A stretch of 64,000 nucleotides of DNA from Candidatus Entotheonellaceae bacterium. GTDB lineage: Bacteria > Tectomicrobia > Entotheonellia > Entotheonellales > Entotheonellaceae. Below, piece after piece: positions 1 through 64,000 of this stretch. Position numbers and translations under genes: made by a program. Within the stretch, counting starts at the first letter, position 1. Each line of letters opens with the position of its first letter. The DNA lies in the NCBI GenBank assembly GCA_965238075.1, contig OZ250173.1, positions 896,001-960,000 of the forward strand, in the 5' to 3' direction. Below the pieces are notes generated by a model. The model saw only the letters and a list, made by a program, of their open reading frames with translations, was not told the DNA's origin and did not search any database.

Positions 1-73
1 AACTCGGCTTGTACGTGATGCATTCCGAACCACGGCCGGCGATTGGAAATAGCCGCCGTCCGTTGTCTGTGGC

Positions 74-868
74 ATGTTAATGAACAGTTTGTTTTTCCAT
101 GTCGTCCTCCTCGCATACCTGTTGGCCTCGCTCACCTTCTGGTTTCATCTCGGCCTCCGCCGGCGCTGGATATACCAGCTCGCCAGCGGGCTGCTGGCGG
201 GGGGCTTCGTCCTGCAAACCCTCTTGTTGGGCTACCGTTTGTGGACGCAGACGTTCCTTTCCTGGGATCACGTTTACGCCTACTTGGGGCTGCTGTCCTG
301 GGCGATTATCGCCGTTTACCTGATCACCGTATGGCGCTATCCCATTGATGCGCTGGGCGCTTTCATTGTCCCGTTGGCGTTCCTCGCCGCAGCGGTGTCG
401 GGGGTGCCCGAAATCATACCTACAACCTTGCCCACGGCATTCCGCAACCTGTGGTTGGGCATTCATATCTTTATGGCCCTGCTCGGCTATGCGGCGCTGA
501 CGCTGATGTTTTGCGCCGGCGTGATGTATCTCATGCAGGAAAATCAACTGAAGTCGAAACGCCCCGGCGCCCTGTACTACCGCCTGCCGTCGCTTTCACT
601 GCTGGACGACTTGAACGGGCGGGCGCTGATTCTGGGCTTTCCGCTGCTGACCCAGGGCATTGTCACCGGCTCGGTGTGGGCCAAATATCTGCACGGCTCC
701 TATCTGCACTGGAGCCTCACGTCGCTGCCCCTGCTGCTCGCCTGGCTGATGTACGCGCTGTTGCTGGCAGGTCGTTTCGCGCTGGGATGGCGGGGCAAGA
801 AAGCCGCGTTTGCCGCGGTGGGGGGATTTGTCGTGGTGCTCGTCTCCTATTTCGTTCACGCCTTGTGA
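74..868 (+). CDS. ccsA: Cytochrome c biogenesis protein CcsA/HemX-like membrane protein
   Basis: Multi-TM protein with WLGIH, YLMQE..LKSK and GSVWA motifs; directly upstream of hemA. Confidence 0.8.
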   Translation: MLMNSLFFHVVLLAYLLASLTFWFHLGLRRRWIYQLASGLLAGGFVLQTLLLGYRLWTQTFLSWDHVYAYLGLLSWAIIAVYLITVWRYPIDALGAFIVPLAFLAAAVSGVPEIIPTTLPTAFRNLWLGIHIFMALLGYAALTLMFCAGVMYLMQENQLKSKRPGALYYRLPSLSLLDDLNGRALILGFPLLTQGIVTGSVWAKYLHGSYLHWSLTSLPLLLAWLMYALLLAGRFALGWRGKKAAFAAVGGFVVVLVSYFVHAL

Positions 869-897
869 AAAGAGACGGCTGAGGAGGGTTGCGAAGC

Positions 898-2166
898 ATG
901 GCGATTGCCTTGGTTGGGCTCAATCACACGACGGCGCCGGTGGCCGTTCGGGAACGCCTGGCGTTTTCCGACGCCGCGCTCGCCGACGCCCTGACGACGT
1001 TCCGGACGCCGGAGGTCGAGGAGCTGGTGATCCTGTCCACCTGCAATCGGGTCGAGTTTTACATGCAGGGCCGCGACGTGGCGGCTTGCAACTCGGGGTG
1101 CGAGAGTTTCCTGGCCGCCTATCACGCCTTGGCCCGAGAAGACTTCGCTCCCTGCCTCTATTATCTGAGCGAGTTGGAGGCGGTGCGCCATTTGTTTCGC
1201 GTCGCCGCCAGCCTGGATTCCATGGTCCTGGGCGAGCCGCAAATCCTCGGCCAGGTGAAATCCGCCTACTACGCCGCCCGCGATGCCGGCAGAACCGGCA
1301 CCATCTTCCACCATCTCTTTGAACGCACCTTCAATGTCGCCAAGGCCGCCCGTAGCGAAACGGGTATCAGCGACCACGCCGTGTCCGTCAGCTACGCCGC
1401 GGTGCAATTGGCGAAGAAAATCTTCGAGGATCTGCGTCGCCACACGGTTATGATTCTTGGCGCCGGCGAAACCTCGGAGTTGGCCGCGCGCCACTTCGTC
1501 CGGCAGGGGGTGGGTGAGGTCTTCGTGGCGAACCGCACGACGGCGCGCGCCGAAAAGCTGGCGCAGAGCCTCTCCGCCAAGGCTATCCCCTGGGACGAGT
1601 TTCCCGAACACCTGGCGCAAACCGATATTGTCGTCAGCTCGACCAGCGCCCCGAACCTCGTCATCACGCCCGGCATGGTGCAGGAAGCCATGCGGACGCG
1701 GCGCGGGCGCTCCATGTTTTTCATCGACATTGCCGTGCCGCGCGATATCGACCCGGCAGTCAACGCGCTGGAAAACGTTTTCCTCTACGACATCGACGGC
1801 CTGGAAAACGTCGTGGCGGCCAATCGCCGCGAACGCCAGCAGGAAGCGCTGGCGGCTGAGGATATGATCTGGCAGGAAGTGCGCCACTTCCGACAATGGC
1901 TCGCCACCCGCGACGTGGTGCCGACCATCGTGGCGCTGCGGCAACAAGCGGAAGCAACGCGGCTGCGCGAACTTGACAAAGCCCTCGCCAAGCTGGGACC
2001 GCATGACGAGCGGCAGCGTCGTGTCATCGAGGCCCTGACGGTGGCGATTACCAACAAATTCCTGCACGCCCCGACGGTGCACCTGAAGCGCTGCGCCAGC
2101 GCCGGGCAGGCGCAGAACGAAGCGCAACTCCTCCGTGATCTCTTCGATCTGGACCCCTCGCCGTGA
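898..2166 (+). CDS. hemA: Glutamyl-tRNA reductase
   Basis: GLNHTTAPVAVRE, LSTCNRVE, LDSMVLGEPQILGQVK, GAGE and DIAVPRDID motifs; RBS GAGGAGG at 881-887 before ATG 898. Confidence 0.97.
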   Translation: MAIALVGLNHTTAPVAVRERLAFSDAALADALTTFRTPEVEELVILSTCNRVEFYMQGRDVAACNSGCESFLAAYHALAREDFAPCLYYLSELEAVRHLFRVAASLDSMVLGEPQILGQVKSAYYAARDAGRTGTIFHHLFERTFNVAKAARSETGISDHAVSVSYAAVQLAKKIFEDLRRHTVMILGAGETSELAARHFVRQGVGEVFVANRTTARAEKLAQSLSAKAIPWDEFPEHLAQTDIVVSSTSAPNLVITPGMVQEAMRTRRGRSMFFIDIAVPRDIDPAVNALENVFLYDIDGLENVVAANRRERQQEALAAEDMIWQEVRHFRQWLATRDVVPTIVALRQQAEATRLRELDKALAKLGPHDERQRRVIEALTVAITNKFLHAPTVHLKRCASAGQAQNEAQLLRDLFDLDPSP

Positions 2167-3086
2167 CACCCCCAAAGGCCCACGTTCGTATCGGAACCCG
2201 CGGCAGTCCGCTGGCCCTCTGGCAAGCGCGCTGGGTGGCAACGGCCCTGCAACACCACCACGCCGGATTGCGTACTGAAATCGTCGTCATTAAAACAGCG
2301 GGCGATCGCAACCGCCACGACCCGTTGCCGCAGATCGGCGGCAAGGGACTGTTCGTCAAGGATATCGAAGAGGCGCTCCTGCGTGGGGAGATCGAGGTGG
2401 CGGTGCACAGTATGAAGGACATGCCAACGGACCTGCCGGAGGGGCTGCACGTCGGTGCCGTGCCGCCGCGCGCCGAGGTGCGGGACGCGTTCGTCAGCAA
2501 GGACGGCCGGCGGCTGACACAATTCGACGGGCCGTGGCGTATCGGCACCGGCAGCCTGCGTCGGCAGGCCCAGTTGCTGGCCTTCTCCGAGGCGCTACAG
2601 GTCTGCGACCTGCGCGGCAATGTTGACACCCGGCTGCGCAAACTGCGCCAGGGCGACGTCGACGGCGTGGTGCTGGCAGCGGCGGGCCTGAGCCGCCTGG
2701 GTTTGGCGTCGGAAATCACCGAATTGCTGCCCATTGACGTGATGCTGCCAGCCGCGGGGCAGGGCGCTCTGGCGCTGGAAACGGTTGCCGGGCATTGGGT
2801 GGACGACCTGTTGGCGCCGTTGAACGATACCGCCACGGCCAGCACCGTTGCCGCCGAGCGCGCCGTGCTCCGGCATCTGGGCGGCGGCTGCAGCGTGCCC
2901 ATTGCCGTGCTCGGCCAGTGCCAGGATGAGCACCTGCACGTGCAAGCCCTGGTCAGCAGCCCCGACGGTAGGCGCGCGCTGCGCCGGGAGATCACCGGCC
3001 CGCTCGACCAAGCCGTACCGCTCGGCGAACGCTTGGCCGCGCAGTTGCACGCCGACGGCGCCGGTGACATTCTGCAAGCGCTTTAG
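2163..3086 (+). CDS. hemC: Hydroxymethylbilane synthase
   Basis: IGTRGSPLALWQA, GGKGLFVK, AVHSMKDMP, GTGSLRR, LRGNVDTRL and LGGGCSVP motifs; GTGA overlap with hemA. Confidence 0.97.
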   Translation: MTPPKAHVRIGTRGSPLALWQARWVATALQHHHAGLRTEIVVIKTAGDRNRHDPLPQIGGKGLFVKDIEEALLRGEIEVAVHSMKDMPTDLPEGLHVGAVPPRAEVRDAFVSKDGRRLTQFDGPWRIGTGSLRRQAQLLAFSEALQVCDLRGNVDTRLRKLRQGDVDGVVLAAAGLSRLGLASEITELLPIDVMLPAAGQGALALETVAGHWVDDLLAPLNDTATASTVAAERAVLRHLGGGCSVPIAVLGQCQDEHLHVQALVSSPDGRRALRREITGPLDQAVPLGERLAAQLHADGAGDILQAL

Positions 3087-3188
3087 CCGAGAACCCTTAC
3101 GGTTTCTCCCTGAACACTCATTTAAATGTAGACATGCTCGCCAGCCTCCAAATGAACCCCTAGCGGCGCAGTGAAGCCCAGGACACAC

Positions 3189-6100
3189 ATGATGGAATTC
3201 GTTGATCTCCAACGGCAATTTCACGACGTGCCAAGAGACGCTGAACTCGAAGAGACGGAGCACCTTGTCTCATTAAGTGAACATGAATCCGGCCCGAGTT
3301 TCGGCTGGTCCAAGTTGTTGGAGTCTATGCGGGTGGTCCTTCTCGCCGAGGCGGGTAGCGGGAAAACCAAGGAGATGGAAGAACAGGCGAAACGCCTCGC
3401 TCAAGAGGGACGGTTCGCGTTTTTCGTGGCGTTGGATGACCTGGAACGAGAGCGTGTGGTCCACATCCTCTCGCCGGACGAGGAGGAGAGCTTCAAACGG
3501 TGGAGAGCGAATGGCCAAGAAACGGCTTGGTTTTTCCTCGACGCGGTGGATGAGTTGAAGCTTACCGGAGGAAAGCTCGGCCGCGCGCTTAATCGACTCT
3601 CAAAAGACCTGAATGGTCTCCTCGATCGTGCCCGAGTAATCATCTCCTGTCGTCCCAGTGACTGGCGCCCCATCGTGGACTTGGACACGGTCCAGAATGC
3701 ACTGCCGGTGCCGCAGAGAAGCGGCCACGCTTCCCTTCAACCATCCGAGGAAATGTTCATCCAGGCGCTCAGGAAAGACTTCGGCCACACGAGCCCTTAT
3801 CGCGACGAAGGCGAAGACTCCGCGGATCGCGAAGGCGTACGAATCGTAAGAATGCTTCCGATGAACCGTACGCAGATCAGGCTCTTCGCGGAACAATCCG
3901 GCGTGAACGACGCGGCGGGCTTTCTCAATGAAATCGACCGAGAGAATGCCGGGACCTTCGCCCAACGGCCCTTGGACTTGAGCGATCTGATCACGGCGTG
4001 GATAAACTCGAGTTGCCTCGGCACTCGGGCACAGCAGCACGAGGCAAACGTCGCGGCCAAGCTGAAGGATGGCCCTGATCGACCCGACAGCGGCGTTCTC
4101 CCCGACGCCAAGGCTCAGCTTGGGGCAGAACGCCTTGCGCTTGCCTTGGCCCTCACCCGCACACGGACCATCCGATCCCCCGAACAGGCGCCGGACATCC
4201 GATCGGCGAAAGGCATTCTTGATGCTGCAGACATCCTTACCGACTGGACGGAAGCGGAACGTCAGGCGCTGCTTCGACGCGCTCTTTTCGATCCCGCGAC
4301 CTACGGGCGCGTTCGCTTCCATCACCGTTCCGTTCAGGAGTATCTCGCTGCTCGACGCCTGCGTGCCCTGCGCGAAGACGGTATGTCCACAAAGGCATTG
4401 TTCCGTCTGTTGTTCGCGGAACGCTACGGCGTCAAGGTGGTGCTACCCTCGATGCGCGCGATCACTGCATGGCTCGCTCTCTGGGATGATGCCGTACGCA
4501 AAGAACTGATCGAGCGCGAGCCGGAAACGCTGATCTCTTTTGGCGATCCGGGGACACTCGACCTTGCCACGCGAAGCGACCTCCTGCGAGCGTTTGTTGG
4601 CAGGTACGGCCAGGGAGATTGGCGCGGCCTGGATTTCACAATCGACAACGTCCTCAGGCTGTCACACCCGGAACTCGCACCGGTAATACGAGAATGTTGG
4701 GGAGACGAGCCGGCGAACCACGATGTTCGTGGCTTGCTGCTTCAATTGATTTGGCAGGGATCGATCAGGGATTGTGCGGATTTGGCTGATGTTGCTGCCC
4801 GCAAAACGGATTGGGACCCCGCCCATCGGATTGCCGCGGTCCGAGCCCTTCTGGCCTGCGGATGCGACGACAGCGTTCGCGAGCTAGCGAACGAGATGCT
4901 GGCCTATCCGGAGTCCTGGCCCGCTGAAATCGTGTACGGCGTCGCGTCGGATCTGTTTCCGGACATCATCACGGTCAAAGAGTTGGCCACGCTGATTGAG
5001 GAGTGGCCCCGCGAATCAGACCAAGTGGCTCGGGACTTTGATTGGGCATTGCGGCAGATCGTCCAGACTATCGAGCCTGGGTCGGCGCAGGCCGTCGACC
5101 TGCGGGGAAAATTGGTAGACCTCATCTGGCACGGACGCGAGGAAACACAGGGACTATACGATATCCGAAGCGAGTTTGAACACCTTGCGCCGGAACTCGC
5201 AAGGTTGTGCGAACGGCAGTTGCCCGAGGTTTCACGCAGCCCTTCCGACGAATTGATCCGCGCCTGCGTCATCGCCTGCCGATTTGGTGGCAAGGAATCG
5301 GGCAGGCAGGAGCCGGTTGGCAGGCTTAGGACGCACTTCGACACGAACTCAAACTGGCGAAACGATGCCTTTTGGGCTGAGTTGGCATTCATGGACAAGG
5401 TCGTCCCGTCTGACGACGACCGGTTACGACTCCATCATGTGGAGATGGATGGCCTTGTAGGTGCCCTCGTGGATGCAGACCGGCCCTGGCTCGAAACAGC
5501 CCTCGAAGACGAGAGCCGCCCGGAACGACAAGTCGTTGCCCTTCATGCCCTCTTGCGGGGCTGGCTTCGACGAGCGGGAGCTGCGTCGGAACTTGATCGT
5601 CTTCGTGCGAAGTTTAAGGACGCCACGTCCTTCGGACGGGTCTTGGCGGAATGGACAGCGTGGCGCGAGCAGGACGAAAAAGTCAAAAGGATGGAACAAA
5701 AGGCGCGGGTTGCAGCCGGTGCTCGGGACGACCGTGAAGCGCAGCGCCTGGAAGATTGGAAGAAGTGGCGTAAGGAAATGCTTGTCGATCCTGCTGACGC
5801 CTTCTCGGCGGAAAAGTTGAAAAGCACGATACACAACCTATACCAGTGGCTCCGTGCAGCCAGACCAAACCAGAGTCGTTACGGCTTGTGGGACAAGGAC
5901 GCGCTGGTACAGGCATTTGGGTTGGAAGTCGTCAACCTCGCCGAGACAGCGTTCCAAGAATTCTGGCGTACTACTCTGCCAATCCTGTGGTCCGCGCGGC
6001 CGGTCAACGAGAGCGGCAGTACGCCCCATGACTGGATTTACGGACTTCAGGGGCTCCTCGCAGAGGCTTCAAAGCCAGGCTGGACGGCTGCCTTGTCCCC

Positions 6101-7628
6101 TGCCGAGGCCCGCACGGCAACGGCTTACGCCACCATCGAATGGAACGGCTTCTCGCCCTTCATCTCGGATTTGGCGGAATTCCATCCCCAGGAAGTGGAG
6201 GCGGTGATTGGCGGCGAAGTGAGTGCGGAACTGAGGGTCGGGGGTTCTCACAGTCAGCTGTCAACCCTCCAGAATCTCGTGTATGCGGACAGTAACCTCA
6301 AACGACTTGTCATCCCTCGTCTGATAACTGAACTGGAATCGTGGCCCGAGCCCTGCACGGAGGATTCGGGGCCGAACCTGGCGCACCATCTCGATCACGT
6401 ACTACGCATTCTGCGCAACGCAAATGATGGGGCGGACCGGGGAGCAATCGCGCAGATGTGTGCCCATCGGTACGAAGCCGATCCAACCGGCCCACTGGCA
6501 CTAAATTGGCTCAGGGGGTTGTTCCAGTTTGATGCGGTACGGGGGACGCAGGCTTTGATCGGACAATTCGCGGACGGCAATGACCCCGGCACTCGCAAAC
6601 GCGCGGTCGAGACACTCGCCGCACTGTTTGGTGGGCGCGACCCCATTGGTTTCGAGATCACGGATACGGGTCAACGCGCTCGTCTCCTTGGTCAACTTGT
6701 CCGGTATGCCTACGCGTTCATCCGACCAGAGGAAGATGAGATTCACGAAGTGGTGTATACACCGAACGCACGGGATAACGCTGAAACGGCTCGGAACTCC
6801 CTGCTCTCCTGGTTACTCGACACGCCTGGAGCCGAGGCCCGCCGTATCGTCCTGGAACTCGCTGAGGAGCAGGATTTCGCGCACTGCAAGGATCGGCTGC
6901 GGCTACTGGCTCGGCAACGAGCGGCCACTGACGCTGAGTTTCCACCGTTTGATGCCAAGGACGTAACTGACCTTGAAGATCGTTACGAGGCTCCTCCGAA
7001 AGACAGGGATGGCCTGTTTGCCGTTATGATGGATCGGCTGGACGACCTCCAACATGACTTCGCCCACAACGATTTCTCAGATCGGCGAACGGTTCAGAGA
7101 ATCGACGCGGAATCGGAGATGCAACGCACGCTTGCCCGGCGAATCAAGGAGAAAGCGAACGGTGCCTACTTGGTAACGCGGGAAGAAGAGGTAGCCGATG
7201 GGAAGCGTACCGACATTCGGCTCTCGACTACCAAGGGTGACCAGAAAGCCGTAATTGAAGTGAAGATCGCGGACAAGGGCTGGACATTGACCAATTTTGT
7301 ACAAGCCCTCCGGGACCAATTGGTAGGGAAGTATTTACGACATGCGAACTGCAAGGCCGGTTGCCTGTTACTGACTTATCACGGAAAAAAGAAGCACTGG
7401 GAACACCCTGAAACCAAAGAACGAATCAAGTTTCCAGAACTCGTTACAATTCTGAAAGACAAAGCGCAGGCTCTTGAGGCGGAAACCCAATATGATGTTC
7501 GCATTGCAGTGTTTGGCCTCGACCTAACCGACCCAACGCCCAATAATCCTGGCTTTGAAGAAAGGATGGCCAAAGCCGAAGACGTCATCGGCCGCTATCG
7601 CAATACGCTGCACGTTTTGGCCAAGTGA
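3189..7628 (+). CDS. Large STAND/NACHT-like ATPase with C-terminal PD-(D/E)xK nuclease domain and antitoxin-like tail (putative anti-phage protein)
   Basis: Walker A AEAGSGKT, Walker B WFFLDAVDE, sensor IISCRP, winged-helix motif RFHHRSVQEYLAA, long helical middle region, C-terminal REEE..KRTDIRL..IEVKIAD; start may be GTG 3171 or ATG 3189/3192. Confidence 0.8.
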   Translation: MMEFVDLQRQFHDVPRDAELEETEHLVSLSEHESGPSFGWSKLLESMRVVLLAEAGSGKTKEMEEQAKRLAQEGRFAFFVALDDLERERVVHILSPDEEESFKRWRANGQETAWFFLDAVDELKLTGGKLGRALNRLSKDLNGLLDRARVIISCRPSDWRPIVDLDTVQNALPVPQRSGHASLQPSEEMFIQALRKDFGHTSPYRDEGEDSADREGVRIVRMLPMNRTQIRLFAEQSGVNDAAGFLNEIDRENAGTFAQRPLDLSDLITAWINSSCLGTRAQQHEANVAAKLKDGPDRPDSGVLPDAKAQLGAERLALALALTRTRTIRSPEQAPDIRSAKGILDAADILTDWTEAERQALLRRALFDPATYGRVRFHHRSVQEYLAARRLRALREDGMSTKALFRLLFAERYGVKVVLPSMRAITAWLALWDDAVRKELIEREPETLISFGDPGTLDLATRSDLLRAFVGRYGQGDWRGLDFTIDNVLRLSHPELAPVIRECWGDEPANHDVRGLLLQLIWQGSIRDCADLADVAARKTDWDPAHRIAAVRALLACGCDDSVRELANEMLAYPESWPAEIVYGVASDLFPDIITVKELATLIEEWPRESDQVARDFDWALRQIVQTIEPGSAQAVDLRGKLVDLIWHGREETQGLYDIRSEFEHLAPELARLCERQLPEVSRSPSDELIRACVIACRFGGKESGRQEPVGRLRTHFDTNSNWRNDAFWAELAFMDKVVPSDDDRLRLHHVEMDGLVGALVDADRPWLETALEDESRPERQVVALHALLRGWLRRAGAASELDRLRAKFKDATSFGRVLAEWTAWREQDEKVKRMEQKARVAAGARDDREAQRLEDWKKWRKEMLVDPADAFSAEKLKSTIHNLYQWLRAARPNQSRYGLWDKDALVQAFGLEVVNLAETAFQEFWRTTLPILWSARPVNESGSTPHDWIYGLQGLLAEASKPGWTAALSPAEARTATAYATIEWNGFSPFISDLAEFHPQEVEAVIGGEVSAELRVGGSHSQLSTLQNLVYADSNLKRLVIPRLITELESWPEPCTEDSGPNLAHHLDHVLRILRNANDGADRGAIAQMCAHRYEADPTGPLALNWLRGLFQFDAVRGTQALIGQFADGNDPGTRKRAVETLAALFGGRDPIGFEITDTGQRARLLGQLVRYAYAFIRPEEDEIHEVVYTPNARDNAETARNSLLSWLLDTPGAEARRIVLELAEEQDFAHCKDRLRLLARQRAATDAEFPPFDAKDVTDLEDRYEAPPKDRDGLFAVMMDRLDDLQHDFAHNDFSDRRTVQRIDAESEMQRTLARRIKEKANGAYLVTREEEVADGKRTDIRLSTTKGDQKAVIEVKIADKGWTLTNFVQALRDQLVGKYLRHANCKAGCLLLTYHGKKKHWEHPETKERIKFPELVTILKDKAQALEAETQYDVRIAVFGLDLTDPTPNNPGFEERMAKAEDVIGRYRNTLHVLAK

Positions 7629-8014
7629 CGGAACCGGTTTGGATTGAAACGCGGGACGTGCTGGAACTGCACGACCGCCTTCTTGCGTTGGACGGTGGCG
7701 CAACAGGGTTACGTGACAACGGCTTGCTACAATCCGCTCTGGCGCGGCCACGGCAACTTTACGCCTACGCGGATAATCCCAATCTCATCGACATGGCGGC
7801 GGCATACACGGCTGGTATCCTCCGCAATCATCCATTCTTCGATGGTAACAAGCGCACAGGATTCGTGGTCGGTATTCTGTTTCTCGAGTTGAATGGTTAT
7901 AACTTCATTGCTACGGAGGAGGCCGCGACTCAGGCTGTTATAGAACTGGCCGCCGGCACATTCGACGAAGCGGGTTACAGCGCGTTCCTTCGCGCAAATT
8001 CAGAGGCGAAATAG
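7625..8014 (+). CDS. doc: Doc-type (Fic/Doc family) toxin
   Basis: 129 aa; H..LL..DGGATGLRD.GLL.SALARP and catalytic loop HPFFDGNKRTG (Doc-type NK); GTGA overlap with upstream stop. Confidence 0.92.
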   Translation: MTEPVWIETRDVLELHDRLLALDGGATGLRDNGLLQSALARPRQLYAYADNPNLIDMAAAYTAGILRNHPFFDGNKRTGFVVGILFLELNGYNFIATEEAATQAVIELAAGTFDEAGYSAFLRANSEAK

Positions 8015-8041
8015 GCAAGGTTCACAGCAAGGAGGCAGACC

Positions 8042-9025
8042 ATGCGTTTCCCAGCATACCGGGCGCGTCGGTTGCGTGAGCGGCAAGGGTGGCGCCGTTT
8101 GGTGCAAGAGACGACGTTGAGCCCGAGCGATTTCATCTACCCCATGTTCATCACGCCGGGCAGCCGAGTGCGCCAGGAGATTTCCTCGCTGCCCGGCCAG
8201 TATCACCTGTCCGCCGATATGGCTGTCGAGGAGGTCAAGGACGTCGCAGACCACGGCATTCCAGCGGTGCTGCTTTTCGGCCTGCCCGAGAGCAAGGACG
8301 CCGTTGGCAGGGAGGCGTACAGCGCCTCTGGCGCGGTGCAGCAGGCGATTCGGGCCATGAAGAAAGCCGTGCCCGACTTATTGGTGATCACCGATGTGTG
8401 CCTGTGCGAATACACCGACCACGGCCACTGCGGCGTCGTGGAAGGCGAGCACATCGCCAACGACGCAACCCTGGACCTGCTGTGCCGCACCGCGCTTTCG
8501 CACGTCGAAGCCGGCGCCGACATGGTGGCGCCGTCTGACATGATGGACGGCCGGGTACAGGCCATCCGCGCCAGCCTCGACGGCAAGGGCTACGCGCAAA
8601 TTCCCATCATGGCATACGCTGCCAAGTACGCCTCGACCTTCTACGGCCCCTTCCGGGAGGCCGTACAGTCGGCGCCGCAGTTCGGCGACCGGCGTTCCTA
8701 CCAGATGGCGCCGCCCAACGCCCGTGAGGCGTTGCGGGAAGTGCGGCTCGACATCGAAGAAGGCGCCGACATCGTCATGATCAAGCCGGCCCTACCCTAC
8801 CTCGACATCATTGCACGGGTTCGGCAGACAACGGACGTTCCCCTGGCGGCCTACAACGTCAGCGGCGAATACGCCATGATCAAAGCGGCGGCGGCGAACG
8901 GCTGGCTAGACGAGTCGCGCGCCATCCTCGAAGCCCTGACCAGTATCAAGCGCGCCGGGGCCGACATGATCCTCACCTATCACGCCAAGGAAGCGGTTCG
9001 TCTGCTCCCCACCCTGGACTGGTAA
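8042..9025 (+). CDS. hemB: Porphobilinogen synthase (ALAD), Zn-type
   Basis: DVCLCEYTDHGHCG, APSDMMDGRV, FYGPFREA, MIKPALPYLD and AYNVSGEYAM motifs; RBS GGAGG. Confidence 0.98.
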   Translation: MRFPAYRARRLRERQGWRRLVQETTLSPSDFIYPMFITPGSRVRQEISSLPGQYHLSADMAVEEVKDVADHGIPAVLLFGLPESKDAVGREAYSASGAVQQAIRAMKKAVPDLLVITDVCLCEYTDHGHCGVVEGEHIANDATLDLLCRTALSHVEAGADMVAPSDMMDGRVQAIRASLDGKGYAQIPIMAYAAKYASTFYGPFREAVQSAPQFGDRRSYQMAPPNAREALREVRLDIEEGADIVMIKPALPYLDIIARVRQTTDVPLAAYNVSGEYAMIKAAAANGWLDESRAILEALTSIKRAGADMILTYHAKEAVRLLPTLDW

Positions 9026-9050
9026 TCGCCGACCTGCGGGAAGAAAACGG

Positions 9051-9611
9051 ATGCGCATCGGGGGCGGAAACACCAAGGGGCACCGCCTGCAAACAGTCCC
9101 CGGACGACAGGTACGGCCCACCAGCGGGCGGGTCCGACAAGCCCTCTTCAACACGTTGCGGGAATGGATTCCCGGTTGTATCTTCGTAGACATGTTTGCC
9201 GGCACCGGGAGCGTGGGTCTGGAGGCTCTGAGCCAGGGCGCCGGGCACGTTTATTTCGTTGAGAGCAACCGTCGCGCCCTGCTGGCCCTACGCGCCAACG
9301 TCAGCCGTTGCGGTGTCGAGTCACAGGCAACCATCGTGGCAGCGGCACTGCCCCAGGCGGTGCGGAAGCTGCCGGCGACTCAGCAAGTAGACGTTCTCTT
9401 CCTCGACCCGCCTTACGCGTCGGATTTGGCAGAGGCGACGCTCAGCACCTTGGACGGTTACGGCCTCCTGGCACCCGATGGCCTGATCGTTTGGCAGCAC
9501 GCCGTGCCGCGTGAGCCGCTTGCTGTGCCGGGCTACAGACTTTGGCAAAACAAACGTTACGGCAATACGCAGCTTTCTTTCCTCACCCCAGCGAAAAAAG
9601 GATCCCCGTGA
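9051..9611 (+). CDS. rsmD: 16S rRNA m2G966 methyltransferase
   Basis: MRIGGG..KG, RPT..RVR.ALFN, DMFAGTGSVGLEALSQGA, FLDPPY and YGNT motifs. Confidence 0.92.
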   Translation: MRIGGGNTKGHRLQTVPGRQVRPTSGRVRQALFNTLREWIPGCIFVDMFAGTGSVGLEALSQGAGHVYFVESNRRALLALRANVSRCGVESQATIVAAALPQAVRKLPATQQVDVLFLDPPYASDLAEATLSTLDGYGLLAPDGLIVWQHAVPREPLAVPGYRLWQNKRYGNTQLSFLTPAKKGSP

Positions 9612-10690
9612 ACAAGCGCGTGGTTGTGGCAATGAGCGGCGGCGTTGACAGTTCGGTGTGCGCCGCCCTGCTGCACGCCCGGGGTTACGAGTGCATCGGC
9701 GTAACCATGAAGCTCTGGGACGGCCCGGAAGCCGTCGAGGGGCATCACAAAACCTGCTGCACGCTGGACGACGTTTCCGACGCGCGGCGGGTCGCCGGCC
9801 AGTTGGGCATCCCCTTCTACGTGGCGAATTTCAAGGAGCCGTTCGCCCGGCACGTCATCGACGACTTCATCTCTTCCTACCAGAGCGGCTATACCCCCAA
9901 CCCGTGTGCACAATGCAACCGCTACCTGAAATTCGCCGCCCTGCAGCAGCGGGCGCAGCAGCTTGGCGCCGACTTCGTGGCCACTGGCCATTACGCGAGC
10001 GTGGTGTGCGCTGATGACGGGCGGTACCACATCCGGCGCGGCAGGGATGCCGGCAAGGATCAATCGTATTTCCTCTTCGATCTGTCTCAGGAGCAGTTAA
10101 GCCACGCCATGTTTCCGCTCGGTGATTTCAGCAAGGACGAGGTGCGGGACATGGCCTCGCAATTCGGCCTCAAGGTGGCGTCGAAGCCGGAGAGTCAGGA
10201 GATCTGTTTCATTCCCAGCGGCGACTACCGGACGTTCCTGCGGCCCAGGCTGGACGCGGACGCGGTTCGACCGGGACCCATCGTCGATACCTCCGGCAAG
10301 GTGCTCGGCGAACATCAGGGCCTGCCGTTTTACACCGTTGGCCAGCGGCGCGGTCTGGGCATCGCCGCGGCGCAGCCGTTGCACGTGGTCAGCGTGCAGC
10401 CGACCGACAACATCCTGGTGGTCGGGACACGGCACGAGGCGGCGCTGGACGCCTTCATGGTGGAGCGCCTGAACTGGATGCAAACACCCCCCGAGCGTCC
10501 GTTAGACACCACCGTGCAGATTCGCTACCGCCAGCAGCCCATCCCGGCAACGGTGCATCCTGTTGACGGTGAGCAGGCCCGGGTAGAGTTGCGCGAACCC
10601 CAGTTTGCCGTCGCACCCGGGCAGGCAGCGGTGTTCTACGACGATGATACGATCATCGGCGGCGGCTGGATTGCCCGCCACGCAGAATAG
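9608..10690 (+). CDS. mnmA: tRNA 2-thiouridine(34) synthase
   Basis: VAMSGGVDSSV, TPNPC..CN..LKF, ATGHY, KDQSYFL, ESQEICF, YTVGQRRGLG and PGQ motifs; GTG start overlaps rsmD stop. Confidence 0.97.
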   Translation: MNKRVVVAMSGGVDSSVCAALLHARGYECIGVTMKLWDGPEAVEGHHKTCCTLDDVSDARRVAGQLGIPFYVANFKEPFARHVIDDFISSYQSGYTPNPCAQCNRYLKFAALQQRAQQLGADFVATGHYASVVCADDGRYHIRRGRDAGKDQSYFLFDLSQEQLSHAMFPLGDFSKDEVRDMASQFGLKVASKPESQEICFIPSGDYRTFLRPRLDADAVRPGPIVDTSGKVLGEHQGLPFYTVGQRRGLGIAAAQPLHVVSVQPTDNILVVGTRHEAALDAFMVERLNWMQTPPERPLDTTVQIRYRQQPIPATVHPVDGEQARVELREPQFAVAPGQAAVFYDDDTIIGGGWIARHAE

Positions 10691-10712
10691 GACATCAGTA
10701 GGAGGGAAGGTC

Positions 10713-11165
10713 ATGGCAGCGGAGCATTCGCCGGAGGACCAGGAGGAGAAAGGGTTCGTCGTATCCGACAAGCGATTATTCACGCCTTCCGGGGAAAGAG
10801 TCACTGACGCCAGCCCGCCCGAACCTGCCGAGCCCGAAACGCCACCGCCGCCCAAGCAGGAGGAACCTGCAGCGGCCCAGCAGCCGCAAACGCCGCCGAC
10901 GGAAACCGCTCCGCAAGACCTGCCACCGGTCGATTTCGCCGCCTTCGTGATGATGCTGACCAACAACGTGATGGTTTTCCTCGGTCAGGTGCCCAACCCG
11001 CTTACCCAGCAGCCGCAGGTCGATTTGGCGCAGGCGCAACACACCATCGACATCATCATGATGCTGCGGGAAAAGACTCGCGGCAATCTGACCACCGAGG
11101 AAGACCGCTTTCTGAAGGAATTGCTCCCGCAGCTTCAAATAGCCTACGTTCAGGCCAAACAATAA
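10713..11165 (+). CDS. DUF1844-like protein
   Basis: F.V.DKR N-terminus, Pro-rich linker, LG..PNP..A...ID...L.EKT.GNL..EE C-terminal pattern. Confidence 0.8.
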   Translation: MAAEHSPEDQEEKGFVVSDKRLFTPSGERVTDASPPEPAEPETPPPPKQEEPAAAQQPQTPPTETAPQDLPPVDFAAFVMMLTNNVMVFLGQVPNPLTQQPQVDLAQAQHTIDIIMMLREKTRGNLTTEEDRFLKELLPQLQIAYVQAKQ

Positions 11166-11261
11166 GTCGGATAAACGCGGAAGGACGCCCACAGCCCCAC
11201 GAAGCGAGCCAGCGCGCGTAGACGGGGCATATTCGTTGCGAAAGCACGAGCGGAGCGAGTG

Positions 11262-13073
11262 ATGGGACGGGTGCAGACGTTGCCCGAGGGTGTGATCAAT
11301 CATATTGCCGCCGGCGAGGTGGTGGAGCGCCCGGCTTCCATCGTCAAGGAACTGCTCGAAAACGCCCTGGATGCGCAGGCGCAAACCATCAAGGTGGCGG
11401 TGCAAAAAGGCGGCGTCGAGCTAATCCAGGTGGACGACGACGGCATCGGCATGGACGCCGACGACGCGGTGCGGTGTTTCACCCGCCATGCGACCAGCAA
11501 GATAACGGCCTTGGCGGACCTCGACGACCTGGCGACCCTCGGCTTCCGCGGCGAGGCGCTCCCCAGCATCGCATCGGTGTCTCGCCTGCACCTGGTCACG
11601 CGGTGCCAGACAGACAAAGCCGCGACGCGCGTCAGGATAGACGGCGGCGAACTTGCAGGCGTGGAAACCTGCGGCGCCCCGCCGGGCACGTCCATACGGG
11701 TCAGCGAGCTTTTCTACAACACCCCGGCCCGCCTGAAATTCCTCAAGCATCCTACCACTGAGGCCAGCCATATCACCCAGTGCTTCACCGGTTTGGCCTT
11801 GCTGGCGCAGCACGTCCACATGAGCCTCCATTTGAATGACCGGCTGCATACCCAGGCGCCGGCAGGGAGCCTCGGTGAGCGCATCGAGGCAATCTTCGGG
11901 GCGGGTCTGCAGCAGGAACTGTTGCCGCTGGAGGACAGCACAGACGGCCTGCAAGTTCACGGCTTTATTGCCAAGGCAACCTTTCACCGCGGCACGCGGC
12001 GGCAGCAATTCCTGTTCGTCAATGGGCGCTTGGTGCAGAGTCGACCAGTCAGCCACGCGCTCTATGAGGCATACCGAACGCTGCTGCCGCGAGACCGACA
12101 TCCGGTGAGCTTCCTGTTTCTCACCCTGCCCGGCAGCGACGTTGACGTGAACGTGCATCCGGCCAAGCTTGAGGTGCGTTTTCGTCAAGAGGCGCGCTTG
12201 TACGACCATTTGCGGCGGCTCTTCCAACGGCGCTTGCAGGAAAGTCTCAGCGCCCCCATTCCGAACGCCGCAGGCAACGGCCAGACGGCATTCTCGACCC
12301 CCGATCCGGCCGGCCGTGGCAACGTGCCCATGATGTGGCAAACAGGTCAGGTCAGTGCCGCCGAGACGCGAGTGGAACCCGACGACGTGCCCGATCCCTC
12401 CCCGCCTGTTGGCTGGCCTGCGCCCACCGAGCCGGCTCAAGGGCTCAAGCTATACGCCGGTTATCCGGAGGCCAATCGTGTCATCCTGGAAGGGCGCCCG
12501 GTGGGGCAACTGCACGACACCTACGTTTTGCTACAATACCCGGGTGGTGTGATGTTCGTTGACCAGCACGCGGCGCACGAACGCGTCGTGTACGAGCGTC
12601 TACGCATCCAGATGGACGACGGCCCGGTGGCATCGCAGCGCCTCCTGTTCCCGGCCACGCTCGACCTGGGCGCCACCGACCCGCAATGGGTCGAAAGTTG
12701 CCTGCCGCAACTGGAATCGCTCGGTTTCGGTCTGGAGCACTTTGGAGGCAACACCTTTCGCCTGCTCGGCGTGCCAGCCGTGCTTGCCAGCCGTGACTAC
12801 TCCGCTGCTTTAATGGATATTCTCGAAACGCTGCGCTCGCCCACCGTCGAAGACGTGTTTGAAGAGGGCTTGCCGAGGCTCTTCCACCGCCTGCTGACGG
12901 TCACCGCCTGTCACGCTGCCATTCGTGCCCACCAGCGCCTGCAAGATGAAGAGATGCACGCCCTGATGCACGACTTGGCGCGCAGCAACATGCCGTTCAC
13001 ATGCCCGCACGGACGGCCCGTGCTTCTACACGTCGCCCTGCCCGAAATCGAAAAGAAATTCCTGCGGTGTTAG
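11262..13073 (+). CDS. mutL: DNA mismatch repair endonuclease MutL
   Basis: [50 protein letters not shown] and CPHGRP motifs. Confidence 0.97.
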
Positions 13074-13114
13074 CGGGACACCGTCCGCGCCTACGGTTCC
13101 AGAAGGAGGTCACC

Positions 13115-14578
13115 ATGCTCGAAGAATCCCTGCCCGAGGGTTTGACATTTGACGACGTGCTGCTGTTGCCCGCCTATTCGGACGTACTGCCGCGCGACAC
13201 CGACGTGTCGACGCTGCTGACCAACGATCTTGAACTCAACATCCCGCTGCTCAGCGCGGCGATGGACACAGTCACCGAGGCCAATCTCGCCATCGCCCTG
13301 GCGCAGGAGGGCGGCATCGGCATCATCCACAAGAATCTCAGCATCGAGGCGCAAGCCGCCGAGGTCGACAAGGTCAAGCGATCCGAAAGCGGCATGATCG
13401 TAGATCCCATCACCATGGCGCCACACCAACGGGTGCAGGAAGCCATCGAGGTGATGACGCGCTACCGGATTTCCGGCATTCCCATCACCGAAGGGCCAAA
13501 GCTGGCGGGGATTCTCACGAACCGCGATCTGCGTTTCGTGACCGACTTGCAGCAGCCGCTGTCCGCCTTGATGACCTCCGACAACCTGGTCACCGTGCCG
13601 CAGGGCACCAGCCTGGGCGAGGCGCAGAAATTGCTGCACCAGCATCGCATCGAGAAGCTCCTGGTTGTGGACGACGCCTTTCACCTGAAAGGGCTGATCA
13701 CCATCAAGGACATTGAGAAACGCCGGCGCTATCCGCTGGCTTGCAAAGACACCCTGGGCCGTTTGCGCGTCGGGGCGGCGGTCGGCCTCGGGGAAGACCG
13801 GCACGAGCGGCTGGCGGAGCTGGAGCGTTACGGCGTGGACGTGGTGGTGGTCGATTCGGCTCACGGACACGCCACCAGCGTCCTGGCGGCAGTCGAGGAA
13901 GCCAAGAAGATGTACCCCGGCCTGCAGGTCATCGGCGGCAACGTCGCCACCGCCGAAGCTGCCAACGCGCTCATCAACGCCGGTGCCGACGCGGTGAAGG
14001 TCGGCATGGGGCCGTCGTCCATCTGCACGACGCGCGTGGTGGCGGGCATCGGCGTGCCGCAACTGACGGCGATCGCCGAGTGCGTCAAGGTGGGCGAGCG
14101 ATTCGGCATCCCCATCATTGCCGACGGCGGCATCAAGTACTCGGGCGACATCGTCAAGGCACTGGCGGCCGGGGCCTCTTGCGTGATGATCGGCAGCATT
14201 TTCGCGGGCACCGAGGAAAGCCCGGGCGAGCGTGTTTTGTACCAGGGCCGCAGTTACAAGACCTATCGCGGCATGGGCTCCCTCGGCGCCATGTCCGGCG
14301 GCAAGGGGGACCGCTATTTCCAGGGCGATGAGAAACAGACGAGCAAGCTGGTGCCGGAGGGTGTTGAGGGGCGCATCCCGTACAAGGGCTCGCTGGCGGA
14401 CGTGGTGTATCAGCTCGTGGGCGGTGTGCGGGCCGGCATGGGCTACTGCGGCTGCGGCACCCTAGCGGCCCTGCGCCGCGACAGCCATTTCATCCGCATC
14501 ACCAACGCCGGCTTGCGGGAAAGCCACGTGCACGACGTCATCGTCACGCAGGAAGCGCCGAATTATCAGTCCGAGTAG
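13115..14578 (+). CDS. guaB: IMP dehydrogenase
   Basis: [20 protein letters not shown] pair, [17 protein letters not shown] and YRGMGS motifs; RBS AAGGAGGT. Confidence 0.98.
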
Positions 14579-14607
14579 CACAGCACATTCGAGGAGAAGG
14601 TGCGTTC

Positions 14608-17600
14608 ATGGGGCAACAGAGTTTCGTTCATCTTCACCTGCACACCGAATTCAGCCTGCTGGATGGGGCAAACCGCATCGACGAACTCCTGGATCGCGCC
14701 AAGCAGCTTCGCATGCCGGCCGTGGCGATCACCGACCACGGCAACATGTTCGGCGCCATGAAATTCTACAAGGCGGCTCAGGCGCGCGGCATTAAGCCGA
14801 TCCTGGGCTGCGAGACCTACGTGGCGCCGACCACGCGTTTCGACCGCAGCCGCCAGGGCATCGGCTCGGCGGCGCATCACCTGACGCTGCTGGCCAGCAA
14901 CTACGCCGGTTATCAGAATCTCTCCCGACTCCTGAGCAAGGCGTTCCTGGAGGGCTTTTATTACCGCCCGCGCATCGACAAGGAACTCCTGGCCGAACAC
15001 GCTGAGGGGTTGATCGGCCTCACCGGCTGCCTCAAGGGCGAGGTCAACGGGCACATCCTCAACGGCAACATGAAGCAGGCGGCGGACGCCATTGACAGCT
15101 ATCGCCAAATCCTGGGGCACGAAAACGTTTACCTGGAGCTCATGGATCACGGCGTCGACGGCCAACGTCAGGCCAACACCGAACTGCTGAAGTTCAGCAA
15201 GGACTTCGGCCTACCGGTCGTCGCCACCAACGACTGCCACTACCTGCGCAAAGAGGACGCCTCGCCGCACGACGTATTGATGTGCATCGGCACCGGCAAG
15301 AGCGTGCACGATACCCAACGCATGCGCTATGAGCAGGAGGAGTTCTACGTCAAGACCCCGGAGGAGATGTACCGCGTCTTCGCCGAGGCGCCGGAGGCGT
15401 GCGCCAACACGCTGCTGATCGCCGAGCGCTGCGACCTGCACTTGCCGTTCGACAAACCCCTGTTGCCCCGTTACCAGACGCCGGACGGCGAGCCGCTCGA
15501 CGCCTATCTGGAGCAGGTCGCCCGCCAAGGGCTGGAAGACCGCTTGGTGCAGGCGCGCAGCGGCGGAGAGCGCAAACACAGCGACGAAGCGTACCAACAG
15601 CGACTCGACAAGGAACTCGGCATCATCCGCGATACCGGGTATTCGGGCTATTTCCTGATCGTCTGGGACTTCATCCGCTACGCCCGCGAGCACGACATCC
15701 CGGTGGGACCGGGGCGGGGGTCGGTGGCCGGCAGCCTGGCCGCCTACGCGTTGCGTATCACCGACGTCGACCCACTTAGATACGACCTGCTGTTTGAGCG
15801 TTTCCTGAACCCCGAGCGTGTCACCATGCCCGACATCGACATCGACTTCTGCATGGAGCGGCGCGACGAGGTGATCCGCTACGTCACCGAGAAATACGGC
15901 GCCGAAAACGTCGCCCAGATCATCACCTTCGGCACCATGCTGGCCAAGGGCGTCCTGCGCGACGTGGGGCGCGCCATGGACATGCCGTATAGCGAGGTGG
16001 ACCGCATCGCCAAGCTGATACCGAACCGCCTGAACGTGTCGCTCGACGACGCCGTGCAGGAGGAGCCGCGGCTGCGTGAGATTCAGGAACGCGATCCGCA
16101 GGTGGGACGCCTGATCGAAACGGCACGGCGGCTGGAGGGCCTGTCGCGACATGCCTCGGTGCACGCCGCCGGGGTGGTGATTTCGCCCGAGCCCCTGCAC
16201 AACATCGTGCCGCTGGCCAAGGGTGCCAAGGACGAAGTGGTCACCCAATACACGATGGACGACGTGGAGGGCATGGGCCTCCTGAAGATGGATTTCCTCG
16301 GTCTGCGCACCCTCACGGTGATCCACAACACAGTCAAAATGATCAAGAAAAATCGGGGCGTCGAGATCGACAGCAACAACCTGCCCCTTGACGATACGCC
16401 GACCTACCAACTGCTGTCCGAGGCGCGCAGCGTCGGCATCTTTCAGCTTGAAGGACGTGGGGTGCGCGACCTGCTTCGCAAGCTACAGCCGGAAGTCTTC
16501 GAGGACTTGGTGGCTCTGGTGGCGCTCTACCGCCCCGGTCCGTTGGGCAGCGGCATGGTGGACGATTTCATCGAGCGCCGACACGGTCAGCGGAGCATCA
16601 CCTACGAAGTGCCCGCCTTGGAGCCGATCCTGCGCTCGACCTATGGCGTTATCGTCTTCCAGGAGCAGGTGATGCAGATCGCCACCACCCTGGCCGGCTT
16701 CACCCCCGGCGGTGCCGATCTACTGCGCCGGGCCATGGGCAAAAAAAAGGCCGAGGTGATGGACGAGCAACGCGAGCATTTCGTCCAGGGTGCGGTGCAA
16801 AACGGCTACGCCGCGGAGCAGGCCGGGCGCATTTTCGACCTGATGGCCTACTTCGCCGGCTACGGTTTTAACCGCAGCCACAGCGTCGCCTACGCCCTAC
16901 TGGCCTATTGCACAGCCTACCTCAAGGCCCATTTTCCGAATGAATTCATGGCCGCGCTGATGGGCTGTGACATGGAAAACACCGACAAGCTGATGCGATA
17001 TATCGGTGACTGCCGCGACATGGGACTGACGACACTGGCGCCCAACATCAACGATGGGCTCTACGGCTTTGCGGTCGGCGGGGAGCAGTTGCGCTTCGGC
17101 CTAGGCGCCATCAAGGGCGTCGGGCAAAATGCCGTTGCGTCGATTGTCGAAGAGCGCGAGGCGAACGGCCCCTATCAGTCGTTCTTTGATCTGTGCGAGC
17201 GGCTGGATTCCCGACAGGTCAACCGCAAGGTCATCGAGGGTCTGATCAAGGGCGGCGCTCTGGATTGTCTGGGCCTGACGCGCTGGGACATGCTGGGCAA
17301 CATGGCTCCCGTGCTGGAATGGGCGCAGCGCCAGCAGACGGACCGTCAGGAGGGTCAAATCAACCTGTTCGGCAACAGCACCGAGGGTGCCGCGGCCACG
17401 GCACCTAAGATTGATGCCATGTCGGCATGGTCAAACAGTGAGCAACTGACCTACGAGAAGGAAGCTCTGGGATTTTACTTCAGCAGCCATCCGTTGATAG
17501 CCGTGCAGGACGAGTGGCGCCGCATGATCAGCACGACAAGTCGCGAGCTCGCCGAGTGCCACGGCGGACAATCGATCACCGTCGGCGGTATCGTCACCCA

Positions 17601-18066
17601 GCACCGCTCGCAGCTCACCAAGAAGGGTGATCGCATGGCCTTCCTCACCATCGAGGACCTGCACGGCAGCTTTGAGGTGACCGTTTTCCCCGACGTTTAT
17701 CGAGACAGTATCACCGCCTGTGAGAGCGATGCGCCGCTCATCGTCTGGGGCAAAGTGGAAGGCGACAGCAGTGACGGACGTCTCATCGCCCAACGTATCG
17801 CGCCTCTGAAGGACGCGGCGACGCTGGGCGAACTCAAGCGCCTGACGCTGACCCTGGCGTGCCATCTGGAGCAAGACACGCTGCGGCAAGTGCGTGACCT
17901 GTTGACGCAGACCCCCGGCACCTGCGGCGTCATGCTGGCACTGCGCTTTGCCGATGGCGATCAGATGAGTCTGCGCGCCGCCAATCAGTTCAACGTCACG
18001 CCATCCATGGACCTGCTGGCACAGTTGGAAGGCCTCTTGGGGACGGACAATGTACGAGTGGCTTAA
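14608..18066 (+). CDS. dnaE: DNA polymerase III subunit alpha
   Basis: PHP HLHLHTEFSLLDG, GPGRGS, FERFLNPER..MPDIDIDF, GYGFNRSHS and C-terminal OB fold; no intein visible. Confidence 0.98.
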   Translation: MGQQSFVHLHLHTEFSLLDGANRIDELLDRAKQLRMPAVAITDHGNMFGAMKFYKAAQARGIKPILGCETYVAPTTRFDRSRQGIGSAAHHLTLLASNYAGYQNLSRLLSKAFLEGFYYRPRIDKELLAEHAEGLIGLTGCLKGEVNGHILNGNMKQAADAIDSYRQILGHENVYLELMDHGVDGQRQANTELLKFSKDFGLPVVATNDCHYLRKEDASPHDVLMCIGTGKSVHDTQRMRYEQEEFYVKTPEEMYRVFAEAPEACANTLLIAERCDLHLPFDKPLLPRYQTPDGEPLDAYLEQVARQGLEDRLVQARSGGERKHSDEAYQQRLDKELGIIRDTGYSGYFLIVWDFIRYAREHDIPVGPGRGSVAGSLAAYALRITDVDPLRYDLLFERFLNPERVTMPDIDIDFCMERRDEVIRYVTEKYGAENVAQIITFGTMLAKGVLRDVGRAMDMPYSEVDRIAKLIPNRLNVSLDDAVQEEPRLREIQERDPQVGRLIETARRLEGLSRHASVHAAGVVISPEPLHNIVPLAKGAKDEVVTQYTMDDVEGMGLLKMDFLGLRTLTVIHNTVKMIKKNRGVEIDSNNLPLDDTPTYQLLSEARSVGIFQLEGRGVRDLLRKLQPEVFEDLVALVALYRPGPLGSGMVDDFIERRHGQRSITYEVPALEPILRSTYGVIVFQEQVMQIATTLAGFTPGGADLLRRAMGKKKAEVMDEQREHFVQGAVQNGYAAEQAGRIFDLMAYFAGYGFNRSHSVAYALLAYCTAYLKAHFPNEFMAALMGCDMENTDKLMRYIGDCRDMGLTTLAPNINDGLYGFAVGGEQLRFGLGAIKGVGQNAVASIVEEREANGPYQSFFDLCERLDSRQVNRKVIEGLIKGGALDCLGLTRWDMLGNMAPVLEWAQRQQTDRQEGQINLFGNSTEGAAATAPKIDAMSAWSNSEQLTYEKEALGFYFSSHPLIAVQDEWRRMISTTSRELAECHGGQSITVGGIVTQHRSQLTKKGDRMAFLTIEDLHGSFEVTVFPDVYRDSITACESDAPLIVWGKVEGDSSDGRLIAQRIAPLKDAATLGELKRLTLTLACHLEQDTLRQVRDLLTQTPGTCGVMLALRFADGDQMSLRAANQFNVTPSMDLLAQLEGLLGTDNVRVA

Positions 18067-18088
18067 AAGCGCTGGCTTAGAGGACGCC

Positions 18089-18778
18089 ATGGAGTGGTTC
18101 CCCGGGTCATTTTCGGAGGCCGCCGGGCAGCTCGGCGATTTGGTCCTGCCCATCGCCTCCCTGGCCTCGTGGGGCGGGCTTATGCTGTGTTCCGTGGTGG
18201 TCCTCGGGCTACTGCTGGAGCGCAGCGTGGTGCTGCGGCGCCGGCGCATCATCCCGACGGGCTTTCTCGCACAGGTGCGGCGTCACTGGTACAAAGGTGA
18301 CGTGAAAGCCGCACTGGCCTGCTGCGACGAGGAACGCGCCGCCATCTCCCGTATTCTGCGCGCCGGGTTGGGCCGTCACGAGGCCGACAGGGAGGAAATC
18401 GAGAAGGCGCTGGAAGTCGCAGGCCAACTTGAGCTGTACAACCTCAGCAGCTATATCCGCGGCTTCGGCTTAGTCGCGAGCCTGGCGCCAATGCTGGGCT
18501 TTCTCGGTACCGTGGCCGGCATGATCGGCGCATTCAATGCCATTGCCGCAGCCGGCACGAGCAATCCTTCCCTGGTGGCAAACGGCATCTCCGCCGCCCT
18601 GCTGAGCACCGCGTCGGGCCTTGTCATCGGCATCCCCGCCCTTGCTCTGTATCATTTCTTCCGCGGCCGCGTGGACCGCTTTGTGCAGGAGATGGAAGAA
18701 GTGGCGCTCGAACTCGTCGAAGACCTCATGCAGCGACAGAGAGTAAGCGAACTCAGGAGACAGGCGGATGCGGTTTAA
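18089..18778 (+). CDS. exbB: MotA/TolQ/ExbB proton channel protein
   Basis: APMLGFLGTVAGMI.AF and GIS.AL..TA.GL...IP motifs; precedes exbD. Confidence 0.85.
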   Translation: MEWFPGSFSEAAGQLGDLVLPIASLASWGGLMLCSVVVLGLLLERSVVLRRRRIIPTGFLAQVRRHWYKGDVKAALACCDEERAAISRILRAGLGRHEADREEIEKALEVAGQLELYNLSSYIRGFGLVASLAPMLGFLGTVAGMIGAFNAIAAAGTSNPSLVANGISAALLSTASGLVIGIPALALYHFFRGRVDRFVQEMEEVALELVEDLMQRQRVSELRRQADAV

Positions 18779-19169
18779 GCGTCATGAAGACGATCGTGGT
18801 GGGCAGTTTGAACTCATTTCCATGACGGATATCGTCTTTCTCCTGCTGATCTTCTTCATGATCTCCACCACCTTTGTCGATCTCGGCAGCCATTTGGACA
18901 TACAACTGCCGGAGGCCTCGGGCGGCGAGACCGAACAGACGGCGCAGTCTTACCTTATCGAAATGGGAATGCAAAACGCACTGCTGCTTGACGGAACGCC
19001 TATACAATTGCACGAGATAGCGGGAAAACTCGTCGAAAATCGCACCCCGGGCCGTCAGGATTCGGTGGTCATCAGGGCCGATAAACGGCTGCCTTATGGC
19101 GAGGTGATGGCGGTTTTAGGATTGGTACGGCAGACGCAAATCCGTGATATCGCGGTTGCCGTGCGTTGA
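18768..19169 (+). CDS. exbD: ExbD/TolR family protein
   Basis: MTDIVFLLLIFFMI transmembrane segment with conserved Asp; IRADK.LPYG.V motif. Confidence 0.9.
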   Translation: MRFKRHEDDRGGQFELISMTDIVFLLLIFFMISTTFVDLGSHLDIQLPEASGGETEQTAQSYLIEMGMQNALLLDGTPIQLHEIAGKLVENRTPGRQDSVVIRADKRLPYGEVMAVLGLVRQTQIRDIAVAVR

Positions 19170-19305
19170 TCTTTGTGCTTGCTTGGAGGCGGCTGACTGC
19201 CTACCATATTTCCTTTGTGCTTTTGTAGAGCGACATGCAGCCGGCGATTCGAGCGACAAAGGGAAGGTTGTGTCGTGTCGTTTGGCGTGAAAGAAAATCA
19301 GACGG

Positions 19306-19536
19306 ATGGCCCACGGTGACGAATCATCGGAGAAGCGGTCCCGGTGGCTGCGGCGAGTGGCGTACTGGGGCGGGCGGCTGTTTCAGGTTCTCGGCCTGCT
19401 ACTGCTGTGGTGGCTCTTGCTTATTTTCCCAACCGCCGAGGATATCCGCGCCCTGCTCTACGGCGGGGTAGCGGTAGCCGCGGCGGTGTTTTATCTGGGC
19501 TGGCTGGTTATCCGGTGGACCGTGAAGGCAACGTGA
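19306..19536 (+). CDS. Small two-TM hypothetical membrane protein
   Basis: 76-aa ORF filling the intergenic gap, two hydrophobic segments, co-oriented with neighbours. Confidence 0.6.
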   Translation: MAHGDESSEKRSRWLRRVAYWGGRLFQVLGLLLLWWLLLIFPTAEDIRALLYGGVAVAAAVFYLGWLVIRWTVKAT

Positions 19537-19582
19537 GAACCGGGGGTAGCCGGGTGCCCGAAGGGCCCAAGGCATAACGCCG

Positions 19583-20155
19583 ATGCTGACCAAAAAGACA
19601 CTGTGCTTGTTCGAAATTGATCTCACGTCCGGCGCGCTGCCGCCGTGCGAAGCCCGGCTGGCCGTTGACTACAAGCGGTTGGACGCCGCGGCTTGGGCAG
19701 AGCAAACCCATGTCGATCACGTTACCGACCGGTACTTGTTTCAGGCCCGATTCGACCGCGGCGAACTCGTCTGGACGGCCCATAACGACGCCAACAAGAT
19801 CGTTTCGTATTGTTGGGTTACCGGGCAAGCGGTCGAGATCGGTGAGATCGGCTGCGCTATCAACCCGCGCGCTGATGAAATCTATCTGTACGACGCCTTT
19901 ACGTTCGCGGAACATCGCGGGCAGAATCTCTATCCGGCTGTTTTGCAACGGATTCTGGAACACAGCCGGGAGGTCGGGCTGCGGCGCGCCTTGATTTTCG
20001 TGATGAGTGACAACGTGGCTTCGATTCGCGGCGTTCGCAAGGCGGGCTTTCGCGAGTTTCAGCGCGTCACGTATTACAACATTATCGGTTTTGTCCGTTA
20101 TTCGTACCGGCCGTCCCTCAGCCGCGCCGCGGGGGTCGACCTGCTTCCTGCTTGA
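19583..20155 (+). CDS. GNAT family N-acetyltransferase
   Basis: YLYDAFT..EHRGQNLY (motif A) and N.AS....RKAGF (motif B). Confidence 0.85.
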   Translation: MLTKKTLCLFEIDLTSGALPPCEARLAVDYKRLDAAAWAEQTHVDHVTDRYLFQARFDRGELVWTAHNDANKIVSYCWVTGQAVEIGEIGCAINPRADEIYLYDAFTFAEHRGQNLYPAVLQRILEHSREVGLRRALIFVMSDNVASIRGVRKAGFREFQRVTYYNIIGFVRYSYRPSLSRAAGVDLLPA

Positions 20156-20219
20156 CGGATTCGCAGGTCGCGGTTGACGAGGCCGCGCGTGCCGCCTTCC
20201 TCCTGGTAAGGACTTCTCC

Positions 20220-21257
20220 ATGCATGTTGACGTTTTGACGGCCGAAACTGCCTTTCAAACGCTTCGGCCAGAGTGGCTGCGGCTGCTCGGCGAAATGTCT
20301 TTTCAGAGCGTGTTCTTCACGCCGCAGTGGCAGGAAACGTGGTGGCGCCATTTCGGGGCTGGGCGGCAGTTATCGATCCTCACGGTGCGCTCCGACGACG
20401 GCCGGTTACAGGGGCTTGCACCTCTGATGCGTGGCAACGCGGCCGCCGATACCACCCGTCTGGAGTTTATTGGCGATCTCGAACTGTGCGATTATTTTGA
20501 CCTGCTTATCGCTCCGCAGCAGCAGGATGACGTCGTGCAGGCGATGGCGGACTACCTCGTGTCACAAGCCAGTGAAGATGTGGAAATCTGCCTGAACAAT
20601 CTGTCGGCCAGTTCGCCGACAGCGGCCCTGCTACAGGACAGCTTGACCAAACAGGGGTTGCTGGTCGAAACCGAAACGATCGAAACCTGTCCCACCATCG
20701 TTTTCCCCACGGATTGGAACGCCTACCTGGGCACCCTGCGCGGCAAGGACCGCCACGAACTGCGTCGCAAGATTCGCCGCGCCGAAAACGCCGCCGAGCT
20801 TGCCTACACTGTCACCGAGGCGCCGGAGCGACTCGACGAGGACCTTGATACCTTCATTGCACTACACCGCATGAGCCAGCAAGACGACAAGCAAGGCTTC
20901 ATGACCCCGTCGAAAGTGGCGTTCTTCAGAGACATGGCACGTCAGCTGTGGCGGGAAGGGTGGCTGGAGTTGGCCTTCCTGCACGCCGACGACCGGCCCA
21001 TCGCGGGGCTGTGCTGTATGACCTACGGCACCACCTATGCGGCGTATAACTCGGGTTACCACCCGGACTACGGCGCCTTGAGCGCGGGGATTGTGCTGTT
21101 TGCCAACCGCATCCGCAGCGCCATCGACCGCGGCTTCGTTGCGTTCGACTTTCTGCGCGGCAATGAAGCCTACAAGTATCGCTTCGGCGCCAGTGACCGC
21201 CCGCTGTCGCAGTTCATGGTGCGGAGCGTTTGTCCGGTTCAGGAGTCGTGCGTATGA
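20220..21257 (+). CDS. CelD/BcsL-like tandem GNAT acetyltransferase
   Basis: F.TPQW..WW.HFG, GLAPL, DYFD, YNSGY and FDFLRG.E.YKY.FG motifs. Confidence 0.85.
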   Translation: MHVDVLTAETAFQTLRPEWLRLLGEMSFQSVFFTPQWQETWWRHFGAGRQLSILTVRSDDGRLQGLAPLMRGNAAADTTRLEFIGDLELCDYFDLLIAPQQQDDVVQAMADYLVSQASEDVEICLNNLSASSPTAALLQDSLTKQGLLVETETIETCPTIVFPTDWNAYLGTLRGKDRHELRRKIRRAENAAELAYTVTEAPERLDEDLDTFIALHRMSQQDDKQGFMTPSKVAFFRDMARQLWREGWLELAFLHADDRPIAGLCCMTYGTTYAAYNSGYHPDYGALSAGIVLFANRIRSAIDRGFVAFDFLRGNEAYKYRFGASDRPLSQFMVRSVCPVQESCV

Positions 21258-22567
21258 GGTCTGTTGCAACCCCCGTGCTACCACCGCGGCGGGTGGCCAT
21301 GATCAGCGTGCATAGCTGTCCGCTGGCCACCCTAGGCGGGCGCGAAACCGGCGGCATGAATGTTTACGTGCGGGAGTTGAGCCGCCACTTGAGCGAGCTA
21401 GGCATCGCCGTGGACGTTTACACGCGCCGCCAGGACCCTTGTCATCCGACCGTGGTTGATTTTGCGGATCAAGCGCGCGTCATCCATCTGTCTGCCGGCC
21501 CGGCGGCGCCGTACAGCAAGCACCGGGTTTGGGACCACCTGCCCGAATTTGTTAATGGTATACAGGACTTTATCAACGAGCACGCCCTGCAGTACGACAT
21601 CATCCACAGCCACTACTGGTTGTCTGGCTGGGTTGCGATGCAGCTTCGCCTGACCCTCGGCCTGCCCATCGTTCACATGTCTCATACACTGGGTTACCCG
21701 AAAAACGCCGCGGCTCAGCTTCCCTGGGAGCAGGAACCCAGACGGCGGCTGCAGGTCGAGCGCAAGGTGCTCCAGGGCAGCGACGCCTTGGTGGCGGAGA
21801 GCCCTGCCAGCAAGCAGCATATGGTGTGGCACTATGACGTCGATCCGGCAGACGCGGTGGTGATCCCTTGCGGCGTGGATATGGCGCGGTTTCAGCCCCA
21901 GGATAAACGACGTGCCAGGACTGACTTGTCGTTGCCGCCCACGGCGCCAATCCTGCTCTCTGTCGGGCGCCTACAGCCTTCCAAAGGAATAGATACCTTG
22001 CTGCGGGCCGCCGCCGACATCCGTCATGACTACCCGGACGTTTGCGTTCTGGTCGTCGGCGGCGGACTCGATGATCAGGACGAGCGTGAAACGGCGGAAC
22101 TCAACCGCCTGCAAGCGCTGGGACACAGATTGAGGTTGACCAACGTGCATTACATCAAGGCGCAGCCCCAGGAAAAATTGGCTCAGTATTACGCTGCCGC
22201 CGACGTTTTCGTCATGCCGTCGCACTACGAATCATTCGGCATGGTGGCATTAGAAGCGATGGCCTGCGGCACGCCGGTGGTGGCGTCGGAAGTCGGTGGC
22301 CTGGCCTCCACGATCATTCACGACGACTCCGGCTTGCTGGTTCCCTCGGGCGACTGGCGGGCCTTTGCGCAGGCCATTTCCCGCCTCCTGGCCTCCCCGC
22401 AGTTGCAAAGCGCCATGCGCCAAGCCGGCCCCGAACGGGCACAAGCTTTCGCTTGGCCGCTTATCGTCGATAACAATGTGCGGCTTTATCGCCGTCTCAT
22501 CCTTCAGCAAAACACCACGACCTCCACGCTCGCCGTTGGCGTCCCCTGTTCCACTACCCCCGCCTGA
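21254..22567 (+). CDS. GT4 glycosyltransferase, MshA-like
   Basis: SVHSCPL..LGG..TGGMNVYV, IHSHYWLSG, GRLQP.KG and ESFGMVALEAMACGTPV motifs; ATGA overlap with upstream gene. Confidence 0.88.
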   Translation: MRSVATPVLPPRRVAMISVHSCPLATLGGRETGGMNVYVRELSRHLSELGIAVDVYTRRQDPCHPTVVDFADQARVIHLSAGPAAPYSKHRVWDHLPEFVNGIQDFINEHALQYDIIHSHYWLSGWVAMQLRLTLGLPIVHMSHTLGYPKNAAAQLPWEQEPRRRLQVERKVLQGSDALVAESPASKQHMVWHYDVDPADAVVIPCGVDMARFQPQDKRRARTDLSLPPTAPILLSVGRLQPSKGIDTLLRAAADIRHDYPDVCVLVVGGGLDDQDERETAELNRLQALGHRLRLTNVHYIKAQPQEKLAQYYAAADVFVMPSHYESFGMVALEAMACGTPVVASEVGGLASTIIHDDSGLLVPSGDWRAFAQAISRLLASPQLQSAMRQAGPERAQAFAWPLIVDNNVRLYRRLILQQNTTTSTLAVGVPCSTTPA

Positions 22568-22570
22568 GCC

Positions 22571-22969
22571 GTGAGCCCGACCGAAAGTCGTAGGAACCGC
22601 AGAATCGTCGTTCGGTGGGCCCTGGCCGTTCTCTACGCTGCCGGCATTTCCGTGGTCTCCAGCATCCCAGGGGACGATTTGCCGCAACTCATGATTGGCG
22701 ACAAACTGGTGCACGCGCTGGTATTCGGCGGTCTGGCCGTATTGATCTACCGGAGCTTGAGGTTGCAGAAGCCGGCGTGGTCGCGGCAGGCCGTGGTCGT
22801 ATTTGGCGTGCTGGCGACCGTTGCCTATGGTTGTCTTGACGAAGGGCATCAATCGCTGGTGAGCGAGCGGCGGGCGGAACTAGCGGACGTGGCGGCCGAC
22901 GGGATCGGCGCCCTACTGGCCGGGTGGGGATGGAACAAGGCAGCAAAAGCGTGGGATTGGTTGCAATAG
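22571..22969 (+). CDS. VanZ family membrane protein
   Basis: SSIP, DKLVH...FG.L, YG..DE.HQ.....R and D..AD..G motifs. Confidence 0.85.
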   Translation: MSPTESRRNRRIVVRWALAVLYAAGISVVSSIPGDDLPQLMIGDKLVHALVFGGLAVLIYRSLRLQKPAWSRQAVVVFGVLATVAYGCLDEGHQSLVSERRAELADVAADGIGALLAGWGWNKAAKAWDWLQ

Positions 22970-22987
22970 GAAGCGATGCGGACTACA

Positions 22988-23071
22988 TGCCGAGGGCCGG
23001 ACTCGAACCGGCACGGACCCAGGGTCCAACGGATTTTAAGTCCGTTGTGTCTACCATTCCACCACCCCGGC
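22988..23071 (-). tRNA. tRNA-Leu(TAA)
   Basis: Reverse complement GCCGGGGTGGTGGAATGGTAGACACAACGGAC-TTAAAA-TCCGTT...GGTTCGAGTCC; long variable arm; CCA not encoded. Confidence 0.96.
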
Positions 23072-23132
23072 AATAAAACGCAGACGAGAATTTGTGTTTG
23101 AAGGGGAAAAAGGAATCTACTGAAGGCGTGAG

Positions 23133-23203
<71 letters not shown>

Positions 23204-23242
23204 GATGTATGAGGAAGTGTCCGCAGCCTAGCGCTTAGCGGA

Positions 23243-23315
23243 AGCGGGTGACCGGATTCGAACCGGCGACCCCAACCTTGGCAAGGTTGTGCTCTACCAG
23301 CTGAGCTACACCCGC
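23243..23315 (-). tRNA. tRNA-Gly(GCC)
   Basis: Reverse complement GCGGGTGTAGCTCAGCTGGTAGAGCACAACCTT-GCC-AAGGTTG...GGTTCGAATCC; CCA not encoded. Confidence 0.96.
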
Positions 23316-23337
23316 GTTGCCTCCCGCAAGGCAGGAG

Positions 23338-23366
23338 ACTATATAGCAGATTCCTCTTCCTTGCAA
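23338..23366 (-). promoter_or_regulatory. Putative sigma70 promoter of the tRNA Gly-Cys-Leu cluster
   Basis: Minus strand TTGCAA-17 bp-TATAGT, about 22 nt upstream of tRNA-Gly. Confidence 0.55.
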
Positions 23367-23392
23367 AGCCAAAATATCCCCATCTCGATGGG

Positions 23393-23977
23393 TCACCACA
23401 AGCGGGATTCGGTCCCCTGCATGAGTCGTTGCAGGTTGCCGCGGTGCGCGCCCAGAATGAGCAACGCAGCGGCGCTTGCCGCCATCACAAATGGCGGTGG
23501 ATCGCCCCGCAGCAATGCCAGCAACGGCACGATCAGCGCGGCAAGCATGGACGCTACAGACACGTAACGCAGCAACAGCGTCACGGCCATCCAGACGACG
23601 ACCGCACCCAGAGTCGGCCAGGGCAAGAGAGGGACCATAACGCCCAGCGATGTCGCCACGCCTTTGCCGCCCTGAAACCGGTAGTATAACGGAAACATGT
23701 GGCCAAGGATGGCGGCCAAGGCAGCCAGGGCCGTGACGATTAAGGAAGCCCCCCACCACTGCGCCAACAAAACCGCCAGACAACCCTTGGCGCTATCGCC
23801 CAACAGGGTGAAGAGCGCCGGCCTTCGCCCCACCGTGCGCGCGACGTTGGCGGCGCCGATGTTGCCGCTGCCGCTCTCCCGCAATTTGGCCTGCCCATAC
23901 CACCTCGCCACGAACAGCCCAAACGAGAACGATCCGAGCAAGTAGGCCACTGCTACGACTGCGACGTTCGAGACCAT
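23393..23977 (-). CDS. plsY: Glycerol-3-phosphate acyltransferase PlsY
   Basis: AYLLGS, GSGNIGAANVAR, D..KG, GH.FP...F.GGKGVAT and H..N..RL..GTE motifs. Confidence 0.95.
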   Translation of the reverse strand: MVSNVAVVAVAYLLGSFSFGLFVARWYGQAKLRESGSGNIGAANVARTVGRRPALFTLLGDSAKGCLAVLLAQWWGASLIVTALAALAAILGHMFPLYYRFQGGKGVATSLGVMVPLLPWPTLGAVVVWMAVTLLLRYVSVASMLAALIVPLLALLRGDPPPFVMAASAAALLILGAHRGNLQRLMQGTESRLW

Positions 23978-23990
23978 GACCGAAGGCTTT

Positions 23991-24566
23991 CTAGAGAATC
24001 TGCGCCAGGTACTTGCGCAGGTACTCAATGCCGGAAACGACGCTCAGGACCAGTCCCACGCCCAAGGCGATCATTCCAGGCCAGTATAACTCGGGGAGGT
24101 TCAGGACAAGCAAGAAGGCGCCAACGATGAGGAACAGCATTTTGTACTTGCCGTATACCTCGGCGGCAATGATGACGTGCCGGTCCGCGGCCATGGCGCG
24201 AAGGCCGGTAACCGCCAGCTCGCGGCACAGAATGATGACCACGATCCACGCCGGCACCTGTTGCCGGCCCACCAGCGATACCAACGCAGCGGTAACCAGA
24301 AGCTTGTCGGCTATCGGATCGAGCAGTTGGCCCAGACGCGTGATCTGGTTCGTGCTGCGCGCCAGGTGGCCGTCGAGCCAGTCCGTGAAAGCGGCAATGA
24401 GGAAGATGGTCGCCGCAATGATGGGCGACCAGCCGCGCGGCGAAATCAGAAACACCAGCAGAATCGGCACCAGGAAGATGCGCATCAGGGTGATCCGATT
24501 GGGCCAGTTCAGCCCGTGCCACGTCTGTGACTGCGATGCAGATGAATCGGATTGCTGTAATGCCAT
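23991..24566 (-). CDS. pgsA: CDP-diacylglycerol--glycerol-3-phosphate 3-phosphatidyltransferase
   Basis: PN.IT..R, TDWLDG.LAR....T.LG.LLDPIADKLLV, RE..VTGLR and GK.K motifs. Confidence 0.93.
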   Translation of the reverse strand: MALQQSDSSASQSQTWHGLNWPNRITLMRIFLVPILLVFLISPRGWSPIIAATIFLIAAFTDWLDGHLARSTNQITRLGQLLDPIADKLLVTAALVSLVGRQQVPAWIVVIILCRELAVTGLRAMAADRHVIIAAEVYGKYKMLFLIVGAFLLVLNLPELYWPGMIALGVGLVLSVVSGIEYLRKYLAQIL

Positions 24567-24598
24567 AAGCTCCAAAGCCTCGACCAGCGGGCGTTATG

Positions 24599-25381
24599 TC
24601 ATGGCACGGCGCCGTCCGTATCGCGCGATATACCGGTGTCGGGCAGGTTACGCAACCGCGCCGCCGAACGGGACACATAGGCGCTGGTGGGGAAACGATC
24701 CACGAGGTTACGAAAGACGCGCGCCGCTTTGACGTAATTCTCTTCTCGACGGTAGCTGTCGGCCAGCATGTAAAAGGCGACGTCCGTGTCGGACATATCG
24801 GGGTATACCTGAATCAGGTTGAGCAGGCGCCGGATAGCTGCCTGATAGGCTTGCTTCCGGTAGTAGAAACGCGCCACGTCGAACTCGTGTTCGGCCAAGC
24901 GCTGGCGCAGGAAGGTGATCTGCGCCTCCGCTTCCTGCAGCAACGCCTCCTGGGGGTATTTTTGCCTGAAGCGGCGAAACGTCCGCAAGGCGTTCAGGGT
25001 TACCTTCTGGTCGCGGTCGAACAGGTTCACTTCCTGCGCGTGGCACATACCAATCTGAAATTGCGCCTGCGCGGCGAGCGGGTGCTGGGGGTAAAGCTCC
25101 AGAAACTTCTCGTACTCGAAGCGAGCTTCAAGATAGCTCTTTTCGCTGTAGAGTGATTCGGCGATCTTGAATTGCACCTCCGCCTTGTATCTATTCTCGG
25201 GATATTCTTCCAGCAGTTGCTGGTAAAACCCGCGCGCCTTGTCGCCACGTTGGCGCCCGAGTTGCGTGTCGCCCGAGCGCAAGATTTCCTCCGCCGTCAG
25301 CGTCTTCTTTTTCGAGGCGCAGCCAGTCAGCGCGAACACACACAGAATCCCCGCTGTGACAACCATCAGCAGCCTGCCCAC
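24599..25381 (-). CDS. bamD: Outer membrane assembly lipoprotein BamD
   Basis: Lipobox ALTGC, TPR repeats, DRDQ, RLAEHE..VARFY and AAI.R motifs; GTG start after AAGGA chosen, start uncertain. Confidence 0.88.
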   Translation of the reverse strand: MGRLLMVVTAGILCVFALTGCASKKKTLTAEEILRSGDTQLGRQRGDKARGFYQQLLEEYPENRYKAEVQFKIAESLYSEKSYLEARFEYEKFLELYPQHPLAAQAQFQIGMCHAQEVNLFDRDQKVTLNALRTFRRFRQKYPQEALLQEAEAQITFLRQRLAEHEFDVARFYYRKQAYQAAIRRLLNLIQVYPDMSDTDVAFYMLADSYRREENYVKAARVFRNLVDRFPTSAYVSRSAARLRNLPDTGISRDTDGAVP

Positions 25382-25487
25382 GTCAGTCCTTTCAAATTTT
25401 TCAGGATCGGCAAAACAGGCGTCCGCCATCGCTATTTCAGGAAATGAAATGGCATTGTACTGCCCTGCCCCAAGCCGGGCAAGTCCC

Positions 25488-25517
25488 TTGACGATGCGAC
25501 GAATACCATGCTATGTT
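25488..25517 (+). promoter_or_regulatory. Putative sigma70 promoter for tsaB
   Basis: TTGACG-18 bp-TATGTT with upstream TG (extended -10), in the divergent intergenic region. Confidence 0.4.
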
Positions 25518-25580
25518 GGCGCCTCCTCAGACTGCGATTAACGTACGTTTTTCGCTCGAATAGACGATGGGCCGTCCATA

Positions 25581-26306
25581 ATGATCCTCGGTATCGACAC
25601 CGCAAGCCCCTCCTGTAGTGCAGCCCTTGTTGAAACAGGTCAAGTCATCGCACGCTCCCACTTACCAGCGCGATCTGCCGCCTCCTCACATTTGGTGCGT
25701 CTTATCGACGACTTGTGCGCGCGGGCGGGCCGCGCTGTCGCCGACGTTGCCGGTGTGGCGGTAAACCTGGGTCCTGGGGCTTTTACCGGCTTGCGGGTGG
25801 GGTTGGCAACGGCACAGGGTCTGGTTACGGCGTACAAGAGGCCCCTGATAGGCTGTAGTACCTTCGAGGCGCTGGTGGACGCAGCCGCAGATTGGGATGG
25901 CCTGATTTGCCCCGTCATCGAGGCACGCCGCGGTGAGGTGTATGCCGCCTTTTACCGCCGACAAGACCGGCAAATATACGAAACCATGCCTGGAATGGCC
26001 GTCGCACCAGACACCCTGTGCACCCTTGTTCAGGAACGCATCTTGTTTCTCGGCAGCGGGGTGCAAAGCTACGGCGAATTCTTAGCGTCAAGATTGGGCG
26101 AACTGGCGGTATGCAGGGACCTTGGCAGCGATTTTGCGCTCGCGGCCAACGTGGCCCGCTTGGGCTGTGAACGTCTGGCGACGACCGGCTCTGACGACGG
26201 CTACCATCTCACACCCATCTACATCAGACCCGCCGATGCCCGCCTGCCGCGACGCAAGGCGTCACCTGCGGCAAGCCGGCAAGAGAAAGGAGCAGCCCAT
26301 GCTTGA
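25581..26306 (+). CDS. tsaB: tRNA threonylcarbamoyladenosine biosynthesis protein TsaB
   Basis: MILGIDT, GPGAFTGLRVG, ARRGEVY and P.YIRP motifs. Confidence 0.93.
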   Translation: MILGIDTASPSCSAALVETGQVIARSHLPARSAASSHLVRLIDDLCARAGRAVADVAGVAVNLGPGAFTGLRVGLATAQGLVTAYKRPLIGCSTFEALVDAAADWDGLICPVIEARRGEVYAAFYRRQDRQIYETMPGMAVAPDTLCTLVQERILFLGSGVQSYGEFLASRLGELAVCRDLGSDFALAANVARLGCERLATTGSDDGYHLTPIYIRPADARLPRRKASPAASRQEKGAAHA

Positions 26307-26520
26307 AGGCATTGACGAGGCGACGATTGCACACCTACGGCAGGAAGACATCGAGTTTCGGCGCTTGCTCGACGAGCATCAACAATACGAAAGCCAACTT
26401 GAGGCGTACACCAACTTGCCGTATCTCAGCAGTGAACAGGAACTGGACCGCAAACGGCTGCAGAAGCTTAAGCTCCAGGGCAAGGACCGCATGCTGGTCA
26501 TCCTGCAGCAATACCAGTAA
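26299..26520 (+). CDS. DUF465/YdcH-like small coiled-coil protein
   Basis: EF..L..EH...E..L and LQKLKL.GKD.M pattern; RBS AAAGGAG. Confidence 0.8.
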   Translation: MLEGIDEATIAHLRQEDIEFRRLLDEHQQYESQLEAYTNLPYLSSEQELDRKRLQKLKLQGKDRMLVILQQYQ

Positions 26521-26581
26521 TCCGCATACCTCACTAACGCGGTGCTTCTATTCACACGCGTTGTAGGGAAGGGCCTAAGCC

Positions 26582-28267
26582 ATGCAAGGCGCTGAAATTT
26601 TCATCGAAAGTTTGTTGGCAGAGGGCGTTGATACCATCTTTGGACACCCGGGCGGGGCCATTTTGCCGCTCAACGACGCCCTGTACAGCGGCCGAATCCG
26701 CCATATTCTGACTCGCCACGAGCAGGGGGCGGTACACATGGCGGAAGGGTACGCGCGCGCCACCGGACGGCCCGGCGTCGTGCTGGTAACCTCGGGACCC
26801 GGCGGCACGAACGTGGTCACCGGTCTCGCCGATGCGTTCATGGACTCCACGCCCATCGTCGTGTTCACCGGTCAGGTGCCCACCGGCGTTATCGGCAACG
26901 ATGCCTTTCAGGAGGCGGACATCGTCGGCATCACCCGCTCGTGCACGAAGCACAACTACTTAGTAAGGGACGTCAAGGACTTGGCCCGCACCATCAAGGA
27001 AGCCTTCTACATTGCGGCATCCGGACGCCCCGGACCAGTGCTGGTCGATATCCCGAAAGACGTGGCCAACGCCTTGACCGATTTCAGCTATCCTGACAGC
27101 GTGGACATTCGCGGCTACAGGCCGACAACCCTCGGCCACGCCGGGCAAATCCGGCGCGCCGCTGAAATGCTGGCCGCCGCGGAGCGGCCGGTCATCTACG
27201 CGGGCGGTGGCGTCATTCACTCCGAGGCGGCGGCTGAGTTGCACGAACTCGGCGAATTCGCCGCCACACCGGTTACCAACACCCTGATGGGGCTGGGCGG
27301 CTTTCCCGGCCGCCACGACCTGTGGCTCGGCATGCTGGGCATGCACGGCACCTACACGGCGAACATGGCCATGGATCAGGCCGATCTGGTCATCGCTGTC
27401 GGCGCCCGCTTCGACGACCGGGTCACCGGCAACCTTGAAGAATTCTGCCTCGGCGCGGAGTTCATCCATATCGACATTGATCCATCCTCGATCGGCAAGA
27501 ACATTCCCGTCACCCTGCCGATCGTCGGTGACGTGAAGATGTGCTTGCAGCGCCTGCTCAAGGAGTTGCGGGCCATGGAGGGCAAGGATTGGTATGCGGC
27601 GCACGCGTCCTGGTTGGCGCAAATCGCCGAGTGGCAGCGGGATTTCCCGTTGTCGTACGAGCAGGATCCGGATGGGGAACTCATGCCGCAATACGTCTGC
27701 GAGCAGATTTACGAAGTCACGGCGGGCGACGCCATCATCACCACCGAGGTGGGCCAGCATCAGATGTGGGCCGCGCAGTTTTACCACTTCATGAAGCCCC
27801 GCCACTTCATCACCTCGGGCGGCCTCGGCACCATGGGCTACGGCTTTCCCGCCGCCATCGGCGCCCAGATCGCCTGCCCGGACCGCACCGTTATCGACAT
27901 CGCCGGCGACGGCAGCTTCCAGATGAACGTGCAGGAGCTGGCCACCGCAGTACAGTACGACCTGCCCGTCATCGTGGCGATCCTGAACAACCACAGCCTG
28001 GGCATGGTGCGCCAGTGGCAGCAGTTTTTCTACGAAGGCCGCTACGCCGACACCAGCCTGGAAGTGAGCCCCGACTATGTGAAGCTCGCCGAGGCTTACG
28101 GAGCGGTGGGACTGCGGGCCACCAAGCCCAACGAGGTGCGTCCTGCGCTTGAGGAAGCCATCCGCCTGCGCCGTCCGGTAGTTCTCGATTTCGTGGTGAA
28201 AATGACCGAAAACGTTTTCCCCATGATCCCGACCGGCGGCTCCATCAAAGACATGCTCTTGGCATAG
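26582..28267 (+). CDS. ilvB: Acetolactate synthase large subunit
   Basis: [44 protein letters not shown] and GDGSFQMN motifs. Confidence 0.97.
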
Positions 28268-28278
28268 GGGTGGCATCG

Positions 28279-28791
28279 ATGCCAAGGCAGCAAAGCGGCG
28301 AAGTGCAGCGACATACCTTTGCCGTCCTGGTGGAGAATCAGTTCGGTGTTTTGGGCCGTATCACCGGCCTGTTCAGTGCTCGCGGATTCAATATCGAGAG
28401 CCTGAGCGTGGCGGAGACCGAAGACCCGTCGGTGTCCCGCATCACGCTGGTGACGGCCGGCAACGACATGATCCTGGAACAAGTCAACAAGCAGCTTAAT
28501 CGCCTGATCGACGTCATCAAAGTGACGGACCTCAGCGAAGAGCCGCACGTTGACCGGGAAATGGTGCTAATCAAGGTCCATACGGAGGATTTCAGGCGCG
28601 CCGAGGTGTTCCGCATCGCCGAGATTTTCCGGGCGAAAATCGTCGATGTGACGGCAAAGACCTATGTGCTCGAAGTGACTGGCGATGAGGGGAAGATTCG
28701 CGCTGTCATTGACCTGCTCAAGCCGCTCGGCATCAAGGAAATGGTGCGCACGGGTAAAATCGCCATTGGCCGCGGCCAGGGCGCAATGTAG
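28279..28791 (+). CDS. ilvN: Acetolactate synthase small subunit
   Basis: LVEN..GVL.RI.GLFSARGFNIESL, KQLNRLIDV and RTG motifs. Confidence 0.96.
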   Translation: MPRQQSGEVQRHTFAVLVENQFGVLGRITGLFSARGFNIESLSVAETEDPSVSRITLVTAGNDMILEQVNKQLNRLIDVIKVTDLSEEPHVDREMVLIKVHTEDFRRAEVFRIAEIFRAKIVDVTAKTYVLEVTGDEGKIRAVIDLLKPLGIKEMVRTGKIAIGRGQGAM

Positions 28792-28827
28792 CGCCGGCCG
28801 AAACCCCATATGGGCGGAAGGGATCGT

Positions 28828-29469
28828 ATGACGATTTGGCCTGCCCGACTCCCTTTGGCCTCGGAAGGCCTGCCATTCATCCTACCGCTGGCTGCGGCAA
28901 CGGTGGTGAGCCTGCTGCTCGGCTGGGAACTGGCCGCTGGGATTGGTGTTTTGCTGACGGCGGCCGTGTCGTGCTTTTTCCGCGACCCGGAACGGGTCAT
29001 CCCGCAGACGCCTGGCGCTGTCGTATCGCCGGCCGACGGACGCGTGCATGAAATTGAAATGGAGGAAGGACGCCGTCGCATCAGCATTTTCCTATCGGTC
29101 ACGGACGTGCACATCAACCGAACTCCGTATACCGGCAGGGTGACCGAAGTGATCTACAAGCCGGGCCGCTTTGTGCCGGCTTATCGCTCCGAGGCGTCGC
29201 GCGAAAACGAGTCGAATCGCGTGACCATCGACGGCCCGGACGCGGTTATCGGCGTGAAGCAGATCGCCGGTATTTTGGCGCGGCGCATTGTCTGTCGAGC
29301 GCGTCCTGGCGACGTATTGGAGAGAGGCCAACGGTACGGCTTGATCCGCTTCGGCTCGCGCACTGACCTGTTCCTCCCTGCTGATGCCGACGTTGCCGCT
29401 CAGATTGGCGATAAGGTGCGCGGCGGCGAAACCATCCTCGCTAATCTGAAGGTGCCGCGAGACACATGA
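28828..29469 (+). CDS. psd: Phosphatidylserine decarboxylase proenzyme
   Basis: FFRDPER, SPADG, DVH.NR, ENE and QIAG..ARRI motifs; FGSR self-cleavage site. Confidence 0.95.
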   Translation: MTIWPARLPLASEGLPFILPLAAATVVSLLLGWELAAGIGVLLTAAVSCFFRDPERVIPQTPGAVVSPADGRVHEIEMEEGRRRISIFLSVTDVHINRTPYTGRVTEVIYKPGRFVPAYRSEASRENESNRVTIDGPDAVIGVKQIAGILARRIVCRARPGDVLERGQRYGLIRFGSRTDLFLPADADVAAQIGDKVRGGETILANLKVPRDT

Positions 29470-30203
29470 AAAAAGGCCTGTATCTACTTCCCAATCTCTT
29501 TACGTCAGCCAACTTGCTGTTTGGCTTTCTCAGCATGATTGCCGCCAGTAACGGTCAGTACACGCAGGCCGCCTTGGCGATCTTGGTGGCGGTGGGGCTG
29601 GACGCGGTCGACGGCAAAGTCGCCCGGATGACCAACTCGGCCAGCGCCTTCGGACTGGAATACGACTCGCTGGCAGATCTGCTGTCGTTCGGCATGGCGC
29701 CTGGATGGTTGCTGTACAACTGGTTCCTCGGCTCGCTGGGCCTGTTCGGATGGCTGGCGTCATTCGTCTTCGTCGTGTGCGGCGCTCTGCGGCTGGCGCG
29801 CTTCAACGTTCAGGCGTCACACGTACAGCGGTACGTCTTCACGGGCCTGCCAATCCCGGCAGCGGCAAGCGTCATCGCCGCGGCGACGCTGTTGGGGCAC
29901 GACACCACGGGCCATTTTCACGTTCTCAATACCGATCAGCCCGTTGGTCTAGTCATTGCCATCTGCGCGATCGCTTTCCTCATGGTGAGCAACGTCAGAT
30001 ACCGCAGTTTCAAGAAAATCCGCATCAAGCGCATCTGGTCCCTGCCCCTCGTTGTGGGCGGCACGTTCGTCCTCATCATGCTCGCCCTTATGCCGGAATT
30101 GTCCCTGTTTCTCCTGTCCCTCAGCTACGCGCTCTCCGGGCCTGTCGAAACCCTGATTCGACGCAGGAGACCAAAAGAAGACGTCATTGCCGCAGAGCAG
30201 TAA
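29466..30203 (+). CDS. pssA: CDP-diacylglycerol--serine O-phosphatidyltransferase
   Basis: LPNLFT, DGKVAR, DSLAD..SFG.AP, LRLARFN, F.GLP.P and LMVS motifs. Confidence 0.95.
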   Translation: MKKGLYLLPNLFTSANLLFGFLSMIAASNGQYTQAALAILVAVGLDAVDGKVARMTNSASAFGLEYDSLADLLSFGMAPGWLLYNWFLGSLGLFGWLASFVFVVCGALRLARFNVQASHVQRYVFTGLPIPAAASVIAAATLLGHDTTGHFHVLNTDQPVGLVIAICAIAFLMVSNVRYRSFKKIRIKRIWSLPLVVGGTFVLIMLALMPELSLFLLSLSYALSGPVETLIRRRRPKEDVIAAEQ

Positions 30204-30226
30204 GAGGGTAGGTCCGGCCATGGGTA

Positions 30227-31270
30227 TCAGGGGTAGAGGGCTGGATACAGAAGGCCCGCGCTCTCCGGCAAGTCGCACATCAGGTTCATGTTCTGGACGG
30301 CCTGTCCGGCGGCGCCGCGTCCGAGGTTGTCGATGGCGGCAATGGCGATCGCCGTCCGGGTGCGGGGATCGATCCTCACCGTCACGTCGCAGTAATTGGA
30401 CCCCAGCGTCGCCTTGGTCTCCGGCAAGGCATCGTGCAGCACACGCATGAACGGGGCGTCGCCATAATAGTTGTCGTAGAGGCTCAGCGCCTCCTCCTGC
30501 TTCAGGTCGCCCGCCAAGGCGGCGTAGGTGGTGGCCAGAATGCCCCGCGTCATTGGTATCAGATGCGGCGTGAAGACCACCTGCAAGGCCTCGCCGGCAA
30601 GCTTGCTTAGTTCCTGCTCGATCTCCGCCGTGTGATTGTGACCCGCTACGCCGTACGCCCGCGCGTTTTCGTTGACCTCGGAATAGGCGAAACCGCCGCC
30701 GTCGCCGCGGCCGGCACCGGAAATACCGGTCTTGGCGTCAATGACGATGCCCGCGGGCCTGACGACGCCAGCCCGCACCAAGGGCGCCAACGCCAGCAGC
30801 GCGGCCGCGGGGTAACAACCCGGATTGGCGAGTAACCTCGTCTCGGCAATGGCGTCGCGGTGCAACTCCGGCAGGCCATACACCGCTTCGGCCAGGAACG
30901 AGGGCGCTTCATGCTTGAACTTGTACCAGACGGGGTAGAGAGACGCATCACGCAGACGAAAGTCGGCGGCAATATCGATAACCTTGCAGCCCTGCTCAAG
31001 CAACTCCGGCACCAAGTGCATAGCCTTGCCGGTAGGCAGCGACACGAAAGCCACGTCGGATTCGCGTCCGATGCGTTCCGCATCCACCGCGATCATTTCC
31101 TGATCCACAAAGTGCCGCAAATTCGGATACAGGCTGGACATGGTGCGGCCCTGTTGTGATTCGGCGGTAACGTGCACGATATCCACGTGCGGATGGCTGA
31201 CCAGCAGCCGCACCGCCTCGGCGCCGCCGTAGCCCGAGGCCCCAATAACACTTGCCTTGATTTTGCTCAC
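30227..31270 (-). CDS. argC: N-acetyl-gamma-glutamyl-phosphate reductase
   Basis: GASGYGG.E, DFRL, YGLPE, ANPGCY, SGAGR, FTPHL.PMTRGI and IDNLG.GAAGQAVQ motifs. Confidence 0.96.
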   Translation of the reverse strand: MSKIKASVIGASGYGGAEAVRLLVSHPHVDIVHVTAESQQGRTMSSLYPNLRHFVDQEMIAVDAERIGRESDVAFVSLPTGKAMHLVPELLEQGCKVIDIAADFRLRDASLYPVWYKFKHEAPSFLAEAVYGLPELHRDAIAETRLLANPGCYPAAALLALAPLVRAGVVRPAGIVIDAKTGISGAGRGDGGGFAYSEVNENARAYGVAGHNHTAEIEQELSKLAGEALQVVFTPHLIPMTRGILATTYAALAGDLKQEEALSLYDNYYGDAPFMRVLHDALPETKATLGSNYCDVTVRIDPRTRTAIAIAAIDNLGRGAAGQAVQNMNLMCDLPESAGLLYPALYP

Positions 31271-31368
31271 GGCAGATCCCCTGATTCCCCGACACCCATG
31301 GCACAATTCGGTCACTGTCCGTCCGCTCGTCTAGCCGAGCCACACCGCCGGAATGGTTTGGACGGCGC

Positions 31369-31397
31369 AGTATAGCTTGGCGGTAAGGGCGGGGCAA
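31369..31397 (-). promoter_or_regulatory. Putative sigma70 promoter for argC
   Basis: Minus strand TTGCCC-17 bp-TATACT. Confidence 0.45.
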
Positions 31398-31497
31398 ACG
31401 GCCGTCCGGCGCCATTGCAGCCCTAGGAACGCACCGTGATTGCGTGTAGAATTAGGTCTTCCAAACAGTCACCTCTATTTATTTCCTGGAGATCGGT

Positions 31498-32667
31498 ATG
31501 CCTGCCACGGACACCCAGAAGGCCGCACCGCTGACCATGCTGAAGGAGGAGGAAAATCTCTTTCGCGCGGCGGTGCGCGACTTTGCAGAAGAGACAATCA
31601 CCCCCTTTGTGGCCTCAATGGATGAAAACGGGCGCCTCGAGCCCGCCCTGCTGCCCAAGCTGTTCGACCTCGGATTGATGGGCATCCAGATCCCGGAAGC
31701 GTACGGCGGCCCCGGCGGTTCCTTCTTCATGGCGTGTCTGGCAATCGAAGAGTTGTCGCGCGTCGATGCCGCGGTAGCTGTGGTCGTGGACGTGCACAAC
31801 ACCCTGGTCACCAACGCCGTCCTGCGCTGGGGCAACCCCGAGCAACACGCCGCGTTCCTGCCCATGCTGGCGAAACACGCCATTGCGTCCTATTCACTGT
31901 CGGAAGCCGACGCCGGCAGCGACGCCTTCTCCTTGCAGGCCCGCGCCACGCGCCAAGGGGAGCAGTACCTGCTGAACGGGCGCAAGCTGTGGACCTCCAA
32001 CGCACGCGAGGCCGATCTGTTCATCATTTTTGCCAACGTCGACCCTACCTTGGGCCACAAGGGCATCACCGCCTTTCTAGTCGAGCGCGACACCCCTGGG
32101 CTTCAGGTCGGCAAGAGTGAGAAGAAACTCGGCATCCGTGCCAGCAGTACGTGCGAGTTGCTCTTAGAGAACTGCGCCGTGCCTGCGGCAAACGTCCTGG
32201 GGAAGGTCGGCGAAGGCTACAAGGTGGCCATCGAAACCCTCAACGAAGGGCGCATCGGCATCGGCGCCCAGATGGTCGGTGTCGCCGCAGGCGCCCTGCA
32301 GGCTGCCATCGGCTACGCCAAGACGCGCCAGCAGTTCGGCAAGCCCATCAGTTCCTTTCAAGCCATGCAGTTTCAACTGGCCGAAATGGCAACCGAGATC
32401 GAAGCCGGCCGGCTCATGGTGTACAACGCCGCGCGATTGAAGGACGCCGGCGAACCCTTCCTGACGGAGGCGGCGATGACCAAGTACTTTACCGCCCAGG
32501 TCGCCGAGCGGGTCACCTCGAAAGCCCTGGAGGTGTTCGGCGGCATCGGCTACACCAAGGAGGCACCGGTCGAAAAGTTCTTCCGCGATGCCAAGATCGG
32601 CAAAATTTACGAAGGCACCTCGTTCATCCAACTCCAAACCATCGCCAAGCAACTGCTCACCGATTAG
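31498..32667 (+). CDS. Acyl-CoA dehydrogenase (short/branched-chain-like)
   Basis: LSE..AGSDA, KLGIRASST, LNEGRIGI, R.QFGKPI and RDAKIGKIYEGTS motifs. Confidence 0.93.
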   Translation: MPATDTQKAAPLTMLKEEENLFRAAVRDFAEETITPFVASMDENGRLEPALLPKLFDLGLMGIQIPEAYGGPGGSFFMACLAIEELSRVDAAVAVVVDVHNTLVTNAVLRWGNPEQHAAFLPMLAKHAIASYSLSEADAGSDAFSLQARATRQGEQYLLNGRKLWTSNAREADLFIIFANVDPTLGHKGITAFLVERDTPGLQVGKSEKKLGIRASSTCELLLENCAVPAANVLGKVGEGYKVAIETLNEGRIGIGAQMVGVAAGALQAAIGYAKTRQQFGKPISSFQAMQFQLAEMATEIEAGRLMVYNAARLKDAGEPFLTEAAMTKYFTAQVAERVTSKALEVFGGIGYTKEAPVEKFFRDAKIGKIYEGTSFIQLQTIAKQLLTD

Positions 32668-32696
32668 GGCCGGCCCCTCGCACAACGGAGCGTCCC

Positions 32697-33875
32697 ATGG
32701 TCTTTCCCGACGAAGCCGCGTTTCAGGCATACCTGCAAGACGTCAAAACGTTCCTGTGGCAGGAGATCGACCCCCTGGTGCCGCAGATCGAACGCGATGA
32801 ACTGATCCCTTTCGAGCAATTGCGCCCGAAATTCCGCGACCACCATCTCTTCGACTGCCTAGTGCCCGAAGCCCACGGCGGCCTGGGCCTCAGCACCGTG
32901 CAGTATGCCGCCGTGCTCAAGGAACTGGCCAAGATACACGGCGGCATTCGGGCCATGCTGCACGTGCACAACAGCAGCGTGCACCTGATCGAAACCGGCC
33001 GCCCAGAGCAGCAAGCGCGCTACCTGCCGGCCATGGCGACCGGTGATCTGCTGGTCTGCTTTGGCCTCACCGAGCCGGACAGCGGCTCCGGCCTGGACAG
33101 CAATTGCACGGCTGTGCGTAAAGGTGACGCCTACATTCTGAACGGCCGCAAGCACTTGATCACCAACGCGCGCGAGGCCGATCTGTTCGCCATTTTCTGC
33201 TTCACCAGTAATCCGGCCCAAAGCCCTGAGCGGCAGTTCAGCGTACTCTTGGTCGAGCGCGGCATGCCCGGCTTCACAATCACGTCCATGGCTCACACCA
33301 TGGGTTGCTCCGGTGCCTCGCACGATCTGCTGACCTTTGAGGACGTGGCCGTGCCTGTCGAGAACGTCCTCGGCCAAGAGGGCATGGGACCCGAGCAGTT
33401 GCTAGCCTTTCTCGAGGTCAGTCGCATTTTCATCGCCGTCGCAGCCCTCGGCACCGCCGAGCGCTCGCTGGAACTCTCGCTGGCGTGGGCCAAGCAGCGC
33501 GTCACCTTCGGCAAGCCCATCGCCAGCCGCCAAGCCGTGCAGGGCTATCTGGCCGAAATGGCCACGGACATCTACGCCCTGCGCCACATGATCCTCGACG
33601 CCTTGCGCAAGTACGACGCCGGCCAACGCATTGCCGCCGAGTCATCCATGTGCAAGCTCTTCGGCCTGGAAGCGGTCGGACGGGTCACCGACAAAGCCCT
33701 CCTGGTGCACGGCGGACTGGGTTACCTGAAGTCCAGCCGTATCGAGATGCTCTACCGCGATGCGCGTCTGAATTGGCTTGAGGAGGGCACCCCGACCATC
33801 CACAAACTGATCATTGCCAGGGCGCTGCTGCAAGAGGGGTTCGAAACGGTCGGGCGAGATGGGGAATTGATCTGA
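32697..33875 (+). CDS. Acyl-CoA dehydrogenase family protein
   Basis: GLTEP..GS, NG.K..ITN, R.TFGKPI and YRDAR..LEEGT motifs. Confidence 0.92.
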   Translation: MVFPDEAAFQAYLQDVKTFLWQEIDPLVPQIERDELIPFEQLRPKFRDHHLFDCLVPEAHGGLGLSTVQYAAVLKELAKIHGGIRAMLHVHNSSVHLIETGRPEQQARYLPAMATGDLLVCFGLTEPDSGSGLDSNCTAVRKGDAYILNGRKHLITNAREADLFAIFCFTSNPAQSPERQFSVLLVERGMPGFTITSMAHTMGCSGASHDLLTFEDVAVPVENVLGQEGMGPEQLLAFLEVSRIFIAVAALGTAERSLELSLAWAKQRVTFGKPIASRQAVQGYLAEMATDIYALRHMILDALRKYDAGQRIAAESSMCKLFGLEAVGRVTDKALLVHGGLGYLKSSRIEMLYRDARLNWLEEGTPTIHKLIIARALLQEGFETVGRDGELI

Positions 33876-33896
33876 AGGTCGGCCCAGCGGTGGCTA

Positions 33897-34139
33897 TCAG
33901 GCTTGCGGCTCGCCGGACCGGCGGTGTGAAAAGCCCCGTATCAGGTGCACAAGGGCGAACAGGAAGGGGATTCCAAGAAGTGCCAGCATGATCAGGACTT
34001 CCGGGTTTGCAAGTACCCGGAACCCGTGTTCCAACAGGCGATTGTTGCGGATGAACAGCACGAAACCACCGCCCAGAAACAGGCACAGCAACACCCTGAA
34101 GATCACGCTCCAATCGAACGGTGTCCTGGCGTCAGCCAT
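33897..34139 (-). CDS. Small two-TM hypothetical protein
   Basis: 80-aa ORF directly downstream of the minus-strand acyl-CoA dehydrogenase, RBS-like CAGGAC, two hydrophobic segments. Confidence 0.6.
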   Translation of the reverse strand: MADARTPFDWSVIFRVLLCLFLGGGFVLFIRNNRLLEHGFRVLANPEVLIMLALLGIPFLFALVHLIRGFSHRRSGEPQA

Positions 34140-34168
34140 GTCCTGCCCTGCCCCTTTCCAATGCCGAC

Positions 34169-35341
34169 CTACCCCTTGGGCAGACCCAGCACCCGCTCCC
34201 CGATGATGTTCTTTTGGATTTCCGACGTCCCCGAGTAGATGGTCCCCGCCCGGCTACGCAGGAAATTGTATTGCCAGTTGCCCTTGACGGCGTGCTCGGA
34301 GCCTTCCATGAGCTGCGAATAAGGCCCCTGAAGCGACATGCCGAGTTCCTGCATCCACTTGTCCAATTCACTCCAGTACAGCTTGTCCAACGACGCTTCC
34401 GGGCCGGGCGGCTGCCCCCGCAGGCGGCTCGTGATACCGCGGTACAGGTTGAGCAACATGAGCTCAACGCGGATGTGCGCCTGCGCCAAGTCCTGCCGTA
34501 ACACCGGATCCTCCGACAAGGTGCCGCCGTTGCGCCGGGTCTTGCTGGCGTAGCCGATCATGGCGCCGAGTTGTTGCTTGATGCGCACCTGCGTGGCCAG
34601 CGACGATATGCCGCGCTCGTAAGTCAGGGTGGTCATGGCGATGCGCCAGCCCTCGTTCATCTCGCCGATCAGGTTTTGCTTCGGCACCCGCACGTTGTCG
34701 AAAAAGGTCTCGTTGAACTCGGAATTGCCGGTAATCTGTTTCAGGGGACGCACGGTAACGCCGGGGCTGTGCATATCGACCAGCAGGTAGGAAATGCCGC
34801 GGTGTTTGGGGGCGTCGGTGTCGGTGCGCACCAACAGAATGCACCAGTCGGCATATTGCCCCAGGCTGGTCCAGATTTTCTGGCCGTTGACCACGAAGTC
34901 GTCCCCGTCCAGCACGGCCTTGGTCTGCAGCGACGCCAAGTCCGAGCCGGAATTGGGTTCCGAGAAGCCCTGGCACCAGATTTCGTCGGCGTTGAGAATT
35001 TTGGGGATGAAGCGCCGCTTCTGGGTCTCGGTGCCGTGCTCCATGAGGGTGGGACCGACGATGCCGATGCCCAGCCCATTGGCGGGCTGCGGGGCGCGGG
35101 CGCGGGTCATCTCCTGCGCATAGATGGCCTGCTGAAGCAGCGTGGCGCCTTGGCCGCCGTACGCCCTTGGCCAATTGATGCCGACCCAGCCGCCGTCGTA
35201 GAGCTTGCGCTGCCACGCACGCCGGAAGGCGAAATCGGCGTCCTGATCTGAGGGCGCCGCCTCCGTCGGTATGTTCGCCTCAAGCCAGGTTCGGAACTTC
35301 AGTCGGTACTGCTCGTCTTCAGGAGAAAAGCGCAGGTCCAT
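34169..35341 (-). CDS. Acyl-CoA dehydrogenase family protein (FadE26/29-like subtype)
   Basis: WP..YGG, WCQGFSEP.SGSDLASL, NGQKIWTS, TL.YER and TIYSGTSEIQ.NII.ERVLGLP motifs. Confidence 0.92.
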   Translation of the reverse strand: MDLRFSPEDEQYRLKFRTWLEANIPTEAAPSDQDADFAFRRAWQRKLYDGGWVGINWPRAYGGQGATLLQQAIYAQEMTRARAPQPANGLGIGIVGPTLMEHGTETQKRRFIPKILNADEIWCQGFSEPNSGSDLASLQTKAVLDGDDFVVNGQKIWTSLGQYADWCILLVRTDTDAPKHRGISYLLVDMHSPGVTVRPLKQITGNSEFNETFFDNVRVPKQNLIGEMNEGWRIAMTTLTYERGISSLATQVRIKQQLGAMIGYASKTRRNGGTLSEDPVLRQDLAQAHIRVELMLLNLYRGITSRLRGQPPGPEASLDKLYWSELDKWMQELGMSLQGPYSQLMEGSEHAVKGNWQYNFLRSRAGTIYSGTSEIQKNIIGERVLGLPKG

Positions 35342-35546
35342 AGGAGGGCTCCACCACCTGGAAATAGGGCGCCAAACCGTTCGCGGCCACACATGATTCG
35401 AGCCGCACACCGTAGCACCCTTCATGACTCTGCGCAAACGGCGCGGTGAGTCGGGACGAGGACATAAGCCCCGATGCGCGCTTGACTACCGGCAATCGTT
35501 CGGTTAAACAGACCCCATTCCAAACCACTGATATGGGGATCATTAA

Positions 35547-37187
35547 ATGAGTGGGTTGCATGCCTTCCAAGCCCGTGGCGTGTATGTCGCGTCGTCGTAC
35601 ATGAGCCGCGTGGGGAAATACAACGGGCGTCATCTGCAAAATCGGACGTTCGTTGAGCTTGCCGAACAGGTGAGCGAGATATTCGACGACAGCCCAATGC
35701 GCCGCGAGGAAATCGAGGCGGTGGTGGTGGGCAGTCAGAATCCTTTCGCGTTCAACAACATGGATAACGTGGCGGCCAAGATTTCAGGCCTGCTGGGAAT
35801 CAGCGGCGCCAAGTCGGTGCTGATCGACACCGCTTCGAGCTCCGGTGCGAGCGCCTTTGAAAACGCCTACCTGGAGGTGGCGTCGGGGCGCTACGATCAC
35901 GTGTTAGCGCTGGGTATCCAAAAAATGACCGACGTGAGCACAGCGGACGCCACGCGGATCATCGCCGGGGTGATCGACCGCGAGGAAGCGGAATACGGTC
36001 TCACCATGCCGGCCTGCGGCGCCCTAGTGGCGAAGAGTCTCATGCACGAGCTGAAACTCAGTGAGGAAGACTGGATGGGACTGGCCGCGCAATGGGCCGA
36101 GCGCGCGCACCGTTTCGCCACCGGGCGCGAGGAGACGCACCTCAACTTTCCCCTGCCGGTGGAAACCTACATGGACGACAGCCACAACGGGCGCAACTGG
36201 GTGTATTACGACCCGCTGCGGCTGTACGACTGCTGCCCCATGTCGGACGCCGTGGCGGCGTGCATCCTGACCGCCGAGCCGCAGCCGGTTCAGGTGGTCG
36301 GCGTCGGCTCGGCCACCGACCTGCCCACCATTGCCGACCGCGGGCGCTTTGACAGCTTCCCGGCCACCGTCATGGCCTCGCGCTACGCCTACGGCATGGC
36401 CGGGATACTCGACATCCGCGACTTAGCGGGCGAGCTGTACGTCAACATGCACGACCCGTTCAGCAGCTTCGGACCGGTCAACCTCGTGGACTTGGGATTG
36501 ATCGACCGCGACGCCTGCCTGACGGCCCTGTTGGACGAGGACATCACCGGCCCGCAAGGACGCTTTCCGACCAACCTGAGCGGCGGCCTGTTGGCGCGCG
36601 GACATCCGCTTGGTGCCACCGGCATGGTGCAGGTGGTGGAGAACCATCAGATGCTGATGGACACGCCGGCCTATCAGATGGCGCTGTCCCACTCGATCGG
36701 CGGGCCGATCAACAACAACGTCGTGACCCTGCTGGAAAAGACGGAGCATTACCAGAATGCCCAGCGCGCGCCGTTCAAGCCGACCTCACTGCCATTGCTG
36801 GCAGCGCCGAAGCCGAGAGGCATGTCCCTGGAGACGCTGTTCGCCGAGGGCGAGCGCGTCAAGGGGCGATTTCACTGCGCGACGACGCACTTCAGCCCAG
36901 AGGGCGAGCCCCTCAACAGTATCGTGCTGTTGCAGGCGGTCATCGGACGCCAACGGCACGAATTCCTGATCGGCACCGGCCCGGACGAATACGAAACCAT
37001 CCGCCGCATGCACCCCGGGCAGGAAATCCGTCTCGCCAGAAACGGCGAGGGTCTCGAGGGTCTGACGATCGACGAGGTACCGGTGCAGCGCCTGTACCGG
37101 AAAACGATGGAGGGAATTGTGGAGATCGCCGACTCGGCATGGCACCTGCTGGTCAGGCGCAGGAGCGGCGCGCTGGTCGAAAACTGA
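35547..37187 (+). CDS. SCP2/archaeal-type thiolase-like protein with C-terminal extension
   Basis: VASG.YD.VL..G.QKM, PLRLYDCCP.SD, HDPF, N.SGGL.ARGHPLGATG and HSIGG motifs; about 150 aa extra C-terminus. Confidence 0.85.
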   Translation: MSGLHAFQARGVYVASSYMSRVGKYNGRHLQNRTFVELAEQVSEIFDDSPMRREEIEAVVVGSQNPFAFNNMDNVAAKISGLLGISGAKSVLIDTASSSGASAFENAYLEVASGRYDHVLALGIQKMTDVSTADATRIIAGVIDREEAEYGLTMPACGALVAKSLMHELKLSEEDWMGLAAQWAERAHRFATGREETHLNFPLPVETYMDDSHNGRNWVYYDPLRLYDCCPMSDAVAACILTAEPQPVQVVGVGSATDLPTIADRGRFDSFPATVMASRYAYGMAGILDIRDLAGELYVNMHDPFSSFGPVNLVDLGLIDRDACLTALLDEDITGPQGRFPTNLSGGLLARGHPLGATGMVQVVENHQMLMDTPAYQMALSHSIGGPINNNVVTLLEKTEHYQNAQRAPFKPTSLPLLAAPKPRGMSLETLFAEGERVKGRFHCATTHFSPEGEPLNSIVLLQAVIGRQRHEFLIGTGPDEYETIRRMHPGQEIRLARNGEGLEGLTIDEVPVQRLYRKTMEGIVEIADSAWHLLVRRRSGALVEN

Positions 37188-37238
37188 TTCGCGGTGGAAT
37201 GTCGGCGCTTCGCTAATCCGACCTACTGACTCCGCCGG

Positions 37239-37982
37239 CTAACGGCCAATCGCCAAGCGCTCCGCCAGCAACGGCGGCAGCATGGCATCGTAAATTTTCT
37301 CTTGCGCCGCGGGGATGTCGTAGGGAACGCGGCGAAACTCGATCGTGACTGCTTCCTCGTCCAGAATCGCGTACGCCGCCAGGGGGTTACCGCTGCGCGG
37401 CTGGCCGACGCTGCCCGGATTCACGATGTGCCGGCACGCCGGGTCCAGCCTAACGGTTCGCGACTCGGCCCTCACCTGAACCACCCGCCCCTCGGAACTG
37501 CACGCCCAGATCATCGGCAAATGCGTGTGACCGACGAAGCAGCCGCGCATGTCGGGTCGAAGCCGTCGCAGGCTGTCAAAGGCCATTTCGAAGCCCGGCG
37601 CGTCAAAAAGGTATTCGTCCGTGTCGCGCGGCGAGCCGTGTGCCGCCAGCCAGCCGTTGCCAAACGGTGCCGTGCCGGGCAGGATCCTCAGATATCCCAC
37701 TTCCGCGGCGCTGAGTTGCTGCCGCGTCCAGTCCATCGCTTCCCGCGCCCAATCGTTGAAGTCGTCGTAGCGCCGCGCGCCGCACGCCGCCTGGTCGTGG
37801 TTGCCCGAAATGACGACGGCACAGGTTTCCCGGACGATGCGCAGGCATTCGTGCGGGTTGGCGTTGTACCCGACGATGTCGCCAAGGCAGACGACGGCGT
37901 CGACTTTGGGCGATGCGTCATCCAGCACCGCCTGCAGGGCTTCGAGATTGGCATGCAGGTCGGAGATAATCGCGTATTTCAC
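37239..37982 (-). CDS. Metallophosphoesterase family protein
   Basis: SDLHAN, GDIVGY, GNHD, HGSP, GHTH and NPGSVGQPR motifs; GTGA overlap with rqcH stop. Confidence 0.93.
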   Translation of the reverse strand: MKYAIISDLHANLEALQAVLDDASPKVDAVVCLGDIVGYNANPHECLRIVRETCAVVISGNHDQAACGARRYDDFNDWAREAMDWTRQQLSAAEVGYLRILPGTAPFGNGWLAAHGSPRDTDEYLFDAPGFEMAFDSLRRLRPDMRGCFVGHTHLPMIWACSSEGRVVQVRAESRTVRLDPACRHIVNPGSVGQPRSGNPLAAYAILDEEAVTIEFRRVPYDIPAAQEKIYDAMLPPLLAERLAIGR

Positions 37983-39691
37983 GGCGTCACCTCTTCGAGT
38001 TCGCTCAGTTTCGGCGTTGGGGGGAGCCCTGGCGCGACTTCCAGTGTCCGAAAGTTGTTCACCTGCACCTGACCGGGCCTCGCGCCGCGAAACTTGCGTA
38101 CGTGCTTGACGGCTGTGTACACCACTTCCACGGCTGCGGCGTCCTTGCCCTTGCTGTAGTAAGCCGCCAGAGCAGCCGCGGCGCGCAGGGCTTCGTCGGG
38201 CACCGCCGCATCGCTCGGCACCTTGAGCACCACGTGCGCCCCAGCGTGCCCGTGGGCGTGGAACCACAGGTCATCGGGCGCCGCGACCTGGCGCACCAGC
38301 GCCTCATTGCCGTGGTTACTTTTGCCGCAGTAGAGGGTATAGCCGCCGGGAAGCGCAAACGTTCGATAGGGCGGCGCCGCGGCAGGACGAGGACGAATCG
38401 AATGCCGCGCCGGACCCGCTTGCCGATTGTCGCCGAGTTCCGCCTCGATCTCCTCCAGGGTGGGCCAGTCCTCGGCCGTCGCCGCTTGGTGGGACAGCCC
38501 TTCGAGGTACCGCTCCTCCGCCGCGCATTCCTGCAACAGCGTTTCGATCTTGCTCAGGCCGGTCTTGGTTTTACGGTATTTCTTGAAATACACCTGCGCG
38601 TTTTCGTTGATCGACAAACGGGGGTCGAGCGGGATGCCAACGGTTTCCTGCTGCGGGCTGTAGTAATCGGTCACCGTGGCGCACGTCGATCCGCGCGGCA
38701 GTCGCTGGGTAAGGAGCAGTGTCCCGTAGCGCTGGTACGGCTCATAACCTTTCAGCTTCTGCCGGTCTCGGTTGAGATGATCGACTTTCCTGACGAGCTT
38801 TTGCAACCGTCGGCGCAGCGTCTTGCGCACGCCGGCACGGACCGGTTCCAGAGCGGTGGACACCAGGGCCGGCTGGGATATGGCCGCCATAGCCGCCTGA
38901 GCGTCGGCCAGCGGCTCGGCGCGATACCCGTCGTGGCTCAACGGCAGGACGCTGACGTGCTGCCGGCCGGCCGGTGTCGTGCAGCGGAACAACGACAACG
39001 TCTGGTTGTCGTAGTCCCGCCGCAACGCGTCCAATTGTTCCCAACACGCCCGGGTATCGTCCGGGTAACGATGCACCAACTCGGTGGCCAGTAAGGGCGA
39101 CAGGCCAACGACGAGTCGATTCAGGCTCGCGGCATTCCACGCCTCCCGCGCCTGCAACAGCTCAAGATGGTCGACCGTCAGGTCGGACAGCAATACGCGT
39201 TGCGGTGGCACGGCGCGTGGAGCATAGGGGACTCCCGGCAGCACGGGGCGGCTCTGTGCCGTCGATGCCGGCATATGCTTGAGCGCGTCGATTATCACCC
39301 CCGCCGCGTCCACCAACAGGATGTTGGCCTGTGAGCCCTGCAACTCGTGAATCAGCCGCAACGACGGTGCCGCCTCGTCGGCTTGCTGCCAGGCGAGCGT
39401 GACCACTCGCTCGTAGGGCTGCACGGCCACCGACCGCAGCCGCGCACGCCGCAGACGGGCGCGCAGCAAGGCGGCAAAACGCGGCGGCCGCGGCGGTGCC
39501 TCGAACCGATCCGTGATGAGGTGCAGGCGCTGCCACGTGGGATGAATGGAGAGCAGGAGCCGCTGGTCACGGTGGCGCCACAATCGCAACAGGAGGTCAT
39601 CAGGACTGAGCTGAAACACCTTCGACACCCGCGAACCAGGCAGGCAGCGCGCCAGTTCATCCACAAAGGCTTTCAGCACAAAGATATCCAT
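37979..39691 (-). CDS. rqcH: RqcH/Rqc2 (NFACT/FbpA family) ribosome quality-control protein
   Basis: MD N-terminus, ER.V, EL.G...N..L, L....NAQ.YFKKY.K and NFACT-R G.S...N...DLWFHA....GAHV motifs. Confidence 0.88.
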   Translation of the reverse strand: MDIFVLKAFVDELARCLPGSRVSKVFQLSPDDLLLRLWRHRDQRLLLSIHPTWQRLHLITDRFEAPPRPPRFAALLRARLRRARLRSVAVQPYERVVTLAWQQADEAAPSLRLIHELQGSQANILLVDAAGVIIDALKHMPASTAQSRPVLPGVPYAPRAVPPQRVLLSDLTVDHLELLQAREAWNAASLNRLVVGLSPLLATELVHRYPDDTRACWEQLDALRRDYDNQTLSLFRCTTPAGRQHVSVLPLSHDGYRAEPLADAQAAMAAISQPALVSTALEPVRAGVRKTLRRRLQKLVRKVDHLNRDRQKLKGYEPYQRYGTLLLTQRLPRGSTCATVTDYYSPQQETVGIPLDPRLSINENAQVYFKKYRKTKTGLSKIETLLQECAAEERYLEGLSHQAATAEDWPTLEEIEAELGDNRQAGPARHSIRPRPAAAPPYRTFALPGGYTLYCGKSNHGNEALVRQVAAPDDLWFHAHGHAGAHVVLKVPSDAAVPDEALRAAAALAAYYSKGKDAAAVEVVYTAVKHVRKFRGARPGQVQVNNFRTLEVAPGLPPTPKLSELEEVTP

Positions 39692-39906
39692 AATTTTCCA
39701 CCACTCGCTTGGAAGAAACCGAGAAGGTCCGCAAGTATACCACTACGCCTTTCACCCGGCGGCGAGGCGGCTCCTCCGACCGCAGGTCACAGATTGAAAA
39801 ACACGTTACAATCCTGCTTTGAAGCTGCTACCTTACTAGCGCAGGGACACCCCTCACGGGAGCCTCAATCCCAAAGTTGTCAAGAATTCGGAGAAGGAAA
39901 CCAGCC

Positions 39907-40146
39907 ATGTTTTGGAACAAAATGCCCCGCACGTTTTGGAGCTACACGGCGGGGAAAGGGGACGCCGCCGCCGAACAGCGCGAGGTGACGCGCGACCGCG
40001 TGCTGCGCATGATGGCGCGAAATCTTCCCGGCCTGGCGGCCTTGGGTTTTGTCATGCTTCTGACCTTGTTGATGCTGGCCATGATGCTTGCCGAATTCCG
40101 CGGCTTCTACCTGGACCAGATCACCGAAATCCTGCGGCCGGGCTAA
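39907..40146 (+). CDS. Small single-TM hypothetical protein
   Basis: 79-aa ORF with RBS GGAGAAGG, GC3-biased codons and one hydrophobic helix. Confidence 0.6.
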   Translation: MFWNKMPRTFWSYTAGKGDAAAEQREVTRDRVLRMMARNLPGLAALGFVMLLTLLMLAMMLAEFRGFYLDQITEILRPG

Positions 40147-40183
40147 ATGCGAAAAGCACGAGCCGGCCATGAATTCCGCTTAA

Positions 40184-40213
40184 CTTGACAATAAGCGACT
40201 CAAGAAATATATT
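40184..40213 (+). promoter_or_regulatory. dnaK sigma70 promoter overlapped by HAIR-like inverted repeat
   Basis: TTGACA(40185)-17 bp-TATATT(40208); CTTGACA-N7-ACTCAAG (40184-40204) versus HspR consensus CTTGAGT-N7-ACTCAAG. Confidence 0.7.
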
Positions 40214-40341
40214 TCACTGATCCGCATGATTGGCGATCCATTCCGCTTTTTTCAGACACGCCGAACGAACCGGCATTGAACCTCACAGAACCGTATGGGC
40301 GTCTATCTGCACGATAAACCCTGGCAGGAGGACAAGACGTA

Positions 40342-42246
40342 ATGGGCAAGATCATCGGAATCGACTTAGGAACTACCAATTCGGTCGTGGCGGTGATGGA
40401 AGGCAGTGAACCGACCGTTATCGCCAATCGCGAGGGCAACCGTCTCACCCCGTCCGTGGTGGCCTTCACCAAGGACGGCGAACGCCTCGTGGGGCAGATC
40501 GCCCGCCGCCAGGCAGTGACCAATCCCGAGAAAACGGTCTACTCGATCAAACGCTTCATGGGACGCCGCTTCAACGAAGTCACCGAAGAAAGCGGCATGG
40601 TGCCCTATAAGGTGCAGGCAACCAGCAACGGCGACGCCCGCGTCAAGATTGACGACAAAGAATTCGCGCCGCCGGAGATTTCGGCCATGGTGCTGCAAAA
40701 ACTCAAGGAAGCCGCCGAAGATTACCTGGGCGAGAAGGTCACCGAGGCCGTCATCACCACCCCCGCTTATTTCAACGACAGCCAGCGGCAGGCCACCAAG
40801 GACGCCGGCCAGATCGCCGGGCTGGACGTGAAGCGCATCATCAACGAACCCACCGCCGCAGCCCTGGCCTATGGCCTCGACAAGAAAACCGACGAAACCA
40901 TCGCCGTCTACGACTTCGGCGGCGGCACCTTCGACATCTCCATCCTGGACGTCGGCGACAACGTCGTGGAGGTGAAAGCCACTAACGGCGACACCCATCT
41001 TGGCGGCGACAACTTCGACCAGCGCATCATTGATTGGCTGGTGGACGAATTCAAGCGCGACCAGGGCATCGACCTGAGCGGCGACCCCATGGGCATGCAA
41101 CGCCTGAAGGAAGCTGCCGAAAAGGCCAAGTGCGAACTGTCTTCCGTGGCCGAAACCGAGATCAACCTGCCCTTCATCACCGCCGACGCCAGCGGCCCGA
41201 AGCACCTCCTCACCAAGCTCAGCCGGGCCAAATTCGAGCAGATGATCGAGGCCCTCGTCGAGCGCAGCATCACGCCGTGCAAGCAGGCGCTGAAGGACGC
41301 CAACTTGTCGCCCAGCAATATCGACGAGGTGGTGTTGGTCGGTGGTTCCACCCGCATGCCGCTAGTGCAGCAAGCGGTGGAGCGCCTTTTTGGCAAGGCC
41401 CCGAACAAGACCGTTAACCCGGACGAGGTGGTGGCGGTCGGCGCCGCGGTGCAGGGCGGCGTGCTGGCGGGCGACGTGAAAGACGTCCTGCTGCTGGACG
41501 TGACGCCGTTGTCCCTCGGCATCGAAACCCTCGGCGGCGTCATGACCAAGCTGATCGAACGCAACACCACCATTCCCAAGCGCGAAAGCCAGACGTTCTC
41601 CACCGCCGCGGACAATCAGCCGAGCGTCGAGATTCACGTCCTGCAGGGTGAGCGCGAAATGGCGCAGGGCAACCGTACCCTGGGCCGCTTCCACCTCGAA
41701 GGCATCCCGGCCGCGCCGCGCGGCGTGCCGCAGGTCGAGGTGACCTTTGACATCGATGCCAACGGCATCGTCAGCGTCAAGGCCAAGGACCTCGGCACCG
41801 GCAAGGAGCAGGAAATCACCATCACCGGTTCCGGCGGGCTGGGCAAGGACGAAGTGAACAACATGGTGAGCGACGCCGAGGCGCACGCCCAGGAGGACGC
41901 CGAGCGGCGCAAGGCGGTCGAGGCCAGAAACCAGCTCGACTCGCTGATCTATCAGACCGAGAAGACCATCAAGGATCACGGCGAAAACCTGTCATCCGAG
42001 GACAAGACCGCCCTGGAAAGCGCCCTGGAGGAAGGCCGCGAAGCGTTGAAGGGCGACGACGTGGCCGCCATGGATAAGGCCCGCGACCGCATCACGGAAA
42101 ATTCGCACAAGCTCGCCGAGGCGATGTACAAACAGGCCGCTGCCCAGAATCCCGATGGGGATGGCGCCGGACAGCCGTCCGGTTCGGCCAAGGCCAGGAA
42201 GGACGACGGCGAGGTTGTCGACGCGGAATTCGAGGACGTCAATTAA
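40342..42246 (+). CDS. dnaK: Chaperone DnaK
   Basis: [43 protein letters not shown] and [14 protein letters not shown] motifs. Confidence 0.99.
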
Positions 42247-42262
42247 AGAAGGTCTGACAAAT

Positions 42263-42292
42263 TGCCATCCGGGCTTGACCCGGAATCCAGCG
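42263..42292. repeat. REP-like palindromic element, partial copy
   Basis: GCCAT-CCGGG-CTTGA-CCCGG-AATCCAGCG, nearly identical to 50415-50444. Confidence 0.7.
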
Positions 42293-42388
42293 GTCCCGGA
42301 CGGTATGCGGGGCCGGCCGTTGGCCGAGAATCACCGGACCTAATCAGGCACTCCGCAAGTCCCGTGTGTTGTCAAGAAGGGTGAGTTG

Positions 42389-43021
42389 ATGGACACCAAG
42401 GAGCAAGAAACGGCGCCCGAATCCCAGGCCGAGGAAACCGCGGGCGCCGAAGAAGTAAACGACCAGGCGAGGGTGGCAACGGCAGAAGCCCAGAATGAGG
42501 AGGAGGTTCCCGAAGCTGAGGTTGAACCGGAACCCGAATCACTGGAAGACCAACTGGCCCGCCAACAGGCGGAAGCGGATTCCTACCGCGACCACCTGCA
42601 GCGGCTGCAAGCCGAGTTCCAGAACTACCGCCGACGGGTCACGCAGGAGAAGTTGCAGGCTGCCAGCCGCGGCAAGGCCGACCTCCTGCAAACGCTGCTG
42701 CCCATCCTGGCCAACATGCATCTGGCCCTGCAGCACGCCGACCAGGACGCCGACGCCGTCCGGCAGGGCGTTCAGATGATCTGGCAACAGTTCGAAGGGT
42801 TCCTGCGCGACCAGGGGGTCGAGCCGGTCGCCACCATCGGCGAGCGTTTCGACCCGGCGCATCATGACGTGCTGTCCACCGTTCCCGCCACCGACGATCA
42901 TCCCCCCGATACCATCGTCTCCGAAATCAAGGCCGGCTACTTGTTTGAAGGGCGGTTGCTCAGCCCCGCTCAAGTCATCGTGGCACGCGCCGCGGAAACC
43001 GACAGCGCGGATGCACTTTGA
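42389..43021 (+). CDS. grpE: Nucleotide exchange factor GrpE
   Basis: Acidic N-terminus, RLQAEFQNYRRR, LLP, FDP..H and GY....RLL..A.V.V motifs. Confidence 0.93.
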   Translation: MDTKEQETAPESQAEETAGAEEVNDQARVATAEAQNEEEVPEAEVEPEPESLEDQLARQQAEADSYRDHLQRLQAEFQNYRRRVTQEKLQAASRGKADLLQTLLPILANMHLALQHADQDADAVRQGVQMIWQQFEGFLRDQGVEPVATIGERFDPAHHDVLSTVPATDDHPPDTIVSEIKAGYLFEGRLLSPAQVIVARAAETDSADAL

Positions 43022-43236
43022 AATCATTGGCGATATATCGACATTGAAACCATCGCCGTTGGGCTTCTATACGTGACGCTGCGCGCTTGCATAAGCAATA
43101 TGGACGAGGGCGCTGGCGTAAACTGAAAGGCATTGCCTCGGTGCGCCTGGCCAATGGGCAGATACGCCGTGCCGAGGTGCATTGGTATGAAGCCCATGGT
43201 ATTGCAGGAAGAAGCGGAAACGATGCGTGGATGACG
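43011..43236 (+). pseudogene. Frameshifted small basic hypothetical protein (first gene of a two-gene module)
   Basis: Stitching frames gives MHFEIIGDIS/IETIAVG/SIRDAARLHKQYGRGRWRKLKGIASVRLANGQIRRAEVHWYEAHGI; at least two frameshifts; end approximate. Confidence 0.65.
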
Positions 43237-43239
43237 ACT

Positions 43240-43472
43240 ATGCAGCAAACTAACCAACCACAACCGCAATTCGCGGTCTGTATCGACAACACGGGATACC
43301 CCGCATCCTTGGAATGCTACAAATTTATCGCGTGCTGCCGCATGAAGAAGCCGCCCGTAGCGGCGATATACGAATGACCGACGAGAGCGGGGAGGATTAC
43401 CTCTACCGTGCAACCTGCTTCGTGACGATTGAGGTGTCGCAGGAAGTCAACGCCATCCTGCAGGTCTCGTAG
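43240..43472 (+). pseudogene. Frameshifted small acidic hypothetical protein (second gene of the module)
   Basis: MQQTNQPQPQFAVCIDNTGYPASLECYK, frameshift near 43324, then YRVLPHEEAARSGDIRMTDESGEDYLYRATCFVTIEVSQEVNAILQVS*. Confidence 0.7.
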
Positions 43473-43543
43473 GATGGAGACACTTCCTCCCCGAATCCAA
43501 TCATCCCGGTTCTGGAACCTGCCCGATGTTCCCGCGCGCCCTA

Positions 43544-44878
43544 CTACACGGTATCAGAGAAAACCCGTTCGGCCTGCCGGGCGATACGTTGACCCTCCGG
43601 GACGTTGACAAACGCGAGCAGGCCGCCGCCGACAAGAAAAAAGGTGATCACGGCGAGGATGGCGTTGCGGCTGGAGCCGGTGAGGGCGATGGTGCCGGCG
43701 AAAATGGCGGGGCCGAGGATGCCGGCGAACTTTTCGAAGACGGCAAAGAAGGCGAAGAACTCGGTCGAGCGGTGGCGCGGAATCATACTAGCGAACAGCG
43801 AGCGGGAAAGCGCCTGGCAGCCGCCTTGCACCATACCGACCAGAACGGCCAGGATGATGAAGTGGGCCGCTGTCTTCATGTAGTAGCCGAGCACACTGAC
43901 CCCGGCATACACTGCCAAGGCGATGAAAATGCTGCGCTTGGCGCCGATGCGCGATGCCAGCCCGCCGAACAGGAAGGCGAACGGAATGCCGACGAACTGC
44001 ACGACGAGAAAGGCGCCCATAAGCGCCCCCTGCCCGATGCCGATCTCGGTGCCGTAGACCGTCGCCATGCGGATGATGGTGCCGATGCCGTCGTTGTAGA
44101 CCAAAAAGGCGACCAGCAGCATAAGCGCCTGCGGGTAGGTGCGAAGTTCGCGCAGCGTCACCCGCATGCGGCCCAATGCACCGCGCACGGGGGAAAAGTC
44201 GCCACTTTCGCCAACCGCCAGGGCGCGCGGCGGCTCAGGGACGCGGCGAAACAGCGGCACCGAGAACAGCAACCACCACATCGCCACACTCAGAAACGCC
44301 CAGCGGCTGCCTGCCGCGGCGTCCGCCATGCCGAAGGCCGTGGGAAACTGAATCCACGCCAGATTGACCGCCAGCAGCACCCCGCCTCCCAAGTAGCCCA
44401 ACGCGTATCCCGCCGTGGACACCCGATCCATCTCATCCGCCCGTGCCACGTGCGGCAGCAGCGCGTCGTAGAAAATGAACGACCCGGATGCGCCGATGTT
44501 GGCGAGAATGAACAAGCCGGCGCCGAGCATCCACTCGCCGCGATGGATGAAGAACATCCCGCCGCTGGCCCCCACGCCCAGAATCAGAAACGCCGCCAGG
44601 AGCTTTTTCTTCATGGCAGCGAAATCGGCCAAAGCGCCCAGAAACGGCGCCAGAACCGCCACGATGGCCAGGGCGATGGTCGTCGCCGCGGCGAAGCGCG
44701 CCGTGGCCATGGGCGCCGGCATCTCGGCAGCCGCGACGGCGCTGAAATAAATCGGAAAGACCGCGCCGACCACCGTGGTCATGAAGGCCGAGTTCGCCAG
44801 GTCATACATGGCCCAGGCGCGCAGTTCGGGGCGGTCGAGGCCGAGCCGTTGCAAAACCGTGTGACGATCCGCTTGCAT
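43544..44878 (-). CDS. MFS transporter (UMF1/YxiO/Atg22-like)
   Basis: [35 protein letters not shown] and QALSRSLF motifs; about 12 TM segments. Confidence 0.9.
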
Positions 44879-44913
44879 CTAGCCGTTTTCCCTCCCGACG
44901 ATCCGAACCCGCT

Positions 44914-45738
44914 TCAGTGGTTGTCGCCAAACGCCTCATCACGCTGCCGGGCACGGTCGGCGCCGGCGAGTGTCTGTTCCCCATCCTCGAGGCGATAGGC
45001 GCGGGTGACGGCATAGGTCTGAAACGCGCCGGTGACGCCGGTTCGGTAGCCCATTTCATCCTGCATCTGGTTGAGCGAGAACTTGGCCATGCGCAGGGCG
45101 AAGGGGTCCTGCATGGCGATACGCTGCGCCAGCGCCATGGTTTCCTGCTCCAGGTCGTCGCGCCGCACCACACGGTTGACCAGGCCCAGCCGGCAGGCCT
45201 CGTCGGCGCTGATCCAGTCGCCGGTGAACAGGTATTCCTTGGCCTTGCGCACCCCGATGTCCCACGCCAGGCTGGCGTACTGCACGTGCGCGCCGCCCCA
45301 ACGCACCGTGCGGTCGCAGAACTTGGTGTCGTCGGAGGCGATGATCAGGTCGCACGCCGAGGCCAGCATGAGGCCGCCCATGATGCAATAACCCTGTACC
45401 TGCGCAATGGTCGGCTTGGGACAATCGCGCCAGCGGAAGCCGGTGTCGATATACAGGTTCCAGGCACGCAGGTATTCCCCGGAGATGCCCGCCGGCCACG
45501 GCCGGCGCTCGCGGTCGGCGCGTTCCTGCGGGCTGCCGATGTCGTGCCCGGCGGAAAAATGCGCCCCGGCACCAGCCACGATGACCACCCGGACGGTGTC
45601 GTCCGCCATGGCGTCCATCAAGGCGCGGTCGAACTCTTCGAGCATGACGCGGCTCTGGGCATTGAGGACTTCCGGACGGTTCACGGTCAGGGTCAGCACC
45701 GCGCCGTCCTGTGCGAGTTTGAGGGTCTCGTAAGCCAT
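44914..45738 (-). CDS. Enoyl-CoA hydratase/isomerase family protein
   Basis: NRPEVLNA, FSAGHD, KPTIAQVQG.C..GG and A..LGLVNRVV motifs. Confidence 0.9.
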   Translation of the reverse strand: MAYETLKLAQDGAVLTLTVNRPEVLNAQSRVMLEEFDRALMDAMADDTVRVVIVAGAGAHFSAGHDIGSPQERADRERRPWPAGISGEYLRAWNLYIDTGFRWRDCPKPTIAQVQGYCIMGGLMLASACDLIIASDDTKFCDRTVRWGGAHVQYASLAWDIGVRKAKEYLFTGDWISADEACRLGLVNRVVRRDDLEQETMALAQRIAMQDPFALRMAKFSLNQMQDEMGYRTGVTGAFQTYAVTRAYRLEDGEQTLAGADRARQRDEAFGDNH

Positions 45739-46064
45739 GCTTTTCCTTTCTCACGCTGTGTCGATTCACGCCACGCCCGAGCCGCCCCGCACGGCTTCGG
45801 GCGGGCTATTGTAGTCGGCCCATCCCGGCGAAACAAACCGTCGCGAACGGCAACCCTGGGCGCCTTTTTTCAGCCTGTCGCACCCCGCCACATCGCTTGA
45901 TCTTGCCACCGACTGCGGCTACACTGCCCACCCTGCCGGACGGTTCCAGCACATCCTTAACCGACGCGCCGCAACCCGGCGCAATTCCGAGTCTGCTAGC
46001 CAAAGGCGCCCGACTGCCAGAACTCAAATCCTGCCAGCCAGAAGCGGCGCACGCGAGGGTCATT

Positions 46065-47186
46065 ATGACTGAGGCAAGCCAACAGGTCATTTCGGGGCTC
46101 GAGGGCGTTCTGGCCTTCGAGTCGAGCATCGCGTTCATCGACGGATCGATCCCCGAGTTGTTGTTTCGCGGCTACGACATTCAGGACATTGCGCAGACGC
46201 TGACATTCGAGCAGGCTACCTACCTGCTGTGGAACGACAGGCTGCCGAGCGACGACGGGCTTGCGGCGTTCAGCGCCGATCTTGCCGGCCAACGAGCCAT
46301 TCCCGAGGCCCTGATCGGCATATTGCGCGGCCTGCCGGCCTCGGCCCATCCCATGGCGGCGCTGCGTACCGTGGTATCGTGGCTCGGTGCCATGGACGCA
46401 CAGGCCGACGATAACGGTGCCGCGGACAACCAGAGAAAGGCCATGGCACTGACAGCGCAAATGCCCACCATCGTGGCGGCGCAGGCACGCCTGCAGCAGG
46501 GCCAGGAGCCGTTGGCCCCGCGCGCCGACCTCAGCCACGCCGCCAACTACTGCTACATGCTTACCGGCGAGACCCCGGACGACACCACGACCCGCACCTT
46601 CGATACCATGCTCATCCTCTACGCCGAGCACGAAACCAACGCCTCGACGTTCGCCTGCAGGGTGGTCGTGGGCACCGAGGCCGACTTGTATTCCGCGGTG
46701 GTGGCGGGTCTCGGCGCCATCAAGGGCCCGTTACACGGCGGCGCCATCGACGACGTGATGCGCATGCTGATCGACATCGGCTCGGCCGACCGCGCCGCGG
46801 CGTTCGTCGACGAGGCGCTGGCGGCGCGACGCAAGCTGCCCGGCTTCGGCCACCGCGTGTACCGCGCCGGCGATCCGCGAGCCGCCCAACTTCGCGGCAT
46901 GGCAGAGAAGCTCGGCCAGGCCGGCGGCGACGACAAGTGGTTCACCATTGCCACCGCCGCCGAGCAGCGAATGCGCGACACCAAGGGCATCATTGCCAAC
47001 GTGGACTACTTTGCGGCGCCGGTGCTGTACCACTTGGGCTTCCCGCTTAGCATCTTCACCAACGTGATCGCCAGCACGCGCATCGTCGGCTGGTCGGCGC
47101 ACATCCTGGAACAGTACGCCAACAACCGCCTGATCCGGCCGCGGGCGCTGTACGTCGGCCACCGCAACCGCAAGGTCGGGGCGTAA
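46065..47186 (+). CDS. Citrate/2-methylcitrate synthase
   Basis: GLEGV, RGY.I, HPM, EHE.NAST, GPLHGGA, GFGHRVY...DPR and NVD motifs; short dimeric type. Confidence 0.92.
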   Translation: MTEASQQVISGLEGVLAFESSIAFIDGSIPELLFRGYDIQDIAQTLTFEQATYLLWNDRLPSDDGLAAFSADLAGQRAIPEALIGILRGLPASAHPMAALRTVVSWLGAMDAQADDNGAADNQRKAMALTAQMPTIVAAQARLQQGQEPLAPRADLSHAANYCYMLTGETPDDTTTRTFDTMLILYAEHETNASTFACRVVVGTEADLYSAVVAGLGAIKGPLHGGAIDDVMRMLIDIGSADRAAAFVDEALAARRKLPGFGHRVYRAGDPRAAQLRGMAEKLGQAGGDDKWFTIATAAEQRMRDTKGIIANVDYFAAPVLYHLGFPLSIFTNVIASTRIVGWSAHILEQYANNRLIRPRALYVGHRNRKVGA

Positions 47187-47201
47187 CGCGAGGTGCGCAG
47201 C

Positions 47202-48380
47202 ATGCAACACAAAATCCCGGCGGTGTTCATGCGCGGCGGTACAAGCCGCGCCGTGTTTTTCACCCAGGCGGCAATGCAGCCTTACGACGCTGCTACCCGC
47301 GACGCCATCATCCTGACGGCGCTCGGCAGCCCCGATCCGTACGGACGGCAGATCGACGGCCTCGGCGGTGGCATTTCGTCGCTCAGCAAGGCCGCCATCA
47401 TCGGGTCGTGCGACAGCCCGGAGGCCGACGTGACCTTCAACTTCGCGCAGGTGGACGTGCACAGGCCGTTCGTCGATTGGAGCGGCACCTGCGGTAACAT
47501 GTCGGCGGCGGTCGGTCCGTTTGCCATCGACGAGGGTTTGGTGCAGCCGGTCGAGCCGGTGACGCGCCTGTGGGTGCTGGCGACCAATACCGGCAAGCGC
47601 TACATCGCCCACGTTCCGGTGCGGGACGGCCGCGCGGCGGTCGAGGGCGACACCACGGTTGACGGCGTGCCGGGCACCGGCGCGGGCATCGCCCTGGAAT
47701 ACCTGGAACCGGGCGGCACCTTGGGCGGCGGCCTGCTGCCCACCGGACAGTCCCGGCAGCAGATCATCCTGACCGATGGGCGCCAAGTCAGCATTTCCAT
47801 CGTAGACGCCGCTCTGCCTATGGTATACGTGCGCGCCGAGGAATTGGGCGTCGATGCCATCTTGCTGGCGCCGCAATTGGACGCCGATACCGGGTTGCAG
47901 GCGCTCCTGGAAGAAATCCGCTGCCATGCCGCCGTGGTCCTCGGCCTAGCGGACGACCTACAGCAGGCCACCGACACGGTCAAGGCGGTACCCAAGATCG
48001 CACTCGTGGCGCCGGCGGCGGACTATACCAGCAGCGCCGGCAAGGCTATCGCCGCCGAAAGCATCGACTTGGTAGCGCGGGCCATTTCCATGCGCAACAC
48101 CCACCGCACGTTTCCCGGCACCGCCTCCATGTGCACCGCGGTGGCCGCGGCCGTGGAGGGCACGGTGGTGCACGAGGTCGCCCGCCCCGAACGCGGCGCG
48201 CGGCTGCGCCTCGGCCATCCCGCCGGGATCATGGAAATCGCCGCCCAGGTGCATCAGAAGGACGGTGTCTGGCAGGTCAAGAGCGTCACCACGCAACGCA
48301 CCGCCCGCCGCATCATGGAGGGCGCCATCCTCGTGCCGCAAAGCACCATGGCCGGCAAGCCCTGGTTCAACGCCTGCTAG
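47202..48380 (+). CDS. prpF: PrpF family aconitate/2-methylaconitate isomerase
   Basis: MRGGTSR, GSPD...QIDGLGG..SS.SK, CGN, GHP.G and RTARRIMEG motifs. Confidence 0.9.
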   Translation: MQHKIPAVFMRGGTSRAVFFTQAAMQPYDAATRDAIILTALGSPDPYGRQIDGLGGGISSLSKAAIIGSCDSPEADVTFNFAQVDVHRPFVDWSGTCGNMSAAVGPFAIDEGLVQPVEPVTRLWVLATNTGKRYIAHVPVRDGRAAVEGDTTVDGVPGTGAGIALEYLEPGGTLGGGLLPTGQSRQQIILTDGRQVSISIVDAALPMVYVRAEELGVDAILLAPQLDADTGLQALLEEIRCHAAVVLGLADDLQQATDTVKAVPKIALVAPAADYTSSAGKAIAAESIDLVARAISMRNTHRTFPGTASMCTAVAAAVEGTVVHEVARPERGARLRLGHPAGIMEIAAQVHQKDGVWQVKSVTTQRTARRIMEGAILVPQSTMAGKPWFNAC

Positions 48381-48396
48381 CCGAAGGAGTTCCCGC

Positions 48397-50313
48397 ATGA
48401 ATCTCACCAGCCAATTGATCCACGCCCATCTCGTTAGCGGAGACATGACGCCGGGTTCGGAAATCTCCCTGCGCATCGATCAGACCCTGTCCCAGGACGC
48501 CACCGGCACGCTGTCATACCTGCAGTTTGAGGCCATCGGGGTGCCGCGCGTGCAGACGCAGTTGTCGGTCAGCTACGTCGATCACAACATGCTGCAGGGC
48601 GACTTCCGCAACGCCGACGATCACGTCTACCTGCAAGACGTGGCCGCCAAGTACGGCCTGCACTACTCGCGGCCCGGCAACGGCATCTGCCATCAGGTAC
48701 ACCTCGAACGCTACGCGGTGCCGGGCACCACGCTGTTGGGCACCGACAGCCATACGCCGACATGCGGCGGCATGGGCGTGCTGGCCATCGGCGCCGGCGG
48801 TCTGGACGTCGCCACTGCCATGGCGGGAAGCCCGTATTACATGCGCATGCCGAAGGTGCTGGGGGTGGAGTTACACGGCCGCCTGCAACTCGGCGTGACG
48901 GCCAAGGACGTGATTTTCGAGGTGCTGCGGCGGCTGACCGTCAAGGGCGGCGTAGGCCGGGTGCTGGAATATTACGGCCCCGGCGTGGCGCATCTCGACG
49001 TGCCGGAGCGTGCCACCATCACCAACATGGGAGCCGAGCTCGGCGCCACCACGTCGATCTTTCCGAGCGACGAGCGTACCGCGGCGTACCTCGAACGGCA
49101 GCAGCGGCTGGACGCCTTCACCCCGTTGGCGGCGGAGGATGGGGCCACGTACGACGAACATATGCGCATCGACCTCGACACCCTGGAGCCGCTGATCGCG
49201 CAGCCGTCCAGCCCGGACAACATCTGCCCAATCCGCGAGGTGCTCGGCATACCGGTCAATCAGGTGGCGGTCGGCAGTTGCACCAACTCGTCATACAGCG
49301 ACCTGATGACCATCGCCGCCATACTCAAGGGCCGCACGGTGCACCAACGGGTGAATCTGGTGGTTAGTCCGGGGTCGCGGCAAGTGCTGCAGATGATTGC
49401 CCGCAACGGCGCTCTGGCGGACCTCATCGCCGCGGGCGCGCGCATTCTGGAATCCGCCTGCGGGCCGTGCGCCGGCATGGGGCAGGTGCCGTCGTTCGAC
49501 GCCGTGTCGGTACGCTCATTCAACCGCAATTTTCCCGGTCGCTCGGGCGACCCTAACAACCGTGTGTATCTGGCCAGCCCGGCGGCTTGTGCGGCTGCAG
49601 CCCTGGCCGGCGAAATCGCCGACCCGCGCCTGGTCGCGGTCGAACCCGTCGGTCTGCCCGATGCGTACGTGATCGACGACACCGGCGTGCTGCCGCCGGC
49701 CGAAGACCCAGCGCAAATCGAGATTCGCCGCGGACCCAACATCAAGCCGCTACCCAGCCGCGGCGACCTAGAGGAAGCGCTGTCGGGCGAGGTTCTCCTG
49801 AAGCTCGGCGATAACATCTCTACCGATCACATCCTGCCCGCCGGCCCCGTGGTGCTGCCGCTGCGCTCGAACGTTCCCGCCATTGCCGAATACCTGTTTC
49901 GCTACGTCGATCCGACGTTCGTCGAGCGCGTCAAGGCGGCGGGCGGCGGTTTCATCATCGGCGGCCACAATTACGGCCAAGGCAGCTCGCGCGAGCACGC
50001 CGCCCTGTGCCCCATGTTTTTTGGCGTCAAGGCCATCATCGCCAAGTCGTTCGCCCGCATTCACCACGCCAATTTGATGAACTACGCCGTGTTGCCCCTG
50101 ACGTTCGTGGACGAAGACGACTACGACCGCCTCGACCCCGAGGATCACCTGGAAATCCCCGACGTGCGGCAGCGACTGCTGGACGGCGCCGAGCACATTC
50201 TGGTGCACAACCGCACCCAACAGCGCGTCATGGATACGTATCTGCCCCTCACCGACCGCGAACGACAGATCGTGCTGGCCGGGGGCCTGCTGCGATTTGC
50301 AGGAAAGCAGTAG
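48397..50313 (+). CDS. Aconitate hydratase (short type, about 640 aa)
   Basis: QDATGT, DHN, GICHQ, DSHT, GSCTN, CGPC.G, SFNRNF, STDHI and NYGQGSSREHAA motifs. Confidence 0.92.
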   Translation: MNLTSQLIHAHLVSGDMTPGSEISLRIDQTLSQDATGTLSYLQFEAIGVPRVQTQLSVSYVDHNMLQGDFRNADDHVYLQDVAAKYGLHYSRPGNGICHQVHLERYAVPGTTLLGTDSHTPTCGGMGVLAIGAGGLDVATAMAGSPYYMRMPKVLGVELHGRLQLGVTAKDVIFEVLRRLTVKGGVGRVLEYYGPGVAHLDVPERATITNMGAELGATTSIFPSDERTAAYLERQQRLDAFTPLAAEDGATYDEHMRIDLDTLEPLIAQPSSPDNICPIREVLGIPVNQVAVGSCTNSSYSDLMTIAAILKGRTVHQRVNLVVSPGSRQVLQMIARNGALADLIAAGARILESACGPCAGMGQVPSFDAVSVRSFNRNFPGRSGDPNNRVYLASPAACAAAALAGEIADPRLVAVEPVGLPDAYVIDDTGVLPPAEDPAQIEIRRGPNIKPLPSRGDLEEALSGEVLLKLGDNISTDHILPAGPVVLPLRSNVPAIAEYLFRYVDPTFVERVKAAGGGFIIGGHNYGQGSSREHAALCPMFFGVKAIIAKSFARIHHANLMNYAVLPLTFVDEDDYDRLDPEDHLEIPDVRQRLLDGAEHILVHNRTQQRVMDTYLPLTDRERQIVLAGGLLRFAGKQ

Positions 50314-50413
50314 TCAGTGGCCAGGGCTTGTTAACGCCAAATACGCGATGGCAGAGGTTTCAGGGCTTCTTTCGTCATTCCTTATGAAAATAACCCGCGC
50401 AACGCCCCCAGAT

Positions 50414-50521
50414 CGTCATTCCGGGCTCGACCCGGAATCCAGCGACCTTTGGGCGACCAGAAACCTTCCTTGACCCCGGCCCCGTATCAAGCACGGGGCA
50501 GGCCCTTCGCCGGAGTGACGG
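50414..50521. repeat. REP/MITE-like composite palindromic element
   Basis: Terminal inverted repeats CGTCATTCCGG...CCGGAGTGACG; internal hairpins CCGGG-CTCGA-CCCGG and CCCCGT-ATCAAGC-ACGGGG. Confidence 0.75.
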
Positions 50522-50619
50522 CATGCACCGCAACATCAATGAATGACAGCATTAACAGGCCCTGTTGCCGGCACTGACCCCTAGCCACTATTCACTGGCC
50601 ACGAAAAGGAGAGCACCGC

Positions 50620-51639
50620 ATGACCGATCTGCCCATTCTTCCCACCACCGTCGTCGGCTCGCACGGCAAGCCCGGCTGGTGGCACGCTTGCAAAGACCTG
50701 TGCGACGAGGGCACCTGGGGCCCGTACGATCTGGCGGAACTGCTCGACGACGCCACAGACGTTGCCATCCTGGACCAGGAGCGCGCCGGGGTGGACATCA
50801 TCAGCGACGGCGAATCGCGCCGCCTCGACGGTTACGTAGACGGTTATTACCTCATCATCGACGGCATCCGTGCCCTGCCCACGGCGCGCCAGGCCGGGCC
50901 CTGGGGATACGACCAGCAGACGCGCTACGAGGCCGTCGGCAAGATCAACGCCCCCACCGGGCTGGGCATCGTGCAGGAGTTCGACTACCTGAACGCCCAC
51001 ACGCACAAGCCCACCAAGGTGACCTGCGCCGGACCGCTGACCTTCGGCTCGCGCATCCGGCCCAATAATTTCTACAGCGACACGGTGGCGGTGGCCGAGG
51101 AGTTCGCGCACGTCATCAATGCCGAGCTCAAGGCGCTGGTCGACGCCGGGGCGCGTTTCATTCAGATCGACGAACCGGCGCGCGGCAACGTCAGCGGCGC
51201 CGAAATGGCCCGCCTGTTCAACCTCGCCACGGAGGGCGTGGAGGCCAAGCTGGCGTTTCACATCTGCTTCGGCAACCGCTTCGGCAGGGCGCGATTCCAG
51301 CGCTGTTACGGCAATTACTTTCCCGGCGCCCTGGAAGCGCGCGCCGATCAATTCGTGCTGGAGTACGCCAGCCGCGAAATGGCCGAGATCGAGATGTGGA
51401 AGGATTGGAACGACGGACGGGAATTGGGCGCCGGCATTATCGACGTGAAGTCGTTTCACCCGGAAACGCCGGAGGACGTGGCGGCGCGGCTGCGTCAGGT
51501 TCTCAAGTACGCCGACGCCGACAAGGTGTACATCAACCCCGACTGCGGGTTTGGCTGGAGTCCGCGCGGCATGGCGGTGGACAAGCTGCGCGCTATGGTC
51601 GCCGGCACCCGCATCGTCCGCGAGGAACTCACCCGGTAA
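50620..51639 (+). CDS. Cobalamin-independent methionine synthase II family (single-barrel core MetE-like)
   Basis: TTVVGS, SDGE..R, IQIDEP, H.C (FHICFGN), LEY and NPDCG zinc-ligand motifs. Confidence 0.88.
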   Translation: MTDLPILPTTVVGSHGKPGWWHACKDLCDEGTWGPYDLAELLDDATDVAILDQERAGVDIISDGESRRLDGYVDGYYLIIDGIRALPTARQAGPWGYDQQTRYEAVGKINAPTGLGIVQEFDYLNAHTHKPTKVTCAGPLTFGSRIRPNNFYSDTVAVAEEFAHVINAELKALVDAGARFIQIDEPARGNVSGAEMARLFNLATEGVEAKLAFHICFGNRFGRARFQRCYGNYFPGALEARADQFVLEYASREMAEIEMWKDWNDGRELGAGIIDVKSFHPETPEDVAARLRQVLKYADADKVYINPDCGFGWSPRGMAVDKLRAMVAGTRIVREELTR

Positions 51640-51651
51640 GGAAGGTGACCC

Positions 51652-52032
51652 ATGTACTGGCCCAAGAACAAGGTGCAGACCGTTCTGACGGTGCTTCTGA
51701 CGTTGGCGTTTCTGCTGTCGGGAATTATGAAGCTGACGGGGGCTGAACAGATCAGGCAGGGCTTCGAGAACTGGGGCTATCCGATCATCTTCATGTATTT
51801 CATCGGCCTCTGTGAGGTAGCGGGCGCCATTGGTTTATGGCTGCGGCGCTTCTCATTCGCCGCCAAAGTCTGCATCCTCCTCCTCATGGCGGGCGCAGTA
51901 CTGACGCATCTCGTCTTCGACGGGGTCGGCGAGGCCGTGGCGCCCATCATCCTGATTATCCTGACCGCTGTGGCGCTGGCGCTGCACCGCAAAGAGCGGG
52001 ACACGAATGATGACCTGATGCCCGCGGGTTAG
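51652..52032 (+). CDS. DoxX family membrane protein
   Basis: SG..KL, F..WGYP, G..E..GA.GL and M.GA..TH motifs. Confidence 0.88.
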   Translation: MYWPKNKVQTVLTVLLTLAFLLSGIMKLTGAEQIRQGFENWGYPIIFMYFIGLCEVAGAIGLWLRRFSFAAKVCILLLMAGAVLTHLVFDGVGEAVAPIILIILTAVALALHRKERDTNDDLMPAG

Positions 52033-52073
52033 ATCGGTCGGCAGGCCAAGCTGGTCGACTTGTTTGTCTGTCC

Positions 52074-52574
52074 CTAACCGTCCGCCTGAATTCCGAGAGT
52101 TTCACTGCGACCGGCATATTCGGGACAAAGCTGGATAACCTGTACGCCCAAATCATTTATCAGGTCGCCATTTTCGTGCCAGTCACTATCAGTAGCATTC
52201 AGAATGGGCGCTCGCGCTACTACCGCAACCGCGAGGAATTTCCTGTCAGAGGGATCAAGTTGGTTGGGTGGCAATTCTGCGAAGCCTTGGTCCTCTCCAG
52301 ATGGATTAATGGCCACCCGGGACACACGCTTCGGATTGTACCGGTAATTGAACAGGTGCTTGAAAAACATGTCACCTGTCCCAGGCCCTCCCGAGAAATT
52401 CAGGTGGTTCTGATATTCCGCAAATATAAGATCCCCTGTGTCAATCGTAACTCGATGCCGCTTGACCACTTGTTCCAATTCTGAAATGCAGGCAAGCTGG
52501 CAGTCCAGATCTGTGTGAATATCTCTACCGTTGGCAACGACAGCAACGTTACAATCCACCACAATGTCCCTCAC
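52074..52574 (-). CDS. PIN-like domain protein
   Basis: N-terminal VVDCNV, I..EY, DPSDRKFLAVA and ATDSDW acidic motifs; GTGA overlap with upstream ATPase. Confidence 0.65.
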   Translation of the reverse strand: MRDIVVDCNVAVVANGRDIHTDLDCQLACISELEQVVKRHRVTIDTGDLIFAEYQNHLNFSGGPGTGDMFFKHLFNYRYNPKRVSRVAINPSGEDQGFAELPPNQLDPSDRKFLAVAVVARAPILNATDSDWHENGDLINDLGVQVIQLCPEYAGRSETLGIQADG

Positions 52575-53944
52575 CCTGTGGGCTCTCCCTTCTTCTTCAT
52601 CAAACCAGCCTTCTGTATCGCCGCGATTTCTCCGAGCTCATCCCCAAAGAAGCGCTCAGGCCAGTTTTCTATCTCGCCGAACATGTTCAACTCGAGATCC
52701 TCAATGGAGGCAACTGAACCACGGCTTCGGCAAAAGTAAAGTTTTACAAAACCGTCGCTGTAAGCCTCCTGCTCGGCCACTCGCCGCTGAAAGCGTCTCA
52801 AAAGATGTTCGCTATGACTCTCCACAAGTACTTGCAGGCTTCGGCTCTTGGCGGCAGTGAGCATTACGTCGGCCAGCCCGCTCTGCACCGAGGGATGGAG
52901 ATGGATCTCCGGCTGCTCCATCATAATTGTGGAGCCCTCCGGAACGTAATAAAGCAGCACCAGAGCGGGCAACACCTGAGAGACCCCGAATCCTACATCT
53001 GTTAACAACACCTCTGGACTTCTTGAATCCTGTTTGACCCATGCCTGATAGAGGTTTGAACCTTCGGCAATCTCTTTGATACTGAAGGAGTCAATCAGAC
53101 CTAGTTCTCGTAACCAATAAGCAATGATGCCTTGAAATGTTCTGAGACGAGTCCTTTTGCCGAGATTGCGTTTCTCATTTCGTGCGGTCGCTGCGAGAAT
53201 CGCGTCAATGGTTCTTTCGCCCCGCAATCCGACATCTTCAGGCTTGGCGCCAGCCCAGCGATATTCCCGCTTAGGATACTCGCGAAGAGGGCCGAGGTAG
53301 AAAAGCCGATCAAGCAGACTTTCATATTCATGTTCAAATACACTCAGAAAATCCGCGTTTTTGTAATATGTCTTGGCTTGGTCTGGAAATAGGTAATTTT
53401 TTACCGGCCCCGGCAAATCCCAGACTCGCCCTTGGGTTCGTACGAAATGGAAATTACCTTCAGAACGCCTATCCGGTTTCAGTTGATAGCGCGTTCTGGA
53501 TTGCGCTTTGGGTTTCAGGGAAAAGCTTTGTTCCGAAAACCGGTACGTAAGTTCCGTCCTAAGCTGTAAATCGTTCTCAAAGATGATACTTTCGATCTCC
53601 ATATCGTCACCGGAAAATAGAACCTCGGTACGTTTTCCTTCGGGGTTGGAAATCCTCAAAGTCTTGGGTAATTTCCACTTCAATAGTGAATACACTGACA
53701 ACGTATCATCGTGGTTGTGAACCACGTCTCGATATGTCCCCAGATTTACATGTTGTTCCGGGCCGCCGAAATCAAGCACCAAGCCCCGATCAGTAGCTGC
53801 TTTAGTTTGTTTCAGCAACAACAGCCATTGCAACAAGGAGCTTTTGCCAGTGCTATTGGCGCCAAATATCCCGGTCACCCGACCAAAATCAATTTTGAGC
53901 TTTTCCCATATCTTGAAATTATCGAGTGCTAGATGCTTAAGCAT
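52571..53944 (-). CDS. ABC-type AAA_15/21 ATPase with DUF3696-like C-terminus
   Basis: NFK, Walker A GANSTGKS, YLGPLR, signature VGFGVSQ, Walker B MEQPEIHLHP, ESHSEH and C-terminal G....WP..FF motifs; visibly lower GC. Confidence 0.85.
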   Translation of the reverse strand: MLKHLALDNFKIWEKLKIDFGRVTGIFGANSTGKSSLLQWLLLLKQTKAATDRGLVLDFGGPEQHVNLGTYRDVVHNHDDTLSVYSLLKWKLPKTLRISNPEGKRTEVLFSGDDMEIESIIFENDLQLRTELTYRFSEQSFSLKPKAQSRTRYQLKPDRRSEGNFHFVRTQGRVWDLPGPVKNYLFPDQAKTYYKNADFLSVFEHEYESLLDRLFYLGPLREYPKREYRWAGAKPEDVGLRGERTIDAILAATARNEKRNLGKRTRLRTFQGIIAYWLRELGLIDSFSIKEIAEGSNLYQAWVKQDSRSPEVLLTDVGFGVSQVLPALVLLYYVPEGSTIMMEQPEIHLHPSVQSGLADVMLTAAKSRSLQVLVESHSEHLLRRFQRRVAEQEAYSDGFVKLYFCRSRGSVASIEDLELNMFGEIENWPERFFGDELGEIAAIQKAGLMKKKGEPTG

Positions 53945-54132
53945 AATGCGAGCCCTCATTTACACATGGCTAGCAGTGCGAGTGGACACTGGCAAGCCAT
54001 CAATGGATGTCCAAAGCAGCAATACCAAAAAATTTAACGCGCTTCACATAATAGATGGATAATAGATGGGCGCCTCATCCTGAACAAGAGCCGAGGTTCT
54101 TATCGCTCACACACAGCGCCCTTAATGATAAT

Positions 54133-54951
54133 TTAAGGCATTTGAACGTGGGATTTTTGTAGATACGCCGGCCAAAGCGGCGCGACGGCGGGGCTTGCGA
54201 CCATGAAGAAGGGATTGAGCAGGTCCTCCTTGTTGTACCGTAACGGCTCGTTCCCCAGTGTGGTGACGCGGCCGCCGGCCTGCTCGACGACGCACTGTGC
54301 CGCCGCGGTGTCCCATTCCATAGTCGGGGCAAGCCGGGGGTAGAGGTCGGCCTCGCCTTCCGCCACCATGCATAGCTTCAGTGCGCTGCCTCTGGATACC
54401 ACCGCCAAGTCGTGCTCCCGCGCCATCCTGTCCAGAAACAGCACGGTCGGCGTCGAGGCATGTGAACGGCTGGCCACCACCTTCACGGGCTGCCCGACGG
54501 TTTGCGCGGCCTGCAGCCGGACGGTCTTGCCGTCGGCTGACCTGTACGCGCCCTCCCCTTCAGCCGCCCAGTACGTCTGGCCCGACACCGGCAAGTGCAC
54601 CACCCCCAGGACTGGCCGGTGACCGCGGATCAAGGCGATGTTGATGGTGAACTCGCCGTTGCGGCGCAGAAACTCCTTCGTCCCGTCCAACGGATCGACC
54701 AGCCAAAACGTGTCCCAATGCCGGCGGTCGGCGTACGTAATGCCCTGCGACTCCTCCGACAATACCGGCCACTCCGGCGTCAGACGCTCCAGCCCCGCCA
54801 CGATATGCCGGTGCGACGCCAAGTCCGCCTGCGTCAGTGGCGAGAAATCCTCCTTGACGACCACCCCAAAATCCGCCGATTGATAGACCTCCAATATAGC
54901 TTCAGCCGCTTCCCCGGCAATGCGCCGAACCTCCGGTAATAACTCCTGCAT
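54133..54951 (-). CDS. cysQ: 3'(2'),5'-bisphosphate nucleotidase CysQ
   Basis: SPLTQAD, LSEE, WLVDPLDGTKEF, GEFTINIALI, SRSH, GSALK and PTMEWDTAA motifs. Confidence 0.95.
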   Translation of the reverse strand: MQELLPEVRRIAGEAAEAILEVYQSADFGVVVKEDFSPLTQADLASHRHIVAGLERLTPEWPVLSEESQGITYADRRHWDTFWLVDPLDGTKEFLRRNGEFTINIALIRGHRPVLGVVHLPVSGQTYWAAEGEGAYRSADGKTVRLQAAQTVGQPVKVVASRSHASTPTVLFLDRMAREHDLAVVSRGSALKLCMVAEGEADLYPRLAPTMEWDTAAAQCVVEQAGGRVTTLGNEPLRYNKEDLLNPFFMVASPAVAPLWPAYLQKSHVQMP

Positions 54952-55197
54952 GTTGTCTCCCAATTGAACACCCTTGCACTGCGCCCACGGCTACCCATGG
55001 GACCTGCCGGAACCTCCCTTCTGCGTTCCCCCCGAGCGATTCCCGCTGTCCGCCAAGATAGCCATAAGAAACTATTAACACCGCCTTAATTGCGTGCTTA
55101 CGTTGGCTTTGTAGAAGGTTCCTATTGTTTAGTCTTCACCACCGGAGCCGAGTTGCGCCGGTGGCACTTTAACGTTTACAAGGAGGAAACACGACCT

Positions 55198-55789
55198 ATG
55201 CGGCATCTCAAAGGATTGGTGATCGGCATCTCCGTTCTGGCCCTGCTGGGTTGCGCGGCTCAGCAGAATGCGGCGTCGAGCAAGGCCATGCCCGAAGCCG
55301 ACGAGATGGCCTCGATGGAAGGCCTGCCCACGCTGGTGGATCAGATCGGTGGAGATTTCTACGTCTACGACCACGACGGTCGGTACTACGTCATCGGTAG
55401 CGCCGAGATGGCCAAGAAGTTCAAGGGAAGCGGCCACCTGCCCTACACCCACACCCTGATTGGCGCCGGCCCGCACGGCAGGACTGTTATCTTCGAGGTC
55501 GTCAAGAAGAAGCCCGAGTTGTGGAGCGCCTGCAAGAGATGTATGAGAGCACCCCCCACCTGGTGGCAAGGGAGGGTGAGGATTATTTTGGTACCACCAC
55601 CAGGGACGCTATTACGTTGTCGGCAGCACCAAGATGAGCATCAAGTTCATCGGCAGCGGGCACCTGCCATACACCCGCACCGTTATCGGCGGCGGACCGC
55701 AAGGCAAGACGGTGGTCTTCGAGATCGACAAAAAGAAGCCGGAATACGTCGAGCGGCTGATGACCCAATTCCGGTCAAAGTCCATGTAG
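55198..55789 (+). pseudogene. Lipoprotein with two tandem ~70-aa repeats, interrupted by two apparent 1-nt deletions
   Basis: RBS AAGGAGG, lipobox LLGC; repeat 1 DGRYYVIGS..GHLPYTHTLIGAGPHGRTVIFE and repeat 2 (other frame) QGRYYVVGS..GHLPYTRTVIGGGPQGKTVVFE; shifts near 55520 and 55590. Confidence 0.75.
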
Positions 55790-55834
55790 ATTGATCCACC
55801 CCTCGTCCAAATGGTAGAGGAGCTGCCCCACCGA

Positions 55835-56485
55835 TCAGTGCATGGGCCACATGGCGGCGGCGAGGGACGATTCGATGTCCCGCACCGCTTTCGAGACCTC
55901 CCGGCCGATCAGGTCCATCCTGCGGACCTGATCAATGCGTTGGGTGACGCCCTGCAACTCCCGCCTGGAGAGCAGGATTTTGAAGATGTCGCACACGTCG
56001 GCAAGGGAAATGATGATGATATCGCGCGCATCCGGGATTTCATTGCTGAACAGGACCTCCATGATCCGCAGCTTCACTTCCTGGATGGACTGGTTGTTGA
56101 TGACCGGGTAGCGCCGCGTCTGGAACACCCACAGGAAATAATCGTCCTCTCGGTGGAGAACCCCACGCTGGACAAGACGCGCCAGCGAGCGCTCGCGAAT
56201 CTCAACCGCCTGGGCGCTTGTCTGCTCGACCCAGTAGCGGGTGTCGTGTGTCTCCGTCGATTCCACGATGCGGGCAAGCGTCGGATCCAGCAAATCATCC
56301 CCAATCGGTGTCGTATCGGTGACGAAGAGATGATTCTCATCGGTATCGATGCGGCCCTCTATCGCCAGATCCATCAGAACCGCGCCGGCAAGCGCGTACT
56401 TGAACGACAGCATGGGTATGTCGGCGAATTCCCTACCCTTGTCATCAAGCAGAAGAAGCAGCAGCTCCTCCGAAAATCTCAACAT
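55835..56485 (-). CDS. GPP34/GOLPH3 family protein
   Basis: L...EELLLL.LDD, AGAVL.DL...GRI, PIGD.LLD, LV.RGVL and RRYP motifs. Confidence 0.85.
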   Translation of the reverse strand: MLRFSEELLLLLLDDKGREFADIPMLSFKYALAGAVLMDLAIEGRIDTDENHLFVTDTTPIGDDLLDPTLARIVESTETHDTRYWVEQTSAQAVEIRERSLARLVQRGVLHREDDYFLWVFQTRRYPVINNQSIQEVKLRIMEVLFSNEIPDARDIIIISLADVCDIFKILLSRRELQGVTQRIDQVRRMDLIGREVSKAVRDIESSLAAAMWPMH

Positions 56486-56659
56486 AGGCGCAGTCTCCTG
56501 ATCTGAGGGCACAATTGGCACGTGTGTCGTGGCGGCGCGGAATGGACGAAACCAAGCCTGGAACCGGCCCCTTCCGCCAAGGCTGTATTTGATATGGCCC
56601 CATATTATGACATCGTTGGGGACTATGACAAAGGCAGAGTCCGCCTCGTTAACGGCCGG

Positions 56660-57613
56660 CTACAGAAAATCCTCGCCGACCCCTTCCAGTCCGTCTCGAA
56701 TCGCTTCCCGCTCCTCGGCCGTGAGTTCCGGCATGTCGCTCACGGCCAGGTTTTCCGCCGCCTGCGCTGCCGTTTTGATGCCGGGAATGACCACCGAAAT
56801 TTCCGGCGCGTCCAGAACGAACCGCAACGCTGCCTGCGCCAGCGAGCGCTGCTCGGCGGCCAGAAAACCCACCCCATTGGCCACATCAGCTTGCAGGGCG
56901 AGATAACCCGGCGGCCAGGAAGCTCGCACGTCGCTGGGGTCGAACGTGGTGTCAGCCGTGTAGTTGCCGCTCAGCACGCCGCTGCACAGAGGCGAACGGA
57001 TAATCAGGCCAACGTCGTTATCCCGCGCCTCCGGGAAAAGCTCTTCGCGCGGGTCCTGCCGCAGCAGGTTGTACTCCACTTGCAGGGCATCCGGCTTGCC
57101 GGTATGGATGGCCATGATGCCCTCGTAGGCGTCGTGCACCGAGACGCCGTAATGGCGAATCTTGCCCTGCTGCTTCAGATCGTCCAGCACCTCGTAGTGC
57201 TCGCCGCGCTCCAGCATCATCAGCGGCGGGTTGTGCAGTTGGTACAGATCGACGTAGTCCATGCGCAGGCGTTGTAGACTCTTGTCCAGCGCCTCCCGGA
57301 TGTAGCCGGGATCGAAGTTCTTGCGGAACGGCCCATGGTAGAAATCGCATCCCACCTTGGTGGCAATGACGCAGGCCGAGCGGTGCTTCGCCAGGGCCTG
57401 GCCGAGCAGCTTTTCGCTGAGGCCGTGGCCGTACACGTCAGCGGTGTCGAAAAATGTGCAGCCCAGATCGAAGGCACGAGCGACGGCGCGCAGCGATTCC
57501 CTGTTGTCGGTCGGGCCGTAACTGTGGCCGTGAGCGTTGCCGCCAATCGCCCAGGCACCAAACCCCACCTCCGATACCTGCAATTCCGTCCGTCCCAACC
57601 GCCGGTAGCGCAC
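56660..57613 (-). CDS. Aldo/keto reductase
   Basis: LG.T.L.VS.VGFG.W, FDTADVYG.G.SE, SL.RL..DYVDLYQLH and GKIR..GVS motifs. Confidence 0.94.
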   Translation of the reverse strand: MRYRRLGRTELQVSEVGFGAWAIGGNAHGHSYGPTDNRESLRAVARAFDLGCTFFDTADVYGHGLSEKLLGQALAKHRSACVIATKVGCDFYHGPFRKNFDPGYIREALDKSLQRLRMDYVDLYQLHNPPLMMLERGEHYEVLDDLKQQGKIRHYGVSVHDAYEGIMAIHTGKPDALQVEYNLLRQDPREELFPEARDNDVGLIIRSPLCSGVLSGNYTADTTFDPSDVRASWPPGYLALQADVANGVGFLAAEQRSLAQAALRFVLDAPEISVVIPGIKTAAQAAENLAVSDMPELTAEEREAIRDGLEGVGEDFL

Positions 57614-57787
57614 CTGATCCTCCTCCCCTTGCTGAACGCCTGTCGCGCCATTGTCACCACTCCTCGCCCGCCTGCGCCGCCAATTTTACAACAGGTGACA
57701 GGAGCATAAACCAGATAGTATAGTAGCCCGCCGCAAAAGCCGAGCCACTTTCTGGAACGGAGATTCCCACCCCTGGCGTAGGGGCCT

Positions 57788-58219
57788 ATGAACGACCTGC
57801 TTGCGTATCTTCACCCTGCCCTGCAAGTGATCGTGCTGGTAATCGCCGTCGCCGTGCTGCGTTTGGGGCTAGCCCTGAAGAACGATCGCCTGGGGCCGCG
57901 GCGCTTGGAGCAGCGGTATGGCGTGATGCGGCGGCATACGCAACTGGGATGGCTATTCCTTGGGTGCCTGGCGGCCGGTTACGCGTTCGGGCTGGTCAGC
58001 ATGTGGCTGTTTCGTGAGCAGGCGCTGTTTCGTTCGGCGCACTTTTTCTTCGGAACGCTGGCGTTACTGCTGTTTCTGGGCGGCGGCTACATGGGCTGGC
58101 GGCTGCAACGCGGCACGCCCCGTTACGCGGACGTGCGGGACGTGCACGGCTTTCTGGCGTACCTGGGGCTATTCGTCTCGCTCGGGGTCGCCGTGATGGG
58201 GTTTATCCTGCTGCCCTAA
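57788..58219 (+). CDS. DUF4079-like four-TM membrane protein
   Basis: HP, RH...G, S.HF..G and R..H conserved His pattern (possible b-heme ligands). Confidence 0.7.
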   Translation: MNDLLAYLHPALQVIVLVIAVAVLRLGLALKNDRLGPRRLEQRYGVMRRHTQLGWLFLGCLAAGYAFGLVSMWLFREQALFRSAHFFFGTLALLLFLGGGYMGWRLQRGTPRYADVRDVHGFLAYLGLFVSLGVAVMGFILLP

Positions 58220-58285
58220 TGTCACGGGGCGAGTGGATTGTTGGGATAGCCGGAGGTACGGGACCTCGGCCATTGGGAGAAAGGC

Positions 58286-59449
58286 ATGACGGCAGAAGCT
58301 CCGTCGGCGGCAGTCGCCGACAGCATGTCCTGGTTTGCGGACACCCACGAGCAGTTGTTGGAAGAAACGTTGCATTTGTGCCGCATACCGGCGCCGACGT
58401 TCGACGAGGCCGAGCGCGCCGTTTACGTGGCCGAGCGCATGCGAACCATCGCGCTGAGCGACGTGCAAGTCGACGCCATTCACAACGTCAGTGGCGTGCT
58501 GAACTATGGCGGTACGGGGCCGACGACGCTGGTGGTGGCCCACCTCGACACTGTGTTTCCGCGCGCCACCCCCCTGCACGTGCGGCGCACCAGGCAGCGC
58601 CTCTACGGCCCCGGCATCGGCGACAACTCTCTGGCGGTGGCGGCGATGCTCAACGTGGCGGCGGCCATGCAGCGTTTTCGGCCCGAGACGGCCGGACGCG
58701 TCATCTTTGCCGCCAGCGTCGGCGAGGAAGGCTTGGGAAACCTGTGCGGCATCCGAGGGCTGATGGAAACCTGGGGGCGCGACGTGGATACGGTCATCGC
58801 GGTCGAGGGGCACGGCGTCGACGAAATCCGTCACGCCGGCATCGGCAGCACGCGGTTGAAGGTAACCTTCAGCGGTCCCGGTGGCCACAGCTGGGGCGCC
58901 TTCGGTACCCCCAGCGCCATCCACGCCATGGGCACGGTCATTCACAAGCTGTCGCAATTCAAGATGTCCGCCAATCCCAGGACTACCTTCAACGTCGGGC
59001 TTGTCGATGGCGGCGCCAGCGTCAACACCATCGCGCCGCGCGCCACCATGCTGGTGGACCTACGCTCGGTGTCGGCGCGCCACTTGGAACAACTGGAAGC
59101 GCGCGTAGCCCACCTGCTGAAGGACGTCGAGCGCCACACCGGGGTCAGTGTGGAAAACATCATTGTCGGTCGGCGCCCGGCGGCGGCGTTGTCGGTCTCG
59201 CATCCGCTGTGCAAGGGCATCTTGGACATTCGCAAACGTCTACGCATGCGGCCGGCGGTCTTCAGCGCCTCCAGCACCGACGCCAATTTACCGCTCAGCC
59301 TGGGGGTTCCCTCGGTGTGCCTGGGCATTACGCGCGGCGGCTTGGCGCACACCGTCAAGGAATACATCGAATGCGGCCCGGTCCTGGGCGGCGTGAAGCA
59401 GCTGTTTTTCACCCTTTTGCACACCCTGGAGAGCCCCGCGATCGCGTAA
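58286..59449 (+). CDS. M20/M25/M40 family metallohydrolase
   Basis: AHLDTVF, GPGIGDNS, VGEEGLG.L.G, GPGGHSWG.FG, STDAN and AH...E motifs. Confidence 0.9.
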   Translation: MTAEAPSAAVADSMSWFADTHEQLLEETLHLCRIPAPTFDEAERAVYVAERMRTIALSDVQVDAIHNVSGVLNYGGTGPTTLVVAHLDTVFPRATPLHVRRTRQRLYGPGIGDNSLAVAAMLNVAAAMQRFRPETAGRVIFAASVGEEGLGNLCGIRGLMETWGRDVDTVIAVEGHGVDEIRHAGIGSTRLKVTFSGPGGHSWGAFGTPSAIHAMGTVIHKLSQFKMSANPRTTFNVGLVDGGASVNTIAPRATMLVDLRSVSARHLEQLEARVAHLLKDVERHTGVSVENIIVGRRPAAALSVSHPLCKGILDIRKRLRMRPAVFSASSTDANLPLSLGVPSVCLGITRGGLAHTVKEYIECGPVLGGVKQLFFTLLHTLESPAIA

Positions 59450-59475
59450 CGGCGGAGACCGGGAAAGGAGTCGAG

Positions 59476-60276
59476 ATGACAGAGGGTCCGTTGGTCTACG
59501 AACGGCGCGGCGGCGTCGTGACCCTGCGGCTGAATCGCCCCGAAACGCTCAACGCTATGAATGAGGCGATGATGGCGGAATTCGAGCGCTTGTTGCCGGA
59601 CATTGCGGCCGATGCCACAGTGCGGGCCGTGGTGCTGACGGGGACGGGGCGGGCCTTTTCGTCGGGCGGCGATCAAAAGCGCGACCGCGGCCAGGAGGCC
59701 GAGCGCAAGGTTTTCGACGGCGACCTCGGGGGCGGTGTGGTGGAGCGGCTGCATCGCTGCATCCTCCAGCTGCAGCGGATGCCCAAGCCGGTGATCGCCA
59801 GCGTCAACGGCGTTGCCGTCGGCGCCGGTTGCAATCTGGCCCTGGCCGCCGACTTGCGCATCGCCGCGGACAGCGCCCGATTCGGCGAGGTGTTCAGCCT
59901 CAGAGGGCTGGTGCCGGACGGCGGCGGCAGCTATTTCTTGCCCCGCTTGGTCGGCGTTGCTAAGGCGATGGAGCTCATCATGCTAGCCGACATCATCGAC
60001 GCCGATGAGGCGCTGCGCATCGGCTTAGTCAATTGGGTCAAACCGGTGCACGAACTGCAAGCGGAAACCGACAAGCTGGCTGAGCGCCTGGCGCAGGGAC
60101 CGACCCTGGCCTACGGCATGGCCAAATCCGCGGTGTATCAGGGACTGGAGATGTCGCTGGAGGACGTGCTCAACGTGGAGTCGCGCAATCAGGCGATTGC
60201 CGGGCGTTCGCAGGATCGCGCCGAGGGCGTCGCGGCGTTCCTGGAAAAACGCCAACCGCACTTCATCGGGCGTTGA
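59476..60276 (+). CDS. Enoyl-CoA hydratase/isomerase (PaaG-like)
   Basis: LNRPETLNA, FSSGGD, KPVIASVNG.AVGAG, GLVPD.GG and EG..AF.EKR.P.F.G motifs; RBS AAGGAG. Confidence 0.92.
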   Translation: MTEGPLVYERRGGVVTLRLNRPETLNAMNEAMMAEFERLLPDIAADATVRAVVLTGTGRAFSSGGDQKRDRGQEAERKVFDGDLGGGVVERLHRCILQLQRMPKPVIASVNGVAVGAGCNLALAADLRIAADSARFGEVFSLRGLVPDGGGSYFLPRLVGVAKAMELIMLADIIDADEALRIGLVNWVKPVHELQAETDKLAERLAQGPTLAYGMAKSAVYQGLEMSLEDVLNVESRNQAIAGRSQDRAEGVAAFLEKRQPHFIGR

Positions 60277-60295
60277 CGGCTGGCCGCGCGCTAGC

Positions 60296-61663
60296 TTACG
60301 GCTCTGGGGTCTGCGGCACGGGCGTCGGGGGGGCCTCGCCTGAAGCGCGTTTCTCAACCTTGATACGCGCGATTCGGGGACCGTGCATGTCGACCACGGT
60401 GAACGTGTGGCCATGCTCGGTGATCGACTCGCCCCCCTGCGGAATGTGTCCCAGGCGCGTCAGCAGCATGCCCGCCAAGGTCTGGTAATCCGGGTCCTCT
60501 TCAACCGGCAACTCGTACTGCTCTCGCAGGTCCCACAGCGGCGTGTTACCCTGAACCACCAGCGCGCCGTCGGGCAAGCGCGCCACCGCGGCATTGGCCT
60601 CCGGCTGCGCCTCGTCCGGCAGGTCCCCCACCAGTTGTTCCAGCAGGTCCTCGATGGTGATCAGTCCCGCTATGCCGCCGTGTTCGTCCACCACAATGGC
60701 CATATTCAGATGACGCTGCTGCAAGGTGCGCAGCACACGGCTGATCTGCACCGTTTCCGGCACGTACAGCGGCGGGTGCAGCAGGCTTTCCACGGTCCAG
60801 GGCTGGTTCTCGATGACCATGCGCAGAACGTCCTTGAAATAGAGCACGCCGACGATGTGGTCGAGGTCGCCGCGGTAGACCGGCACCCGCGTGTGCCCGA
60901 TGTCGACGAGCCTGCGGGTGACTTCCTCGGGCGGCGTCGTGACCTCCAGCGCCTGCATGCGCACCCGCGGCACCATCACCTCCCGCGCCGCGGTATCGGT
61001 GAACTCGAAAACACCTTCAATGAGCTCCTGCTCGACTTCCTCAAAAATGCCCCGCTCGGCCCCCTCGCGTACCAGGCTGGTCACGTCTTCCTCGGTCACC
61101 ATGGGGATTGTCGGCGTGGCTTCCGAGGTTCCCCGCTGGCCCAGCAAGCGGAGGACGACGGACGACGACAACGCCACGATGGCGCGCGCCGCGCCGCAAC
61201 ATCGCGTCAGAACGTGAAGCGGCCAGGCGGCCGCACGTACGACGTGCTCCGGGTGCTGCTGGGCAAGTGCTCTGGGCACGACCTGGCCTGCCACCAGGGC
61301 GATATACGTCAGCGCCGCGGTAACCAAACCGAGAGCGCAGGCGAGCGCCCAGGAACCGCCGGCGGAGAACGGCCAGCGGGCGCCCATCCAGGGCGATACG
61401 TCGCGCACCGCCAACCAGCCGGCCAGCACGGCGGCGAAGATGCCCATGAGGGTCATAAAGAGGCGCGACGTGGTGAGATGGCGTTCCGGGCTTTGGCGGA
61501 TCAGCAACGCCGTTGCCGCGCCCCGCATGCCGGCCTCCAGCATTTGCTGCAGACGGTTTTTCTGCGCCGCAAGAATCGCCACCTCGATGCCGTGAAACGC
61601 CCCATACAGGAGCATGGCTATCCCGATCGGGATGAGCTTGCCCCACATCGCATCGGAATCCAT
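60296..61663 (-). CDS. HlyC/CorC (CNNM) family transporter with CBS domains
   Basis: DUF21-like TM region, AREVMVPR, H.R.PVY, AIVVDEHGG..GL.T.ED..E..VG motifs and CorC C-terminus. Confidence 0.9.
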   Translation of the reverse strand: MDSDAMWGKLIPIGIAMLLYGAFHGIEVAILAAQKNRLQQMLEAGMRGAATALLIRQSPERHLTTSRLFMTLMGIFAAVLAGWLAVRDVSPWMGARWPFSAGGSWALACALGLVTAALTYIALVAGQVVPRALAQQHPEHVVRAAAWPLHVLTRCCGAARAIVALSSSVVLRLLGQRGTSEATPTIPMVTEEDVTSLVREGAERGIFEEVEQELIEGVFEFTDTAAREVMVPRVRMQALEVTTPPEEVTRRLVDIGHTRVPVYRGDLDHIVGVLYFKDVLRMVIENQPWTVESLLHPPLYVPETVQISRVLRTLQQRHLNMAIVVDEHGGIAGLITIEDLLEQLVGDLPDEAQPEANAAVARLPDGALVVQGNTPLWDLREQYELPVEEDPDYQTLAGMLLTRLGHIPQGGESITEHGHTFTVVDMHGPRIARIKVEKRASGEAPPTPVPQTPEP

Positions 61664-61709
61664 GACCCCCTCTCCTGAGCAGGCCTCGCAGCCTGCCGGT
61701 TGATTCTCC

Positions 61710-62381
61710 TTACCCGTCGGCACCGGTCAGGTCGGGCATTCGGTCGACGTACAGCGTCAGGCGCTGCACGTCAATGACCTCCACCGCTTCACCGCTGTCA
61801 ATCGTCTCGCCGCTTTGCGACACCGCGTTCCACAGCACGCCGCCCGGCATGTTCACCCTCCCTGCGGGGGTAAGCGGATGCACCACCGTGCCGCATTGAT
61901 AAAGCATGCCCTCGGCGCCGGTCCAGTTGCTGTTGTCGTATTGATAATACAGCGCCCCGTACCGCCATTCGTAGACCAGGATGCTGCCGGTCAGAACCAC
62001 TGCCCACGCCAGCCCGCAACTCCCACCCAACACCGTCCACCAGTGGCCTGACAGACTCACGGTCAAGACGATCACCACGACACCGAGGGCCACGGGGATG
62101 GCCAGATAATAGCTGTAGACGAACATGGCGGCGAGGGCTTCGAAGGCGCTGAGGTAGTTGACAGGGATTTTGTTGCGCTCGTAACGCCGGTCGCGGCGCG
62201 TGATGCGTCGGGCCAAATAGCGCCAGCGCAGCAGCGCGCCCGGAACGGCCAGCGACGCACCCAGGGCCACGGCGTCGGGCGCCTGCCAAGCGCGGTCGCC
62301 AAGCCACCAGATGAGACCGGCGCACAGCAGCCCGAAGCCGATAAGGTTGCGCAAGACCCGCACCTGTTTGACCTTCGCCAT
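61710..62381 (-). CDS. Membrane protein with NfeD-like C-terminal OB fold
   Basis: Four TM segments followed by TG.EG....G.V...L.P.G.V...G..W.A.......G..VEV. Confidence 0.7.
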   Translation of the reverse strand: MAKVKQVRVLRNLIGFGLLCAGLIWWLGDRAWQAPDAVALGASLAVPGALLRWRYLARRITRRDRRYERNKIPVNYLSAFEALAAMFVYSYYLAIPVALGVVVIVLTVSLSGHWWTVLGGSCGLAWAVVLTGSILVYEWRYGALYYQYDNSNWTGAEGMLYQCGTVVHPLTPAGRVNMPGGVLWNAVSQSGETIDSGEAVEVIDVQRLTLYVDRMPDLTGADG

Positions 62382-62424
62382 GCCGTTGCGCCCTCCCGTT
62401 GAAGGAGGTTAACCGAGCCCGTGC

Positions 62425-63747
62425 TTACAACGTGAAGGTAAAATCCCGCACCAGGACGCCGGGAACCCGGCTGCTGCCGGTGGAGCGGCGGCGATAGGTG
62501 CCGCCGTCCAGCAGGAAGGCTCGCGCGTCCGTCAGCCCCAACAGGTTGTCCCCCAACATTCGATAGATGGACTCGTCGAAGCGCATGACGTTCAAGGGCG
62601 CTTGGATCGTGCCGTTTTCGACCCAGAAGGTGGCAAAGCGGGTCATGCCGGTGATGCGAGCCGAGGCGCGGTCGGAGTAGTTGAGGTACCAGACGTTATT
62701 GACGTAGAGGCCAGTGTCGAGCTGGGCCAGGACCTGCTGCGCCGGCACTTGGCCAGCCGCCATGTCCATGGATTCGGGCGCCTCGCCGCTGCCGGCACCG
62801 TTGGTGGGCACGCCGTATTCCTTGGCCGAGCGCGCGGAGACCAAGCAATCGCCCAATCCGCCGGCGTCTATCAGGATAACTTCGTCGGGCTTGATAAAGC
62901 CGGCGGCGTCGAAATTCGGCGCCACACCCTCGCGGGTATTCTCGCGCAGCATGACCTCCGGGTGCAGGCGCTGGTTCGATTCCGTCATTTTCAACAAGGC
63001 GGTCTTCTTGGTGCGATGCGCCTTGAGGCCGAAGCCGCCCCAGGCCAGCATGTCGAGGATGTCGGCGACCGCGGCCGGCGCCAGGTAGACCCGATAGTTC
63101 CCCGGCGGGACGGTCTGTGGTGGCCGGCCCAGGGCTTCCAGTTGCGCCGCGGCGGCGTCCACTTGGCGATCGAAGGCATCGGCTTCCCAGCACAAACCGG
63201 CATAGGCGGTTTTGACGGCCTTGTCGCCCTGAAAATAAAAGCTCCAATCGCAGTTGAAATTGTAGCTGGCGAACCAGTTACGCTGTCCGAAGGCATTGGC
63301 AAAACCCACGTAAATTCCCCCGGCAGCGTACAGGCCAACGAGGTCGCGTCCACGCCCGGCCCGCAGAATGGCGTCCACCGCCTCGGCGCGTTCCGGCAAC
63401 TCGCTGCGACCCGCCGCGGTGCTGGAGCGCACCTCGGTGGCGTAGAGCAGGTGCGGGTCTTCGGGGAGAAACGGCAATTGCTCCCGCAGCCCCTCCAGCA
63501 ATCGGGTGACGCGGACGCCGTCCTGTTGCAGGTCGCCCGACAGGACCACATTGCCGGCGGCGTGTCGTTGCCCCTCGATGAGGTCAAGACTCAGGGCGCG
63601 CTGGCGCACGGTGCCCGCCTGCCGCACGGCGCTGCGGTTGAAGCGCACGAAGTCGGAATCCTCGCCGCGAAAGGTGCAGGTATACACTTCCCGGCCGCGC
63701 AGGTGGGCGGTGATGGTGTCCGCCAAGGCGTGAAAATAATCCTGCAT
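62425..63747 (-). CDS. TldE/PmbA family protein
   Basis: RFN...V.Q, PG.Y.VYL.PAAV, FD..G, L.TGLY....WY.N and TGMTR....VE.G motifs; follows tldD. Confidence 0.88.
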   Translation of the reverse strand: MQDYFHALADTITAHLRGREVYTCTFRGEDSDFVRFNRSAVRQAGTVRQRALSLDLIEGQRHAAGNVVLSGDLQQDGVRVTRLLEGLREQLPFLPEDPHLLYATEVRSSTAAGRSELPERAEAVDAILRAGRGRDLVGLYAAGGIYVGFANAFGQRNWFASYNFNCDWSFYFQGDKAVKTAYAGLCWEADAFDRQVDAAAAQLEALGRPPQTVPPGNYRVYLAPAAVADILDMLAWGGFGLKAHRTKKTALLKMTESNQRLHPEVMLRENTREGVAPNFDAAGFIKPDEVILIDAGGLGDCLVSARSAKEYGVPTNGAGSGEAPESMDMAAGQVPAQQVLAQLDTGLYVNNVWYLNYSDRASARITGMTRFATFWVENGTIQAPLNVMRFDESIYRMLGDNLLGLTDARAFLLDGGTYRRRSTGSSRVPGVLVRDFTFTL

Positions 63748-63753
63748 CGCGTC

Positions 63754-64000
63754 CTATTCTCCCCCGAAAACCTCAACGTTGGTGAACAGGCAGGCCGGGG
63801 AGGCGTGCCCGACGCGGATCATCTGATTGGGCTCGCCTTTGCCGCAGAACGGCGTCCCCATGATTTCCAGGGTGCCCCGGTTGCCCACCATCGCCAGATC
63901 GCGCCAGAAGGTCGCCGAAATGCCGCGGTAGTTCGGCTTCTTCACCACCGTGGTGAGGCGCCCGTCCTCGATCAACTGCCCCCACTCGCAGCCGAACTGG
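63754..64000 (-). CDS. tldD: TldD family protein, C-terminal part (5' end outside window)
   Basis: QFGCEWG.LIEDG..., G.P.CGKGEP.Q...VGHASP..LF..V.V C-terminal signature. Confidence 0.85.
   Translation of the reverse strand, partial: QFGCEWGQLIEDGRLTTVVKKPNYRGISATFWRDLAMVGNRGTLEIMGTPFCGKGEPNQMIRVGHASPACLFTNVEVFGGE

What the first reader, a model, noticed from the sequence alone, without database searches (positions are those of the whole stretch)
3189..8014. STAND ATPase-nuclease fused to a Doc-antitoxin tail and coupled to a Doc toxin: candidate NLR-guarded toxin defence system
Seen: after the nuclease domain (…VFGLDLTDP) the STAND ORF continues in frame for 30 aa, TPNNPGFEERMAKAEDVIGRYRNTLHVLAK (7536-7628). 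Its TGA overlaps the GTG start of a Doc gene with an intact HPFFDGNKRTG loop. No separate antitoxin ORF lies upstream of doc. Knowledge, recalled rather than searched: small AbrB/MazE-type antitoxins preceding such doc genes end in a 'TPYDP.FE..M..AE.I...YRN.L..LAK' helix. In the P1 Phd-Doc model, the antitoxin C-terminal helix alone neutralises Doc, an EF-Tu kinase. Inference: the toxin-binding helix, without its DNA-binding domain, is grafted onto an NLR-like phage sensor. Doc could be held inactive by the sensor and released on activation, oligomerisation or cleavage, acting as a second effector beside the nuclease. Alternative: a one-off deletion fused two neighbouring genes and was tolerated because the neutralising helix survived.
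Basis: partly seen in the sequence, partly recalled or inferred. Interest (0 to 1): 0.85.

Follow-up and report, generated by a model that had tools for sequence, protein, structure and literature searches.

The report
Immune sensor carrying a Doc-antitoxin tail
A large bacterial anti-phage sensor protein ends in the short toxin-neutralising tail of an antitoxin and is followed by the matching Doc toxin gene, so the sensor itself appears to serve as the toxin's antidote; this arrangement is conserved in one group of uncultured bacteria.

Summary
ORF 3171/3189-7628 is an NCBIfam HyoA-family NACHT antiphage protein (1354 bits, cut-off 1200; the model ends about 30 residues before the stop). Its last 30 aa (7536-7625) are 73-87% identical to the C-termini of 75-aa MazE/AbrB-type (PF04014) antitoxins. 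An intact doc (7625-8014) overlaps the stop by GTGA.

The fusion is neither an artefact nor unique. Eighteen of 120 listed HyoA clusters carry the exact 30-aa tail and form the closest group to this protein. Four species of one Tectomicrobia genus carry it at the same hemC|hemB site. The other HyoA homologues lack both the tail and doc.

The tail is the only antitoxin-like sequence in the genome and is more conserved than the adjacent HyoA sequence. A complex model places it on Doc's catalytic loop (score 0.91, best control 0.61). Doc has dN/dS 0.19 between the two intact copies, but is broken in 2 of 4 species.

A second graft of the tail, with a different junction, sits on an FRG-TPR defence candidate in the same genus.

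Best reading: HyoA acts as Doc's antitoxin. Whether sensor activation releases Doc is untested.

The parts
2163..3086 (+). left flank: hemC-like gene (porphobilinogen deaminase by my reading of the sequence; no family search was run)
   Evidence: ORF. In G009 and G010 its homologue (89-91% identity) lies about 60 nt from hemB with nothing between them.
3127..8030 (+). inserted two-gene cassette (hyoA-tail plus doc); boundaries are approximate
   Evidence: Comparison of the filled site (G000) with the empty sites of G009 and G010. Homology ends after ...CTGAACAC (about 3126) and resumes at ...AAGGAGGCAGACCATG (about 8030).
3189..7628 (+). hyoA-tail fusion gene (1479 aa from ATG 3189; the frame is also open from GTG 3171)
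   Evidence: NCBIfam NF058534 antiphage_HyoA, 1354.1 bits against a cut-off of 1200; residues 13-1453 align to model positions 1-1428 of 1430. The database holds the 1479-aa form as P0029.
3333..3674 (+). NACHT P-loop NTPase region (residues 55-168; Walker A GSGKT, Walker B-like LDAVDE)
   Evidence: Pfam NACHT E 1.7e-4, 21.9 bits, below the gathering score of 26.7. The motifs are read from the translation and are invariant in alignment A1.
6993..7535 (+). C-terminal PD-(D/E)xK-like nuclease domain (residues about 1275-1455; D1348, E1363, K1365)
   Evidence: D, E and K are invariant in 33 homologues. AF2 model mean pLDDT 85.5. Best structural matches are restriction-endonuclease folds: BamHI Z 8.0, rmsd 4.1, 140 aligned; also OkrAI, BstYI, BglII, Can2, FokI. 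These Z values are middling.
7536..7625 (+). grafted antitoxin tail, 30 aa: 7-aa linker TPNNPGF, then one helix
   Evidence: It lies beyond the HyoA model. It is 73-87% identical to the C-termini of 75-aa PF04014 antitoxins. It forms a helix at model residues 221-245. All confident chain-1 contacts with Doc fall in the tail. Tail length is exactly 30 aa in 23 of 23 fused sequences.
7625..7628 (+). GTGA start/stop overlap (translational coupling inferred)
   Evidence: Read directly. The same GTGA overlap is seen in G008, G011 and G007 and in the FRG-TPR fusion.
7625..8014 (+). doc toxin gene (129 aa)
   Evidence: Pfam Fic/DOC 9.3e-20; TIGR01550 6e-19. P1 Doc structures 3k33, 3dd7 and 3kh2 match at E 2e-11 to 4e-10. 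dN/dS 0.19 between G000 and G008.
7829..7861 (+). Fic/Doc catalytic loop HPFFDGNKRTG
   Evidence: Read. H69, F71, D73, G74, N75, K76 and R77 are invariant in 43 Docs. G74, K76 and R77 are among the modelled contacts with the tail.
8042..9025 (+). right flank: hemB-like gene
   Evidence: ORF. Homologues of 92-97% identity lie directly after hemC in G009 and G010.

Best explanation
This is a chimeric toxin-antitoxin pair riding on a defence gene. A canonical module (a 75-aa AbrB/MazE-type antitoxin plus Doc) lay directly downstream of a HyoA-family NACHT / helical-sensor / PD-(D/E)xK antiphage gene. A deletion removed the antitoxin's DNA-binding domain and joined its 30-residue Doc-neutralising C-terminus in frame to HyoA's last residues (...GLDLTDP|TPNNPGFEE...).

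Since then the 1479-residue HyoA has been Doc's only antidote. Doc is translated by coupling at the GTGA overlap and sits on HyoA's C-terminal helix with its catalytic loop covered. While Doc is intact, the tail cannot be lost, and neither can any part of the hyoA reading frame upstream of it. The pair therefore behaves as a dead-man switch tied to HyoA. Doc, by homology an EF-Tu kinase that stops translation, is freed when HyoA stops being made, is truncated, or is destroyed.

Shown: homology of the tail, its conservation, absence of any other antidote, purifying selection on Doc, and the cassette as a unit. Inferred: the deletion origin, binding and neutralisation in the cell, translational coupling, and the conditions of release.
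For: Tail homology:
- The tail lies beyond the HyoA family model.
- It matches the C-termini of PF04014 antitoxins at 73-87% identity.
- In 80 metagenome doc loci (43-82% identity), most carry a short upstream frame ending ...TPYDPxFExKMxKAEDIIxRYRNTLHxLAK directly before doc, and none is fused to HyoA.

Distribution:
- Of 120 listed HyoA clusters (of 449 at E<=1e-5), 18 have the full tail and one (P0047) a truncated tail. These are the clusters closest to the query. The other 101 end ...GLDLTDP plus short variable ends.
- Among 58 HyoA loci from one-genome-per-species contigs, Doc or the tail is found only in those of the window's genus.
- Four species share the same site. Two species of the genus have the empty site, and the insert holds only these two genes.

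Conservation:
- The tail is 30 aa in 23 of 23 fused sequences.
- Its helix part has mean pairwise identity 0.857, against 0.674 for the 30 HyoA residues before it (19 distinct sequences).
- The fused-tail consensus is almost the same as the free-antitoxin consensus.

Neutralisation:
- There is no other antitoxin in the genome.
- Complex prediction: score 0.91, best of 3 controls 0.61. That mark was reached by 58 of 80 solved complexes and 2 of 110 mismatched pairs. The runs agree in at least 48% of contacts and the partner's pLDDT is at least 88. Confident chain-1 contacts all lie at 1453-1478 (the tail), and the Doc contacts include G74, K76 and R77.
- In print (passages read in PMC10440598), a Phd-C element fused to SUMO alone neutralises a Doc toxin, so a carrier-borne tail can suffice.

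Doc maintained:
- dN/dS is 0.19 for the two intact copies.
- Intact 129-aa Docs of 83-95% identity share their longest-contig length with 8 further fused-HyoA clusters.
Against: - Doc is damaged in 2 of the 4 species. G011 has a 1-nt deletion (it could be an assembly error) and a 3-nt insertion. G007 has a TGA at codon 10 plus a 1-nt insertion, and its hyoA is also interrupted. The toxin is therefore dispensable and is being lost in places.
- Tail dN/dS from three genome pairs is noisy (0.30, 0.86, 0.20 over 30 codons).
- The complex model may score from likeness to the solved P1 Phd-Doc complexes, and one control reached 0.61.
- No ancestral hyoA | antitoxin | doc arrangement was found anywhere, so the deletion origin is inferred only.
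- Toxicity of this Doc and its rescue by HyoA are untested.
Confidence: 0.6

Rival explanations
1. Sensor-gated second effector. Doc is a latent effector parked on HyoA. Phage sensing, NTP-driven oligomerisation, or clustering of the adjacent nuclease domains dislodges the tail from Doc. Translation arrest then acts beside DNA cleavage.
For: - Everything that supports tail-Doc binding also applies here.
- The tail starts 7 residues after the last strand of the effector domain.
- Doc is under purifying selection in a vertically inherited chromosomal site. Addiction alone does not explain that, because addiction protects the antidote and not the toxin.
- A second graft with a different junction, in the same genus, sits on another sensor-like defence candidate: FRG + TPR, PADLOC PDC-S15 4.3e-24.
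- The cassette consists of exactly these two genes.
- In print, Ernits et al. propose that non-neutralising antitoxin domains are sensory (passage in PMC10440598).
Against: - No result here bears on release.
- 101 of 120 listed HyoA clusters work without any tail or Doc.
- HyoA stays intact in G011 while its doc is frameshifted, and the FRG-TPR fusion in G009 has a broken doc.
- Defence genes and TA modules share islands, so chance fusions would tend to involve defence genes anyway.
Confidence: 0.2
2. Decaying relic. The fusion was a tolerated accident. Doc is weak, poorly expressed or already inactive in most lineages, and the tail persists only because too little time has passed.
For: - Doc has lesions in G007, G011 and G009.
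- P0047 has a truncated tail.
- Chimeric proteins exist in which the same tail follows unrelated N-terminal parts (P0019, P0026, P0271, P0299, P0300). This shows that such deletions recur.
Against: - The clade has diverged to 67-88% HyoA identity, with dS 0.29-0.71 between species. Even so, 23 of 23 tails keep exact length, and their helix part is more conserved than the neighbouring HyoA sequence.
- Doc dN/dS is 0.19 and its catalytic residues are invariant.
- At least 10 lineages keep a full-length Doc.
Confidence: 0.12
3. The tail has been co-opted for a HyoA-internal role, such as autoinhibition or oligomerisation, and Doc is an unrelated passenger.
For: The AF2 model places the tail as a helix of moderate confidence, block-mean pLDDT 74-87.
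Against: - The tail's conserved positions mirror those of free Doc antitoxins.
- All confident modelled contacts of Doc are with the tail.
- In the loci of the four species of the genus read here, the tail is followed by doc or a doc remnant.
Confidence: 0.05

Closest known systems
Canonical AbrB/MazE-type antitoxin plus Doc type II TA modules (for example P0008 and P0012, 'putative addiction module antidote', and the G003 pair in L072)
   Same: The last 30 residues are 73-87% identical. The same 4-nt start/stop overlap with doc is present. The Doc subfamily is the same, at 69-82% identity.
   Different: The 45-residue swapped-hairpin DNA-binding domain is absent (no PF04014 match in the last 242 aa). 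A 1455-residue NACHT antiphage protein takes its place, so operator binding by the antitoxin cannot occur.
Phage P1 Phd-Doc (PDB 3k33, 3dd7, 3kh2)
   Same: Doc is homologous (E 2e-11). A C-terminal antitoxin helix is modelled over the Doc catalytic loop. That Phd neutralises this way is from passages in PMC10440598 and from recall.
   Different: The tail shows no sequence match to Phd; P0008 has no PDB match covering its tail. Phd is a small, labile YefM-fold repressor, whereas here the carrier is a large immune-type ATPase.
PanA_Phd-C:Doc and the engineered SUMO-Phd-C (Ernits et al. 2023, PMC10440598; passages read)
   Same: In both, a linear Doc-neutralising element is appended to a domain that does not itself neutralise, and a fusion to an unrelated carrier suffices. 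The authors suggest the carrier domain is sensory.
   Different: The carrier here is a validated-family antiphage NLR-like protein with its own nuclease effector, not a Panacea domain. The case is natural and conserved, not engineered.
HyoA (NCBIfam NF058534) and bacterial NACHT / Avs-type single-protein antiphage sensors
   Same: Full-length match above the curated cut-off. The architecture is NACHT plus a helical region plus a C-terminal PD-(D/E)xK domain.
   Different: The other HyoA homologues seen (101 of 120 listed clusters; 54 of 58 species loci) have neither the tail nor a neighbouring Doc. I found no paper that uses the name HyoA, so its antiphage status rests on the NCBIfam label.
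Fused toxin-antitoxin defence proteins such as CapRel (recalled, not searched)
   Same: An antitoxin element is covalently joined to a protein with a sensing role in phage defence.
   Different: In CapRel, toxin and antitoxin are in one chain. Here the toxin is a separate protein and the antitoxin element is joined to a different, complete defence protein.

Membership tests
HyoA (NCBIfam NF058534, equivalog) | Full-length score above the curated cut-off (1200 bits) | tested here: met
   1354.1 bits; residues 13-1453 align to model positions 1-1428 of 1430.
HyoA (NCBIfam NF058534, equivalog) | NACHT P-loop NTPase with Walker A and Walker B | tested here: met
   GSGKT and LDAVDE are present and invariant in A1. 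The Pfam NACHT match alone is below its gathering score (21.9 against 26.7 bits).
HyoA (NCBIfam NF058534, equivalog) | C-terminal nuclease-type effector domain | tested here: inconclusive
   D/E/K are invariant in 33 homologues. The best fold matches are PD-(D/E)xK endonucleases at Z 8.0 or lower. Foldseek found nothing at E<=1e-3.
HyoA (NCBIfam NF058534, equivalog) | Protection against phage | not testable with these tools
   This rests on the family label only. No paper was found.
Doc toxin (TIGR01550 / Pfam Fic-DOC) | Family score above the cut-off and the catalytic motif HxFx(D/N)(A/G)NKR (motif form recalled) | tested here: met
   TIGR01550 68.4 bits against 38.65; Pfam 71.7 bits against 24. 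HPFFDGNKR is present and invariant in 43 homologues.
Type II toxin-antitoxin module (Phd/Doc type) | Separate small antitoxin gene directly upstream of the toxin | tested here: not met
   There is no separate antitoxin ORF. The antitoxin-like segment is the end of a 1479-aa protein.
Type II toxin-antitoxin module (Phd/Doc type) | Antitoxin DNA-binding domain for autoregulation | tested here: not met
   No PF04014 or other DNA-binding family is found in the last 242 aa or in the whole protein.
Type II toxin-antitoxin module (Phd/Doc type) | Toxin-neutralising segment that binds the toxin | tested here: inconclusive
   Homology to antitoxin C-termini is shown. The complex model supports binding (score 0.91, best control 0.61) but does not demonstrate it.
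AbrB/MazE/SpoVT antitoxin (PF04014) | Swapped-hairpin beta-barrel domain | tested here: not met
   The free relatives have it (P0008 residues 6-50, E 1.3e-7). The fusion retains only residues equivalent to 46-75.
PADLOC-catalogued defence systems | Match of HyoA to any PADLOC v2 model | tested here: not met
   There are 0 families for P0001. Doc matches only candidate families PDC-M59B and PDC-S23 weakly.

The most novel reading that the evidence does not exclude
Sensor-tethered toxins form a small class. In this Tectomicrobia genus, the Doc-neutralising tail was joined at two different junctions to the C-termini of two different immune-type sensors: HyoA (NACHT-nuclease) and an FRG-TPR protein of the PDC-S15 candidate family. 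Each sensor therefore doubles as the antitoxin. Doc would be a latent translation-arresting effector. It would be released either when the sensor is activated or when a phage destroys, inhibits or shuts off the sensor. That would make it a back-up that punishes anti-defence and also penalises mutational loss of the sensor gene.
Probability: 0.25. Interest if true: 0.85.

Novelty: new variant of a known kind. Interest (0 to 1): 0.68.

Why it matters
Type II antitoxins are thought of as a DNA-binding domain plus a linear neutralising element, and laboratory work shows the element alone works on an inert carrier. Here nature has put that element on a complete NLR-like antiphage protein and kept it, with its toxin, across a diverged clade. 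A second such graft sits on another defence-type protein in the same genus.

If the sensor controls Doc, this links two large fields, toxin-antitoxin modules and STAND/NLR immunity, through a simple and testable physical connection. It would show how a second effector or an anti-anti-defence trap can be bolted onto an existing sensor.

If Doc only makes hyoA addictive, it is a clear natural example of a toxin enforcing retention of a costly defence gene at the level of its reading frame. Either outcome can be tested with four or five constructs in E. coli.

Tried and rejected
- Pfam on the tail alone (42 aa) and on the last 242 aa gave nothing relevant. The tail lies outside the PF04014 model, so this says little.
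- Foldseek against the PDB gave no match at E<=1e-3 for the C-terminal model. The VIA wide search was used instead.
- Literature: 'HyoA'/'EruA', 'Hyo'+'Eru'+'phage', and 'Hyo'+'defense system'+'NACHT' found nothing relevant. 'NACHT'+'antitoxin'+'death on curing' found 0 papers. Supplements were not read.
- Earlier findings of the scan: nothing near this place, and no finding holding the antitoxin words.
- The promoter/terminator scan of 2900-8200 gave counts no higher than in shuffles.
- Tail dN/dS from three pairs was too noisy to use.
- The JGI metagenome scan with Doc returned only loci with Docs of 82% identity or lower. Most had short antitoxin frames upstream, and no further fused loci appeared, so Doc integrity in 7 fused clusters stays unknown.
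- RNA: a 220-nt contig in a metatranscriptome library (X17) spans 7486-7705 with 1 difference, and X19 covers 7749-8100. Contigs in RNA libraries do not show transcription, so I make no expression claim.
- The near-identity of the doc core among the four species is not shared with the FRG-linked or canonical docs, so gene conversion from the paralogue does not explain it.
- The careful tree search did not finish, so only a quick tree is reported.
- Rejected: an assembly artefact, a normal HyoA C-terminus, and a fusion unique to this genome.
Full report
**Observation**

The window holds a + strand ORF, 3171..7628 (1485 aa from GTG; 1479 aa from the ATG at 3189). It ends ...VFGLDLTDPTPNNPGFEERMAKAEDVIGRYRNTLHVLAK. 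A 129-aa ORF, 7625..8014, starts at a GTG that overlaps the TGA of the first ORF. The second ORF is a Doc toxin: Pfam Fic/DOC 9.3e-20, TIGR01550 6e-19, and P1 Doc structures at E 2e-11. It carries HPFFDGNKRTG at 7829-7861.

No other ORF in 7379-8136 has a Pfam match. The 3.35-Mb genome has one doc. It has no antitoxin-like sequence other than the tail (E 3.1e-12; next best 0.57).

**What the large protein is**

NCBIfam places it in NF058534, 'NACHT domain-containing antiphage protein HyoA', at 1354 bits (cut-off 1200). Residues 13-1453 cover model positions 1-1428 of 1430, so about 30 residues lie beyond the family model. Pfam sees only a sub-threshold NACHT match at residues 55-168. PADLOC v2 has no model for it.

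The last domain has an invariant D...ExK (D1348, E1363, K1365) in 33 homologues. That alignment used 33 rows. They came from the window plus 40 tblastn rows. I dropped three duplicates (L001, L002, L070), four rows with stops (L040, L056, L057, L058), and L050.

An AF2 model of residues 1240-1485 (pLDDT 85.5) has an alpha/beta core followed by a single helix formed by the tail. Foldseek found nothing at E<=1e-3. An all-against-representatives structural search ranks restriction-endonuclease folds first (BamHI Z 8.0, rmsd 4.1, 140 aligned; then CdiA-CT, OkrAI, BstYI, Can2, BglII, LlaBIII, McrC, FokI). These Z values are only middling.

I could not find a paper that uses the name HyoA. The antiphage label therefore rests on NCBIfam.

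**What the tail is**

A search with residues 1444-1485 among shorter proteins returned 26 hits at E<=0.01:
- Five are fragments of HyoA-like proteins with the same junction (81-100% identity).
- Most of the rest are 75-aa PF04014 (MazE/AbrB) proteins, several labelled 'putative addiction module antidote'.
- The last 30 residues of those free antitoxins are 73-87% identical to the tail; for example, P0008 ends ...LTPYDPGFEERMAKADDIIGRYRNTLHVLAK.

The 31-aa tail alone, scored against 1.84 billion representatives, found 41 proteins at E<=1e-3.

In 80 metagenome loci holding Docs of 43-82% identity, most have a short upstream frame. That frame ends with this motif directly before doc, and none is fused to HyoA. 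The fusion retains only the equivalent of antitoxin residues 46-75; the swapped-hairpin DNA-binding domain is absent.

**Distribution**

A search with residues 1186-1485 gave 449 proteins at E<=1e-5, of which 120 were listed:
- The 18 best (70-100% identity, including the window's own) cover the query to its end and carry the tail.
- P0047 has a truncated tail (...DPMPNDPPLI).
- The remaining 101 end ...GLDLTDP followed by short, variable sequences.

A scan of one-genome-per-species contigs returned 58 HyoA loci from many phyla. tblastn found Doc or the tail only in the loci titled Candidatus Entotheonella or Tectimicrobiota, that is, the window's genus. No hyoA | antitoxin | doc intermediate was seen.

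Only 17 genomes of the phylum are held. HyoA occurs in 4 of the 6 genomes of the genus, G000 included, always between hemC and hemB. G009 and G010 have hemC and hemB about 60 nt apart. The insert in G000 (about 3127 to 8030) contains only hyoA-tail and doc.

Contigs from two sequencing studies bridge the junction.

**Selection**

All 23 fused sequences keep a tail of exactly 30 aa. In 19 distinct sequences, the helix part of the tail has mean pairwise identity 0.857, against 0.674 for the 30 HyoA residues just before the tail. Its consensus is almost the same as that of free antitoxins.

HyoA body dN/dS is 0.27-0.29, with dS 0.29-0.71 between species. The 30-codon tail gives noisy values of 0.30, 0.86 and 0.20. 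Doc dN/dS is 0.19 between the two intact copies (G000 and G008) and 0.16-0.47 overall.

Intact 129-aa Docs of 83-95% identity share their longest-contig length with 8 further fused-HyoA clusters (823628, 223663, 28741, 62152, 15406, 14076, 63178, 5883). With G000 and G008, that makes at least 10 lineages with a full-length Doc. For 7 clusters no pairing was possible.

Evidence against constant need for Doc:
- G011's doc has a 1-nt deletion (CCCAAT to CCCAT) and a 3-nt insertion.
- G007's doc has a TGA at codon 10 and a 1-nt insertion.
- In G007, hyoA is also interrupted: homology stops at window 5000 on one contig and resumes at 6841 on another.

**Binding model**

I sent the fused C-terminal domain (residues 1234-1479 of P0029) with a 15-row alignment. 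That alignment used 15 of the 18 tail-bearing clusters; P0031, P0033 and the fragment P0044 were left out. Doc was sent with a 43-row alignment.

The result was score 0.91, best of 3 controls 0.61. That mark was reached by 58 of 80 solved complexes and 2 of 110 mismatched pairs. The runs agree in at least 48% of contacts and the partner's pLDDT is at least 88.

All confident contacts on the HyoA side lie in residues 1453-1478, which is the tail. On Doc they include G74, K76 and R77 of the catalytic loop.

Phd-Doc complexes are solved, so the pass may reflect likeness to them. It supports binding but does not show it.

In print, a Phd-C element fused to SUMO neutralises a Doc toxin, and Phd-derived peptides inhibit Doc (passages of PMC10440598; abstracts of PMC9207808 and PMC10728895 in the listing).

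**A second graft**

In G011 and G009, a 556-aa protein ends ...FYVELSWPPDDPTLETKMAKAEGIMGRYHNTLQILAK. It has an FRG domain (2.6e-15), TPR repeats, and a match to the PADLOC candidate family PDC-S15 (4.3e-24). It is overlapped, again by GTGA, by a Doc 75-77% identical to the window's (77%, 75% in alignment A3). That Doc is intact in G011 and broken in G009.

Its junction differs from the HyoA junction. In a quick tree of 63 Docs, the HyoA-linked clade (SH-aLRT 97) and the FRG-linked clade (99) are sisters at support 87. The careful search did not finish. The two grafts therefore come from related TA lineages, and a shared origin of the tail-doc unit is not excluded.

Other proteins carry the tail behind unrelated N-terminal parts:
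- P0019: YCII domain.
- P0026: no family match.
- P0271: an unrelated N-terminal part plus the last ~150 aa of HyoA.
- P0299 and P0300: other unrelated N-terminal parts.

Many are singletons from short metagenome contigs and may be artefacts.

**Interpretation**

The best-supported reading is that HyoA has become Doc's antitoxin (confidence about 0.6).
- Origin: an in-frame deletion between neighbouring genes. This is inferred, because no intermediate was found.
- Retention of the tail: explained by addiction.
- Long-term retention of an intact, constrained Doc at a vertically inherited chromosomal site: addiction does not explain this, which suggests a benefit. The benefit could be stabilising the hyoA reading frame or acting in defence.

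Whether Doc is released actively on sensing (about 0.2), only passively when HyoA is lost or depleted, or hardly at all (relic, about 0.12) cannot be decided from sequence. Repeated Doc decay and the many tail-less HyoA homologues show that HyoA does not need Doc.

**Comparison and novelty**

Each part is known: the HyoA family, the Doc toxin, the AbrB-type antitoxin tail, and the principle that a linear neutralising element works on a foreign carrier. The natural, conserved joining of such an element to an NLR-like antiphage protein, with the toxin retained as a separate coupled gene, is not described in any paper my searches reached. I class it as a new variant of a known kind.

It is not a member of the canonical type II TA class. 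It lacks a separate antitoxin gene and a DNA-binding domain; both features were tested and not met. It most likely works like one.

Noticed in passing
L082:4634-6693 (G011:C1:693633-695692) and L083/L075 (G009): A second graft of the same antitoxin tail sits on a 556-aa FRG + TPR protein (PADLOC candidate PDC-S15). A GTGA-overlapping Doc follows it, intact in G011 and broken in G009. The junction differs from the HyoA fusion.
   Followed up: partly
window 7799-7930: The doc core (44 codons around the catalytic loop) shows almost no synonymous divergence among the four species (dS 0-0.066). This compares with 0.19-0.42 in the 5' part of doc and 0.29-0.71 in hyoA. The FRG-linked and canonical docs do not share this DNA identity. 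The cause is unknown; nucleotide-level constraint or recent recombination are possibilities.
   Followed up: partly
window 2163-3086 | 8042-9025; L089, L090: The cassette sits inside what looks like a hemA-hemC-hemB gene row. Two species of the genus have the empty site with a 60-nt spacer. A loose end in an RNA-library contig (X17) reads the empty-site form.
   Followed up: yes
P0271, P0299, P0300, P0019, P0026: Metagenome proteins in which the same tail follows unrelated N-terminal parts. One (P0271) keeps only the last ~150 aa of HyoA plus the tail. They may be survivors of deletions or assembly and gene-calling artefacts.
   Followed up: partly
L005/L034 and L007/L070 (G007 contigs C3 and C18): In G007, hyoA homology stops at window position 5000 on one contig and resumes at 6841 on another, with unrelated sequence beyond both break points. 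Its doc is also broken, so the whole module seems to be decaying there.
   Followed up: partly
P0047: A close relative (73% identity in the last 300 aa) ends ...GLDLTDPMPNDPPLI. This is the start of the tail cut short, as if by a frameshift or a stop.
   Followed up: no
L008/L010 (G011:C1:1036530-1040255), L009 (G007:C26), L006 (G012:C144): Further, more distant NACHT proteins of about 1330-1410 aa in related genomes match the HyoA model weakly (E 3e-30 to 6e-51). L009 ends without the tail. L006, L008 and L010 gave no tail or Doc match by tblastn.
   Followed up: no
window 7519-7547: A sigma-70-like match (TCGACC, 17 nt, AATAAT) lies exactly at the body/tail junction, upstream of doc. The number of such matches in the region (2) is not above the shuffled expectation (1.3).
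   Followed up: no
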